NCBI GenBank assembly: GCA_029953675.1 | Contig: JAMWBK010000009.1 | Span: 248,001 to 312,000 of the forward strand | DNA length: 64,000 nucleotides | Direction: 5' to 3' | Source: Rhodosorus marinus CCMP1338 | Lineage: Eukaryota; Plantae; Rhodophyta | Shown: one piece after another, positions 1-64,000 of the stretch | Layout: the number at the start of each line of letters is the position of its first letter | Position numbering within the stretch: position 1 is the first letter of the stretch | Notes under the pieces: generated by a model | Database searches by the model: none | What the model was told of the DNA's origin: nothing | The model's input: only the letters and a program-made list of their open reading frames with translations | Position numbers and translations under genes: made by a program

Positions 1-1500
1 TGAAATCAATATCAACAACCCCGGAATCAAGCAGCCGATCCCTCTTCCAAAATGTACAAGCCCCTTCTTCGACTTCAGCTTAAATTTCAGCTTCTGCGGA
101 GTGTAAGGATCGGCTACAAGAATCTGATATATGCACACAATAAAGAACACGTCACATAAAACAGCCAGAACAGCCTCTAGCACATTCATTTTGTCTCAAG
201 TCCAGCGCCTCTCAAGACGTCCACACTCCTTCGTCCCTCCACAGCCAAACAATTTCACATTCACATCAAAAACCTCGACAGGCACTGCAAGCATCGTCTG
301 GAAACGAAACCCTCCCCTTTTACAATCCACATCTTCGTGTCTCCGAAACAAAGTCTCACAGATAAAACAGATCCTCAACAGTTTGGAACTGATCCACTCC
401 CCAACCAACCCCCCCTACCAGCCGAAATCTCCTGAGGTTGCCGGCTGATCTTCTCAACGCCAAACATGGGCTACATGACAGCCGGAGAAAGACAAGCAAG
501 CTTCGGTCGTGTTCGGATTATTGAGGGAGCTGCCTTTCCCCAACCAAAGTAGCTCTCCTAATTCAATCGCCAACTCCTTGCGCTCGAGTTAGGGCAGCCG
601 GGAGGACATAGTGTACCCCGTGTCGATCTCAGGATGTTTCTTTATCGAGTTATAAAGATTGGTCACCCTATCCTGACGTTGTTGAGGGCTGCCATTCTTG
701 CCAACTAGATCAAAACTGAATCTACTTTTGAAACGGACGTACAAAAACAACACAGACGTTCACTCTCACGAGATCATCAGAACGGAGAAAACGTCTCGTA
801 AGCTCCTCAAGCTCGTGAGCTAGGCTACCTTTCTGGTCAAAACAACCTAACCAGACGGTAAGTTCTTGTTGGACAGCAAGATCCTGTTCATCTTCCACAT
901 GGTTCTTCTACAAAGTCTGTGAGTCTTCCGAATAGATTCTTGGTCTTGTGTACATATCTTGACATGAATTGGACCTCCGCAGAAGAGACACCTTATTACA
1001 AACAAGACTAGCGACTTCAATGTCCGCTAACAAACTGATTGCAGAGTGAGCTCGGACTTTCTAAGACCCCTGAAGCACTCTGAAAGAGGACAGCAAAGCC
1101 TAAGTCGTTAGGATTGACAGTCAAGTTGGAACAATCTATTCCATTCTTCGACGCTGGTTGACGCGCAAATGTCGAGCAGATTGACGTCTAGTTTGCATTG
1201 CTGTCGACCAAGGTTGCCGTGAAAGTCTTCTTTTTCTCGTTTGCGATGAGAGTAATCAGAGCGAGCAGGTCCTTCAAATGCTTCAAAGACATGAGCTCAG
1301 TAATCAATGCAGCAAAAAGGGCACTGACTGGCGGTTAGTAAGAGATCGGCTCGAGGGTGTGAGGTCATTTAGTATTTGGCAGTAGGTTTTGGTTTTCAAC
1401 TCGCTGCTGCTGCTTGCAAAATAAATTAGTTGGACAGTTGGTGAGCCTTCATAGAGTACGCTGACGGAAAGAGATATCTTCGAGGAAACTATTCGAGGAA
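1..1500 (-). CDS. Unresolved multi-exon coding sequence(s), hypothetical
   Basis: Protein-like minus-frame stretches near GT/AG sites (ELMSLKHLKDLLALITLIANEKKEDF near 1.2-1.3 kb; KNHVEDEQDLAVQQELTVWLGCFDQKG near 0.8-0.9 kb). No consistent gene model obtained; may be two genes. Confidence 0.3.
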
Positions 1501-1557
1501 ACTATTCGCAAGCTTCTCCCCCGGAAGCGATTGTATCATTAATATACAGAACAATAA

Positions 1558-2330
1558 TCACACTTTTGTCCTTTTTGCCTTCCAAGAGGAGGATTTCTTC
1601 TTTTCAATCGTCTTGACGGACTTTGTCTTGGACTTCGACTTTGTAGTACGAGAACTCTTCTTGAGCTTCGCCTTCTCCATCGTCTCATCGTTTCCATTGA
1701 CCTGTGCAACACTGCTAGAAGAAGTCTGTAGCGGACGGGAATTGGTTGCTCAGTTTCAGCCAGCAGCACATAATGCGCGGCTATGGCAGCTCGAGCAAAA
1801 ATCTTACCGCAAGGGAGTCAAACACGCTCTCCTTACTTCCAAAGATCTCACTCAGTTCTTTTCGACTGTAAAGCTTCACGTTCTTTCCAGATTTTCGCCT
1901 CTCAAGGAATGACGCACTTTTACTCTTCTGAGACCCTTTTTGTCTCTCCCGTTTAGTACTCTTCGGCTCTGACCCAACCGAGCCAAGGTTGGAGAGCAGG
2001 TCGCTGAACGAGCTGGACATTTCACCTCCGTTCTTCCAGACATCGCTCGGCTTTTTTTCAGACCCAATCCCTGATGCACACAAAGGCCAAATCCCACGTA
2101 GTTCAGTACTTAATTTCCTGCGTATGCACACCTTGAGCCAGCACCAAGCCAGTAAAAGGCCTACCGGAAGAATCCAGCTTTCTCCTGAATACAATAGGCT
2201 TCACAGAACCATCCTCGTTCTTGCCAAGGCCTTTCCCTTCGCTCCAGCCCATCTTCTGCAACATTTGGAAGCCAAAACGAGATTCGTTCTGACTCCATTC
2301 TTGATTCTGAGTCTCTAGAATTCCAGCCAT
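1558..2330 (-). CDS. PINX1: PinX1/Pxr1/Gno1-like G-patch protein (3 exons)
   Basis: N-terminal EWSQNESRFGFQMLQKMGWSEGKGLGKNEDG G-patch, followed by FSDLLSNL and a Lys-rich tail. Introns 2071-2164 and 1726-1807 are GT-AG and give one open frame to TGA at 1558. Confidence 0.85.
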
Positions 2331-2808
2331 CTCCCCTCTAATCTCTTTCCCAAGCACTCTTTGCTGTCTAGAAATGCCTATCCTCCCACGAAGCTCACCT
2401 CTGCACCTCTTCAGTGCATACTCTAAGGACAATCGCACAATCCTCGCCTTCCTCCAAACCCATCCGACGGTGAATACTAAGTAAGGCCGAAACCATCCAA
2501 GTCAACCCCTTTCTCACCAAACTAATTCGACATTCATATCAATTAAATTTCCATAAAAAGTACTTTATTGAAAATGACAATAACGACGAAAAGGGGGTAC
2601 AAGTTTAGGAATAAATGGAAGACTCATTTCCCGGTCGGCCTCGTCGAATACTAAGAATTCGAATAGGTGAAAAAACTTGATCAGAAGAGTCGTTTAGCGA
2701 ATCACTGCGCTCAAAGGTTTGCATGAGGCCAATAGAAGCATTTCAACAGGGTTTTTAGAATATTTGATTGTCTTGGAGGACAGACTGTCAGAATGAGAAT
2801 CCCGTTTC

Positions 2809-3498
2809 GATGGTTGTTTTAGTTGGCGGATTGGTGTCAGTAATTGCTTCTGGACATTGCTTCTGGACGGAGATTTTGGAGATAGCCACCCGAGGACTGA
2901 ACAAAACACCGAGAATGGCCCTCGGAAGCATAATCACTCACGAGTACGCCCTTTGAAGGAAAGCCGAAACTACACAACTTGCACGTATTCGGGGCAGAGA
3001 TCGCCTCCAAGAAAGAGGGAAAGGGAAAGCTGCCGAAACTCGGACCTAGCGCAATCCAGGAGCCCTGATGCCCGTAAGCGATCCCCGCGTGGCGTGTGTA
3101 GAAACTTGTTGAGAAGTTAAAAAGCTGGAGAGATCGAGAATCAAGAATCCATCATAGCAGCAATTAGGCAGGACTGAGGAGAAGGTGGTCTATGAGGCTG
3201 GGTGGAGCGCTTCTGGTGACTTGGAGCTGTGCAGAAGTGTACTTTGCCCTTGGAGCTGGAGGAGTCATCAAAACTCGGTTGTGCAAGTTGTCCATAATTC
3301 AGTTGTTTCACCTCGAAATATTTGAAAGCGATGCGGAAGCGCTATTGTTGGAGTCAGTATTCTACGTTCCTTGATCATGGGGATTATTTGACGTACACGA
3401 ATCGTCCCTCTGCGACTCTGCAATGGCCAGACTTTGACATTGGACGAGCGCATGCGGACCGTGCAACAATCGAGGCTGCCTTGCTGTCGTTCCCTTAA
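2809..3498 (+). CDS. Hypothetical multi-exon protein, possibly membrane-associated
   Basis: Hydrophobic segment MRLGGALLVTWSCAEVYFALG and a protein-like last exon YSTFLDHGDYLTYTNRPSATLQWPDFDIGRAHADRATIEAALLSFP*. Start and splicing are uncertain. Confidence 0.3.
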
Positions 3499-4021
3499 CG
3501 CCACTCCAGCATCGTGCTCAACCAGAAAATATCCCCGCCCCTACCTCTATCGATCATGCACACCCGGACGCGGTGAAGACAGTGCAAGAAGCAGTGCTCC
3601 TGCCTTCACGAACTCTCGCCCTTCTACCTTGCCCACCCAGAAAAGTCACATTCCACTCAAAAACTATCTAAAATTAACCCAAAAACAAGAAACTCCCAGA
3701 TCTAAGAACAGTCAAAATTTCAACCCGAATGGAATTTATTCAATAAAATAATGCAATGGAATTTTCCAGAGTTTTCGCCCAAAAATCGCTCTCCTATTGG
3801 GAAGATGAAAATAATAATTAAAAATATGATCACCACCCACTTCATCCAAAATTGTACACAATCTGCAGCTTTCCACATACTGTCAGACTACCTTAATCCA
3901 TGGGGGCAGACCTACCCCCTCCCCCCAATATCGCTCGACTATAACTTGCACTGTCAAAAGTGAAATCTTTTAATTTAGGACGGAAACGTGATCCTCACAG
4001 AAATCAGTGCGCAATACATTA

Positions 4022-4091
4022 GGGGGGGTTATCTTTCCTCCAAAAATATTATGATTTTAATATAAAAATATTTTATGAAAATATCCCCCCC
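4022..4091. mobile_element. 70-bp MITE-like palindromic element flanked by TA
   Basis: TA|GGGGGGGTTATCTTTC ... GAAAATATCCCCCCC|TA, with inner AAAATATT/AATATTTT arms; lies in an AT-rich spacer. Confidence 0.4.
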
Positions 4092-4928
4092 TATTCTGTT
4101 GCGTACAATGTTTGACTCTTTTTTATGCGTCATATATGATTTCAATCTATTTATATGGTTATGGTGAATATTATTACTTCAATCAAGTTTATCTAGAATT
4201 TGTAGATTGAATTAGGGTGACATATTTAGGGGGCATGGGATTTTTTTCTTGGCCTGTGGAGAAATTCGTTGAACCAGCAGAAGTGGGTCGTCTGAGGGGT
4301 AAGCAGCAACATCGCTTACCTCAGCGGTATTCTTTTATTGCAGAAGAAATATCAATGCGTGCTGTCGTGTATCTACTGCACCGTTTTTTACCTTGGAAGA
4401 ATAGAGTATAATCAATCACCATACTTAATTTACATAAATATTATATAATAAAAACACTATACCACTGTAAAATTGCCTTCCGTGTTCGCTTACAGAATAT
4501 TTATATAGTATATTTGATCAAATTCAGAAATTAATTTTAAATATTCATCAACAAGACCGATTTATGATATATTTATATTGAGTTTATGAATAAACGAGTG
4601 GCGTTTCACCATAGCGAGTCGCGTTTCGCGGGGTGACGGAAAGATTCAGCAAAACTGGGTTCAAATAGCTGGACAAGGTGAGGGAGAGTGAAGACATTTC
4701 TCTCGGGGCTTGACTGTTGATGGGGTGAGGAAAGGTTGTGCGAAGGCCCAAGTTCTGTGGTTTGCTGTCTTTGGAATCAGTAGAGGGTTCGGCGGACTCT
4801 TTGGGTTACATATATATATATATATATGTATATATTGATGTATATGTCTATGTGAAGAGAGCGGTTTCGAGGATGGGCAATTGAATTGGGTGTGGTTGGG
4901 AAGATGAATGTAGCTATGTATTAAGCAT

Positions 4929-5458
4929 GTGGACGGGGTACCCGAGAAGGCGAAGATGTGGACTCCAAGCTTTTTGATTTTGACCTGTGGGGATGTATGC
5001 ACAGTAGTCATGGCGCTATTCTTGATGGCGGCGTTGTCTAGAATACCGGGTTCGTGTAAGGGGGAGGGAACCCACCGAATGTTGAAGTACTTCTGCGTAA
5101 CTGGGGCAGAAACAGATGAGAAGGCGGAGGAGTACCTGGATATGGAGGAAGATGTAGGGTCTATCCGGAGAACATGTTGTCCCCCCCGAAGACGATTGAA
5201 GTAGGGCAGCAGGGAGCGTTCCTTTGGGACCGCGTCGATTTCAGAAATGGACACGGATTATTTCTTCCGAGAGTTTTAACTGGCTACCTTCGGGAGTTTG
5301 AATGGAGAAAACCGCGCGTACTCCTTGTATATGGGAGGGAGCCGTCTGCTAAGGAAACAATAAGCTGGGACACTGGGGAGATATCACCCTTTCCAAAGCG
5401 TGTCACCAAGCGAGACCTGAAACCCAACTGCCGAGTCAGGCAACTGTATTTACAATGA
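4929..5458 (+). CDS. Hypothetical protein or pseudogene (two overlapping frames)
   Basis: ORFs 4929-5204 and 5174-5458 follow a G/T-rich leader like those ahead of clear genes here. No family recognised. Confidence 0.3.
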
Positions 5459-6043
5459 AAAGCAGCTGAGCTCCCCCTGAAGAGATATAAGTAATAACTA
5501 CGCTAACATCAGTAAAAGCCGATCTAACATGTACCAAAAAAGGAATTCCCGCAAAACTTCGGACTGAGGTCTTCCGTACGACAGAAGATACCTTTCCAAC
5601 TTGTCTACTCCACTTCGGGCAAGCCATATCAGGCAAAAAGACTCTAGCTCCATACCATTCGTCGGCTACCAACTCCCCGCGCACTCCTGTAGAACATGCT
5701 CAAATCTCCGCCAGCCTTTCCCAGCACAGTTTTAGATCGAAATATTCAAACATGAAGTCCTAAAGAACCATTCAAATTTACAATTTCAATAATTTCGTGA
5801 AGAAATGTTCTAGATTTGAGAAATCAGTGACATAATGATAGTTTTTCACCTTATTTTCCTAAATGGGTGTATGGTCGACGTCCGCTTCACGCAAAAAATT
5901 GACTTCCTGAAGAGTGGTGCACTATTGGTTGGAGTGTTTGGGCAGTTGGTGATGTGTGAGTGGCAGAGGGGACTAGCAAGAGATGCGTGAAGTGAGAGAA
6001 GGTAGCTAGGTGAATCCTTTAGAGAATAAGGAATTCCGTGAAG

Positions 6044-6654
6044 ATGGCGAAAGGTTTGAGGAGCAAGGTGAAGCGTGCCTATAGGGCGTTGAAGAGGGAT
6101 AAGATGGAAGGGGTGTACAAGAAGAAGTTGGATGACAGGGTGTCGTCTCTCCATAAAAAGGCTGGTTTTGAGCAAGCGGCAGTGATGGAGGAGGATAGAC
6201 CTGTACGTAGTGTGCACGTTCTACTTGGGAAGTAGTGCCCCTTTTTTCTATGTTTCCGATCGTCTGATTTTGTTAGTTGCTTGGTAATTTGTCTGGGTCT
6301 GTTTCTGGCCGCTAGGAGAGAATTGTCAGGCACGGAGGTGTACAGCTTGGTACTACGTTCGTTCCGGACCATGAAAGGCCTAAACTCAACGTGGTTCATG
6401 GACCGCTAGCTGAAACGGCTGAGAATTCCGACGCGAAAGTATCGTTTGAGCCTACTGAGCATGTTCCGCAGTATACTGAACGCGCTCTCGAGGATGCTAA
6501 AGGCGGTTCAGGAGGAAGAGACAAGGATGTTGATATGTCCGCGGGAGATTCGAAGAAGAAAACTGCTATCCGCAGGAGAAAAAATTCCGTCCGAGCGAGA
6601 ACGCGAAAATCTTCCAGGCACCCGCAAAACAAAACTCGCAGGAGCGCACTGTAA
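6044..6654 (+). CDS. LLPH/DUF2423 (YBL028C)-like small basic protein
   Basis: Starts MAKGLRSKVKRAYRALKR, resembling the family N-terminus MAKSLRSKxKR. One GTACGT...CAG intron joins it in frame to a basic C-terminal exon ending at 6654. Confidence 0.65.
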
Positions 6655-6778
6655 TATTGCTAAATTAAGAAGTCACCAGATTTCAAGAAGCTGCCCAAAG
6701 GCGTTGGAGATACTGACGACCGTTCCAAACATCGGCATGATGTTTGGAACGGTCGTGCTGAGTACTTCCCAGGTCGAC

Positions 6779-7425
6779 TTACGCCCGGGAACCGCGTCCT
6801 AGGTTTAGGCTCTGGCACGCGCTGAATCTGAAAATCAGCAAAGCTGTCTGGAGGTACCCCTCGGGGAGGCCGTACAGCTCATTCAGCAGCTCATTATGGC
6901 GACTCAGGAGCGCGCGAAGGGTGCGCTCCACAAAATTCGCAATGCCCACAGGGACACCAAATAGAATGAAACCCTCGGGACGCCAAATGTTAGTTGATAG
7001 ATACTGTAGGTTCTCGTTTGCTTCGTGGGCTCTTTCAGAACAACCTAGGGCGTCTTGTTCTAGCCTCCTCACGGAGCTGCCTTTGACCCTGAGGCATTCC
7101 AACGCTGCTTTGTTGTTGGACGCGCGTCACCAGCGTCTTGTTTCTCGCTTCTCAGGGAATTTAGGCTCTCAATAAACGGATGACGATGGTAAAGGCGTTG
7201 AATCCTGAGAGTCATTTGGTTGTGAACGTATAGTACTTGTACTAAGTGCTCGTACACCCGCCGGCCCAAACCGATCAGCTGTCTCAGGCTTAGTTTCACT
7301 CCGTCAGTGCTCAGACCGCGCGGGTGTCTCGAGGAGAATTGTCGCAGCCAGGTTCCGCCTCCAGATCCGCTGCGGGAGTGGAGACGCGCACACAGCGTCT
7401 CACTAATACCCGGGTTCTCCACCAA
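6779..7425. mobile_element. Scrambled CRE-type (RLE) non-LTR retrotransposon fragments
   Basis: Minus 6779-6995 WRPEGFILFGVPVG..FVERTL..LL.RH..LL..L..LP...LQTALL..RF (post-RT thumb). Plus 7000-7175 RLE C-terminus (LRHSNAALLL). Minus 7270-7425 ARLHSRSGSGGGTWL...LS...LRQLIGL (motif preceding the CCHC finger). Confidence 0.65.
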
Positions 7426-7761
7426 TTCCTCAAGCCCCCAGACTAACGTAACCTCCTATACTCACTCTCCCGGCAGATGCTGTTACTTGAGGAGCAATAA
7501 GCCCGGTCAACGAGGTACTACGAGAAAAGTGCAGTGAAGCGACACCGTTGCCGATCGTGAGAACTTTAGTCGGATCGCGATCAAGCCTATGGTCGAGTGA
7601 GCGAGCACACGATGAAGTGCTCTCGGTTTCTGACTCTTCTGACTCGGTCCATCGAACGAGAAAACTTCCGATCCCCCACGCGCTTGTAGTTCTTGCTCAC
7701 AGCCATTGAGAAGTACCTCCTGTCTTACTGGAGAACAAACAACCCCGGGTGGGTGTGGAAG

Positions 7762-8296
7762 TCAGGTCGCGCGAACGCGAATCTCCGGATCATCATCAAT
7801 CTCCGCATGGTCAGAAATTAAGCCGTGGACATGCACATAGAGGTACTTGGTAGGAATCAAGTAGGACTGCCACAATTCATTCATAGTCCAAAAAAAAAGA
7901 AAAAAAGCCATGTGTAACCTCACTCTCATCCGCAATGCCCAAGTCGATCTTTCCCTTCGCTTCGATCGTTGCACTCAGCCGATAAGAGCTCGACGAGTCA
8001 TACGTTCGAACGTAAGTGTCGAGCTTGTTGAGGTCCACATGGTTCAAACGCTCCAGTCCTGAGCGCTCGAAGGCCTGCATCTTGGAGACCGCCAAATCGG
8101 GACTGCTTACCGATGCGAATAGCCCGTCCCCGAGCCATCCATTGTATAACTCAATTGACGTCGTCATTCCTACCAAGCTCTCAAAGTCGGTCACGGAATC
8201 CAACTCTAGCCGCTCCCTCTCGCACCAAGCACAAAGTTCGCCTTCCTTGTAGTCTTGGTGAGCTGAAAAGTCGCCGTTGTCAACAATCGCACCCAA
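7762..8296 (-). pseudogene. 5'-truncated gene fragment of unknown family inside the TE mosaic
   Basis: Open frame of about 130 codons (CAWCERE...IELYNGWLGDGLFA...KGKIDLGIADESE). It can be spliced in phase via a T-rich GT...CAG intron to SYLIPTKYLYVHVHGLISDH...*. No start context before the gypsy sequence. Confidence 0.4.
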
Positions 8297-8399
8297 CCGC
8301 TACCCAGGTGACGGGTTGCTGACGGCGGTCAACGATCTAGGGCAGGACGAATAACTACGGTGCCTCAAACTTCAGCCTACGCCGAGTAACATCACGGAG

Positions 8400-8712
8400 G
8401 TGCTGCTGGTCGGACGAAAGGAAGTAGAAGTCGGCGGTGACGAGAACATCGGTGTTCTCCAAATCCGCGCAATGGAAAATCCGGGAACGACGAAGGAAGT
8501 GAGCGCAGCCGAGAAGGAGCTACGGAGAGAGTTCGATGAGCTCTTCGTCGATACCTTGGCGAAACTACCGCCACATCGGGAGCAGGACGCAGCAATTGAA
8601 ACGGGCGGCGCGAAGCCGGTGTTCAAGTGCCCGTACCGACTATCGCCATTGGAGCGGCGAGAGTTGAAGACTCAGCTGGAGGACCTCATCGAGAAAGGCT
8701 TCATAACCCCTT
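8400..8712 (+). mobile_element. Ty3/gypsy pol fragment (protease-RT linker)
   Basis: LPPHREQDAAIETGGAKPVFKCPYRLSPLERRELKTQLEDLIEKGFITPS; the frame breaks at the start of RT. Confidence 0.9.
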
Positions 8713-8806
8713 CTCGGCTGCGCTCACTTCCTTCGTCGTTCCCGGATTTTCCATTGCGCGGATTTGGAGAACACCGATGTTCTCGTCACCGCCAACTGCT
8801 ACTTCC
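8420..8806. repeat. 98-bp inverted duplication (fold-back) of gypsy sequence
   Basis: 8709-8806 is the reverse complement of 8420-8517 with 2 mismatches; spacer 191 bp. Confidence 0.95.
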
Positions 8807-8809
8807 GCT

Positions 8810-9480
8810 CTTGTGTGGGCAGAGCTACCCCTTTCTTTGCTCTACACCTATCCAACTACCATGGTAACCCTAATTATACCGTTCTTCGACCCGGCCTGGT
8901 ACGCCGGCTTCGCTCTGCCTTTCCTTTTCGTCTATCCCTAAAGCAGAATGTAATTACTCTGCCTACCACGCTGAATAGAGAAAGGGGGTTGATCCCGCAA
9001 AACAACCAAACAGTCAACACTGCCCGTCGGGAGCTACCCCCACACTATCTATTGCTCACTAAGCCCCAGTTGTACACGCAATTCTTGAAGGTTCATTACC
9101 CATGGGCTTTGTAAAAATATCCGCTAGCATTTCTCCAGTCGATATGTATCGCAAGTCCACGCCCGGCGTTATACACCGATCCCTCACGTAGTGATAGTTC
9201 ACTCTAATATGCGGAGACTTTTTCTTGTCATCTCCTTTTGCCCATCTAACGCAGGAGCTGTTGTCGGCCCATATGCTTGTACGGGTTTCCTCACCGTGCA
9301 TCCTAGTTCTTCCATGAACTCTTCCAACCAACGTTGAAGCACCATCATGTCTCCATGAGCCTGGTACTCTGCATCGGTGGTTGATTGAGCGACCGAACGC
9401 CGCTTCTTCAACCTCGCGACAATCGGGGCGTCGTTCGGTTTTATCACAATACCTGTCGTACTCTTCCTGTCCGTGTCCGC
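8810..9480 (-). mobile_element. Ty1/copia 3' fragment: frameshifted RNase H plus possible partial LTR
   Basis: DRKSTTG...SVAQSTTDAEY...WLEEFMEELG, then IWADNSS...HIRVNYHYVRD...MLADIFTKP. A purine-rich tract is followed by TGTTGA at 9019, a possible LTR start. Confidence 0.85.
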
Positions 9481-9481
9481 G

Positions 9482-10335
9482 ATAGCGGCTCCTATCGCCA
9501 GACTGCTTAAGAAGGAAGTACCTTTCCAGATTACGGAGGAGATCTTGCAGAGCTTTGAGCAACTGAAGTCTGCCGTGACCTCGGAACCGGTCCTCACCTT
9601 ACCTCGGTTAAATCGTGGCGGGTTTGAGGTCACAACCGATGCCTCTGGGGAAGGGATCGGAGGGGTTTTGATCCGGGGAGGACGTCCGGTGGCTTTCACA
9701 TCGCGTAAATTGCAAGGTGCAGAGCTTACGCACCCCACGCATGAGAAGAGATGCTAGCAGTAGTAGACTGCTTCAAGATATGGGGCCATCAATCCCCCCA
9801 TTACCTGGAGGGATTGAAGACGGTGGTCTGCACCGATAGTACCGCTGTAACATACTTCAACGAAGTGGCTCAGCCATCGCGAAGGGTGACGCGGTTCCTC
9901 GCGAAACTCGACTCGGCGTTCGTCGAGTATGAGGTACGACACATTCCAGGTAAGACGAATCTGGTCGCAGACGCATTGTCGCGGGCGGAGCGGGAGACTG
10001 CCGTAGTTCAGTTGGTGTCGATCGACCAACTGGAGGGGTATATCCGGACAAGACGAATACCTGCAGGCGTCGAAAAGTCAGAAGAGGCCCTACTACGAAC
10101 GGAGGTGGGGAACCTAAGGAAGACGAGGCAACAGCCGGCTAATTAAGGACATGGATGGGCGACTCGTGACCTGGGTGAAGGACTGTTGGATGTGATTAAT
10201 AACGTCCATACTACCCTCTGGCACGTAGCGGCGAAACCGCTATACGGTAGTTGCGGCAGCGGTTTTGGTGGCATACTGTGCGCCGAGATGTCTTCAACGC
10301 GGCGAGGCGCTGTAAACGTTGCCCGGTGAACCAAC
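9482..10335 (+). mobile_element. Ty3/gypsy pol fragment (RT connection, RNase H, integrase HHCC finger), decayed
   Basis: IAAPIARLLKK...TDASGEGIGGVL...VAFTSRKL, TDS...HIPGKTNLVADALSR, then H.T..H...LRQRFWWHTVRRDV...CKRC, with frameshifts and stops. Confidence 0.9.
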
Positions 10336-10369
10336 CTTGGGACCTCATGGGTCCCAAGGTTGGTATGAG

Positions 10370-10760
10370 GGGGAAAAAAAAAAAGTAAGCGCCGCGAAGG
10401 TCGCGCACCTCCGATAGCAAGACCGGCAGCGGGAGAGCGCCGTGGATTCGCCGCGGCTAGTATGCGCAGACAAAAAGAACTGAAATATGCGCGGGCTGTG
10501 ACTACACCAAGGGGTTCGTGCTTCGGCTCTCGCGCACCGCCTAGTGCCTTCAATCAACGAATCTTTGGTGTTATGGACTCCATAGGATCTCGGTGGCTTC
10601 GGGAGATATTCCGTGAACGCCCGGACTGTCTACAATCTTTGTATACCCGATTGAGTTTCTTGTTGTGGCGCATGAACGCTGCGTTGCTATTGGAGGCGCG
10701 CGACCTTCGCGGCACGTAGTCTTTCTTTTCCCCTCGGGGTTTTTCTTTCAGTCTCCGATT
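10370..10760 (+). mobile_element. CRE-type non-LTR retrotransposon 3' end (restriction-like endonuclease)
   Basis: GFAAASMRRQKELKY...SAF...FG...LYTRLSFLLWRMNAALLL*, matching the RLE pattern K..KY and RLS..L.R.NA. Confidence 0.75.
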
Positions 10761-10963
10761 AAACAATTCATACGGCCTGCGGTCTGGAAAACCCCCGAAT
10801 TTTCCCCCAAGGATATTTTGGGGGAAATTCGTAGGTTTTCCACTACGTGGTTGAAAGCAGCGATGTTGCGGCAGCGATGTCAAACCCTACTTTTCGCGAT
10901 GCGGCGGTGACATGTCGGTTTGTCCCCTCATTATTGAATGGTTTGGCTTGATAAATCTATCAC

Positions 10964-11380
10964 GATAGTGTAGGTTCTCGCTGGCTGCGAGGTGTCTTTC
11001 GCAACGACCCAGGGCGTCTAGATAGCTTTCTTTGACCCAGCGGCGATCAAATGCTGCTTTGTTTGTAGACGCGCGTCATCAGCGTCTTGTCTCTCGCTTC
11101 TCAGGGTAGTTAGGCTCTGAAGAAACCTGAAGAAGGAGGAGTTGAGAGCGTGATGGCGGGCCCCTCGTGAGAGGGTTTGTTGAATCGAACCGGGCTTCCA
11201 AGGTGGAGAGTCGATTGGGGAGTTCGTAGCTGGGTCAGGGGCCAGGTCGCGGAGCTTGGTGAGTCTCTCAAGGCGCACCGGGGCGTCAGGTCGAAGGCGT
11301 CGGAGTGGTGCTGCTGCGACGGCGATGATTTGTCCCGCTAGTGCTTCGGTAGAGGAACTAAGTTTGTGGAGGGCTCAAGT
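10964..11380. mobile_element. Third RLE C-terminal copy (+, 10964-11109) followed by a possible CRE linker fragment (-)
   Basis: Clear nucleotide similarity to 7000-7170, with differences largely at plus-frame third codon positions (AAT/AAC, CAT/CAC, GTC/GTT). The minus-strand part is tentative. Confidence 0.6.
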
Positions 11381-12290
11381 GTCGAGTGTATCTCCGAGGT
11401 GACATTTCCTGGACAAAGCGGTTAGGTTGCTCATCCTGTAAGGGGTCGGATGGGCCATATTATGGTACACCACCAGTGCGTAGACTCCGAACCTTTTTGA
11501 CCCATGATTTCCGTGTCCTAAAACATCCAACAGGCATCATCAGGTTTCCAGTAAACCATGCTAACCAGATAGGACCACGGCAGCGCTCCCAACCGCTTGG
11601 GGGCAGAAAAACAGGGCTGTCACGTTCCTTTCAGAAAAAGGACTTGCACTGAGATTCAGTAGAAAACGCGATAATTACGAACGGGGAATGGGAGGGTTAC
11701 CCCACCTACCATGGAGATACACCCACAGAAGCGAAGGCTAGAATCCCACCTCACCTCTCGTGTCCTAAGTTACCGCAACCTCCCCCTACCGGCAGACAAG
11801 AGTTAGGCGAGCCGATGGGGACACTCACTTACGCTAGGTACAGCCACTAAATTCGGGAAAGAACTGCCTAGACAGAAGTTGAGCACCTGCTTCAACTCTT
11901 ATAGCTTCTGCACCCCATCTTTGGCGCCGGCTTGGGGGCTACAAACGATTTCGCCCACGAAATTCAATCAATTTAATCAGGGCTTGATTGAATCGTTTCA
12001 TAAATCAAAAAAATCTGCTTTGGTATAAGCATACCTGATTGGTTCGTTTTTTACCGGAAAATCCGGTTGGATCATGTGTCCCTGTCCAGCCTTAGCCGCA
12101 AGAGGCCATTCGTTTGAGTTCAGCAGGGAGGACCAACTGCCAGGATACACGAGCTGAAGGTCGTCAAGTATGAGATGATGGACATTATAACGATTTTATT
12201 AGTTTGTTAGATTACGGTTCCAGAAGGGGATTCCGCAATAGTCTGGCTCAAGGGTTGGGGAAGAACAGCTAGGACGGGGGGTAGCAAAGG

Positions 12291-15200
12291 TTACGAAATT
12301 CTGGTTGCGATGGTCAATCCGTCGCGAATAGGGAGCATCAGCTGCTCTGTGCGCGGATCGTTCCGAACATGCACGTTGAACTCGTGCATTTTCCTCGCCA
12401 ACCGACCTGCCTCGTGAATTGAGTTTGTCCTCCTCCTCCTTAACTGCTGGGACAATGTTGAATCGTCGCTGTCCTCGTCATGAAGGTATGGTACCCCTCC
12501 CTGTCATGTGAGGATAATCAGACCTCTCCGATCAGTTTTTGATGTGATCGGTAGCATTCTCGGTGGCGTGTGTGCAAACCTTGAAAAGAACGTTGTCAAT
12601 GATCATAACCCCGCCGATCCGCAAGATATTTGATTCCAAAATCTTGTCATAGTACGACTTATATTTTGCCTTGTTCGCGTCCAAAAAAACAACATCAAAG
12701 GGTTCCGCCTTCGACTCCACGAGCTCCTCCAGAACGTCATCCGCAGCTGTCAGTCTAACGCTGATCTTATTCGAAATCGTGCTTCTGTCGTAGAAGGCCT
12801 GTGCGATCTGTTGGAACAGGATAATAGGGTTGGCAAGCACTTTCGTAAGCAGCAATGCTTCGGTGACGTGATGGGACCCATGTGAGAAGTTCGCTACCTC
12901 TATCGCTTTGGGATCAATGTCACAAGTAAGCAGTTCTCCATGGTCGGAAAGTCCAGAAGCCATCCACAGGGACGAATAGCCAGTAAAAGTCCCAAGCTCC
13001 AGCACCCGCGAGCTCTGCGTCATGCTTATAATGTTTTTCAAAAGCCGTCCGACGACTGGACCACACACCTGAAGTCATGTCAGAAGCCTGTTCAGAGACA
13101 TTCAGGAGCTAACATGTTTCATCCTTGTCCAATAGACCTACCATGTGCGCTCGAGAAGGGAAGGCTTCCTGCGTAGCCTCTTGCAAGTCTCTCATCAGCA
13201 ATGGTTCAGACGTGCTGTACTCTCGTGAGTACTCGTCGAGGAGGTCAGAGTGTTCATCGCGGTCAGCGCGATTGGAGGAGACTGAGTGTGTCTCGGATTG
13301 AGAGCTGTCTGCAGTGAGACACTGTAGACAATCTTCTGAGCAGCAGCCTTTCAGTTGAGCCGCGCACTCCGGGCATTGAACGAAGTGCCGATCGGCAAAT
13401 GGTCTTCCACATCTGCGGGACAAGAAAACCTGTGTGTTAATACATGAAGCCACCATAAACAGAGGTCGTATTCCACGGTGATCAAAGTACCTTTCATTAG
13501 CGCAGTCGGTCTGCGTGTCGCATTTTGCTCCGCAATTCAAACACTGCGTAAGGACATCGCCAGTAACTCTCTCTCCCAGCCGTAGATCAAAAACATAATT
13601 TACGCCCCTAAATTGTGACTCGAGACCTTCCTCTCGGACGAACTTTGAATAAGCTACAATCCCGCCCTCCAACCGATCCTGTTTGAGGAAACGCCACCAC
13701 TGAAAATTAGCGCTCCTTCTTCCCGCAAAAAGAAACTGTTTTCAGCGAGTCAAAAATGCAGCAGCGTCTTCGACGGTAAACTTACCACGTTCTTGAATCC
13801 CATCTCTTGCTCGAGGAAAGCCCCGACTTTGACGCAACGAATCCCACCAGTGCAATACGTCATGATCCTTTTATCCTTGCTCGTTCCTTCGAGCTCTTTT
13901 CGAAGCCAATCCCAGGACTCTCTGAACGTGGAAGTATCCAGAGCTCTTGCGCTTTCAAACTTCCCGACCTATATCACCAGAGAACGGATAGAGCGTTTTG
14001 TCCGTTCTCAGCTGTGAGCAGAAGCAACTTCTCCAGTGGCTACTGAGTGCCTACCTGACTCTCGTACTTGTTTCTGCAGTCCAACAAAATCACGTCATCA
14101 TTGGACTCTAGCTTTTGGTGCCACTCTTCCGGTGATACGGCAGTTCCATTGTTGCTCCTACGATTCCAGTCGGCAAGCAGAAAGCGCAAAATCATGGAAT
14201 TAGTTCGCTGCTCTTGTGAGCTGTATATGTCTAATGAATCCCTCTCTCAAACAAGTACCAATCCAAAGGCTTTTCTAGACCATCTGAAAGGACTTGAGGA
14301 CGAACTTTGATCCTCAAGTCAACGAACGGTGTGTCGCTGAGAGCGACCTTGCGGTCGACGTTCAGAAAAGCCCCACGAATCTGGCGGCCGCCGCAGCAAG
14401 GAAACATCGCTCTTGTCAGGACGGTGAATAGAGGCGATTAACCCTTCACATATGCTCACCTCTCTGGGAACCCAGCGATTCGCCCACTCCGCTATCTCAG
14501 CGAGCTCGTCTCCTCTTGCAGAAGGATCGTCCGCCAGCGATAGCTCAAGGCAACTGAGGAGGTTGCTTGGCACACAAAGCTGAGCATTTATCCCTTCTTT
14601 AGCGATGTAAACTCTGCCCTTCACCCCCAGAGCAGACAGTACTCTTCTCGACCTGTTCATAACAAACTCGGGCTGTTCTATGTCCACAAACCTGTAGAAA
14701 GAGAGGGCCTGCTGACCATAAACGATCAAAATTCTAAGTAGGCTGGCCAGGAAAATTGAGCTAAGGGTTTAGAGGACGAAACTACCGTAACGTGCTCATC
14801 CACCTGCTCCTTCAAGGATTTCAGAAGATCTGGCTCCGGAACGTGATCAGCCTCAGGTAGGATCGGCATTTTCAGAGGCTCTAGAGCTAGCATGAGCTGA
14901 TCACCAGCTTCTTCTGCTGCGTCTCGAGCTCTCATGAGGTCCGTATCCGTCTCCAATACGTGCTTGGTATGCAACAGCTGGAACGACTCCTCGTCTGGCA
15001 ACAGTATAAATTTCGGGTGGAACGACAGAACGGGGAACAGGCGGATCATCTGCTGCAGAACCTGTACATAGGTCATCCAGGAATACCAATTTGTCCCATA
15101 AATTTTTGTGATGATTAACGTCAACACGTTGCGTGCCGTTGCGCATAGCACGAGCAGTTACCTGACGCTTGAACTCCCGCAGCGAGTGAGAACATTCCTT

Positions 15201-15568
15201 GTCGATGAAAACCCGAACTAATTTCAGCTTCGGCGACAGTCCCAGAGGTTTCCATACTTCATAAGCCACTGAAATCTTCACTGGAATTTTCCTGTTCAAA
15301 GAAGAGAAAAGGAATCAGCAAGCAGACCCGTCAAGGAGTCATGATCACGCGCATCCCAGCCAACTCTTTGTGCTCACTCAGTATGTTTCAATTCATCCCT
15401 AATCTGCTCGGAGACCTCTCTAAAGCGTTTCGCTGTCGATTTTCTCCTTGACCTAGCATTGTCTCTGGATCCCTCAGCCAGGGACCCTTTCACAACCAAC
15501 CTCCGACTGCACACATGACTTTTCCATTTGTGACAAACAATCCCATTCCCAAACACGAAACCTTCCAT
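12291..15568 (-). CDS. trhO: TrhO/YceA (UPF0176 rhodanese-like tRNA U34 hydroxylase) fused to a C-terminal family-3 SAM O-methyltransferase; probable plastid transit peptide
   Basis: ALSFYRF, KGRVYIAKEGINAQ, LLDCRNKYES, YCTGGIRC, LEGGI, YVFD.R and a Cys cluster, then ELGTFTGYS, FLDANK, IIDNVLF and LPIRDGLT. Starts MEGFVFG. Multiple GT-AG introns. Confidence 0.85.
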
Positions 15569-15939
15569 ATCGCCTACTCTCAATGTAAATAAAAAAAAAT
15601 TGACTTCCAAGTGAGTCCAATCGCTCTCCGAGCACATACACATCCCCTCCCTCATCCCAATTCCCCCTCACCAAGCGTCCGCATCACTTTAATGAAAAAC
15701 CCCTGTCATCGCCTTTGCAAATTTTGACGAAACTCGTTGACGACCGGTCGCCCCCTTTTTCCATTAATTTTCAAAGGCCAAAAATCTCTCTAAATCACCG
15801 CCAAATGTTCGAATGTTATCTCCTGCATCGAGTTTCCCGTCGAATGGAAACTTAAAATATGGAAGCTTTTATGAACCTTTGCGCTTTTTTAGGAGAATAT
15901 CTGGTTGGACCTAAATGATTGAACGTAGTCATTATCATG

Positions 15940-16450
15940 GCGGTGGGTTGGAGATGACCGTGAGTGAAGAATGTTGTGCGAATGGGGAAGATTCGTTCAA
16001 GTCCAACGCGAGCTCTTCCAATTGTGCAATACAAACTCTCACTCACACTCACTAGATAGTAAAAACCCGCTCGGAAGTATCCAGCGTCCGGCCTCCGCCT
16101 CTCGGGGTTTCAGAGAAAGCCCTCCTGTCGACCTATATCGCAGGAGGAGAGTTCTAAAAGGGCTTCGTGGATGACAAGATGTTTATCAACCAGCTCGCAG
16201 GAGGGCCAAACTTACTACCCTAGAAGGTTGCAAGGAACGAAGGCCAAGTCCTAGTCCTCTGTCCGGATCGACAACAGTGCGCGCCGGCGAGCCGGGCACG
16301 CATGCGTCTGTTTGCTGCGCATGCTTACGATGCTCGGCCTCTCGTTCTGGCCAGCAAAACACAACGCTTGGCATCATAGCTTGAACTTTCTGCCCATAGA
16401 GATGTGTTCCAGCTGCGAGATCGTCCAGTAACAGCCTGTACAACCTCTGG
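15940..16450 (-). CDS. Hypothetical multi-exon coding fragments
   Basis: Protein-like frames bounded by splice sites (GLSLKPREAEAGRWILPSGFLLS; ELALDLNESSPFAQH). No model resolved. Confidence 0.25.
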
Positions 16451-16917
16451 GAGGCACTATGTCCATAACCTTCCCGAAAGGCTCGGGCAGACAGAAAACA
16501 CCCTATGGGGAAAATGGCTCTACTCAGGAGATATTTTTAATTAAATTTAATAATTATAGGGTTTATACCGAGTGTTTGATAAATACCATCTAGAATTTTA
16601 AAAGTTTGCAAGTGTGTCAGTCGGAAAGGAAATATGGCGGGACTGGTTGTCGTCTATTGTCTAAGGTTACCCAGTGGCCCTTGGATGGTTTGCTTCTTAG
16701 ACAAGGGTGCCGTAGAAGAAGAGCGTTTAACTTGCATAGACCCCATGAGCTCGATGGTCAGTTAGGCGTAGCCCCTGCAAGCAGTTGGAGCCCGCATCGG
16801 AGCACGAGTTCTTGATTGTGTGGAGCGTCCCGGAGTCGTGGGCGGCTGCGTCGTTTCGTGGGTTGCTGGCAGAAGAGGACACCGTCGTAGCCGAGTGCTC
16901 TATCTAACAGACTGTTA

Positions 16918-18113
16918 ATGTCAGTGCGAGCTGCTGCCCCTCATCGAGGGAGCGAGTTCCGAATTTCTCTTTTCCAGACCGCTGCAGGCGTGAAGTTTCT
17001 GGAGGAGTTGCGGGGTTTTTCGAGCCATGCAGCTGAAATACAAGCAAAACAGTTCACTTGGCCTCGTGTCCGGTCTGTGCTGCAGCGGTCGGCCATTTGC
17101 AGCGCTGCTTCAGGTGCCACCTTCTATGCATCCGCGACCGCGATGCAAGGCCTCTTTGGTGGCCTGTTCCGAGTTTCAGCTTCAACCCCGGTGCTTGCTC
17201 CAGTATGTGGAGGAGTCGCTTTCATAATATCGGCGCTCAGCGCTGATCTCGCCGCGAGGACCTGCATCAAGATCTTCTTCACACATGCGAAACCTCAGCC
17301 CGAGCGTAGAAAGCGGAAGGTAGACCCCTCCCGAGACCATGCACTTTTTTTCACGAAGCTTGGACCCAATTGTTCCTTTGACAGATAAGTTGACCATCAT
17401 AGCACTCTTCCAACTTTAAACAGAGGCGAAAGCAACCTGAGACCACTTCTCAGCAGCCAGTGAAAGTCAATCCAATTGTGCCAGTGGCAGTATCTTTTGG
17501 GATGTTTTTGCTTCTTGGTAAGGATGCAGTACTGCAGACAAGGCAAGCACAACACTTGTATTCACGGTAATGGAGTCGTACATGCGTACATGTTGCAGGG
17601 GGAAGGTTGAGATCATTCCTTCCGAGTAATGTCCTCAAGCCAGGCGCTTTCCATCGGCGCCTTGGTTCGATTTCGGGCAGCTCTCAGTACGCCTCGAAAG
17701 CGGGGAAGGAACTGACTCAGGAGCATGGCGCCGCCTTCGGGTGCCACACATGCGGTAAGATGTACTGCCAATTTGCACTGCAGATTTGACAGAGGGTGGA
17801 CCCAGCTGAAAAGCCTGCTGATTGTCCGTGGGGTGCATTCACAATGGAAGGTATCGTTCGCAGCCAGTTCTGGGCAGACCATATGCCACCGAAGGCCGTC
17901 GTCGCCGCTAGAGCCAAGGGCTGGGCTAGGAAGTTTTTCGAGTCCCGTCGTGTCAATTATCGGATGTATCCTCAATGCCGACCATGCTCAAGCATCCAAT
18001 CTGCTACAATACTACGCAAGTCCAGGAAGCTCATCTACCACTACAACGTGCTACGACGGTATCACCTAACCGGGCTGAGCGTTGGCCTCATGCAATCGCT
18101 ATTCCCCCAATAA
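16918..18113 (+). CDS. Membrane protein with HNH/His-Me-finger-like domain (CxxC-DH-CxxC); possible mitochondrial presequence
   Basis: Four exons give hydrophobic helices, then GGRLRSFLPSNVLKPGAF, GCHTCG, FWADHMPP and YPQCRPCSSIQ. N-terminus is Arg/Ser/Ala-rich with LRGFSS. Confidence 0.7.
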
Positions 18114-18342
18114 CAATTGGAAAGAAGCTCAACATAACCACTGACAGCTAGCAGGGGCAACACGATCATTCAAGCGTAATTTTTCAGTTGCACTTTACAC
18201 ACGGTTTTCTCAAGCTCAAATATACAAGTCTTCAAGATATAAACCTATTTCCACTACAAAAAAAAAAAAGGCACATGCGAAAGCTTCCGACTCTAAGAAG
18301 CGGCGGTGCCGAAAGCTGCGTCGACATACAGCACGAAACACC

Positions 18343-18861
18343 TCACTGGGCAAATAAGCTCCGCTGGCTTGTCTTCGCGATGCTGCTGTGCTGGGGAATG
18401 ATTGGATACGGAGAGCTCTTCCACATATCAATTTCCTCGAAAAGCAGCTTCATCTCGATCTTGCCCACGCTCTGCATGTCCGCATCCCGTAGAGTATGTA
18501 GGCCCTTTATCTTCTTTTTTGTCCGCAATTGACTCATATTCACACAAATAATCCCAAGGAAAATATCGCGCCCGAAGGCTACCTTCTCCCACAAGGCCAG
18601 GCTAATCTTGTCCACTTCTCCACACATCATATAGTCCATCTTCCTCTCGTACACTGGGTCCTCACCCTTCTTGGCTTTGGTGGATCCAATAGACTGTCCG
18701 TCAACCTTGACCTCAATATAAGTGCTTCCACGTGTTGTGGTCGGTAGGAGACCTTTCCCCCGCACAATCCGCACATGCAGATGCCCGCTAACACCCACCA
18801 TCCCTGGTCTCCCCGCTTGACAACTAACCATCTCACCCGCCTGCCCTCGCCACTTGCTCAT
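18343..18861 (-). CDS. C2-domain protein
   Basis: GHLHVRIVRGKGL...YIEVKV...STKAKKGEDPVY...LALWEK...DIFLG; start codon uncertain. Confidence 0.8.
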   Translation of the reverse strand: MSKWRGQAGEMVSCQAGRPGMVGVSGHLHVRIVRGKGLLPTTTRGSTYIEVKVDGQSIGSTKAKKGEDPVYERKMDYMMCGEVDKISLALWEKVAFGRDIFLGIICVNMSQLRTKKKIKGLHTLRDADMQSVGKIEMKLLFEEIDMWKSSPYPIIPQHSSIAKTSQRSLFAQ

Positions 18862-20919
18862 CGCCCTCTCCGCTTCATGCTCATGTACTTCTGTTCTCCC
18901 AGCGGCCGTCGACTTTATAAAAACAACTATCGGCAGAGTCCTCCAAGCAAAATCTGGCACGGGAAACTCGAAACCCTCCACCTCCCAAGGTGCAAATCCA
19001 GTCCTCGCAACATTGAAAAAAGTACAATTTCGCAAAAGATTTTTTCTTCAAAAGTAAGATAGCACTGAACAGCGCAGACTCCGTCAAAATCCCAAAAATG
19101 CATGTGTACCAATCTACCAGTTGACCTCTCTCAGCACCACTCCAAACGATCATTCCGTGACTACCCCTCGAACCTCATCTACTCGAAACCAACCCACCCC
19201 CCCCCCTTTTGTGTCTGAACATTTTCGCTTCAATTTATCCCGGAAAATGCCCCCGTGTAAGCAATTGAAGACGAAACAAAACTCCTCACGATATTATCCA
19301 CTTTTCAGTTTATTTCGCTGGAGACAAAATTTGGCCAATTTTCCCCCCCCCCATATTCCGGAGCTCATTTCAAAAGGAAACCAAAAAAAGCAAGACACAA
19401 TCTCTTTCTCCAGCCCATCGACCCTCATTGAATAAGAAATTAACAGCTTTCCAGATTCTATCCCCCCCTAAAACCCCTCCCCCCCCCACCCCGCTATGAA
19501 ATCTGTTCCGTTTTCCTCTCATTCTTCACAACTCGCTAAGCAAGGGGCACCATTCTGCATATTCATGTGCTACGAAAATTCCCCCTGATCAATTTTTTTT
19601 TCGTCCAAAGAATTTCGCCTGATCCTGAGGAGGGGGGTGGTGGGGGAATTACACTGAAAATGTCCAGAAATATATAAGAATTAAGATTTTTCCGTACTTA
19701 CAAATAATTTATGCAGCATGGGCTCTCTTCGATGAAGGAAGCCCATGCTTCTAACATCCCCCGCCCACACCCCTCCCTCGGAAAACAATTCTCTTTTAAG
19801 AAAACGCAAAAAAGAAAATCATATTCTATCGAGAAAAACTTTGAAGGAGAATATAGTAATAAACAAGAAGAGCGTTTCGGAGAAGATACGTCAGTATTTC
19901 TATTCATATTTACTTTTTTATCTGATAATGGGCTGGTGCGATTCTGCCAAAACGTGTCCAAGGGGTTATCCACAAATTGGGACGTACTAAAGACTAAAAC
20001 TTCCAAAGTTTTTGCAAGGGTTGCACTGTCCCTAAACGGATTTTTGCACGCTTTGGTGACGGGGCCCAGTTTGGATTTGTGATATCACCCGCTTACTTAT
20101 AGGCTCATTTTTTTTAGTGTTTTCCAACTGTTTTTTCCTGACAATAATCCGAACGAGCGCGTGAAAAAGCGAGGACATGCGAAGAGTAATCGTATTTGCG
20201 GGATGATAAATATCAGAAATCGTTGATTTTTCTTGATGCGCGATCTAGACTCTGGCCAGCTCTATTTCAAGGGCGCCTAATCCTCCAGAAGCAGCGTTCC
20301 AAGTCTGAGACATATCGCCGGATGTATATACGGTATCATACGCTTAATACCGTCCCACGGCGCAATAAAACAAATATTTTATGCTCAAAAACTTCTAGTG
20401 CTTCTCAACTACGACGTATTCACTTCCAAGCGGATATTTTGTTGCCCAATTTTAGTGCCGATCTCGTAATTTAAGAGCGTTGATATATTCCGAGATCGTC
20501 CACCAAAATTAGCATATTGGTAAATCGAGGCGTCCCGCATTCCCATCGAGTATTTTTCGAGGATTCACTTCATCTGTTAGTTGAGCAAGCCATATACTCG
20601 TAGTATTAAAAGTAGAAGAAAAAAACTCCCCTCCGCACCGTTCATTGGACAATAGCTGCAGACAAAAACTTAATTGCACACTATTTCCATGGATCTTTGG
20701 GAAAAGTCCAAAATCAAACCATTTTGCTCCAATAATCACGCTGTACTCCGGGGAAAGAGGCTCACGAGTCTAGCTCACTAAATATCTACAGCCAATCATC
20801 TACCGGGCAACCGGCATTGAATTCTTTTTTTTCCTATTTTTAATTTCCGGCGCGCCTAGCTCAAGGATGTGAGATCTGACGTAATCCAGGCAGGACAAAC
20901 TTCACGAATATATTTCGAT

Positions 20920-22300
20920 TTAATCTGTTGCGGCTATTACACGAAGTCCATCGTAGGGGTGAGCAAATTTCATCAAATCGTGACGAACGGGCTTATGCTC
21001 CTCGGCGGAATCAATTTTCCGGGTTGTCCAGGCGCGGACAACGCTGACTTCACCGGTTTCCCCCCCAGGTATGCTTGACGGTGAATGCATGGATATCCAA
21101 GGCCCTTTGCTTTTGCTTACCAGTGACGAGAATTTTGTAGTATTTAGCATGGCTGCCAAATAGAGAAACAAACTCGGATGGCATTTTCGGCCAAGAGAAC
21201 GGTTCTTGCTGGCCGGCCCTGATGCATCCCTCGAGCTAACAGAGTCGTAGTGACGATATTTACTGAACCAGACAATCAGTATGCCGGGAAATTCTACTCA
21301 CTTTCAATGTTTCCAAGGTTTCTGGATTACATCTCTGCGCTGTAATCGTCTCCCCTCCCAATGCTATCGTAGAGGTCCTGAACGAAAAACATAGTTGCAC
21401 CGCCCTCAACAAAAATGCGCAATTAGCACTGCCCAACAACAGCTCCCTACCCCCCACCCCCCTGGGCCCCTCCACTTCCACCTCCACCCCCATTTCTGTT
21501 CGCGTGGGAAGGCGCAAAATATGAGTTCGACCAGCGATTGTCAGCAAGACACGCAAGAAGGGCGATTGTGGTTTGGATTCGGGGGGTGATTCCGGCGGCT
21601 GGTGAAAGGTGGTTGCTTCAGGATCGTGACTGCAACGCCTTGCATGGGACATCTACTATGCAATCAAATTTGTTCCACCCGATTCGATACAACGCAGGTT
21701 GGATTTTGACTGCGAGGTGGCTGGAGCGAGAAACGCTCAATTTCGTGCTTGACGGGTGGGTTGGAGGAGCGGGGGCAACCGTGAACAGTGAATCACCCTC
21801 GCCTATATTCAGAACGGCCAGCTCAATGAAAAAGAGGTTCTGAGCGTGGTGCGGACGGGGATCTGGGCTTCCGGCTTGGTGAAGTGAGCGATGTGTGTAC
21901 AAACCATCAGCGGGGAGCTGCAAAAGAGACACGGCTATGACAAGAGTGCAAAAAAAAGAAGCTATTGCAAAACGACCTTGAGCTCTGCACGAGGATGGAC
22001 TGTGTTTGTTGGTTAGGCATAGAAATCGACGATAAAGCCAGCTGCTCTAAGACGTAATCACTAGCTACGACGGAAGCTGTGCTCTTTTGCTCGTAGAGTC
22101 AAGTCGTCTGTTCAGAGACTACAACCCTATAGAGTTGTGTGTAGCCTATTTGAACGATCCGGTTCCGGTCATTCGCGAAGTAGCAAGTACCGAAGCTTCG
22201 TAACTTTGCCCCATCTTGGATGGACGAAGCTTGCTTCCAAGTTTTCGAACATAGCGCTTCCGTGTAACTAGAGCAGTTCGTTAAGCAACTCCAGGAGGGG
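20920..22300 (-). CDS. Multi-exon hypothetical protein, beta-strand rich
   Basis: In-phase splice AAA|GTGAGT...TTAG|CTC links TIALGGETITAQRCNPETLETLK to LEGCIRAGQQEPFSWPKMPSEFVSLFGSHAKYYKILV. Further frames at 21618-21932 and 20920-21100. The 5' end is unknown. Confidence 0.4.
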
Positions 22301-25169
22301 AGGATGGATGAATCCAGACCAGATCCCCGCGACCATTCTGTCGATTCCAATGAAAAATTCGGCCATATCCCAGACAGCGCCAGATTCAGACAACGAAAAA
22401 TGGGCAAACAAATACAATTTTGCAAAAAGATTGTCACTCAAAACTTACAAAATCATTAAAAATTGTAGAGCATACATCGAAAAGGCGTTCGAGTTTTTCT
22501 CCAACAGACATTTTGGTTTAATTTTTCCAAAATATGAAAATACACACTTCGGCTCTTCACGAAACATCTCCCCCCAGTGCGAACCAAAAGTACAGCTTTC
22601 TTGATCAACCTGAGAACATTCGATTTCAGTTGAATCATGAAAGGATACATCAAAATCTAACGAAGACAAATCTCAAATGGCCAAAACAAATACAACGGTT
22701 TGACCAGATTCATCTCCTCCCTCCACTGTATGCTTCAGCCCCAAGTTTTAGGATAAAAACAAAATTTCACATCTTGCAATCACTTAGTACACACAATAAT
22801 CTGTATTCTTGGGAGGGTCCCTGGCAAGCCGCCCCATTGCCCCACCAAAAGAATGAAGCATATTTCAACGGTTTTGACCCCGCTGCCCCGATATAAGTAC
22901 AACCGACTCGCAACCGATTTTTGTGCCCCCTAGCTTGCCCCTTCCCCAATCGTGCCAAATTCGTGCTGCTGACTCACAACCTCACTAGAGGTGCAGGCTT
23001 TTTCAATGTGTTTCAATGTGGTAGCTCTTGAGGGGGTTACGTTGACAAACAGATGCGATGGAGCTGAGCGCGGTTGGCAGCTTCTTGCAGCATTTTTATA
23101 ATGAATTTCAGCTGAATATAACTCAATCTCAAATGGGGGATTTCAAGTTTTTCTGCATACGAGTAAGCTCTTATGTCTTTGTATTCTAGTTGCACAAAAT
23201 CACAGGACTTAGGGGCATCCGTTTCATGAATATACAAACTAAATTTACTCGACGGGCATGCCCCAATGCCCGATACCTGCCCCGAAATTATCGCAGACCC
23301 CATAGGAGTTTCAATGGTATCACAGAGATAGCGTATTCAACGTGGGCAAAGTCCCGCTCCACCCCTCCCCCCTCCCCCCCTACCACCTCATACGTTCTCC
23401 TCAATCTGCGGTACAAAACACGTTTCATGGAGTGTACAAGAATACAGCTATCCTCCACCTCTTTACAATTCCAAGTGGTGGAAAACATTTCTACTCAAGG
23501 GCCAATGAACTCACGAAAAGTAGAGAAAATGCTTGTATCCTCAGGTTGTATCCTCCATGCCCCTTCCAATTCCAAACGGTGAACGCTCCTCTACTAAAAA
23601 GAAAAGAAGAGAAAACAATCATCTTTCAAAATCAAGTATTTCTTAAATATATTGTTTCATTTTCACACGGAGATACTGGAAATCTTATAGTAATAATTAT
23701 TATTCATATATAGTTATATTTTGGATGAATATTTGAGAAAATGATGGCTGCAATGCCATAAGCCATCGTCGATCTGGATTCTCTACTTTTCTTTTTCTTT
23801 TTTTCAATCGTATCAAAGAGCGCTCAACGCCCACCCCCCTCCACCCCTGGGGTGGTACCTTTGTTCCTGGGGGCAGTGGAGAGTGGGCAGTGGAGATTGG
23901 GCAGGGTGGATCAAAAACAGCTTAGGAACATTTGAAAAAAAGGAAACCTATGTATCTCTCCGCTTGGCATGTGTCGCGAAAGTTCAGGTGGAGTAAGATT
24001 TCATATAAATTTTGAGTTGAGTTGAATCGAAATAGTTTTTTGATGGAGGAGTTTTCCAGCCCTTTGATATCACCTTGAAATCGACCTGGACGCAAACTTG
24101 TTTTGATGCAGAATCTCGATAGTCGCTGGCGGCGAGAGTAACTGCATCTGCATCTCGAATGGTCTGTTGTAAGTATCTTTTAGTTCTGACTTGACAGAGC
24201 AAGAGCCAGTCACGGTTCGGTGTGATTGTGCTCTGAAACTGCCATAGCCTCTTATATCAGGAATTCAAATCTCAGCGCTGGTGAGGTTCTCCGCCCTAAG
24301 CGTTCTACTCTCTGTGGACGTCTCGGCCATCGACATTTGATAATTTTCACCAAAAATTTCCTATTTGCTCGAGATTGTCACACGATGACATCTATGGGCA
24401 ATAAAAGCCCGTAGCCCTGTCCAGATCAGCGCTAGTGATCAGAGCACAGACGCGCTCAGCCCTCAAAACAAAATGTACTAGAGCAAGCAAAGCGCAACGA
24501 GCATAGACCTTTTTTTTGTCTGGGGTTCGGAGTTAATGCCCGTCTTCAAGCTAGTCGTGGAGTAATGTGGGCATGACCCCCAAAACAGCAAATCTGCTTT
24601 GAGAGTTTTGGGCTGGGAATCCGTTTCAGATTCGTAAGATGCCAAACACAAGCCCATCGGTGCAAAAGTAAGTAGAGATCCGCAACTAATGCGTCAAGGA
24701 ACTTGTTGTACGCCTACTTTTTGCCACTCGGAAATTCGGTCCATCTCTACCTCAAACTACCCCAAACGGGTTTACAGCTGTTTCGTACTGCTTTTGGAAA
24801 ACACATTCAAGAGGAATAGTGCGGAAAATGCGTTTAGTTACTACTGTTTTGGAGCCTTCTCGACCTGTCCAGCCGCTCTCGGCTCGTTTCTCAACTTGGT
24901 CGACCGTTCACAACTTTTTTTAGTCACGCCAAGGGCCGTGTGCAACGTTTCTGACCAAGGGAGCCCTCCTGAGCGTTCTTCCCTTGTCCCATCCCGGGGG
25001 GAAGGCCGCTTCCCACTTTGTGGGCTCGCAACAAGCTGATCGATTCTCGGGAGAGGATACTTCAGACATGTGGGGAATTAGTTTAACAGCCTCCTAAGTA
25101 TCCTGTGCCTCACGAATCGATCAGCTAGTTGATTCATTAGCGATCCGCGCTGAATGAGGGGCAGAGATT

Positions 25170-26160
25170 GTCAAGGAAGAGCCCCTCCCAGTGGCTCAAC
25201 ACACACACGCCCAAACTGATGACTCTTGAAGTCCCTGTTGGTCCCCCAAACGAGTTGCAGATATTGTCGTGCACGACGCGGACGGTCTTTGCAACGCGTA
25301 TGTAGACCTGACTCTTCCATGTCCTCTTGTCCCCTCCCTATTTGTCCTCTTCGACTCGAGAGCGAGGTGCGGTTGCTCGCATCATGCGCCAGGAGGAGGT
25401 AGCGTACCAGGAAGCCCTTACGAACGTAACCGCCTGCCAAAAAAAATCGTCTGCGTCACCACAGTTTTTCTCAGCTTGTCATCGATGTCTTTGGATTCAT
25501 CGAGAGTTCAGGGGTCGCCTAGCTTCGAGACTGTTTCCGGGATCACGATGAGACTCACTCGCTTTTCTTCTCTTCGTCGAGCTGTATGCTGTGCCGTTCG
25601 GATGCGTCATTAGTCTTAGCTGCCCGTTCTCTCGGTTTGGCCTAGCCTTCTCCCTCTCAGGGTTGTTGTCTCGGAATAAACGATGAACAATTTGCTACGC
25701 GGCCGATCGTTACGATAAGCTCGACAGATGGGAGCGGCAGAAGCTAATACTCCCAAGACGGCCTTTGTCTCCGAGTTGAGTCACTTCGAATGGAGAGCAG
25801 CACCGTTCGCGCAGACATCGTTGCCGTCCTACTTTTCGAAAACGATGACAGAAGTACTGCGCGCATTCCCGTGACGGAGCGTCGTAGGGTACTTGGATGA
25901 CATCCTGAGCTCAGCGAAGATGAGGTGCAACACTGCCAGGAAGTGAGGGAGATATTTCGACGTCTTCTCGGGAAGAAGCTGTTTTTACTGTGGAAAAAGC
26001 CGCATATTAAGAGTAGAGAGGTGGATTATTTTGGGGTTCATCGTCGGAGGAGATGATTTGAAAATTGATGCTGGAAAGGTAGCAGCCGCGGCAGAGCTAC
26101 GGTTTCCGAAGAACCTGGCGGGGTTGCGATGTTTTCCAAGGTCCCCTGGCCTTTGGTTCA
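25170..26160 (+). mobile_element. Decayed Ty3/gypsy fragments (RT core clear; possible integrase tail upstream)
   Basis: 25700-26160: KTAFVSELSHFEWRAAPF...YLDDIL...H...V..IF..L...GFIVG...IDAGKVAA...FPKN...LRCF, across frameshifts. 25170-25450 is only weakly integrase-like. Confidence 0.75.
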
Positions 26161-26909
26161 TCGCCTTTGTGATGATGATGAGAAAGGATGGAGCAATAGT
26201 GCACATATCCAAATCCTTGCTCTCCGAGCGGGTAAGACCCTATGCGCAGATCGCACAGAGTCGATTCGACTCAACCTACACTAATATATCGCATCTAACC
26301 GCTGTACGGAGAGACTGTATTTATCAGCGGGAACCCTGAGTACGTGAGCAATACTGCATAATCATAATCACGTCGTTCCTCTTCCTCTAAATCACGGAAC
26401 AAAGCCCAAAAGCATTTTTTTGAGCCAGCTTGTCATAAGTTCTTAGACGGTCGCCCGCTATCCTCCCTGTCGAACCGTCGTCCAAAGACTCGGACGGTTC
26501 ATGCGTCTCAGGCTAGATACGGTTGTTGCAGGTCGTCCTCCCAAAGGGTATCTCTGCAACCACCTACCGATTTCTGATTGCAGGATTAACAAAGGTGCAC
26601 CGCGACAGCGAGTTCCATTTTGGACATGAATAGGAAGAGAGGACTCTAGCAACTCGAGCAGCATGATTGTGGAAGGAAAAAGCCTCATCGTAGAACGCGT
26701 CTTGCTTCTTGGCATCATCAACACCTCAAAATGAAAAGATGAGCCCTCCAGGCTGCTGACCCACGCAAGCTCACGGACGCTCGTTCTTTGTTTTGGCTGA
26801 ATCCTTGAGTCCCCCCGGAGGAAACTCTCTTTTTCTCAAAAAACAATATTTTTCCTCCTCATTCGACCCCGGCCCTTTTTCTTCGCCAAAAGTCATTAGG
26901 GGAATGCCT

Positions 26910-27430
26910 GTTGGAGCAGCTCATCATATGGTAAAGTCTCATAGTTTCCATGCAAACCAGTACCATCTGATTACCTACACAAAACAGAAGATTAAGACAC
27001 ACGTCCGCCAAAGTACTGAGCATATTCTGCACTGGAAACGAGTGTTTTGCCGCGGCAATCCCCGGCTTGCTAGGGTTCCTGTAGCGTTTGCCTTCCCTCG
27101 AACTGTTTTGGGGAAGTACCTTGGAGCAAGTCACCACATGGTATACTTTCGATGCAAACCAGTATCATCTGAATGCTTACTGGTAACAGAAGACTAGAAT
27201 CCACGCCCGCTTGAGTACTAGCATATTCTGTATTAAAAACGACCGTTTCCGAACTAGGGTTCCTCTAGCGTTTGCCTTCCATCGAAATGTCTAGGCGAAG
27301 TACCTTAGAGCAAGTCACCACATGGTATAGTTTCGATGCAAACCAGTATCATCTGAATGCTTACTGGTAACAGAAGACTAGGACCCACGTCCGCTTGAGT
27401 ACTAGCCATATTCTGTACTTAAAACCGACC
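26910..27430. repeat. About 184-bp tandem repeat, roughly 3 copies
   Basis: GAGCAAGTCACCACATGGTAT..TTTCGATGCAAACCAGTATCATCTGAATGCTTACTGGTAACAGAAGACTA recurs at 27124 and 27308 (period 184). A more diverged copy starts near 26914. Confidence 0.9.
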
Positions 27431-27662
27431 ATTTCTCATTCGATGTTCCGCTCGCTAGGGTTTTGTATCGGGCGGGGTTGTTGACGGAAGGGTTGAAAGG
27501 GGAAGGTCAACTGAGGGAAGTGAAGGAGAACAAGCGAAAGCCTTGACCTGCTTCCTTTGTAAGATCTGTCTTTTATTGTGTGTAAAAAAGAAGCGTTATC
27601 AATTAGTTGGGGTGGAAGTGTTTCCTTAAATATTATTGGAGGAATTTTGTTGAAAAAGTTTC

Positions 27663-29640
<1,978 letters not shown>

Positions 29641-29648
<8 letters not shown>

Positions 29649-30010
29649 CTGCCAGCAGAGATGAGGTTGTCCTAAGGATTTTGTACTGAACATAATGAAC
29701 CCCTCCACCATTATTTAAAAGCGACGTGCCCGGAAAGAATTGAAGCCAGTCCAAGCCGAAGGGGTTTCCTTCACTGGCTATCTGGATTCCATAGTTTTTG
29801 TCCGCTTCTTCGCAACCACAGCGCTCCGCTACTATATAAGCACCCAGGCTGCCAGCGGTAGGGCTCAAATATGCCAAGTAAGACAGGCGCCGCTCCGCTC
29901 TTGAATGCTTTTACAAAAGAGCTCCCCGTCAACCAGAGCGCCTCCACAATGCTTTACAATAACCACGCCAAAAGGAGAACGCAAAAAAAGCATTGCGGGG
30001 AGCACGAAGA
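29641..30010 (-). CDS. Small hypothetical protein convergent with the kinase
   Basis: Open frame AYIVAERCGCEEADKNYGIQIASEGNPFGLDWLQFFPG...VHYVQY. Strand-skewed leader at 30100-30450. Start unresolved. Confidence 0.3.
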
Positions 30011-31965
30011 CTCAAAAACACTCAAGACAACGAAGATTTGTTGAAAAGTGCCAGTTAGTTCATATCAGCCGTTTCTGCATCTCTCTACTGGTTCGCTGCC
30101 TACACACACGTGCCCCTAAATTACCTCCGTGAATTCTTCTGGATTACGTAAAAAAGAAACTGATTCGCCGGTCAAGAGATTCCATAGAGAGTTTTTCACT
30201 ATACAACATCTCTGCCTTTTCTCCATCTCCATACACACACACACCCACACAGCAGCGCAGATGCGTGTAAAAAATAAGAATGACTTTTTTCTACATTCAC
30301 ACACACCCCGAAAATACCCATACGTACTAGATTTCTCACGGAGAAAGACACAAAAACAAGAAGGAATTGATATTTCCACCAGCTTCTTCCAACCCCCCCA
30401 CCCCCCCAATACACCCCAATACACCATTTACTCCACGGGGATAAGCTGGTGCGATATTTACCTCATTGACGACTAATCTTCTGTTGCTCAAAATAATTTC
30501 GAAGGATATCTACATTTTACCAAATGTTTTTCCAAAAGCATAACTAGCAATTGTCATCAAAATGAGTATAACAAAAAAAAACTCAAGTGATTCCATATGG
30601 TCTCCATTAACACAATTCCTCTGCTCTCCGGGCCCCCACCCCCCCCCCCGCCCGCTCCCGCCCCGTGGGGCTGCTTCACTAATATCTACGAATAGTATTA
30701 TATTTTTTTAAATGTAGAAGCAAGTTACGTATATATACAACTACAAGCGTTGTAAACTGCATTTCTTGAAAGGAAAAACAGCACTTTTTAGAAATGCTCC
30801 TCGTTGATTATGAAAATTCTAGTACTTAGCCTCTTACCAAAAATTGTCGTTTACGGCTCCACTGACGTTTACTCGGAAGAGAAAAGAGGGGCAGGGGGGG
30901 GATGGGGAGGAACGTTGTGTTATTTTATTTTATTTTAATATTTTTGAACTCACTGATGTATCAGAAAGGATGAAATGGACATGAAAAGAGCAGTTCTCCG
31001 TTTCTGACAGCAAAGTACGTAAGCAGGTCCGCAAGGGACCCGGAGGTCTCTATGCACTCTCTCCAAAATGGTTGTAGTTTTCTATCAATTGAAATATGAA
31101 ATGTGAAAATTATTTAACGGAACTCAGTATCTGAATAAAACGAACCAACGAAAACTATCCACCAACATGATAAGGACATTTGTAAAACTTTCATTAGTGT
31201 TTCGTCTCTGCATTATTCAAAAAAAGCGGGAACTTTCATGGGAAGAGAGCACTAATCCAGAATCGATTTGATGATAAATCATTATCTGTAAAATATTTAA
31301 ATATACAAATGGAAGCAACAGTTTACCAATGAAGAAGACGGGGATAACCATATAGGACGCGTGGTAGGTTTTAAATAGCTAATAGATTGGCCGGGGAAAC
31401 TAAATTAAGAAAAATTACAAAAACACGGTGAAACGAGTTGAAGATATGGACTTTTCATAAAAACATTGAATTTCTTTGTTTTAAATAAAAAATTCTTCTT
31501 CTGCTTCTTGAAAGTCTTCTGTTGAGGTTGGAAAGAAGACGCACAGTCTAGTTGGGGTTCGCTATGATGCACTTTTTTTGGTTTTTTTCTCTCTCTCTCT
31601 CTCTCTCGTGTGCTCTCTCAACTTTTGACGTTAAAGGGTGGTAGAAAAGGAGTGCGATGGTTCGCAAGTTGGAAGGGAGGATGGGAGGGGGAGTGAAGGG
31701 AGTGAGATAGGATTGTGGAGGTGCTACATTTTTCGCATGGAGAAAGCCATTTTTGGTGGGGTTGTAGAGTGTGAGCAGTGTTGGGAGGAACGTGGTGGTT
31801 TCGGAGGATTATCGATTGGGGGTAGTTGTTTGTTTTGAAACGTGTTGGTGGCTAGGGTTTGGGTGGTATAATGCTTGCTTAGACTGAGGGAGGCGAGCTG
31901 CTTTCGGGGTGTGAACCCTCTTTATTGTTTGTTGTTTTTCGAGTGATCTGATTAGCTGAGGAAAA

Positions 31966-34414
31966 ATGCGTGGTGGGCGATTTCTACAGGTCCTGCTTTT
32001 GTGGTACGTGCACTTGCTTACCTCCTATTTGCGGGTTTCAGACTGGGCGATCAATGTCTGGCTAGCAGATTAGGGCTAAGATGACCGACTTTTTCGATGT
32101 GCCTGTAGGCTCTGGATTTGTCTAGGTAGAGGCAGTCCTGTAGACGTTCAAAAGATATCAATAGATATGCCAGGGCGGCAAGCAGACGTGCAGACCAGCG
32201 TTGAATCTTTTGCGATCGAAGTTCCAGATGTTTTTGAGCGTATTACTCCATACTCGATTTCGCTGGACAAGGAACATGTCCTAGTTGGAGTCAAATACGA
32301 GGAGGCGGCTGGGGGCGGTCGCGCAACGCTGTTTAAGAAAGTCGGGGATAGGAAGTGGGTTGAAGTTCTTCAAGTTTTCCATCCTGACTCCCTTAAGGAC
32401 TTCGGGGACTCGGTGGATTTGGACGTGGAAAAGGGGTGGATATTCGTAGGACTTGAGAAGCGTTTGGGAACTGTGCTAGAACCAGGGCACCAATGTAATG
32501 GTAGTTTTGATAAGTGTGGTCACGTAAGTCTCGTTCCTATTTGCCATTTCGTGTGCTATACTGGACAAACAGATCGTGTGTCTCACCCCTCTTATTGCTT
32601 GCGAATTGTTTAGGCTTACTTCTTCAAGTTTAATATCCTGGATTCGGGCGAGTATGAGGTCGTTGAGACAAAGAGATTGGATGGCAGCGACTCTGCAGAG
32701 CAGTTCGCGTTTCACATTGACCACTACGGCAACAAGGTTGTGGTGACAACGAGACATGGATTTGAGCTCTATGACATGGAATCGGGCTCACCAGAGCTAG
32801 AATATACTTTCAACGCACTTGATAAAGCTCCCGAAGCCTGGGATAACAATAGAGCCACGATCGATGTCACCGACTGCGAAATGAACGCAGACTACATACT
32901 CTGCGGGATTGCCACAAAGTCGACCAAGTACGTCCTCGTGACTCACCACTCATTAACTCTTGGCTTCGTTGTTTTGACTGTTGCGCTCTGTCCTTTCCGC
33001 AGACGGGATGGCGAGAAGTTTCCCCCAACTTACATAGCTGATCCTTGGCTATCGCTGCATAAATGGAATGAGATGTCGCAGAAGTACGAGTACGAAATGA
33101 ACATTCTATACAGAGACATGTTCCCGAATGGAGATCATTGGCATGATATGATCAGGGTGCATGTGGGCGTAGACAAGGAAACCAACTTGTTCGTAGCCGG
33201 GTTCCCGTCCTCTGGATATGAACAATATACATTGTTCGATGAAAATGGAAACCCGCAATATTACGGTGACGGTAACGATGGTTACCCGTACAGGGTTGGC
33301 GAGGTATTTTTCGACGCCGGGAGAGTTGTGATGCTTAGTGTCGATGAGAACGCCGAGAAAGGATATACATATCAAGAAGTAATAGCGCCCGTGGGATCAG
33401 GGGACGCGGAAGATAGTTTTGGCTTCACAGGATCGTGCAGCGGTGGGAGCTGTCTTGTATGCAGCGACGATTTAGATCAACCGCGTTGCCACATCGTAGA
33501 GAAAGATGACTCCGGCAATTGGATAATTGAAAAGAGACTGGAGAAGCAGCTCGACCCGAAAAATCAATCGATCGGGGACAGCTTTGGTTTTGAGGCTGTA
33601 CTGCGCAATGGGACCGCCGTGATTACAGATTCTCAGTTCATCAATATTTACGAAGACGTTAGCGAGGTCAACACGCTGGCTCCAGAAGTATTGGAACCCG
33701 AGGTAAGTTGGGTTGAATGATTCTGCCCTCTTAGAATTGCGAGGAACGGCCTTCTTAGTTCTTCTTGCTCGCTTTTGCTAGGGATCATCGGCACTCTGCT
33801 TTGCTAGAGGTTCCAACGTTTTCGTTGAGGGCGAAACACCGGGAGAAGCTGTGGAGTCGAAAATTGAGAATATTTCTGTTGGTGATAGAATTGGGTCAGT
33901 GGACGAGAGTGGAAACTTTGTTCTTAGCGAGGTTTTCCTCGTTCAACACGTGTCGGACATGACGGAGTACGATGTCCGTCACATTACATATGACGACAAG
34001 AGTGGTTTGTCGCGAACGCTGGTAGTTACACCTGGACATTTGCTTGTCAGTGGCCGCACTGAGCGGGGGCTCAGTTACGTGACAGCTTCCAAGGTGACTG
34101 CCGGTACCGTCCTCTTCGTTACAGATGGAAAGGGCGCCATGGTGGACGTCTCCGTAACGAGCGTTGACGAGAGCAAGTCTAGAGTCGTAAACCTTCACAC
34201 AATGTCGGACCGAATCGTTGTGGAGGGTGTCGTAGCAAGCTGCTTTGCTGAGGTGCCCCTACTTCGCGGCCTTTATTTCTGGGAATGGATCATGTCCGTT
34301 TTAATTAGACCAGTGAAGGTCCTGCACAGAATGGGCCTGAGAAAGTTGGCCCAAGCGATGGACGTCTCTGCGAACATGCTTTCAGCTCACATGTTTAGAT
34401 TGTGCAAGGTGTAG
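31966..34414 (+). CDS. Secreted FG-GAP-like beta-propeller protein with C-terminal Hog-type Hint domain
   Basis: Signal peptide MRGGRFLQVLLLWLWICLGRG; FGDSVDL and DSFGF blade repeats. An in-phase intron at 33703-33781 joins to GSSAL|CFARGS...VTPGH...NLHT...IVVEGVVASCF, followed by an amphipathic tail. Confidence 0.85.
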
Positions 34415-35033
34415 GATGGCTTTCGTACGAGGATAGACCTGTTAATAATTAAGTAAATACCTGTCGCTTTTTATAAGAATTTGATCCTCCACGATCATAG
34501 CAGAGCACTGGGTCCAACTTGAACCTTTTTCGATAGGGTCCAGTGGTTGCAACCTCCTCAGATGGATCCAGGGCTTCGTTATTGACCCTCCCGATGCACA
34601 AGTACATCCACGTTTGAAAGCAAACCAACGGGCGCTGGTTGGGGTGGGGTACAGCACTTCCGAGCTTATTCGCCTGAAACTCACAAGATTCCCGGTCAGA
34701 TCTCGGTTGAACGGGACTTGGCCTTGGGGCCTACTACCCTCCGCCATTCGTGCATGGAGCGGGTTGCTGCTGCGTTTACCTTAGCGCAGTTCGATTGCAG
34801 CACAGGAGAAGGCCATTGGTGGGTACTCAAACGATGGAAAACGAGGCAGGAACCGCAACTCATTGAGATAACGCCACCGACTCCCTCGGTAGATTGCGCC
34901 TGAAAATAGAACCGGGCATGGCTAGGTTAAAACGCACACGCTATAATGGAAAACGAACGCTAGGGGGAATGGCATATGCCCGGCCAATACACCCAGTTCT
35001 TTGTTGACAACCAAGCTATCCTCTTACGCTCTT

Positions 35034-35586
35034 CTACTTGAGTCTTGCCTCAGCCTGGCGAAGCGATAAGAAATCTTGTACTCTGTGCTCTGGAAGAGAT
35101 CGCAGAAACCTGAAAGCCTCTGGAGAGCAGAATCTCAAGCGGGTTTTCGGGTCTGTATAGTTGGCCTTGAAAGTTGCGAGAGAGAAAGAGACAAAAAAAA
35201 AAAGTTAGCACAGGTTCCATTCTCGGATTGAAAGGTTCAAAGCTAGAAAATCTGCGCGGAAGTCTTCCGGTTGTGGGCCCTTGTTTGGGTTTATAGGAGA
35301 TACGGACCTTGAAGCCAGTTAGATCGCAATATTTCTTCGGAGGTAGAGTAGAAGGCGGTGAATCGATGTTATAGTAGGTCGGTACATCCGGAGGAAGAAG
35401 CTCGAAATTCTCGCTCCCAGCAAGCTGTTTCAAGCTCTTATAATTTCTTCCTTTTTTTGACGTAACTTCGTTGACATAACCTCCGTCCAACTTTGCCTGA
35501 ATGTCAATGACATCGTTGCTCAACCCAGTTCCATCTCCATTGCCATCCACAACTTTCCGTTTCCTTCGCACTTGATCCTTCGACAT
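35034..35586 (-). CDS. IES6: INO80 complex subunit Ies6/INO80C (YL1_C domain)
   Basis: KSLKQL...TYYNIDSPPSTLPPKKYCDLTGFK|ANYTDPKTRLRF; one intron. Confidence 0.92.
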
Positions 35587-36568
35587 TCTGCAAGGAAAAT
35601 ACTCCTAAGCTTCCTTTACTACAACAAGAAGAAACGCTTGGAAAAATCCCGTATTAATCTCTCATCTAGCAGGCATCCGCCATCAACGATACTCTCCAGG
35701 ACCATTAATCCACTTTACCCCTCCCTCCCACACTGTCTAACAAGACGACTGCCGAAGGCCATTTCTTGTTACCAATCTTTGCCAAGGCAACCCAATCATC
35801 TAATTTATTCTTAAATATAAGAAATAGCAAGTATGATATTATCCGAACTAATATAGGCTAATTTCTCCCCAAAACCATTTTTCTTTTGCTACGTGACGTT
35901 AAAAAGACCCACAATTTCTTCAATAATATCAATAATCATCGTCGTACTTATTTCAAAGTAAAATAATATATTTATAACCAATGAGTTTCAATTAAACGTA
36001 TATTTCGTTCTTATTTTTGGGCTTGTTGGAATGAGAGTGACTGGCGGGGAGGGTTTTTGGTGGTTTCACCGCTTGAGGGCGTGCTTGATGCCACTGAGAC
36101 TCCTCCGAAGTGGTGCTAAAAGGTGTCGCTGACTAAGATTCTGGAAAGTGGATTATCACTGTTTTGCTGACGGGTTGTCGCTGGTCGAGTGGTTCCCCTT
36201 TGCGAGGCGCGGTTTCGTCCCGGATACTAGACGGCGTACGTGCAGCAGGGAGCTTATTTCGACCATAGAAACTAGGCCTGCGTCGCATCGCATTACATTG
36301 ATACCCCCATCGTGTTTTATATCCCAAAAAACTAAAAGATATGACAATTGACCACAGAGCTACTACTCGTGGGTGAGTAGCTGTGTAGAGAAGCCATCCA
36401 AAGGCTTATTTGCGAGCGCCCATCTCGTGCCACAAAGAATTACAGTTGAACACCTCAGAGAGTGTGCACATGGCGACAATTGATCGGAAGAAACCGCAGA
36501 GCAATAATAGGCGGACATCTTAGACTGAAAGTTGTCTAGTGAACGTTCACCTTCCGACTACCAGCACT

Positions 36569-39070
36569 TCAGGCCACCTGTTCAAGGAGAATCCTGTTAA
36601 TCAGGTCCTTCTTCTTTCCGGTGGTCTGGTATTCCCCGAAACGAAACGACGCACAAAAAGGTGAGTGGGATGCGGGCGTTGGTTTCGACTACTGGAAGTC
36701 CCTATCACGGAAAAGCTACTTACCTTCAGTCCCATTTCCGCCAAAACTTCCTTCAAACGAGGAACCGTCAAGCGCTTCAGAGATTCCTTGTTCTTCAGTT
36801 TCTCAACTTCAACCCCGGCAATTACTGGTAGATTGGATTTCTCCTTCTTCACCGTATCCACCTTCGGCTCCGGTGCTCTCTTAGCGAAGCCTGCAGGCTT
36901 CGTTCCCACGGTTCCCACGGTTTGGACGACGGAATCGATAATGCTCGACCGAGGTTTAACTGGTGCTCCGAGTGGGCTCCTTTTCTGTGCGCTGCTCGCA
37001 CGTACAACCTCCTGCAAACGAGAAGCTAGATTTCAGCTGAACATCTTTGGCTCAATCAAATACTAAATAGAAGCAATGGTTTCCGTCACGCTGTTCATCT
37101 TCCAGCGATTTGTGTGAAAATACCTTCTCTTCAACTATTTTCTGCTCTTGCTTGGTGGGTTTTGCTTCGGTTTCAAGTTTTTGGGCAACAACCTCAGTTT
37201 TTCCTTCGGGAACAGCGTCCTTCGCCTGCTTGATAGGTTGCGCCAGCTTTACCGGTTCAACCTTCTTCTCCTCTTTGACCTTCTGGGCCAGTTTCACTTC
37301 CTGCTTTACCGTCTCAGCCTTCTTCGCCTGGTGCACCTGTTGAGCTAGTTTCACTTCCTGCTTCACCGGCTCAGCTTTCTTCGCCTGCTGTACTGGTTGA
37401 GCTAGTTTCACTTCCTGCTTCACCGGCTCAGCTTTCTTCGCCTGCTGCACTGGTTGGGCTAGTTTCACTTCCTGCTGCACCGGTTGAGCTAGTTTCACTT
37501 CCTGCTTCACAGGCTCAGCTTTCTTCGCCTGCTGCACTGGTTGGGCTAGTTTCACTTCCTGCTGCACCGGTTGAGCTAGTTTCACTTCCTGCTTCACCGG
37601 CTCAGCTTTCTTCGCCTGGTGCACCGGTTGAGCTAGTTTCACTTCCTGCTTCACCGGCTCAGCCTTCTTAGCCTGCTGCACTGGTTGCGCTAGTTTCACT
37701 TCGTCCTTCACCTGCTCAGCCTTCTTCTCCTCTTTGACCTTCTGGGCCAGTTTCACTTCGTGCTTCACGGGCTCAGTCTTCTTGTCCTCCTTGACAGGTT
37801 GCGCCAATCTGACTTCCTGCTTCAAAGGCTCAGCTTTTTTCGCATCCTCAACTGGCTTAGCCAATTTTACTTCCTGCGTCAAAGGCTCAGCTTTTTTCGC
37901 CTCCTCAACTGGTTTAGCCAATTTTACTTCCTGCTTCACGGGCTCAGCTTTTTTCGCCTCCTCAACTGGCTTAGCCAATTTTACTTTCTGCATCACAGGC
38001 TCAGCCTTTTTCTCCTCCTCAACTGGTTTAGCCAATTTTACTTCCGGCTCCACGGGCTCAGCTTTTTTCGCCTCCTCAACTGGTTTAGCCAATTTTACTT
38101 CCTGCTTCACAGGTTCAGCTTTTTTCGCCTCCTCAACTGGTTTAGCCAATTTTACTTCCTGCTTCACAGGCTCAGCCTTCTTCTGGGCTTTGACCGGTTC
38201 AGCCTTCTTAGGCTCAGGTTTCTTTTCTTCGACAGGCATCGCCGTTTTCACCTCCTTCTTCTCATCCGTGATCAACTTTGGCGCTGCACGCTTTTCGCGT
38301 CCCGAACTGGTTTCAGACATAACTGGCTTGGCCACGGGGTTGGTGCTAACTCGGGCCTTAGACGCCGGTGGAGCTTTTGCCTCAACTTTCTTATCCCCAA
38401 CTGCGGGAGCTTTCTTAGAAGCCTTCTCCTTCAAATCGGGGATTGCAGCTGCCTTTGGAGCTGTCGCTGCAGCTCCTCTACGGCCCAGTGCTCTACCCAG
38501 CGGCTTTCTCTTATAATCATAGAAGGATGGGGGCTTCTCCACCTTTCGACTAGAGGTCCTGGGCTTTGGCGCCGTGGAAACTTGTTTCGAATGATAATCG
38601 TAAAAGCTTGGCGGCCTCTCCACAGTTCCTTGAGCGGCTTTCGGCTTTGAAGCTACGGACGTTGATTTCGCCATATATTCATTGACGCTAGCCGGCGTAG
38701 TCTCCAGCTCGTGATGCCCGATCCGTACTGAATCCGGCTCAAGGTCAAAAGAGATTCTCGCTTCTGCCGTTTCTTCTGCGTCGGGCTCAATCTTCAACTT
38801 CTCGAGATCATTGTGGTTCCTAGAAATCCACGACAGATGTGCTGTGCTTCTTCTTGGGACAGTCAGTGAGGTTGCGTTTCCATCTTTCTGGACTGTCTCC
38901 TGACCCAAATACTCCCCTGCGACCCGTTCGCCTTCCATTGTCAACATCGCCAAGTCCATATCAAACATCCTCCATCCATCTTTCATTACGATTCTCCTCC
39001 AGTCCCGGGTTACCGTTACAGCGGAATCCCGCCTGGAAAGAATCCCTCCTAAGCCCAGGAATCCGTACAT
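36569..39070 (-). CDS. Lys/Pro/Ala-rich repeat protein with C-terminal SAP domain; probable plastid transit peptide
   Basis: 672-codon first exon starting MYGFLGLGG, with 19-aa repeats. Spliced SAP motif LTVPRLKEVLAEMGLK|TTGKKKDLINRIL. Confidence 0.8.
37250..38215. repeat. Coding minisatellite, 57-bp unit with 30-bp deletion variants
   Basis: GCTAGTTTCAC recurs at 37344, 37401, 37458 (period 57) and then 37488 (30); the unit encodes KKAEPVKQEVKLA(Q/K)PV(QQ/EE)A. Confidence 0.95.
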
Positions 39071-41050
39071 CCTGAAAAATTCCGGTGCACCGAACTAGGA
39101 ACCCCTTAAAACACAAAAAACTACAAACCGCCTCTCAACGCGCCCCCTCCAACACGCCAATAACCAAGACTTTCACCTCCTTATAGAAACGAAATCGATG
39201 CTCCTCCCTCCTCATCTAATACCAAGCCAAAACAAGCCTCCCCCTCCAACATATGCAGCCTTCCCAATCCCCTCACCCAGTCCCACTACCCGCAGACTCT
39301 CCTTCAAAACACATCACAAGAGCACTCTCTCCATTCATTCCCACGAGATCCAAATCCCAATATCCGTTCTGTCCCCCAAAATGAGAAAATCTGAATCTTC
39401 GAAAAAGCCACCCTACCCCTCAAGAACAATTCAAGAAGACTTCAACAACCAAAACCTACCCCCACCCTCTTAGCCAATACATCACCGACATACTCATGTT
39501 AAAATAAATCCTCTCATAAATCTTACTATTCATTAAATTACACTTCACGTACTTCCCGTAAGGGGTAGTATAAATATCGCACGAATGGCGGTTTAAATAA
39601 ACCCCTAAGATGAAAATATACATATGTTTTACCGATTCCGAGGGCATATTTCACGATCCAAAATTTTTTGACCCCCCGACGGCCATTTTTCGCGTTTTTT
39701 TCCTTTTTTGTAATTCATCATGTCCCCCGTATTTATTTTGATTTTTCATTGCAAGTTTTTGCTTTTCAAATGTTCCATCCAGATGAAACGCGAAACCCAA
39801 TCCTCCGTCTCGTCCTCTTTTTTTTCATTTCTTTTACCGGGCCAAAGATGGGAAAGATTTCCTCTAAAAAACAAAATAATTTTTTGATGTATTGTATCTA
39901 ACGAATAGGATTCGTAAATTACTCCCAGATTTCTAGTTTTGCTAGTTGCCACCCTCACACCCCGTTAGATATCTTGTCAAGATAAACTCGAAAAAGTCGA
40001 AAATATGCTCAAGAGAACTAAAGTATTGAAAACGTATGCGAATCGTAAGGGGGGGCAGAGTACCTTCTTGACCTCCTTTCGAAAACTTAAATAGGCGGAA
40101 ATCCCGTGCCTTTTCGCAAGAAAAACAAACACAAAACAAATAAACAAATCAAATCAAAAAAGAAGGAAAAGGCGCTTCAGCGCGCCGTTCTATCCTCCGC
40201 CAATGGAACTTCACAATCTCAATTTTTTCTTCCTAAATCCAGGCATCGAAAACCCTATTCGAAAACAATGGATTTGCAAATCGAGATGAGATTTGTGGGA
40301 CAGCCTGTCCAATAATTCGAGTCTCTGGACAGCTTGTCCAACGAAGTCTTAGAATTGTCCCGACCTGACATGACACTTGACAAAACGTGTCAAGAACTCT
40401 TCGGGGAGGTTCTCGCACGAAGCTGAGTCTATGGACAGCTTGTCGAATATCTTTTTTTTTTTTTTTCTTGCTGTCGTTAACTTTACGTTTTTATAGCTGG
40501 CCAATTTTGTTTGTGGGCTAATAAGCAACGGGGGAGGATTTTTGTTCCCCTTTTGGGGCAGAGTTTCTTTATTTAGCATTTTAGGGTTTTGGATACTGGG
40601 TTCGAAATTTTGTTTTAGGATGTTTCCTTCTTGCGCGAACAAAGATCGTTTGACTAAAGAAGTTTTGAGCTAGTCGCTCCAGAAGAAGGTACGTCTCAGC
40701 CCAAAACAAGGGAGCCGTGCTTTTTTTGAATTACCTTGCTGGTTAGGAAGGGAGGCGGTACTGCTCCTTGAGCTTTGGTAATGAGCTGATGACCTAAAAG
40801 TCATATGGGATTCAGTGTCGGCGTGATGGCGTCTGGTCAACAGAAACTTCTATCTGCAGGGATTGGGACAGGGTCTTGTGAGCTGTATCCGCTATTTTGA
40901 GTCGTGCACCTTATTGTAGCCCGAATTCTCCCCCCCGTGGAGAATAATTTGGTTCACTTGTTCACTAGCCGTAATATCGCCGGTTTTCGCTGCCCCTGGA
41001 AGTGCACATTCACAAACGTGTACTCATAGCCAGCTAGAATCTCTGTGCTT

Positions 41051-41873
41051 TTAGATCTTGTTCAGCCAGTCTGCTGGAATTCTCGATAGGAACGAAAACA
41101 AGCGTTTAACCACTGGCGCCGCCGACTTGCCTGGTTTCAAAAACTCTGTGTGTACTTCGATGTTACACATTCCCAACTCGTCCTCTACATGATAAGACAT
41201 CTACCAGGAAAAGAAGGTTCGGAAAGAAGCGAATCGTTAGTAGCGTGAACATGCACAGTCACAGAACAGAAGTCAGCGCAACCCAGTCAGGTCGCTATCC
41301 TACTCCTCTTGAAAGTTGTAGCTCTTTCCCATTCCTGTCAGTGACGTAGAAGACGGCCGCCGCGTCACCTTCCCTTCCATCCGTGAGATCCGTGAGGACT
41401 ACCTGGGCCCCTTCGGGATAAGCATTGGACAAATTCTCATAGTATTCTCGAACATTGTCTAGTCCTCGCGTCGAGCTGCTGAATCTGTAGTCTCGAATAA
41501 CTACATATTCTGCTAGCAACTATGCAGAAGCCAGAAAACAGTGTGCAAGAACCAGGACTCAGACTCCAAAGTCAAGCGCAAGAGCCTGCCACCGAGCAGC
41601 CGGATCGAGACGTTCGTGGATGCGAGAACCCAGAGGAAGCGACCTGCCACATACCGATAGCATAGAGTCGAAGTCCCGTCTATTAAAGAAATCGTAAAAG
41701 GCTCTCACCCTTTCGGGTAAGCCCTCCGAAGCTCGCACCAGATCTCCGGTTGGTTCTGAGCACAGTGTTGTTGACTGCCTGTGCACGAAGCCAGGCCCAC
41801 GGTGCCTCGGACACATTAACGAGGTACTCGAACCCTGAGCATGAGGAAAGCAGGTTGGTACAAATCCTGCCAT
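41051..41873 (-). CDS. SnoaL-like/NTF2-fold protein, plastid-type transit peptide (copy 2)
   Basis: MAGFV start; VRAFYDFFNRRDFDSML, SRG|MSYHV and EFLKPG motifs; spliced to TAA at 41051. Confidence 0.75.
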
Positions 41874-42392
41874 TGCCTCTTAAAACACGTTTTCTCACAG
41901 TTTCAGAGCAGACATCTTTCAAGTTTACTTTCCCATAGTGCCGCTGCTATGAGTGTTTTTGTCCCGCTTCGGGGGTCCCCTCTGTTCCATTTGAAAGCAT
42001 CAATTTCTGGGCGCCTTGTGAAGCCAAAAGGGAGGCAGAGATTGTCGAGAAGACGATGAAGCTCATCTTCTGCACGATGAAATACGGATTCCACTGATAA
42101 CCATCAGAGAAAGTCGCAAAAAACGCGATTGTGATCCAAAGCGGCGCACTAGCTGCGCAGAATCATTTATATATAACTATCCTCCCCCAAGGCAACCTCG
42201 TTCAAAGTACTGATGGTCGATGACGCCCATCAGCTTCAGCATGTGGAATAAGATAGCTTCTAGCAGACTACGCTTCGCCTCTCGATCGCAATGATTCGTT
42301 GAAGTATCGTCATCGGCTTGCCGATGTTTGTATCCTTTTTCGATTCCGGGGAATGCTAATTGTAACTACAGGGCTAAGGTTCCCTTTCTCGT

Positions 42393-43188
42393 TCACTGCT
42401 TGAGGAAAGGTCCGACCGCCTTATAAAATAAAGGAATGCCATTTCCGGTCTTAAAGACAGGCTCGACGACCGTGTATTCAGAAGCGATGAGCCCGTCTTC
42501 TGACGCAGTCCAGAAGCTCATCTTCAGGTTGGAAGGTGGGGGGCAAGGAACACATCGACGTGAGTCTGTTGTATGTCGGGGAGGGAGGTTCTCGCTCTTG
42601 AGTAGATGAAAGAATTGAATATCCTTACCCCGTTTGCGTTTGGAATTCGCCCGCCATTGCTCTCCACGTGCCATCTCGCGGCAACTCTTGTGTCTCCATC
42701 TGTTAATGAGTCCAGTACGAAACGGAAGCTGTCCGGGAAAAGGTTTTTCGACTCTGTCAATAGCTCTCGTGCTCCTTCGATGCCGACAAACGGTTCCTCG
42801 AAGAACGTGTCCGTTATGACGACATCAGGAGCGAAATACTACTCAATTGGGATGGTCAACATCAATCGGGAGTCAGCAACTCAAATCTTTTGCTCGCTTC
42901 AAGAACGGAGAAACGCCCTTGTTAAGCGGTTACCTGAATACATTCGTCGAGATCTCTCGCAGACCAGGACGCGAAGTACTTCGAAACAGTTTCTGCCAGT
43001 CTACCGCGCGGCTTTAATCCTGGGGATGGATTTTGCTCGTCCTCGGAACCCTCTCCTGACTCTGAGCACTTCAGAGCAATTGCCCGCGTGTGTTTTGGCA
43101 CATTGAACTGCTCGGCTAATCTCGGGCAGCTTGAGCTTCGACCCTTACATTGATCAACAAAAACCAATTTCGCAGACAGGAATGCCAT
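42393..43188 (-). CDS. SnoaL-like/NTF2-fold protein, plastid-type transit peptide (copy 1)
   Basis: MAFLS start; VSKYFASWSARDLDECI, VAARWHVESNG and VVEPVFKTG motifs. Confidence 0.75.
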
Positions 43189-44448
43189 CGGGCTCAAAGA
43201 CAAGCCCCCTACCGGTTCAGCAAATACAGACTCGCGAGTCAGAGTACGAGCAACACGAACAGATGTTCTGTCCCCGACGATAAGGAAACCTATCGACGAA
43301 ACCCTCGTACGCCTTCCCAAGCAGAACGCATCAGCATTCCAGTGGACTGGGCAGTCTCGCCTCGATGGTATTTTAAAGAGAATCTGGTAAAGCTCGAAGA
43401 TGGAGGGAGCTGACTTGGCAGGTCTGATGACCACTCTCGAGTCCGTGTTGGATCTTTGGCCGAGAAGCGTCTGAGGGGTCCTGGTCAAAGCTGATCGTCC
43501 GCGGATATCGAAATTCAGGTAGAGTCTCAGAACCCACGCCGTGCTGAAGCACTATCAAGACCGTAGGTGCACCTAGCCTGCTGCTCAGTTGTGCATAGAT
43601 TCTGTACCAGACTTATCCATTTCGTTTCTACTGAACGGGAAAGAATCGGGCTGACTAGAACTTGCTCTTCCAACAAGCTTGCACCTCATCATGCCAAGCC
43701 CTGAAGACGCCAACATACGCAAAAGAACGGGTGGGTGCGGGGGGCGGGCGACAAACAGATATAAGCAATTCGTCCTCTCTTGGTCTCTACTTTTCTAACA
43801 TCATCATGTGAGTGTATGGCTCTCCTCTCCTACTCCGCAATACAGAGCTTGGGTCAGGTCATGGTGTCCCTTCCTAAGCTCGGCATAAACACGACAGCCT
43901 GTCCAATACAATAAATAAAAACGTTATTTTTCTAAATACGCATGTCCATTGGTTCAAAATATTAAATTAAATTAAAAAATATTTCATTTGCACTCGTTCA
44001 TTGGTTGTACGGGACAAGTGACGAATCTTCATTGGATAATATTTTGATGTATTAATTTTTTATGTTATCAGAATTGGCCCATGGATAGATGGATATTTTT
44101 TGTTTTTTTCCTGGTGGCAAGGCCAATGCTTCGCGGTCGTGGTTGATCGGGTTTTTTGGAACAAAAATCTCCCGTCGGGAGGATGGCGAGGCCTTTGTGT
44201 CATTGGGAAACGGTTGGGAAGAAAGGTCTGGACGCTGGTTGGACGGGAAGTTGTGGGTATTTAGTAGAAAGGTCAAGAGTACCGCTTCTTTTTTTTTTTG
44301 GTGGCTTATTGGAGACGACGGCCTTATTGTTTCATCCGTCGGTACGTCGAATTTTTTTTGTTTTGGTTTTGTTTCGGGACGGGTAGGGTCGAGGCTGAGG
44401 AGCAATCGTTCGGATCGTGAACTTTGTTTTGCCTTGGAGTGGTGAGCT

Positions 44449-44948
44449 ATGTCGCTGGGAGGGGAGCCCGCGGAGCCTGAGTTCTACTTTGAAGCAGGCC
44501 CCATTGTGAGTTATATTTCAGTCATATTTTTGAGGAGGTTTCTGCCGGTTTTGTTGATGGAATTGAGTTTATGTGTAGAGGAAGTATCGCATCCTCTAGG
44601 CATTGTGCTCTTGCGCATGATGCATGTTGACGAGATTGAGCTAACGGTTCTCTCTTGATTTCCGTTTCTTAGCCATTTCGGACCTTTGATATCATGCCAC
44701 GGGCGCGACGAGATCGCGGCGGGTATCAACTGAGCACCTGGTGGAATCTGGAGGACAAGGATGGTAACTTCTTTGAGGTTAAGAAGAGACGAGGGAGAAT
44801 GAACGTCCCTACTCTTCGTATTCTTCAACCCAACACTAATGGAGTAATATGGAAAAAGCTTGCAGATGGAGATTTCTGCTTTGAGACTTACGGAGACCTC
44901 ATAAATATGGGCAAAAGGCAGAGTGAGGAGGACAATAGGAAAAACTAG
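44449..44948 (+). CDS. Hypothetical protein (2 exons inferred)
   Basis: In-phase ATT|GTGAGT...CTTAG|CCA joins MSLGGEPAEPEFYFEAGPI to PFRTFDIMPR...STWWNLEDKDG...; G/T-rich leader upstream. Confidence 0.4.
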
Positions 44949-45112
44949 GAGCTTACTGTCACTAACCACCAAGCTCTGCGAAAACCCACAACTGGAAGGG
45001 TAATGCCCTGCCATATCGGGACAGGTCAATGATGGAACGACCTCATATATTAATCGTAACTACAATCATGCGAATAAACATATCCATCACCACGAACACC
45101 CCCTAATTCGAT

Positions 45113-46624
45113 CTACTCCGTCTTCTCTGCCTTTGCCCGTACCTTCTCCGCGGCGAGCTTGGCTTGCTTCTTCTGGTGCTTGTGAACCGTTTCCCAAATA
45201 ATTCCAGTGAAGACGAGAACAACCGCCGATACTTGTCTCATATTGAGACTGTGTTTAAAGAAGACCAGGGAAACGAGGAGAGTAAAGAATTTTCTTGTCG
45301 TGGTTATAGTCGTACAAGTCAGAGCGCTCAAGTTTCGAACCTGGACATTGCAAGCGAATTGACACAATTAGCAACCATTCGCCGCGCAAAGCCGTAAACT
45401 ATGTTTCCGTTATAGCCCTTACCGTATAGAATATAAAGTTTTGGCCAACTGCGCTGGCCAGACAGAAGAAAAATCCATCCTTAAGGGCTTCGGGATGCTT
45501 GTAGAAGAACTGCGTACCAGCAACACCCTGTCCAGATGCGGCCGATGCTGCGAAAAGCCATGCGGCGGCCCAGAAATTTTGCCAAAACATCATCTGGTGG
45601 CTGGTAGGGTTGCTCGCACCCACAATTCTCTCCTGTGCGTTTCGGATTCCAGGAAATACCTGAGCTATTCCTTCATAAAAACCCTAAGGCATATGAGTTT
45701 GGCGAGGTAGCATACCTGAAACGGGCCGGTGAAACCATCACAAATAAGAGATGCCGCAAGGAGCAGATAACCAATCAAGCTCGTTTCACCTGTTTGTGCG
45801 GCTTTGGGTTTGTAGGAGAAGATGGCCACTCCAGCCGTAATCATCAGGACGCACATTGTCTCTTTCCATGAGTACCGTCGCTTCGAGACAAAGACGCCCA
45901 TAACCATTACGGGAATCATTTTGCAACTCTTAACTAGAACCTATTGAAATGAACGCGGGGGATCAATGTCGTACCAATTTCGCTGTCCAAGCTGATGAAG
46001 CCAAGGCTCTTCACGGCTATCCATCCTCAGAGCTGTGAAGCTAGTCCAGCTTGCAACCGCTGTGCAACCGCTGTTGACTCTAAACTCACCTGCATCGGAT
46101 AACTTATGTAGTGCAGGGCGGAGAACGAGCAGACCATCGCTCCCAGGTAACTCAATGATACAAGAGCATAACTTGAATGTGGCGTTGTATCTCGCTTCTC
46201 TTGCGGAAATATTCGGAGAACAATTCCCGCCGCAGTCATATTGAAAATACACTGCATAAAGACGAGAAATGTGCTATACGAAAACTTTTCTCCTCCATAC
46301 TCAACTTTGAACCTGGACGAGATTCGTAGAGAAACAAGCAGACCCTCAGCGACGGAATCAGTGAAACGGAGCCCTCATCACAGCTCTGTATTTGACGATC
46401 CGTAACTCTCAAAACATGAAGGACGGCAAGCTTTTCTGAGAAACGTACATCTTCTCGTGCAGGAAGCCATAATACAGATAACACGTGTATATGGACACAG
46501 CACAGATTACCCCTTGTATTTCAGAAGTTCTCAACCAGCGCGTGAAGAAGTTCGCTTTTCCACCATTAGTTCCAGTCGGACCCTGAGCGGCACTTGTCCG
46601 ATCTTCCGTTTCTCCAACGCTCAT
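45113..46624 (-). CDS. SLC35B1: UDP-galactose/nucleotide-sugar transporter, SLC35B1/HUT1 family
   Basis: YLYYGFLHEK, SALHYISYPMQ, KMIPVMVMG, CDGFTG, GQNFIF and TTITTTRKFFTLLVS across exons. Confidence 0.9.
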
Positions 46625-47625
46625 CTTTTCTGCAATCCAGAGACACACACTGCCCCCGGCGACACTCAAAACAGTTCCTAACCAAGAATAACCTTTGAAA
46701 ATACTTTAAAGCAGTCCTAATGGGTAGCTTACGTACTCCGTGTTCTTAACAAACTCTGACGGTCAGCTCACCCTCCCCCCTTCCCCCGAGGACCATTCCG
46801 TTGCTTTATGCTTCGCTCGGTTGTCCATACAGACTATTCTAACCGTCAGCAACATGTACGAAAAACTAACGCAATAATCCCCCCTTCCCTTCGACGCAGC
46901 TTATAATGCATTATTATTGGACAAACACAAGTGTAAGTATAAAATATTGATTGATGTATATATTTCTTCCAAAATAGCCCTTAGGTTCGATCTGACAGAC
47001 GCGATAATGAAGGCTTTTCTTGATTCAATCAATAATACTCTTATGATGACTGATTAGTATTTTGACGACTGTTGGTTGGATAGCTTCCGACTGAGGAGTG
47101 GGTTCCTTGGGGGAGGAGGGGAATTATCTCACGCTTGATGACATAGTTTTATCTTTTCTAAATATAGATAGGTGAGTATTCATTATTAAGTAGAATATTC
47201 AAGGTTTTATCCTATATTTGTGTAGATATTTCTTTATATTTGCGATATTATATCTTGATTAAGAACGCGGTTCTCGACAGTGACCTCCAAATTGCTATTG
47301 CCATTTCTGTCCGAAAATTGGGTCAACCCAAATGTGTCGATAATGCCTTAAGCAGGGCCATCAGTGAGTGATGGTTTCGACCTGCCGCGTGGCAATGGAT
47401 ATTTCGAAACGGATCCTCCGTCTACTTAGGCATTGACACGATGTAAATTTTGCAAGCCTCTGTACATGGAGCTATCATTTTCATGTTCAGCATCCCAAGT
47501 AGGGGTTTTCAAGTCCGGTTCCCTCCACAAGGTCGGTATGAATCCCCGCGATTCGTATAATTGTTGCCTAAGATGCATCTTTTAAGAGATTTTCTCATTT
47601 CTCGTTCCTCTTTCGGCGTGGTTGC

Positions 47626-48341
47626 ATGATCGAATCTGGTGGCACCGCCAAGTTCTCCGGAATCGGTTTCCTTGAAGGACAGCCGCTTCCTCCTGTCAAG
47701 CCATGGACGTCGACTTCGGACGTGCATGAAAGCGCCCCCTCATGCCAGGAGATTTGTCTACGCGAGAGGTATTCAAGGGTTCGTCCCTGGGGTAGGCTCT
47801 GGGCTTTGATGAAAATGAACAGGGCCCAACGGCCCGCCGGGGCTTTCTGGGTATGTAATCTCAGAGACTCGACTCGGAACCGGGTTTTGGCTTCTGGAAG
47901 CTCTGCTCCAGAAGAGATCGGCTTCAGCGGCCATTGTCTATTTGCTTGCCGACAACCATAACACTTTAGAGTCCATGTCACGCTCAGACACCCTAGTCAA
48001 TCATATCTAGCTTCCTGCACACTGGTAGGATTGCTCGCTTATCCGTGTAAGACATCAAGCTCTTCCGCGACCATCGATTACAGGAGAACCCGACTATGCG
48101 TATGGTCGTTTCTGTGGGGATCATGTGGCCTTCAGCACAGTAGTATTATGATACTTTCCTTGAGTCAACAATGAGCTCGGAGCTCTCCTTGCTTTTGCTT
48201 TCACAGGCAGCCTCAGCCTTCCAACTATACCACAGGCGATTGTACGGAACTGCCAGTCCAGAGTTCTGGAGCTTGTGCCAGTTTCTAACTGCAGCTAATA
48301 GTCCTGGAGGTCCCGGATGGAGAGTTCCGGTCGATGATTAG
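47626..48341 (+). CDS. Possible hypothetical gene convergent with MOCS2B
   Basis: ORF 47626-47961 and a frame ending ...[26 protein letters not shown] at 48341. No family recognised. Confidence 0.2.
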
Positions 48342-49004
48342 GAAGCTGTCTTCACATTGAACTCCCCGTTGGCCTTCCAATTCGACCCGTCTTCGTAAAT
48401 TTCCTTCTTCCAGATTGGAACCCTAGCCTTCAACTCATCGATCGCGAAGTGACACGCCTCTGCAATTGGTGGTCGACTATGTTAGGGAGCACTGTTCTAT
48501 GGGATCGGTTGTGGGATGTAACGCTCACCAATTGCCTCTCTTCTGTGCGCTGATGATACAGCTATAATCACGCTGGCCTCCTCAACGGGGACTGCTCCGA
48601 GACGATGAAACACGGCCATCTTTTTGATGTCCCATCTCGCTCTTACCTAAAGGACAGGGATGGCATATCTCTATGTTACCCAGTCGCGTTGTCAAAAGAC
48701 AAGTAGGAGATGAGCGCTTTCCCGCGATACCTTATCGCACAGTTTTTGCATTTCCTTCAAAGCCATTTCCTCGTATGCTTCATACTCCAGCCTAACAACT
48801 GTCTTTCCTTCAAAGGTATCGCGCGTAGTGCCCACAAAAGTCGAGATCCCCCCCTGTTCACGAAAAGTTCCGTCAGCTTCGATATGCACTGTGTGCATCG
48901 CTCAAAGATGTGAGTATTACCGCAGATGAAGTGACTACAGCTTGATAAGCCTCATCAACGCTCAGCAAAGCATTGCTGAGCTTCAAAACATCATCATCAG
49001 ACAT
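48338..49004 (-). CDS. MOCS2: Molybdopterin synthase catalytic subunit (MoaE/MOCS2B)
   Basis: [35 protein letters not shown] and [14 protein letters not shown] over 4 exons. Confidence 0.93.
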
Positions 49005-51597
49005 TTTTCGTTCCTCAAACCTCCTGTCCAGTTACAACACAACTATCGTACAACCACAAAGAGGATTCCGCTTTCACTCCCATGACTCAGGGACCTCGGT
49101 CCGAAACGGGTTTCATCCTAGCGTTGGGTGCGGAGCTGCTACGAGTTCGTTTCCAATACTAAGAGGGCGGTGCACTTTCGGCCCTTGCTGTCAAAACAGT
49201 TCAATTAACAATCGCTCAAGGTCCCGACTGGAACGCTCAAAAATGCCACTGTCGGAGCCCATCTCAATCTCCAGAATCCTTAGAAACTAATGTCCTACTC
49301 GCTTGGCTTGGGACATGAATTTCACTAGACTAACTTTTTCAGCTGAGTTTCGATATCTTCATTGGCTAATTAAGATTCATTGATTGATGTATTGTCCAAT
49401 CTTTTACCATAGCTCGCCTTGCCTTGGATGTTAAGGCTTACTGATTGATATATTGTCCAATCTTTTACCTTAGCTCGCTATACAAACCAGTCACAAAGTT
49501 CCTTCTTCATGGTCAGGTTCCAGTTGTGAACTCAGGAGACCTCCTCATGAGAATTCTGTATTATCATACATTTGATCTAGCGGTAGCCAGGAGCAGCCCC
49601 CCTTTTTCCCACTCAGAACGAGGGGAAGGTTCTGCCAACAGTCTGAGAGGAGGCGGAAAAGGAGTTTGAGAGGCGTGATAAGAGGAATGTTGTGTAACCA
49701 ACGCGAAACGCATTCAATTCAAACCCCGACGAGTCCAATTGCACGATGGCGGTTTATGCTTGCGAGGGATTCTCTCAACAAACTGTTGGTAGCTGATTAA
49801 AAAAAAAATTCTACTTGCAGATGCCTATTTCTTGCGTCCCTTGAAGGATTCCGACTTGCAAACCCAGTGCACGCACCCCAACCCAGCTGACCTTGGGCGG
49901 GCAGTCTAACGGAATATTCGCTCTGCCGTGGTCGGTTGGGTACGGTCAGCCCTATGCACCAAACCAAGCAGAGGTCTGCATCCTAAAGACAAGCTGAGTC
50001 TTGTCCTTGTACTCTCCAATCACCGGACGAGAGGCGCTTCCTGGCGAAACTAACGCTTCCCTTGTTTCCTCTTTCCAAGTAGTTTTTTCGACAGCTCCAC
50101 GACGTTAGCGTCTAGTCCAATGTGGAACAAAAAAAACAACGCGAATCACAGCCTCACGGGAAAAACTTCTACCACCAGACACAAAGCACAAAAACCCAAC
50201 GACAACATCCTGCGAAAACAAGGAAAAAGAGAAGCACACTTAACAATCAATACCAGACGACAATCCAAATAATCCCCCTTCATCACCCCCCCCCCCCCTC
50301 CCTCTCCAGAAGAAGAAACTGAAAGCTCAATCACCCCTTGCTAAATCCCGTCAAAACGCCGGACATGTGACTCAAAAATGAAAATAATAATAAAATCCAG
50401 ACCGCCACGCCAGCTGTTCATTCCAACCCCCAAGGAGTTTAAGAGATCATCCTTCAAGCCAACTCTTCCCCCCGCCCCTTACTAGGAGACCCTGGAATAC
50501 TCGTGAGGAAAACAAATCCTTCCAAAATCACCTGAATCGACCGGAAATCTTACCTAAGCGAGATACTCTAATTTCGTTACCCCTAAGCGAATCTCATCAT
50601 TTGCGGGGTTTCATAATGATTACCCTTCTGATCATATCGCAAGCAATTGATATTCCAAAAAAACCATTATAAGACTAGATTGCATGTCCTTTTTTTTTGT
50701 GGGCCAGTTCTGACTCGTTTTCCTTATTTACATCAGTTTTTTATTCCGAAAAATGGAAACTGCAGATTCCTTGCGTTTTCGTTTTCGAAGAGTTACATTT
50801 ATCCAGACTCCAAAATAATAACAAAAAACAGAAAATGGGTTTACTATGCTGGATCTTCTTTCGTGCCGAACCAAACGAGATACTAAAGAGGGGTAGACAT
50901 TCTTGTAAATCATTCTCGATTGGTAGATATTTGAATAATATTTAATATTTGTTGCCGAAACAACAAAATTCGCCACCCCCCCTCTCAATCCTGCTTACCT
51001 TCCTTCTAAATCGAGTTCCGTGTTATACCGGTCTACGCACCTGTCAAAAGGATTTTTCGATATTTAAAAGAAAAACCTATTTCACCGAAAAAAAGGAGCT
51101 CGCTTTTTTAAAACTTTCTGAACTATACTCCCATTTCCAATATTGGCCCGAACACCTGAAACGTGGCATGTAGTTCCTTACCCCCCAACTATCTGCACCA
51201 TCTTGCGATACGATCCCTCCCCATGAATAAGAGTAACCCCATAGAATATTGACCAATTCATTCAAATAATTGAAATGTGTAGAAATATTTTACATATGTG
51301 AAATACGAGAATTTTATATATGTATGGGGTAAAAATACGAAACTAGAATGGGCTAAAAAAGAAATGGAAGGGGAGGGGGGATTGATTCGGTGATTTTGCG
51401 TGGAGATGAAAATTCGGGAGTGGAACGAGGAGGGGGGTGGGAGTCAGGGCTCACGGATTTGGAAGGTTTTGATGGGAGGATGTTCTACAGTGATTGGGTC
51501 TCGTTTGGGTTGCGTCCAGTTGATTGTTTTCCGTCGGAAAGAGTTCTTTTTGACTTGCTAGCAGCCTGTTTGGTGTCATCGACGCTAGCAGGGTCGG

Positions 51598-51660
51598 AGA
51601 GAGAGGAAGAGAGAGATAGAGAGAAAGAAAGACTGAGAGAGAGATATATATATATGTATG
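51598..51660. repeat. (GA)n/(TA)n microsatellite; similar tracts at about 4808-4840 and 31586-31608
   Basis: Direct reading of the sequence. Confidence 0.9.
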
Positions 51661-53593
51661 TTAGCAAACAGGAGTTTAGGGACAACTTGAGGACCTACTA
51701 GAGGTGGATTGGTAGAGTGAGGGTAGGGTGTGAAGGTTTATTGGTAGTTTGTTGTTGTGAGTTGTACTATGGTAGTTTAGGTTGTTGAAGCGGAGATGAG
51801 TCACATGTTTCAGGAGGTTTTTGCGGAGAGGATTGCGGCACCAACTCCCCTACGATGTTCATGTCTTGTATTTGAGAACGGTGTGGGTGTGCATGAGTCG
51901 GCGATGGACAAACAAGATAGGGCGTTCTCAATGTTGCCGCCGAGGACCCTGTCGAACCCGATTGTGCGCGATCAGAGGTTCAAGCTGATGAGCTCGTTCC
52001 CCCAGGTCGAGTCTGGGTGATGTTCAGTTTTGTTATATTGCGTGAGCGTCCATATGGGACGCGAACTTTCTCCCCCAACGCCGATGAAGAGTTGTTGGAG
52101 TAGAATTGTTTCTATTTCCAAGTTTTTCAGTGGAACTTGGTAGCACCCCGCCGAACTGGATTAGGGCTGTTTCTATAGATTTTGGTACCTGAAACTGTAT
52201 AGCCATTGTGTGGGGCCGGTCACTTGGATTATTGGATTATTGTTTTGTCCCTCAGCGCGCTGAATCTTCCTGAAGGTACTCTGACGAGATTATTGCAGAA
52301 CCATGCGCCGCGTGTTTATAGTATCAGTCGCTTTAATGCAAGCTTTTCACATATTAAACCTAGAGCGAAGAAATTTCTTTCGAGAACTAGTGCCGAAGGT
52401 GTGATCAGTTTCGATCTTAGAGAGCCCCGTCCTTGTTCGTACTTAAATCCAGAGGCCCTCACTTGAGGGTATATGCTGGTTCGACCAAGCAAACCTGATT
52501 GAGGAATACCTAATGAACACACGTGCTCAGACGGTCTCCCGAACGATCTTGCTCACAAGCCCACGGGTTCTCGCACTTGAAGTGAGGGACAAACGAACGG
52601 TGTGCTGAAGTAAAAAGAAAACAGTCGCCTCGATCTTGTTTTTCACAGTATCTACTCTTCTCGACGGACAATTGAAGTTAGTTTAGCAGTAGAAGAAAAC
52701 CATTAGGACCTCTTATTGCTGATGATAGAGCTCCAAGGAGCGACACATGCTAGTAGATGAACTACCACACCGGTTGGAAACGACAGCTGTAACTAATTCG
52801 TTGGTCAAACAGAAACAAATGAATAAGACACACGTGTCCTAGCGCTTGCGGGTTGCACTTCCGGATCTCCAAAGGCCGCCTATCTCTTCCCTCGAGTTTG
52901 TACGATTTTCATGCGCCCTAACAATGGACTAGTGTGCGCTTCTACTGCACGGAATTTGATTAACGCAGTCAAAATACTCATGTGATCAGGTCCAGGAGCA
53001 CTCGTACCCCCACCTTCTGCCCTGTGCTTTCCGTGCACTTGGGACCTGCCGCTGGCCTGACAAAACAACTAAAGGTGTGCTTGCTTTCGATGCTTTTTTT
53101 GTCAAGACTTGAACCTGTGAGGAATACCATGCTCCCAGCTCACAACACAGTAAGTCGTCGAAAGCGTTTCCCCAATCTATTTTCCAGTCCGCACCGCCGT
53201 TCAGTTCTACAGCATCTGCCTAAACAGCTCGGAACTGAATGCTTCTCCTGTTGCTTCTTGAAAGAGCTGTTCATGCCCGTAAATGCCTAAGAACTCGGGA
53301 ATAGTGATGAACAACTGGACCGCTCCCAAACATGTTCTCGCTCTTTAGTTCACAAGTGGGCTGGTTAAGTGTTCTCGGCTCGTAGGCAGTTCATCCCCTA
53401 ACCGTTGTGGTCTAGTGTGACTACACGTCGACTATATTTATCGCGTGCTGGTCTTCAAGGCAATAAGAAAGTTATAGAAGGAGACGTCGCTAGGGTCAAA
53501 GGGAGACAGGCGGCTACACAGAAGGTCTCCTTGTTCGCTAGGGGTTGTCTGGGAGGTGTGAATAGCCGGGTTTGAAGTCCAGCTCTTGAAGAA

Positions 53594-55583
53594 ATGGAAG
53601 AGTGGTGGAACGATCCTAAGAAAGATTCCAGAGATGCTGGGAGGACAGTCTCTGAGCGTGAAAACCCCCAACCGGAGCGACCGGGGCTCGACAGGCGTCA
53701 GAAGTCCGATACAGACTGGTGGAATAATCCTTCACCAAAAGCGACTGGTGAGGTCTTTCGACAAATGATCAAAGGCGATGCGGAGATAATAAAAAGGGCA
53801 GCAGATACAGCGGGTCAAGACCTGGCGCTCGCTACACAGGTTACCGCACGCGAGGCAGAAGCACTGAAGAAAGTGGCGCATAATGTAGGCTGAACCCGTC
53901 CTTGAATCTCGCCCTCCTAGGGAAGGATGAAGTCCTCACACAATATTCTGCTGTTTTTGTTTCCTTTAATCAAGATTTGGAAGGAAGCCCTAGCGGATAC
54001 CAGGCTTGTCGCTCAATCTTCCAGCGCACCCGCAGAACGTCCTCGTGTTAGCCGTACCTCACGAGACTCGTCACCAGGAGTTGCAGCATCAGAGGAAAAC
54101 TCGAAAGAGAAGAAGAGAAAACCAAGTCGAAGCGGAAGCTCATCCATGTCCACCTCATTAGCAACGCTGACGAGCAGGTGGGCGTTGGTCACTTATAACA
54201 TGATTTCTACTACAACTAAGGGCACGGCGCTGAAACTTGTCGGCGTTTTGGCTCTCCACTGCGTTTATCAAGTGAATGCGATGCAAAGGGCCTATGTACA
54301 GTGGAAAAGAACATTCTGAAAGGTCTCGCAAGGAGCGCGAAGAAGACAACGGTTTTGTCTATATTTAAGAAACTTGCCGCAATGTGCACTGAGAAGGAGC
54401 CAGAAGACGGAGTCCCGGAGGAAGAAGCGAGGGCACATGGCTCCAATGTTCGGATTAGAGTGCTGTGCTTGTCGCACTTGCTCCTGCTCGAGATGGTAGA
54501 GTCTGATCTCGAGCAGTATAGAATTGGCCTTGTGAAAGGTACTTGGTTGTCGATCTACAATAGGAGAGTGACTCAGAGGCTTGACTGAGCACCTGACTGC
54601 TTTCTCGCGATCTGAACCATAGGCGTCGGTGAACCTTGGAGCGAGGTCCTAGACAGTCCCTCCTGGGAAAGGCAGGTCAACGAGTACTCAAAGTTTTTGA
54701 AGATGAAGGTGACCCTATTGCTTGATATTCCAGAGCTCGAAGGAAACTATTCCCTGCAAAGGTAACGAAGATCAGCGAGGGTTTGAGCCAGAATGACTTG
54801 GAAGAAATATTTTTGCTCACCGTGGAGTGCCCGTGTTTTTTCTTCCTTCACTTTTCTCCTTTCAGATTTGAGTTTCGAACTAGAATGGAACAGCGAGACC
54901 GACCCAGACGAAAAGCAAACTCAAGACGACTAGATGAGGTAAACTCTCTCGGAGAGTTCTGGTTTTTTGGCGTCGGTGAGACTGATCGCCGACATTTTTT
55001 TTTTTGTCACTGCGCATTGTGCAACGTTCCCAGATCTTCTCTGTTGCCACTGGTGACGTCGTTCTGCGATGCGCTGATATTGCGCAGGAAGTCTTATCAC
55101 AAATTGAACATCATAAGTTTCGTGGCGAGTTGAAGGGATTTTGCTGTGCCCTGCTGTGCTTGGAGGTGAACAATCTACTGCTCTTCGTGGGGCAAATTGT
55201 GCAACGATGTAAAAACGACGCAGGAGATCTTGGGGAGAGGTTGGTTTATCCCAGTACTTTTCCCTAGCGTCTGTGCAAGTGCTCGACTTGCGTCGATGGA
55301 CGAAGATAGATAATGGGCGTTATTTACTTGGCTCTTCTGTAGAATGAACAGGGCCCGTGGCGCACTAGACGCAAGCGTAGCCTTCCTGCACAGCATCTTC
55401 TCAACTTCTGAGCTGTCCGAGAACACACTCATGGCCGACTTGGAAACCAGTCTCTCCGAGCCGTGGAGTCGGGACACGCACAGAGTCATTTCAACTGATG
55501 AAACAGATTTAGAATGCAAGTTTTCTACGTTCGCTGACCTCCACGAAGCGCTAGTCCCACGGTCACGTCTACCGTACGAGTAG
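53594..55583 (+). CDS. ANTH/ENTH-like domain protein (multi-exon)
   Basis: IRVLCLSHLLLLE and VNEYSKFLKMKVTLLLDIPELEGNYSL resemble Sla2/HIP1-type ANTH helices; low-complexity N-terminus. Confidence 0.5.
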
Positions 55584-55640
55584 CGACTGGTGATGTTCTG
55601 ACAGAGTGTACACAGTGTATAAATCCGGCCACGGTCATTA

Positions 55641-56150
55641 TCATTTCATCCCCAAAGCCCCAAGCAGTATCTGCGACGCCGCACTGGGCATGAGCACGAC
55701 GCTGACGCTCTTACAATTGAGCTTCTCAAAACCATCAACCAGTTGGGAGCGCAGTCTGTCTTTGTCATACTTTCTTGGAGCGCTCGACCGCGACGGGGAT
55801 TCTTCAGGGACCGACTGAGCATTCATACGTCGTGGTCCTTCCTCAGCTGCTTCGAGTGCTATACAATTGCGAAATAAGAAATCTTGTACGGGACGTGGAG
55901 CACCCCAATTCAACCTGTCCCGATTGGAACAGTACTTACCCTACCTCCGGGACGAAAAACGCTAGGGGTCGTTCTCACGCAGCGACAGTACTGCTCTGCT
56001 AATTGAAACACCCTCATCATCTTGAGTTGAGGTAATTCTTACAGTCTCTCATCCGTGCTAAAGTCAACAGAGCTTGAGCAGACCTCCAAGAACTAGTCGA
56101 AATGTTGATCTTCATCCACGTGTTCAAAAAAACGATCGTTTTGATGCCAT
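55641..56150 (-). CDS. Hypothetical protein
   Basis: Last-exon frame ...KYDKDRLRSQLVDGFEKLNCKSVSVVL...*; upstream exons unresolved. Confidence 0.3.
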
Positions 56151-56725
56151 TTTATCGGTATGTCTTTATATCATTCTCCTCGTCAGAATCGCATCTTAAA
56201 TTCTATAAAACAATTAATTCTTTACCGCCTGTCTAGGATAACCGCAGACAGGCGAAAGCGTGAAGCAGTTAGGGTTCTGACCGGCGCTCCGGTAACCTGT
56301 TCATGGACTGCAGGGATTCTTGCAGGCTGTGTTCGAGTAGAGATGGGGACAGAAACGTAAAAGCAGCAAAAAAGCTGATTAATGAAGGATGATCTTAATA
56401 GAGCGTCTGAAGAAGGTGGTTTGGAGCGCTGGAGAGCAGAATTAGATTCAGCCGAAGTACGACCTGCACGTAGGGCTAGGGTTCTCCATCGATCACGTTG
56501 GTTTACCGCTGGTTTTGCACTGGTGAGTTGCATAAACGCACTCGAGATTTTGGTTCTGAAGCCTATACTGAGTGATGCTGTGCGGGCGGGCGTTCAAGTC
56601 AGCTCTTTGATCTCTTGGAGGTTCGACCTCGTGTCTGACTGGCTGCTTTCACCATCGCTACATCCTCTCGAATCTGAACACCTACGAAGGGAATCAACTG
56701 GGGTGGGGGTCAAAGGTCCTAGAAC

Positions 56726-58038
56726 ATGAGAAGGTCAACGAAATTTGTGCTCTCAGTTCTCGTGGCCCTGATTGCTGCTTGTCTGAACGGCTTGTTCGGT
56801 AGTGAGAAGTTTACCAGAATCGATCTACGGGCTTTAGATTCTGTCAATTCCAAGTTCGAGGAGCGGGTAGTTGCCTGTATGCCAACAGTTTCCAGACCCA
56901 AAGGAGCTAGCTATGTTGATGCAGCCGCTCGTACGTTTCGTGAGGTGAGGACCTGAATCTTGGCCTTCGCAGGACGCGCAAGGAGGGAGAAAACTCATGG
57001 ACTGTCTTCAAGTTCGTTTCCTGCAGGTTACAAGAAATAGTCCATACTTTCGCCGTCTCGTTATTTTCGTAATGGATCTCGAGCCGCAGAAGAACGTTGT
57101 CGTCCAGAGGCTGAAGAGAGCATCAAAGGCTCGAGCTCACAGTTGGCTAACCGTTCTCGATGGTGAGAGACGACATGCGAAGGATCCTACCAGGAGAGAA
57201 CACGGAGACCCCCCTGATAGGATCACGTGGAGGTCCAAGGAAGCGCTGGATTATGCAGAAACGTTGGAAAGGTACTTGTTCAATTGAATTTCAGATTGCG
57301 CACGGTTCCTTGGATTCCAAAGGGACAATCCGCGAGTAGAACGATCGATCATCCCAACATCCAAAGTCGGAGGGCAGCGATCCAGAAGATCCCCGAAAGC
57401 TTCTGCTCCAACTGATCAAAAGATCAAAGGAGACTAGAGTTCAGACTGTTCGAACACATCAAGAGAAAACTCACAGCAGATTTCCTTGTTTGCTCTGCAC
57501 TTCTTGCTCCTCTTCAGGTGCATAGAAATCGCTGGCGATGTGAGCTACATTCTGGTTGTTCAAGATGACGTTACATTCGGACAGGAGTTTAAGGACATCG
57601 CCATCTGGGCTGATCGATTGCATCGCAGGCCGAAAAGTAGAATCTGCGCGCTCTCGCTTTTCGATATTTCACAGGTATGAGTCCGACAGGAAGCGAACGT
57701 AAAGCCGATGCATGGCTAGAAGAGGTCACCAAAGGAACACAGAGCTGAACCCTGACAAGCCTCGCCTGGCTGTTCCCTGTCGCTATGTTGACCAGAGAGT
57801 AGACTCAAAACCTGAAAAATCCTCTAATATGGTAGCGAAGCTGTACAAACCAGCGGTTGCGAAAGAGTTCGTAGACTACGCGAGATCGATGTTTGATCAT
57901 AGCCCTATCGACTGGCTCCACCGTGACTTCTGCGCCGCTCGGAATCTCCAGATTCTGGTCAAATATCCTAATCCAATTGACCACAAAGGAGTCGTGTCGA
58001 CGTTTGAGCGGAACAAAAGAGAGACCATGTCACAATAA
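56726..58038 (+). CDS. GT54/MGAT4-like type II membrane glycosyltransferase
   Basis: N-terminal anchor FVLSVLVALIAACL; TWRSKEALDYAETL, YILVVQDDV, PIDWLHRDF and PIDHKGVVSTF. A possible extra upstream exon lies at 56382. Confidence 0.7.
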
Positions 58039-58197
58039 CTTCGCTTTTTTCTGTCTTGCTCGCTTTGTTTTTGTATTATATTATTCAGCGGACAACCAAA
58101 AAGGACAGCGTTCCGGTCCATCGAAAGAGATTTTCTTGCTCATGTTCATCCTGAGATCAGAAGCGTTTGAAACGACCTGTTGTCGAGAGGATGCGAC

Positions 58198-59195
58198 TCA
58201 AACGGCGACATCGGCTTCATTCAATGCCTGGGTTCGATCTAGCGTGATTCTCCTCTGCTTCGCATCTTTCATTCTCATCTCGCTTAGCTGTGTATGTTTG
58301 GCATAGTCGCCGCGCTTTCTTGGAGTCAACGATGCCTCTAAGGATGTTCAATGACAATTACCACGTAGTCCGTCTTTTAGAAGAGAAGTCGGAGAAACTA
58401 GGAATCCCTACGCATCAAAGGTGCTTACCGTTCTCACCATGGATCAAGTTCTTCGATGTTGTCTGCTATGGTGGTTAGAGAATGGAAGTTAGTCGTAGTT
58501 GAATACAAACCCGCTGTGAGGTGCTGATCTTGGGCAGCGATACCTCAGGAGTCTGGGTTTTCATCTCCCAGGTGATCGGACGTGCCAGCGAGGCTTCGAG
58601 ATCGAACTTCAGGGAGCTCCTCCTTCGTAAAAACTGCTTACGCGCTTTTTTCTCGCTGCCGGTCAGATGTGCAACTCGAGGCAAGTTCGACGCAGCGGAA
58701 CTGTTCTCGACTCCATTGACATCTTCGTTTGGGCAGGCAGTTCCGTGATTGTGCTTTCGGCCCTGGTTCGACTGCTGCACCCCAGCTTGCAAGACACCGT
58801 TGACTTTGCATTGAGTCATGTCCCTGAGTTTCAGGAGAGGCAAGCATGTCTAACGTTTAGCTGGTGGGTGAGTTTTCCAAGGCAACAGATTGCTCATTGA
58901 CTCGCATACTGGCGTACCCAGCAGAGCAAATTTCGCCCTCAACTACAGCAATGGAAGGGTAAAGACATTCAGACCTCAGTGAGTATGAGGACTTCAGGCT
59001 CTGCGACGGCGCTGTTTGAAGGGCGCCCTGGATCTTGTCAGGTTGTACGCCCCTCGCAGCAAGATCAGCAACTATCACAACGGTCTTCTGGTTTGCGGGG
59101 ATTCCATTCAGCTTTGCTAGGGTTTGTAACTCCTTGCGGGAAAGCCCAAGCAGCCTCGTCTCCAGTGAAGGCGTCAGAGTCTTTTTCTTGGGCAT
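58198..59195 (-). CDS. NuSAP-like (nucleolar and spindle-associated) protein
   Basis: N-terminal SAP-like LSRKELQTLAKLNGIPANQKT and C-terminal KFDLEASLARPITW, resembling NUSAP1 KFDLKASLSRPL; basic tail. Confidence 0.6.
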
Positions 59196-59786
59196 TTTCC
59201 GCGATAACGTTCCCAAACCCCCTCAAGATTCAACCAGAATCACAACTACGACCAGCTATGGAAAGGCTTCCTGCACATTACAAACCCGATCATACTTCTG
59301 TTCACGAAGATCCGAACCTATCCCAACTCCCCCCCCCCAGAAAACTCTCTGAACCTGACTGGTCGCTCATCGGGCAAGCGAATTTTTCTAGCCGTTCGAA
59401 CGGCTAGAATCCTTGAAAATTCAAAAATAACCCTCAAAATTTGCATCGAAAAAAAAGATTGGACATTTTCCACCGAAAATTTATTCATTATTTACATACG
59501 CGGGATTCGGCCGGGTTGCTTTCTCGGAACCCCATAGTTGGCTTCGCGCTTATGTACATGACGGGTTAGGTATGTGATCTCGGTCCATAAGCCGTAGTAC
59601 CGATTCGCTAGATCTAGATTACAGTAATATGGAATTCCTTAGTCAGAGGATTCTGTCAAAAAAGACCCTCCACAGAGAGTCCGGTCGTTCGTTGATTGAA
59701 GCCTGGTCCCAGAGGCAAAATTTTGAGGCTCCTCCCCCCCCGAAGGACTGCGTCCCAGTGGGAGGAGAATCAGCGCACGAGAATTC

Positions 59787-61195
59787 CTATCTTCTTCTGT
59801 GGAGGAGTATCCTAGTCAGGTTCTCAAGGGCTATTCTAGAGCTCGATTCGTCAAATTTGGAAAGCGCCTCTCGAGCCCTGAAGGCATGTTCTTCTGCCAT
59901 TTTTACCGTCTGTTCAACGCCGTTGGATTGCTTTATCTTCTCCAAAGCATATTCGACGTCTCCATCGCGTTGAAATCTAACACCATCACGTACGTTATTG
60001 CTTGTTAGCGTTGGCCATGCTTCCTAGCAAACTGAACAGGCAGAGTCCAACTCACCTCCTCTTTACGTAAGCTTGGAGTTCCGGAAACTCCTTCATAGCG
60101 AACAAAACCGGACCTGTCGAGTTACCAGATCTAAGATCCGCACAGGTAGGCTTTCCAAGCTCCTCTTCAACCGCGGTAATGTCAAGAGCATCGTCTATGA
60201 GCTGGAAACAAAGACCCAGATGTTTTCCAAACTCAAAACCTGCATCACAGATCTGGATTGATGGTTCGCGACAAATATCCATTAAGACAAGGGCACTAAA
60301 TCGTCAAGCTATTAACTATGGTGAGCACCGCGGGAATGCTTACTTCATGCCGCTGGCCTCCTAGCATTAGCACCGCTCGACACGAGTTGGCGATCAACGA
60401 TGCGGTTTTATGGTAAGTCTTCTCCAAATAGACCTTGAAATAGTCCTCCCAACCTGAAGCCTTCGTTGATGATACGTTAATCTGGATAACTTCCCCTCGA
60501 ACCAAATTTTCTATAACCTTTTTATTTGCAGAGAAAAGCGTTCTTCGTTAGCGTTCGTCGATGACGGGTGTGCTTCAGCGTCCCGAGCTGGAAGCGCAGG
60601 CGAGTAGAAGCAATGGCGAAGAAAAGGAATCCCTTTTGGGGCTTACTTGAGCGAGAACAGAGACGACGTCGCAATTATTCAACCTAGCGAGCGCCGCTGA
60701 TGCTCTGGCGAGGACGAAGTCTCCTGCAAGGACCGCGACATGATTTCCCAGCATAGAATTGACTGTCTTCGCACCTCGCCTCGTGTCTGACACGTCGATG
60801 ACGTCATCATGGAGCAGCGATGCTGTGTGAATCATCTCTGTGATTTCGGCCAGTCGTCTCTGAGAAGGAAGCACGATTCCGCCACCCGCAGCACTTGCGA
60901 GGAGAAGCATCGTGGCGGGCCTGAACAACTTCCCACTTCGCTCCAAGAAGTACCTCGCCGCTCGATCCAGAGTAGGCACTCCCGAAATTCTCACCGTCTC
61001 CTGCATCGCCAAACTGATATCCTTTAGCTCCGCTGAAAACACCTGAAACGGATCCAAACCACCACCCTTCACATCATTCAAAGAGGCAAAAACCTTCTCG
61101 CTCTTCTTCGCTTCAACAGATAACGATCTTACCATCAAATTCCTACTCCTCCCCAATCCCAACCTCCCAACCAATAAACCATTCACTCCTGCCAT
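59787..61195 (-). CDS. PDSS1: Long-chain trans-prenyl (solanesyl/decaprenyl) diphosphate synthase, COQ1/PDSS1 type, likely mitochondrial
   Basis: GKLFRP, EMIHTASLLHDDVID..RRG, KTASL and FQLIDDALD...LGKP; Arg-rich presequence. Confidence 0.92.
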
Positions 61196-62253
61196 CCTTG
61201 TCCTCAAAAAGCCTGAGCCTCAGGCAGCTTGTGGTAGTACGTCAACACCGAAAACTCCCTACCAACCCCACTCCTCTCATTCACATACTTTCACTTTGCA
61301 GATTTCTATACTAATCCACTCTTAGCTCGTCAAAAAGTTGCTCGCATCGTTCATCCTTCCAACTGATCTCTGCCCTAAACAACTTTGCCATCCAACGTTT
61401 ACGTCATCACGAGAGTAAACGGGCAATCCATCGCCTGGGGAGGACCAAACTTGTCAATGTCCATTCTACCGTAGGAGGCGGTTAGTAGTTGTCGAGGTCA
61501 TCAGACTGATGTCTCACTAAGAAGAACGATGCACGATGTCGTTTTGGATTCCCTCTCAGTTTTTCTGATGCAAAAAGAGGAATGAATCTTTGCTTTCGGC
61601 AGTCGGGAAAGGGCCACCGTCGGTTATGTTATGCAGAGAATCGGGCATCGGTAATGGCATCGTCTAGACTCGCTTGTGATTGAGTCGTTCCGGTTTCTCG
61701 ATGAGAAGGGAGCTGCTTGGATGAAGAATGCTTGAGTGAGCGCGAGGCTGCACTTTCTGGTCTGTACACGGCTATGTGCTTCGTGCTATGCCGCGTGTAA
61801 CGCCGCATCGTCGTTTTGAAGCGCGTAACATTGCGTCTTCAGTAGTTTAGTGCTCAGAGCAGCTAGTCTGAGCAAAGCGCTTCTCTTGTCTTGATGACAT
61901 TCTATATGTTTTTGGAATGGTGGAACCGCTTACTAGAGTGTGTTGGCTGATGTCGAGGACTCAGATCAGATCTGCTGCTTCAGATAAACTTTCTCCACCA
62001 CCTCTCTTTGGCCTTGGTCTGCCCTGCGTTGTCAATTCTGGAAGCCTTCAAGGTGCTCTCAAAGGGGCCTTGGAAGTTAATGGGAGTGCAGTGATGTCTC
62101 GCCTACGCGGTTGATGTTCCCTCTCAGTTTTGGCAGCTCACAGTTTCCTTTTGGATCTCTCCTCCGTTAAGAAACGTACTGCGGACGGCGTGCCTGAGTT
62201 TGATACGGATGCTCGTTTACTTAAGACCTTAGTCGAGGGTATCGGTTTGATTC

Positions 62254-64000
62254 TTAGCGAACTGGAGTCGGTACAAAACCATTTGGATTCCAGTACACGT
62301 CCTCGCCTTGGACGTCACCGTTTAGGAGGACGTGTGGAATCACCTTCGGCCCCAGAGGCAGCCCTTCCAGCAGCTTGGGTGTTATAATAAATGTTTGTTG
62401 CGATTCTCCAGTCGTCGCGTGGTCGATCATCATCCCCATGAGCGCTCGTTCGTTCCTTTGATCCACCCCTTGGTTCATCTCGTCAACGATCTGTGTTTGG
62501 CCATAGGAAAAAGAATCTTAGCCAAACTCGCCCTTTCCTGAAGAGTCAATATATGAGCAGCGGACAGCACTAACCCGGAAGGCAGCGTTGGGCGTTAAGC
62601 GCTGCAGAGCGAAAATGTAAATCATCGTAGCCATCATCTGCTCCCCACCGGACTGTACGCTGGCCTTCAAGGAGGTCAGGTCATCCTTATCCCGATAGCT
62701 GACTCGGATATCGACTTCTAAGTCTCGAACACCTCCCTCGTCCTTCAGCATGACCATCCCGCTGCAGTCGATCAGCTTGTAAAGCTCTGCAAACTTTACG
62801 CTGATGTCATCCACCTGTATGCCGACCGAGCTAACTTTCAGAAACCTGCTGGATGGATGGGGCGCCCTGTACTACAACGATGGCTCTTCGTAGAGAACTT
62901 ACGAATGATTTGACCTTGACGATGAACTCATCCTTTCTCTGATCAAGGTCTACCTTTTTGCGTTCACTAACAGCTTGATCATTTCCTATTCTCCTCTCAA
63001 GCTCCGCAATCTGCGTCCTTCGCTTCTCGTAGTCCCGGATAACCATGTCATTCGCAAAGAACGCCTCAGCCCTCGCCGTTTCGTTTTCGATCAAGTCTTG
63101 GAGCTCCTCCAGATCCTGCGGCAGCGTTGCAAACGTCTGTCGCGCCTCGGCGTCACTGCAGTAGAGTAGAACAGCACTGAGATCAGTATCGCGTGCGAAC
63201 GCATGCTGAGGTCAGTGAACTTCCTGGCATACATATTTGCCTCCCTCTCCGCACGAGTCTTGCACGCTCGCATTTCCTTGACCGAGTCCCGGTAAGCTGT
63301 ACTAAGATCCTGCATTACATTTCGTAGCTGATCCACAGACGCTTCCAGTGATCGCAGACCGCGAGTCTTGATCTTTTTCTCCTGTAGCGCCGTGTTGTAC
63401 AGGGCTGTTCGCAAGTACGAACGGGAAAGACATTTTCAGCTGAAGTAGCTAAGCAGACATCCTATCTCTTCTGTCCACCATGGTTTTATGAACACGTACC
63501 AAGCCGTGAGTCAAATTCCTTCAGCTTGCTCAGCTGCTCCTCGTGTTTTGTCAAGAATTTTTGAATCTCGTCCTTGAAAGAGGACCTCATTTCATTGAGC
63601 TTTCGGCTTTGGGATTCCACAGTCCTAGAATTGTAATTCCTCTCCTCATCTTCGTATTGAGCGATCGAATCCTTGCAAGCCTTGATGCTGTCGTCCAGCT
63701 TCTGAACTGCGCGTCGCTTCCTCTTCAGGCCCTCAATGGACTCCCCAACCGAGCCACCCTCGCTGGCACACATTGCGCTTTCCTGCAGCAGTGGGTAGTT
63801 CTCACGATCAGATCGTGATTCCTAGCAGAGGCCGTCTAGAGTCCAACAATCATGCCGATATGTTCACTCACCGCGCTGAGTTCCTTCATTTTCGCAACAG
63901 CAGCTTCACGTTGGTGAACGGCCTCGTCAATGTCTTTTCTGAGCCGGTCAATTTCCCCTCTGTCCTCCTGGCTTTCTGCGAAAAACCTTGCGGGCTTCAA
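62254..64000 (-). CDS. SMC5: SMC5, 3' portion (gene continues beyond the window)
   Basis: Coiled-coil exons, then QSGGE signature, FRV|VDEMNQGVDQRNER Walker B/D-loop and FIITPKLL. Confidence 0.92.

Follow-up and report, generated by a model that had tools for sequence, protein, structure and literature searches.

An intact nuclear gene for a TrhO–O-methyltransferase fusion protein in the red alga Rhodosorus marinus, with a plausible role in plastid tRNA wobble modification

The window analyzed here is a 64,000-nt stretch of DNA from Rhodosorus marinus, and it holds an intact nuclear gene that encodes a TrhO–O-methyltransferase fusion as a single polypeptide. The complete CDS (12291..15568) lies on the minus strand, as do all features described below, and consists of 12 exons with 773 codons and a stop codon. 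One reading frame runs from the ATG at 15568 to the end of the stop codon at 12291, and the outer coordinates of the original prediction were exact. Exons 1-4 are located at 15568-15378, 15291-15162, 15061-14786, and 14708-14460, exons 5-8 at 14380-14259, 14157-14055, 13968-13786, and 13678-13491, and exons 9-12 at 13412-13142, 13068-12898, 12807-12580, and 12500-12291. The 11 introns are all of the GT..AG type and 73-107 nt long. The original prediction had recognized a single intron, at 13069-13141, which is intron 9 in the present model and was described correctly (73 nt, GT..AG, phase 0), but its claim that this intron was the only one was wrong, and the methyltransferase part alone is interrupted by two more (12808-12897 and 12501-12579). 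No tRNA genes were found in the 64,000-nt window.

The gene model was compared with two orthologues. The 12-exon model aligned without gaps with the JGI orthologue P0001, and the alignment with the transcriptome-derived orthologue P0002 contained one single-residue gap in the N-terminal part, away from the splice junctions. All 11 junctions were collinear in both orthologues. Moreover, the 773-aa product was 100% identical to the NCBI protein KAJ8902107.1 of Rhodosorus marinus, which is annotated as "hypothetical protein".

The encoded protein contains, in order, a disordered presequence, a basic helix with a ubiquitin-like domain, a complete TrhO module, a flexible acidic linker, and a Methyltransf_3 domain, so that the TrhO and methyltransferase domains are arranged in pathway order. 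The Pfam search returned UPF0176_N, Rhodanese, Rhodanese_C, and Methyltransf_3, which confirmed the proposed architecture, and all the motifs on which that proposal was based (LSFYRF, EGINAQ, DCRNKYE, YCTGGIRC, the Cys cluster, ELGTFTGYS, DANK, and DN) were present. The TrhO module had been thought to run into the methyltransferase within one exon. This holds for the junction itself, which is spanned by exon 9 (13142..13412), but the TrhO module is spread over exons 4-9, with LSFYRF encoded by exon 4, DCRNKYE by exon 6, YCTGGIRC by exon 7, and the Cys cluster by exons 8 and 9 together. Besides the end of this Cys cluster (CGRPF...CCSEDC), exon 9 encodes the acidic linker and the first helices of the methyltransferase, as far as ...PSRAHM, and is followed by intron 9 (13069..13141). 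The linker comprises residues 510-544, and the pLDDT was below 50 for residues 518-535.

The TrhO module (residues 199-509; 13328..14788, containing introns 4-8) consists of UPF0176_N (199-312), Rhodanese (332-429), and the Cys-rich Rhodanese_C (442-509). It scored 189.6 bits against the NCBIfam TrhO equivalog model NF001133, of which the cut-off is 170, a match far beyond chance, and it was 38% identical to TrhO of E. coli (E 1e-70). The top structural match of the module in Foldseek was B. subtilis TrhO bound to tRNA-Ala (9j5o), with a target-normalised TM of 0.78. The rhodanese active-site loop C396-T397-G398-G399-I400-R401-C402 (13834..13854) corresponds in the alignment to C200-C206 of E. 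coli TrhO and was invariant in 45/45 fusion proteins. In the E. coli enzyme, C200, T201, G203, and R205 are essential (PMC6599085), and C396, T397, G399, and R401 of the CXGGXR signature align exactly with these residues. The basic beta-strand I306-K307-V308-R309-P310-Q311 (14294..14311) contains the equivalents of E. coli K112 and R114 by alignment, K307 and R309. These two residues form the proposed tRNA-binding surface of E. coli TrhO, where K112A barely rescues and R114A fails to rescue cmo5U34 formation (PMC6599085). Position 307 was K or R in all 45 fusion proteins, and position 309 was R in 44 of them. Every residue found to be essential in E. coli TrhO was conserved, and the complete TrhO module with intact catalytic residues was thus borne out.

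The three-domain architecture is common to the Rhodosorus module and the bacterial TrhO proteins of E. coli and B. subtilis (YceA; PDB 9j5o, 4f67), which are oxygen-dependent tRNA uridine(34) 5-hydroxylases, the CTGGIRC loop is identical, and the K112/R114 equivalents and the Cys-rich C-terminal domain of the E. coli enzyme are both kept. The Rhodosorus module differs from the bacterial proteins in its setting inside a 773-aa eukaryotic protein, with the presequence, helix, and ubiquitin-like domain upstream and the methyltransferase downstream. Furthermore, its UPF0176_N domain has a 24-residue insertion compared with E. coli TrhO.

The C-terminal part (residues 545-772; 12297..13222, containing introns 9-11) is a class I cation-dependent SAM O-methyltransferase of the Methyltransf_3 family (Pfam E 1.3e-46). 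The SAM-binding motif I, L594-E595-L596-G597-T598-F599-T600-G601-Y602-S603, is encoded at 12973..13002, and E595 and G597 were invariant in 45/45 fusion proteins. The next motif, F669-L-D671-A-N-K674-A-K-Y (12661..12687), provides the metal/SAM ligand D671 and Lys674, which are equivalent to D133 and K136 of B. subtilis TrmR as judged by position in the shared family motif. The metal ligands D699 and N700 in I697-I-D699-N700-V-L-F-K-G705 (12498..12603, containing intron 11) correspond to TrmR D159 and N160 in a direct alignment. The roles of the TrmR residues were taken from PMC6158493. D671, K674, D699, and N700 were each invariant in 45/45 fusion proteins, and the SAM motif, the D-D-N metal triad, and the Lys are all conserved, in agreement with the predicted intact SAM and metal sites.

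The closest overall relatives of the methyltransferase were the catechol-type enzymes Coxiella 3tr6, Synechocystis SynOMT 3cbg, Myxococcus SafC 5lhm/5log, and human COMTD1 2avd (E 1e-35 to 5e-25, target-normalised TM 0.84-0.87). Among the PDB sequence matches, 3tr6 reached 1e-35 and 3cbg 3e-31 compared to 8e-16 for TrmR (5zw3), which ranked about 39th and was absent from the top 50 Foldseek matches, while the target-normalised TM of family members was 0.82-0.88. The catechol-type O-methyltransferases share the metal and SAM sites with the Rhodosorus domain. They stand alone, at about 220 aa, and have a short, non-basic loop at the site of the RRRR insertion in the fusion; their physiological substrates are mostly unknown or small molecules. 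The Rhodosorus domain, on the other hand, is fused to TrhO and appears from its sequence to carry a basic insertion of the RNA-binding type, which sets it apart from standalone CCoAOMT or catechol enzymes of about 220-250 aa with catechol, phenylpropanoid, or CoA-ester substrates.

This insertion is a basic loop and helix of residues 720-746, LSQQLRRRRTNSIHEAGRLARKMHEFN, encoded at 12375..12455, which aligns with the loop K177-R181 of B. subtilis TrmR. In TrmR, R178 and R181 bind the anticodon-stem backbone, and the loop becomes ordered on the anticodon stem-loop (PMC6158493). For the segment 720-746, TrmR was the best PDB match, with R725-R728 and R733 aligned with K177-R181. The loop has 37 residues and 7 K/R in Rhodosorus, compared to 13-16 residues and 0-4 K/R in the closest bacterial homologues (44 of the best 80), with the exception of one among those 44, whose loop has 24 residues and 6 K/R. 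And the basic cluster was present in about 41/45 fusion proteins.

The methyltransferase had been expected to be of the TrmR kind, which was correct with respect to the basic RNA-binding loop common to both and incorrect with respect to sequence orthology, given the E-values of 8e-16 and 1e-35 for TrmR and the Coxiella enzyme. Besides the loop, which in TrmR (YrrM; PDB 5zw3, 5zw4) is arginine-rich and precedes the last helix, the two share the Methyltransf_3 fold, the D-D-N triad, and the DxxK Lys. The Rhodosorus loop is 16 residues longer with an acidic stretch, and TrmR, the tRNA ho5U34 O-methyltransferase of B. subtilis, is a standalone enzyme. R86 and R90 after strand beta2 are said to be specific to TrmR orthologues (PMC6158493). 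These positions are Ile622 and Ala626 in Rhodosorus, with Lys625 adjacent, so that, of three arginines described as specific to TrmR, two are missing. Across the fusion family, Arg was found at position 622 in 19/45 members, and position 626 was basic in 0/45. The neighbour criterion of the TrmR authors, about E 1e-41 with more than 40% identity, was also not reached by the Rhodosorus domain (E 8e-16). Simple TrmR orthology was rejected, since the sequence and Foldseek rankings placed TrmR far below the catechol-type O-methyltransferases. Among the 80 closest bacterial genes for methyltransferase homologues, only one had a trhO gene within its 6-kb flanks (Zooshikella, L072), and the gene neighbourhood therefore lends no operon support.

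A region of about 160 aa between the presequence and TrhO (residues ~36-198) is conserved and was overlooked in the original prediction. It begins with a long basic alpha-helix (~36-63), followed by a ubiquitin-like beta-grasp domain (~64-172), and residues 36-172 are encoded at 14867..15463, including introns 1 and 2. In the alignment, the helix and ubiquitin-like region was conserved in red-algal, cryptophyte, and ochrophyte orthologues. No family was found in a Pfam search of residues 1-198. The structure predictions were made on the orthologue P0001, which is 91% identical to the Rhodosorus protein, and the AlphaFold2 model of the helix and ubiquitin-like region had a pLDDT of 88.4 and a pTM of 0.78. 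The Foldseek matches were SUMO, the PI3K Ras-binding domain, Atg8, and SAMP1 (E 2e-3 to 1e-2), with target-normalised TM up to 0.64.

Residues 1-35 (15464..15568), beginning with MEGFVFGNG..., constitute a predicted plastid transit peptide with a net charge of +4. This segment is disordered, and the pLDDT of residues 1-36 was below 50. The rules for plastid-targeting motifs were taken from PMC4329603 and PMC2222254, the latter of which reports that red and glaucophyte transit peptides require a Phe. The motif M-x(0-6)-F-[VIL]-[PSGFT] was present in 16/22 red-algal-type orthologues and in the Rhodosorus protein (MEGFVFG), compared with a background of 1.2%. In the other lineages, 20/48 orthologues had a signal-peptide-like N-terminus, and in many of these 20 the predicted cleavage site was occupied by a Phe (AAA|FAAP, VNA|FIAP, AIA|FSFS); a signal peptide followed by Phe is the pattern of the cryptophyte and ochrophyte orthologues, which have complex plastids. 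In the orthologues without a signal peptide, fewer than 30 residues precede the conserved helix, an indication that their gene models are truncated. The plastid-type N-terminus first noticed as MEGFV is thus supported by comparison across many orthologues. These N-terminal motifs support the view that the fusion protein is targeted to plastids in the red lineage.

The Rhodosorus protein adds a new member to a fusion family that was already known. Its orthologues, in which TrhO precedes Methyltransf_3 in one polypeptide, were found in lineages with red-type plastids, and the fusion has been retained in red algae, cryptophytes, ochrophytes, Vitrella, and Paulinella. In the original prediction, no characterisation of such a fusion in a eukaryote was known. 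It was, however, already noted by Sakai et al. (2019; PMC6599085), for whom the yceA-trmR fusion of Phaeodactylum and Phytophthora was the clue that led to TrhO, and who predicted xo5U-type modifications in eukaryotes. In outline, the idea thus dates back to 2019, when both the fusion and the expectation that eukaryotes have xo5U appeared in print, and the value of the present analysis lies in confirmation and refinement rather than discovery. The conservation of the fusion across lineages argues for functional coupling, an argument by which Sakai et al. likewise reached TrhO. Sakai et al. report the fusion from oomycetes as well, a group without plastids, and its function would thus not be plastid-bound everywhere. 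No oomycete protein was present among the 120 matches listed, and the Phytophthora fusion is therefore quoted here from Sakai et al. alone.

On balance, we favor the reading, though by no means firmly, that this nuclear gene encodes a plastid-imported bifunctional tRNA wobble-uridine enzyme that makes mo5U34. On import, the protein would lose its Phe-type transit peptide (about 35 residues), and the mature form would bind plastid-encoded tRNAs with a U34 that reads four-codon (NYN-type) boxes. With O2 and the Cys396 rhodanese loop, the TrhO module would hydroxylate C5 of U34 to ho5U, and the K307/R309 basic strand may assist tRNA binding. The flexible acidic linker could allow the C-terminal O-methyltransferase to take the same anticodon loop, with the RNA backbone held by the arginine-rich loop (R725-R728) and K674. 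Mg2+ on D671, D699, and N700 would then position the 5-hydroxyl, and methylation with SAM would yield mo5U34. At the N-terminus, the basic helix together with the ubiquitin-like domain probably provides further binding to tRNA or to a partner.

The same chemistry, from U34 through ho5U to mo5U, might instead take place on mitochondrial tRNAs, either in mitochondria or in both mitochondria and the plastid. Organellar tRNA enzymes are commonly dual-targeted, the fusion has been reported in the plastid-lacking Phytophthora, and the N-termini of the Nitzschia (P0043) and Triparma (P0039) orthologues look like Arg/Ser-rich presequences, not signal peptides. We consider this location unlikely, in view of the Phe motif typical of plastid import in the red-algal N-termini and the clear signal peptide followed by Phe in the longer ochrophyte and cryptophyte models.

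Another possibility is that TrhO hydroxylates U34 while the methyltransferase acts elsewhere, on another RNA position or on a small catechol or phenolic compound, and that the fusion serves co-regulation or scaffolding. The fusion order is conserved across very long evolutionary distances, and the TrmR-like basic loop is inserted in the fused methyltransferases only, as compared with the closest bacterial homologues; moreover, 5-hydroxyuracil should be chemically suited to Mg2+-dependent O-methylation. These points make a separate substrate improbable in our judgment, even though the nearest relatives of known structure use catechols or hydroxycinnamates as methyl acceptors in vitro, the domain is not a TrmR orthologue and lacks R86/R90, and its bacterial homologues are unlinked to trhO (with 1 exception among the 80 closest).

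The rhodanese fold is classically that of a sulfurtransferase, and automatic database names such as "predicted sulfurtransferase/O-methyltransferase YrrM" would fit a protein without a tRNA role, composed of a rhodanese sulfurtransferase and a small-molecule O-methyltransferase. This is very unlikely, as the protein passed the curated TrhO equivalog model with all TrhO-essential residues kept, its top structural match was tRNA-bound TrhO, and E. coli TrhO has been shown biochemically to be a hydroxylase (PMC6599085). An artefact in which neighbouring trhO-like and O-methyltransferase genes were wrongly joined, for which nothing speaks beyond the general risk of read-through in intron-rich DNA, can practically be dismissed, since the TrhO C-terminus and the methyltransferase N-terminus lie in one exon with no stop codon, complete MMETSP transcript ORFs show the same architecture, and the NCBI annotation is identical.

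In the usual view, plastids decode four-codon boxes with an unmodified U34 ("superwobbling"). To our knowledge, xo5U wobble modifications are regarded as bacterial. The literature searched yielded no paper that describes ho5U or mo5U in a plastid tRNA; a preprint on Arabidopsis chloroplast tRNAs mentions neither, a Plasmodium study lists ho5U only as something possibly expected from the apicoplast, and xo5U was not detected in Chlamydomonas. Synechocystis RNA contains mo5U, and, according to a review (PMC8877259), U34 of chloroplast tRNA-Pro, -Ala, and -Val bears a modification of unidentified nature. This modification falls on exactly those tRNAs that are modified by bacterial TrhO and TrmR.

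For the Rhodosorus fusion, a plastid mo5U34 function is plausible on sequence grounds. We tentatively propose, at slightly less than even chances, that the enzyme introduces mo5U at the wobble uridine of plastid tRNAs, that this mo5U is a candidate for the U34 modification noted in chloroplasts (PMC8877259), and that the N-terminal helix and ubiquitin-like domain form a eukaryote-specific tRNA-binding or regulatory module. If this is true, mo5U in plastid tRNAs would represent the first demonstrated case of xo5U in a eukaryote. The conserved and apparently plastid-targeted fusion in red algae and their plastid descendants provides a concrete enzyme to test, with mo5U34 as its predicted product.

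The fusion protein varies among lineages. The fusions described by Sakai et al. (2019) in Phaeodactylum tricornutum, Phytophthora sojae, and P. ramorum combine the same domains in the same order as in Rhodosorus. The diatom orthologues were 31-37% identical to the Rhodosorus protein over 74-98% of the length, and their methyltransferase domains hold a large extra insertion. Rhodosorus represents the primary-plastid version, with a simple Phe-type transit peptide, whereas the diatom version has a bipartite signal. Matches of 500-570 aa named "sulfurtransferase/YrrM" were considered as bacterial fusions and rejected, as these sequences are N-terminally truncated diatom-type proteins. In brown-algal relatives, the methyltransferase domain seems degenerate, which suggests that the second step is dispensable in some lineages.

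The TrhO-methyltransferase fusion is a single intact gene on the minus strand, running from 15568 to 12291. The original prediction had correctly and carefully caught a real fusion, and its outer coordinates and all the motifs it quoted were right, while the gene structure was misdescribed. Three-frame translation and splice-site inspection resolved 12 exons separated by 11 GT-AG introns, each 73-107 nt long, so the claim of a single intron was wrong; nor is the TrhO module contained within one exon. The reported 73-nt phase-0 intron (13069-13141) is genuine, and exon 13412-13142 joins the TrhO Cys cluster to the first methyltransferase helices, as had been proposed. The CDS of 2322 nt encodes 773 aa, and the product matches NCBI KAJ8902107.1 ("hypothetical protein NDN08_006515 [Rhodosorus marinus]") at 100% identity, which makes the window nuclear DNA of R. 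marinus. The JGI orthologue P0001 aligned without gaps at 91% identity, with 11 of 11 junctions collinear, and the transcriptome-derived R. marinus protein P0002 aligned with one 1-residue gap near the N-terminus, away from the junctions. In-frame ATGs were also seen at 15569-15655 on the minus strand, 5' of the annotated start (MREGMCMCSESDW...MEGFV). MEGFV is where the orthologues and the NCBI model begin, with a T-rich tract before it.

Pfam recognized UPF0176_N (residues 199-312), Rhodanese (332-429), Rhodanese_C (442-509) and Methyltransf_3 (545-772, E 1.3e-46). Against the NCBIfam equivalog of TrhO, the oxygen-dependent tRNA U34 hydroxylase, the protein scored 189.6 bits (cut-off 170), and its TrhO part shared 38% identity with the E. 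coli enzyme (E 1e-70). The residues required in the E. coli enzyme, C200, T201, G203, R205, K112 and R114 (Sakai et al., PMC6599085), correspond to C396, T397, G399, R401, K307 and R309. Among 45 fusion proteins, the CTGGIRC loop was invariant and positions 307 and 309 were basic throughout, the latter being R in 44. The full-length AlphaFold2 model, which was built on a 91%-identical orthologue rather than on the window protein itself, had a mean pLDDT of 82, with disorder limited to residues 1-36, 518-535 (the interdomain linker) and 705-716. Structurally it came closest to 9j5o, B. subtilis TrhO in complex with tRNA-Ala, with family-3 O-methyltransferases ranking next. Residues ~36-198 matched no Pfam family and are kept from red algae through diatoms in the alignment. 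They were confidently predicted to form a long basic helix and then a ubiquitin-like beta-grasp domain (pLDDT 88), with weak Foldseek matches to SUMO, the PI3K Ras-binding domain, Atg8 and SAMP1. This predicted helix and module, which the original prediction overlooked, are new from the present analysis.

In the methyltransferase part, E595 and G597 of the SAM motif, the metal triad D671/D699/N700 and K674 were all invariant among the 45 fusion proteins. Its best solved relatives in a PDB sequence search were Coxiella 3tr6 (1e-35) and Synechocystis SynOMT 3cbg (3e-31), along with SafC, a Leptospira O-methyltransferase and human COMTD1. B. subtilis TrmR scored only 8e-16 and was absent from the top 50 Foldseek matches. 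When the C-terminal third alone was searched, TrmR became the top PDB match, and R725-R728 and R733 aligned with TrmR K177-R181, and D699/N700 with D159/N160. Three arginines that bind RNA, R86, R90 and R178, have been described as specific to TrmR, and R181 and K136 make additional contacts (Ryu et al., PMC6158493). The loop at this place has 37 residues and 7 K/R in the Rhodosorus fusion, compared with 13-16 residues and 0-4 basic ones in the closest bacterial homologues (44 of the 80 fetched; one exception had 24 residues and 6 K/R). The basic cluster is kept by ~41 of the 45 fusion proteins, as R[KR]NRRARK in diatoms. TrmR R86 and R90 are replaced by I622 and A626, and Arg occurs at position 622 in 19 of the 45. 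Orthology to TrmR was therefore rejected, given the low overall score, the Foldseek result and these two replacements. Because the basic loop aligns with TrmR, yet R86/R90 are absent and overall similarity is low, the domain carries a TrmR-like RNA-binding feature without TrmR orthology. This TrmR-like basic insertion within an otherwise catechol-type O-methyltransferase is a new detail. Gene neighbourhood was no help, as trhO lay near only 1 of 80 bacterial methyltransferase homologues.

Import into red-algal and glaucophyte plastids depends on a Phe near the transit-peptide N-terminus (PMC2222254), and in complex red plastids a signal peptide is followed by an ASAFAP-type Phe (PMC4329603). 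The Rhodosorus protein starts with MEGFVFG, and M-x(0-6)-F-[VIL]-[PSGFT] starts were found in 16 of 22 full-length red-type orthologues (e.g., MAFVFGG, MSSAFVP, MGLSFVP; background within the same proteins 1.2%) and in 0 of 48 non-red orthologues. Strongly hydrophobic, signal-peptide-like N-termini were present in 20 of those 48, and Phe frequently occupied the predicted cleavage site (AAA|FAAP, VNA|FIAP, AIA|FSFS, AAA|FVLSP, VEA|FTP). Since the non-red orthologues without such an N-terminus start <30 residues ahead of the conserved helix, this suggests truncated gene models. The proposed likeness of MEGFV to a red-algal transit peptide is thus joined by motif evidence from several lineages that consistently supports plastid targeting, and the coherence of these candidate signals is a new detail.

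The fusion architecture was also found in other red algae, including Porphyridium and Agarophyton, in the chromerid Vitrella, in the cryptophyte Baffinella and in ochrophytes (diatoms, Triparma, Mallomonas, Phaeothamnion and Ochromonadaceae), as well as in Paulinella micropora (P0110, 915 aa). The photosynthetic organelle of Paulinella has a separate cyanobacterial origin, and its fusion gene may have been acquired from algae. The novelty in the original prediction was overstated: the architecture was already known, since the yceA-trmR fusion was noted in Phaeodactylum tricornutum, Phytophthora sojae and P. ramorum and was the clue leading to TrhO identification, with the remark that eukaryotes may possess xo5U-type modifications (Sakai et al., 2019, PMC6599085). 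The Rhodosorus gene is thus a new red-algal member of a fusion family that earlier work had already drawn on. Our literature search turned up no experiments on any of its eukaryotic members. Because oomycete copies are reported, the enzyme can work outside the plastid.

In brown-algal and related TrhO homologues, from Scytosiphon (P0095), Ectocarpus (P0098), Nemacystus (P0093), Tribonema (P0103) and Chrysoparadoxa (P0107), a C-terminal tail of ~300 aa is kept. It opens with the stramenopile linker motif WLxPxPFQ..LN..FD, and Pfam no longer recognized Methyltransf_3 in it. Degeneration is seen in both its SAM and its metal motifs (RALAVGLGSGG, LFDVILLGGG and GLVLCDSS for RVLEIGTFTGY, FDLVFIDADK and GLIVVDNVLW), and the tail is probably a dead methyltransferase domain, another detail new from this analysis. 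In P0093 (Nemacystus decipiens, 1109 aa), residues 158-249 form a thioredoxin domain that precedes the TrhO module, a hint that TrhO may depend on a redox partner for its catalytic cysteine chemistry.

The structure, the residues and the targeting pattern are shown by the data; what the enzyme does, on which substrates, in which compartment and with what handover between its domains is inferred. In the most likely mechanism, the mature protein, once imported and cleaved, would bind plastid tRNAs having U34 in four-codon boxes, and TrhO would hydroxylate C5 of U34 with O2. The flexible acidic linker would let the methyltransferase reach the same anticodon loop via its arginine loop and K674, and ho5U would be converted to mo5U with Mg2+ and SAM. 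We give this whole mechanism slightly better than even chances; TrhO activity is the best supported part, followed by plastid location and then ho5U methylation. As a hypothesis of function it is plausible, and it can be tested. mo5U is present in Synechocystis RNA. In chloroplasts, U34 of tRNA-Pro, -Ala and -Val, and perhaps also of tRNA-Ser and -Thr, bears a modification of unidentified nature, and xo5U was not found in Chlamydomonas (review, PMC8877259). A coconut survey listed ho5U and a chloroplast-predicted TrhO homologue. Red algae are not addressed by these sources.

Just downstream of the fusion gene, a cluster of retroelement-like ORF fragments occupies both strands at 8400-10150, with a local GC rise to 0.535. 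It includes an RT_RNaseH match below the Pfam gathering cut-off (9751-10146, +) and gypsy- and copia-like ORFs judged by eye only (8400-8867, +; 9059-9738, -). A 672-aa ORF at 37052-39070 (-) with strong local GC and AT skew consists mostly of tandem ~19-aa Lys/Glu/Pro/Val-rich repeats (KKAEPVKQEVKLAQPVQQA...) and had no Pfam match. At 32677-34414 (+), a 347-aa ORF without family match precedes one whose product includes a Hint module of the hedgehog/intein type (33851-34414, +; Pfam E 7e-15), and the two together may represent a red-algal Hint-domain secreted or autoprocessing protein. Single exons encoding a C2 domain (18343-19035, -; E 3.5e-11) and a polyprenyl diphosphate synthase with the LLHDDVID motif and a presequence-like N-terminus (60575-61207, -; Pfam E 1e-30) were also detected.

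What the first reader, a model, noticed from the sequence alone, without database searches (positions are those of the whole stretch)
16918..18113. Intron-containing membrane protein carrying a polymorphic-toxin-like HNH finger
Seen: GCHTCG (17739), ADHMPP (about 17875) and YPQCRPCSSIQ (about 17970) behind several hydrophobic helices and a presequence-like N-terminus. From memory, the pattern GCHTCG..DHxPP..YPxCxxCS occurs in bacterial Rhs toxin tips of the His-Me nuclease fold. Inference: a domesticated, possibly horizontally acquired nuclease anchored in the mitochondrial membrane, of unknown role (organelle DNA turnover, inheritance or defence).
Basis: partly seen in the sequence, partly recalled or inferred. 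Interest (0 to 1): 0.7.

Follow-up and report, generated by a model that had tools for sequence, protein, structure and literature searches.

The report
Membrane-anchored toxin-derived HNH nuclease gene
This red-alga gene encodes a membrane protein whose zinc-finger nuclease-like domain, hydrophobic helices included, descends from the tips of bacterial Rhs/polymorphic toxins; comparative genomics named this family in 2011-2012, but nobody has tested what it does in eukaryotes.

Summary
A four-exon gene (16918-18113, + strand, three GT-AG introns) encodes a 304-aa protein identical to Rhodosorus marinus NDN08_006516. All three motifs lie at the stated positions.

The toxin link is confirmed. 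The protein belongs to a large eukaryotic family: 1486 representative clusters, including oomycetes, diatoms, brown algae, Plasmodium and Nematostella. No Pfam model covers it. The same domain ends bacterial polymorphic toxins, after RHS repeats or a pretoxin-HINT domain, with immunity-like genes downstream. In two Rhs proteins the match also covers the N-terminal hydrophobic helices.

HNH membership rests on four points:
- weak but consistent hits to phage HNH families, which vanish in a Cys-fixed shuffle;
- a 92.8% profile-profile match to bona fide Pfam HNH proteins;
- a treble-clef strand-strand-helix order in a confident AlphaFold model;
- invariant CxxC, DH, CxxC and Q.

That signature, the toxin context and the eukaryotic spread match the "NGO1392-like / Tox-SuFu-Nuc" clade (Zhang et al. 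2011, 2012). So this is a new member of a known but uncharacterised kind.

Mitochondrial targeting is not supported as a family trait. Recent transfer into this alga is unlikely. Nuclease activity and cellular role remain inferred.

The parts
16918..17319 (+). Exon 1 (codons 1-134). It encodes the variable N-terminal region (residues 1-47, low pLDDT) and the two long hydrophobic, Gly/Ala/Ser-rich helices H1 (48-83) and H2 (93-121).
   Evidence: Gene model, identical to the NCBI protein. Helices from the AlphaFold model. Hydrophobicity. Conserved F69, Q77, R85, S87 and G98.
17320..17423 (+). Intron 1, 104 nt, GT...AG, phase 0.
17424..17517 (+). Exon 2. It encodes the basic linker (RRKRKRRK..., net charge +8) and the third hydrophobic helix H3 (about 147-166).
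17518..17598 (+). Intron 2, 81 nt, GT...AG, phase 1.
17599..17754 (+). Exon 3. It encodes the conserved lead-in of the toxin-type domain (GGRLRS..PS..PGAF..A..YA..) and the first zinc knuckle GCHTCG (C214, H215, C217; codons 17742-17753).
   Evidence: Invariant or >=90% columns G166, G167, P174, S175, G181, A192, A197, G209, G213, C214, H215, C217, G218. The same motifs occur in bacterial toxin tips.
17755..17850 (+). Intron 3, 96 nt, GT...AG, phase 1. It splits the last Gly codon of GCHTCG.
   Evidence: The junction is confirmed by transcript-derived protein P0192.
17851..18113 (+). Exon 4. It encodes strand 1 with the catalytic-type D227-H228 (ADHMPP, 17874-17891) and a 24-residue helical insert. 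It also encodes strand 2 and the helix carrying the second zinc pair C260/C263, then S264 and the invariant Q267 (YPQCRPCSSIQ, 17967-17999). The conserved H281, R286 and H289, the C-terminal helix and the stop codon (18111-18113) follow.
   Evidence: Secondary structure from the model: strand 224-229, strand 254-260, helix 261-273. Invariant columns. The profile-profile comparison aligns CxxC, DH and CxxC to Pfam-HNH proteins.

Best explanation
The gene encodes a eukaryotic, domesticated member of the NGO1392-like (Tox-SuFu-Nuc) clade of HNH/EndoVII nucleases, a clade that arose as the C-terminal tip of bacterial polymorphic toxins.

Shown:
- The protein has three hydrophobic helices followed by a strongly basic domain of about 120 residues (net charge +15).
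- In that domain, a CxxC knuckle (C214/C217) and a CxxC at the start of a helix (C260/C263) have the spacing and order of a treble-clef zinc site.
- Asp-His (D227-H228) sits in the strand before the hairpin, and an invariant Gln (Q267) lies one turn into the helix.
- The whole architecture, helices included, is homologous to the tips of bacterial Rhs proteins.
- The gene is spliced and expressed, and it belongs to a large family spread across eukaryotic supergroups.

Inferred:
- The four Cys bind structural zinc.
- H228 acts as the general base.
- D227 with Q267 (or S264) holds the catalytic divalent metal, as D40 and N62 do in T4 endonuclease VII (from memory of that structure).
- The enzyme therefore cuts nucleic acid while tethered to a membrane by the N-terminal helices.
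- With three membrane passes, the basic domain would face the cytosol-like side, by the positive-inside rule.

Which membrane it sits in and which substrate it cuts are unknown. Candidate substrates are organelle, nuclear-envelope or foreign DNA or RNA. My working guess is membrane-proximal DNA cleavage in housekeeping or repair/turnover rather than a toxin role. The reason is that the family is single-copy here, intron-bearing and evenly conserved.
For: - Gene model and expression.
- Family size and spread: one search found 1486 clusters at E<=1e-3. name Rhodosorus, Albugo, Pythium, Lagenidium, Phytophthora, Ascophyllum, the diatoms Odontella and Leptocylindrus, Plasmodium malariae and Nematostella.
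- Invariant residues: C214, H215, C217, D227, H228, P230, C260 and Q267.
- Structure: AlphaFold model with pLDDT 86.6 and pTM 0.80, showing knuckle, strand 224-229, strand 254-260 and helix 261-273 in that order.
- HNH similarity in PHROGs: HNH, NinG/Rap and EndoVII families dominate the hits for 20 family domains. The best E is 5.9e-4, and the matches span CxxC..DH..CxxC. No such hit appears when the same sequences are shuffled with the Cys residues fixed.
- HNH similarity by hhalign: the family domain against 22 small bacterial proteins that are Pfam HNH (E 5e-14) gives probability 92.8% and E 4e-7, with CxxC, DH and CxxC aligned.
- Bacterial toxin tips: the family HMM hits Rhs proteins L013 (2e-45, profile positions 7-229) and L004 (6e-44, positions 10-228; RHS_repeat E 1e-18). 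It hits domain-only tips after PT-HINT in Streptomyces, Thermoactinomyces and Chloroflexota.
- Immunity-like genes: DUF7003 and SUFU lie downstream.
- Literature: the signature 'CxxC, DH, CXXC, Q', the RHS/HINT context, Imm-SuFu and the eukaryotic distribution are those listed for the NGO1392-like clade (PMC3482391 and PMC3113570).
- Charge: the domain has a net charge of +11 at the family median and +15 here.
Against: - No Pfam HNH-clan model reaches significance on any member. The best is HNH_5 at E 0.06 on one bacterial tip.
- Foldseek with the whole 304-aa model found nothing in the PDB or BFVD. I could not cut the model to the domain or inspect coordinates, so the strand-strand-helix geometry and the zinc and active-site geometry are not verified in 3D.
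- The canonical metal-binding Asn/His right after the second CxxC is Ser here, and it varies in the bacterial tips.
- The HNH set used for hhalign was picked by the same DNA pattern, which inflates that score.
- No nuclease activity has been shown for any member of this clade, bacterial or eukaryotic.
- A domain joined closely to three membrane helices is unusual for a DNA enzyme.
- Direct comparison with NGO1392 itself was not done.
Confidence: 0.75

Rival explanations
1. The domain is a catalytically dead treble-clef zinc finger kept as a binding module for nucleic acid, lipid headgroups or protein on a membrane protein. Precedents from my own knowledge and from the literature read here are the MH1 domain of Smads and the teneurin Tox-GHH domain, both His-Me derivatives without nuclease function.
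For: Ser replaces the usual Asn/His after the second CxxC. No Pfam HNH model matches. The very basic domain next to the membrane could bind acidic lipids. Zhang et al. list eukaryotic Tox-GHH copies that have lost the catalytic histidines, which is a precedent.
Against: D227, H228 and Q267 are invariant in 83 diverse eukaryotic members and are retained in bacterial tips that must be toxic. They are exactly the signature residues of the clade. Structural zinc fingers do not need an invariant DH.PP.
Confidence: 0.12
2. One reading: the protein is imported by an N-terminal presequence and anchored in a mitochondrial membrane, where it acts on organelle DNA (turnover, inheritance or defence).
For: The R. 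marinus N-terminus has about 49 residues before the first conserved helix, with 3 basic and 1 acidic residues in the first 25. Rhodosorus has unusual minicircular mitochondrial DNA (PMC10250338, listed, not read further).
Against: The N-terminal extension is not conserved: its median is 15.5 residues, and 49% of 190 full-length members have fewer than 15. Only 7% have an acid-free, basic first 25 residues. Residues 1-60 here hold 4 acidic residues. No targeting predictor or localisation data were available.
Confidence: 0.15
3. The gene is a recent bacterial acquisition or assembly contaminant that still acts as a toxin or selfish element.
For: The closest non-eukaryotic relatives are bacterial polymorphic-toxin tips, with full-length similarity at E about 1e-44.
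Against: The gene has three GT-AG introns and lies on a 1.83-Mb contig. A transcript from another strain is spliced the same way. The nearest relatives by distance are eukaryotic, and relatives occur in several eukaryotic supergroups. The window holds no second copy and no immunity-gene homologue.
Confidence: 0.02

Closest known systems
NGO1392-like HNH/EndoVII clade (Tox-SuFu-Nuc) of polymorphic toxin systems (Zhang, Iyer & Aravind 2011, PMC3113570; Zhang et al. 2012, PMC3482391)
   Same: The signature is the same: CxxC, DH, CxxC, Q. The bacterial copies are C-terminal tips behind RHS repeats or pretoxin-HINT domains, and one locus has a SuFu-type immunity gene. The eukaryotic copies occur in apicomplexans, metazoans and stramenopiles. 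The authors had already proposed transfer to eukaryotes and a non-toxin role.
   Different: Red algae were not in the published distribution. The text I could read does not mention membrane helices. Here the three hydrophobic helices are conserved and are shared with some Rhs tips. DUF7003 as a neighbour is not among the immunity families listed there. I did not make a direct alignment to NGO1392.
Classical HNH endonucleases (Pfam PF01844/PF14279) and T4 endonuclease VII
   Same: The treble-clef order is the same: CxxC, then a strand ending in D-H, then a CxxC at the start of a helix. The profile-profile match is 92.8% with these positions aligned.
   Different: The polar residue after the second CxxC is Ser, with a conserved Gln three residues later, instead of Asn or His. 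A variable helical insert of 12-70 residues separates the two strands. There is a conserved GGR..PS..GAF..YA lead-in, and the domain is fused to membrane helices. No Pfam model detects it.
Teneurin C-terminal Tox-GHH domain, another toxin-tip HNH domesticated in eukaryotic membrane proteins
   Same: It is a bacterial Rhs/YD-type toxin tip of the HNH fold, fixed in a eukaryotic membrane protein.
   Different: It belongs to a different HNH clade. The eukaryotic copies have lost the catalytic histidines, whereas this family keeps every signature residue. The architecture is also different.
EndoG and EXOG (strand-strand-helix metal nucleases of mitochondria; from my own knowledge)
   Same: They are His-Me nucleases of eukaryotes, and EXOG is tethered to a membrane by a helix.
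   Different: They belong to the unrelated NUC/Endonuclease_NS clade and have no CxxC zinc site. I found no sequence relationship here.

Membership tests
HNH/EndoVII (His-Me finger, treble-clef type) superfamily | Two CxxC pairs placed as knuckle and helix start (four-Cys zinc site) | tested here: met
   C214/C217 lie in the loop before strand 224-229. C260/C263 lie at the end of strand 254-260 and the start of helix 261-273. Zinc binding itself is inferred.
HNH/EndoVII (His-Me finger, treble-clef type) superfamily | Catalytic His at the end of the first strand, usually as D-H | tested here: met
   D227-H228 are invariant in 83 sequences and lie inside the predicted strand 224-229. They align to the DH of Pfam-HNH proteins.
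HNH/EndoVII (His-Me finger, treble-clef type) superfamily | Strand-strand-helix metal fold in three dimensions | tested here: inconclusive
   The order of secondary-structure elements fits. Foldseek with the whole model found no match in the PDB or BFVD.
HNH/EndoVII (His-Me finger, treble-clef type) superfamily | Detectable sequence or profile similarity to bona fide HNH proteins | tested here: met
   In PHROGs, at least 10 HNH, NinG/Rap or EndoVII families appear among the hits, with best E 5.9e-4. None appears in the Cys-fixed shuffles. hhalign gives 92.8% and E 4e-7 against proteins that are Pfam HNH at E 5e-14. Caveat: that set was picked by the same DNA pattern.
HNH/EndoVII (His-Me finger, treble-clef type) superfamily | Match to a curated Pfam model of the His-Me clan above its threshold | tested here: not met
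   There was no such hit for 83 full-length or 20 domain-only members at E<=1-10. The best was HNH_5 at E 0.061 on bacterial tip L003.
HNH/EndoVII (His-Me finger, treble-clef type) superfamily | Metal-binding Asn/His/Asp on the helix | tested here: inconclusive
   The position aligned to the HNH Asn is S264, which is >=90% conserved in eukaryotes but variable in bacterial tips. Q267, three residues later, is invariant everywhere. Which residue binds the metal is inferred.
HNH/EndoVII (His-Me finger, treble-clef type) superfamily | Metal-dependent nuclease activity | not testable with these tools
   This needs biochemistry. I found no published assay for any clade member.
NGO1392-like (Tox-SuFu-Nuc) clade | Signature CxxC, DH, CxxC, Q (PMC3482391, Table) | tested here: met
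   C214-x2-C217, D227-H228, C260-x2-C263 and Q267 are all invariant or nearly so. The signature was read.
NGO1392-like (Tox-SuFu-Nuc) clade | Bacterial members are C-terminal tips of polymorphic toxins with RHS repeats or HINT | tested here: met
   L004 has RHS_repeat at E 1e-18 and the tip at the C-terminus. L031 has RHS_repeat, PT-TG, PT-HINT (3e-27) and then the tip. L009 and L019 have PT-HINT and then the tip.
NGO1392-like (Tox-SuFu-Nuc) clade | Association with Imm-SuFu and other immunity genes | tested here: inconclusive
   A SUFU gene (E 2e-27) lies downstream in one locus, L031, but after two DUF7003 genes. DUF7003 directly follows the toxin gene in L004, L013 and L031. Few loci were examined.
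NGO1392-like (Tox-SuFu-Nuc) clade | Eukaryotic members in apicomplexans, metazoans and stramenopiles | tested here: met
   Found in Plasmodium malariae, Nematostella vectensis, oomycetes, diatoms and a brown alga.
NGO1392-like (Tox-SuFu-Nuc) clade | Direct sequence similarity to NGO1392 itself | not tested
   The extension is absent or shorter than 15 residues in 49% of 190 full-length members, and only 7% have a presequence-like composition. For the R. marinus protein alone the question stays open, because no predictor was available.

The most novel reading that the evidence does not exclude
What eukaryotes domesticated was not just the nuclease domain but the entire Rhs toxin tip: the three glycine/alanine-rich helices together with the nuclease. 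In bacteria those helices plausibly carry the nuclease into or across the target cell's membrane. The eukaryotic protein would then be a self-inserting, membrane-resident HNH nuclease with a conserved membrane-surface task that no known eukaryotic nuclease performs. Examples are clearing DNA or RNA at an organelle or nuclear-envelope surface, or acting during organelle division. This would be a role other than the 'DNA repair' guessed in 2011. DUF7003 would be the matching, so far unrecognised, immunity family in bacteria.
Probability: 0.3. Interest if true: 0.65.

Novelty: new member of a known kind. Interest (0 to 1): 0.42.

Why it matters
If active, this is a widely conserved eukaryotic nuclease tethered to a membrane, present from red algae and diatoms to Plasmodium and cnidarians, and it has never been studied at the bench. 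It is a clean example of a bacterial warfare toxin turned into a eukaryotic housekeeping or defence protein. Because the helices came along with the nuclease, it may also show how such toxins enter membranes. The orthologue in malaria parasites ('conserved Plasmodium membrane protein, unknown function') makes its role directly testable.

Tried and rejected
- Pfam scans of the protein, of 83 family members and of 20 domain-only sequences gave no family.
- PDB sequence searches with the protein and with the family profile gave nothing.
- The first AlphaFold run, with a 3-sequence alignment, was useless (pLDDT 39).
- Foldseek with the good whole-length model against the PDB and BFVD gave no match with E<1. 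I do not read this as evidence against a 40-residue His-Me core.
- hhalign of the domain alignment against the single E. coli McrA protein gave probability 1.2%. This was uninformative, because one sequence with a long loop is a poor target.
I replaced it with a degenerate DNA pattern.
- tblastn of a Streptomyces tip and of the alga's domain against 50,697 phage records gave no match. The mycobacteriophage members reported in 2012 could therefore not be used as a cross-check.
- A neighbour-joining tree of 83 eukaryotic and 13 bacterial domains did not separate the two groups, because distances are saturated at 0.61-0.71. It says nothing about the number or direction of transfers.
- Literature searches by motif strings, by DUF7003 and by Plasmodium/Toxoplasma plus HNH found no experimental work.
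- No supplementary alignments of the 2011 and 2012 papers were held.
- Alternative splice models for intron 3 (GCHTCAEKPADC... and GCHTCGKMVDPAEK...) were rejected. The chosen one matches the NCBI protein, the transcript and the family spacing.
- About 24 of the 49 bacterial pattern hits are ordinary small HNH proteins and a few are out-of-frame chance hits. They are not relatives of the family in the narrow sense.

Full report
1. WHAT IS IN THE SEQUENCE

The window is eukaryotic nuclear DNA. Joining four exons on the + strand gives a 304-aa protein. The exons are 16918-17319, 17424-17517, 17599-17754 and 17851-18113. The stop codon is at 18111-18113. The introns are 104, 81 and 96 nt, all GT...AG.

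The protein is 100% identical to 'hypothetical protein NDN08_006516 [Rhodosorus marinus]', which UniRef calls a 'Zinc-binding domain-containing protein', on a 1.83-Mb contig. A transcriptome-derived protein from another R. marinus strain is 88% identical over residues 163-302. It reads through the exon 3/exon 4 junction as modelled, so the gene is spliced and expressed.

The window holds no second copy.

2. A LARGE, UNANNOTATED EUKARYOTIC FAMILY

An exhaustive profile search found 1486 representative clusters at E<=1e-3 and 625 at E<=1e-10. The named members are:
- Albugo, Pythium, Lagenidium and Phytophthora (oomycetes);
- Ascophyllum (a brown alga);
- Odontella and Leptocylindrus (diatoms);
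- Plasmodium malariae ('conserved Plasmodium membrane protein, unknown function');
- the cnidarian Nematostella.

Most other members come from marine metagenomes and transcriptomes.

In an 83-sequence alignment the invariant residues are S175, G181, G213, C214, H215, C217, G218, D227, H228, P230, C260 and Q267. Residues conserved at >=90% include G166, G167, P174, A192, A197, P231, P258, C263, S264, H281, R286 and H289. No Pfam model matches any member, and no PDB sequence does.

3. ARCHITECTURE

With the 83-sequence alignment, AlphaFold gives a confident model (pLDDT 86.6, pTM 0.80). In order along the chain it shows:
- a disordered N-terminus (residues 1-47);
- two long helices (48-83 and 93-121);
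- a low-confidence basic linker;
- a third hydrophobic helix (152-164);
- a compact domain: a short strand, helix 199-212, the CHTC knuckle, strand 224-229 (which carries D227-H228), two short helices, strand 254-260, helix 261-273 (which starts at C260/C263), and a C-terminal helix.

Across the family the three N-terminal helices are TM-like, with Kyte-Doolittle 17-residue maxima of median 1.7, 1.8 and 1.6. The C-terminal helix is not (median 1.1). The domain is very basic, with a net charge of +11 at the family median and +15 here.

The order knuckle, strand with DH, strand, then a helix beginning with CxxC is the treble-clef layout of HNH/EndoVII nucleases. I recognise that layout from established knowledge. 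The 3D geometry was not checked.

4. IS IT AN HNH FINGER?

Evidence for:
- Twenty domain-only members scanned against PHROGs hit mainly families annotated HNH endonuclease, NinG/Rap or endonuclease VII. phrog_2255 was hit by 10 members, 22048 by 5 and 2323 by 3, with best E 5.9e-4.
- For short-loop members, the matches span the whole CxxC..DH..CxxC unit.
- The same eight sequences, shuffled with the Cys residues held in place, gave five hits and none was HNH. The signal is therefore not just Cys spacing.
- A profile of 96 family domains aligned by hhalign to 22 small bacterial proteins gave probability 92.8% and E 4e-7. CxxC, DH and CxxC were in register, and S264 fell opposite the HNH Asn. 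Those bacterial proteins are bona fide Pfam HNH (E 5e-14).

Caveat: these HNH proteins were fished out by the same degenerate pattern, so the score is somewhat circular.

Evidence against or missing:
- No Pfam His-Me model reaches threshold.
- Foldseek with the full-length model found nothing. That result is weak evidence for a core of about 40 residues embedded in 304.
- The polar residue after the second CxxC is Ser, not Asn or His.

5. THE BACTERIAL TOXIN LINK IS REAL

| Locus | Source | E-value | Profile positions matched |
|---|---|---|---|
| L013 | Gammaproteobacteria MAG | 2e-45 | 7-229 |
| L004 | Chloroflexota MAG, ORF of at least 2197 aa | 6e-44 | 10-228 |

Both matches cover the whole eukaryotic architecture, including the glycine/alanine-rich helices. 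In both proteins the match starts just after the '...PLLYTDPSGH' end of the Rhs core. L004 carries RHS repeats (E 1e-18).

Other loci hold the domain alone at the C-terminus, matching profile positions of about 113-220 with E between 1e-11 and 1e-28:
- Thermoactinomyces L031: RHS_repeat, PT-TG, PT-HINT (3e-27), then the domain;
- Chloroflexota L009 and Streptomyces L019: PT-HINT, then the domain;
- L002 and L015: two tandem copies of the domain.

The isolates (Streptomyces, Longispora, Thermoactinomyces) rule out eukaryotic contamination.

Directly downstream, on the same strand, lie DUF7003 genes in L004, L013 and L031. L031 has two of them, followed by a SUFU-family gene. A different conserved family lies downstream in the Streptomyces loci. 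This is the toxin-immunity layout of polymorphic toxin systems. The window contains no homologue of these immunity proteins.

6. WHAT IS ALREADY KNOWN

The table in Zhang et al. [quoted passage not shown] It gives:
- HINT and RHS contexts;
- Imm-SuFu among the immunity proteins;
- eukaryotic members in apicomplexans, choanoflagellates, metazoans, stramenopiles and plants (PMC3482391).

[quoted passage not shown] In 2012 they wrote that the clade arose in bacterial polymorphic toxin systems and was transferred to eukaryotes.

The signature, the context and the distribution all match what I found. I therefore file the gene under this clade, with one reservation: I did not align it to NGO1392 itself.

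I found no experimental study of any member. The Neisseria MafB paper only notes the HNH/EndoVII annotation. Searches by motif, by DUF7003 and by Plasmodium/Toxoplasma gave nothing.

The parts I could not find in the text available to me are:
- the red-algal member;
- the conservation of three membrane helices and their homology to helix-bearing Rhs tips;
- DUF7003 as the adjacent gene.

7. HOW IT MOST LIKELY WORKS

Shown: the fold-level and sequence-level kinship to HNH, the invariance of the signature residues, the membrane-type helices, the basic domain and the expression.

Inferred:
- Four Cys bind a structural zinc.
- H228 activates water.
- D227, with Q267 or S264, holds the catalytic metal.
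- The enzyme cleaves nucleic acid while tethered to a membrane.
- With three membrane passes, the basic domain probably faces the cytosol-like side.

Domain-only bacterial tips with their own immunity genes argue that the domain by itself is the toxic, enzymatic part. In that case the helices would be an entry or anchoring accessory. The eukaryotic role, and which membrane holds the protein, are open.

The N-terminal extension has a median of 15.5 residues. It is shorter than 15 residues in 49% of 190 full-length members, and only 7% look presequence-like. I cannot exclude the proposal for this alga.

A recent transfer or contamination is excluded by the introns, the transcript and the eukaryote-wide spread. 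A neighbour-joining tree was too saturated to say how many transfers occurred.

8. VERDICT

The toxin-tip HNH interpretation is correct and is now backed by tool results. The mitochondrial and 'novel family' parts are not supported.

The gene is a new (red-algal) member of a clade that has been known computationally but has never been characterised experimentally. Interest is moderate. A specialist in toxin-domain evolution would not be surprised. Even so, a conserved membrane-anchored HNH nuclease that is present in Plasmodium and has no known function is a reasonable experimental target.

Noticed in passing
L004:6643-7359 (+). On the reverse-complement strand of each locus: L013 2925-3701; L031 3112-3789 and 3817-4491, followed by SUFU at 4498-5127.: Pfam DUF7003 (PF22535; E 2e-29 to 4e-47) lies directly downstream of the toxin gene in three unrelated bacteria (Chloroflexota, Gammaproteobacteria, Thermoactinomyces). 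This suggests DUF7003 is an immunity protein for this toxin tip. A literature search found no paper that mentions DUF7003.
   Followed up: partly
L004 and L013, about 200 residues between the Rhs core end (...YTDPSGH) and the GGxF..PS motif: The glycine/alanine-rich hydrophobic helices of these Rhs tips align with helices H1-H3 of the eukaryotic family (profile positions 7-110). The membrane module and the nuclease domain therefore travel together in some bacterial toxins as well.
   Followed up: partly
P0006 (Lagenidium giganteum, 1561 aa) and P0007 (Pythium oligandrum, 1711 aa): In two oomycete gene models the family module (residues about 31-290) is joined to a C-terminal HECT ubiquitin-ligase domain (E 1e-32 and 3e-27). 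This may be a true fusion or a merger of conserved neighbouring genes.
   Followed up: no
L002 (Candidatus Solibacter MAG) and L015 (Pseudomonadota MAG): Single bacterial ORFs carry two tandem copies of the toxin-type domain. The L002 ORF also has a very Cys-rich N-terminal region.
   Followed up: no
L019, L041 and L047 (Streptomyces), ORFs just downstream of the toxin tips: A second conserved family of about 235-256 aa, with no Pfam match, lies downstream of the tips (motif ...LAARTRAQVAPV..VW.G...). It is presumably an alternative immunity protein.
   Followed up: no
window 18346-19035 (-): The convergent downstream neighbour encodes a C2-domain protein (Pfam C2, E 3.5e-11). Its ORF ends about 230 nt from the stop codon of the HNH gene, and an A12 run lies in between at about 18260.
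   Followed up: partly
Family alignment A2, positions 215, 281, 286 and 289 of the R. marinus protein: H215, inside the first CxxC knuckle, is invariant. H281, R286 and H289 are >=90% conserved, yet they are not part of the published clade signature. They could form a second metal site or part of the active site. This could not be checked without coordinates.
   Followed up: no
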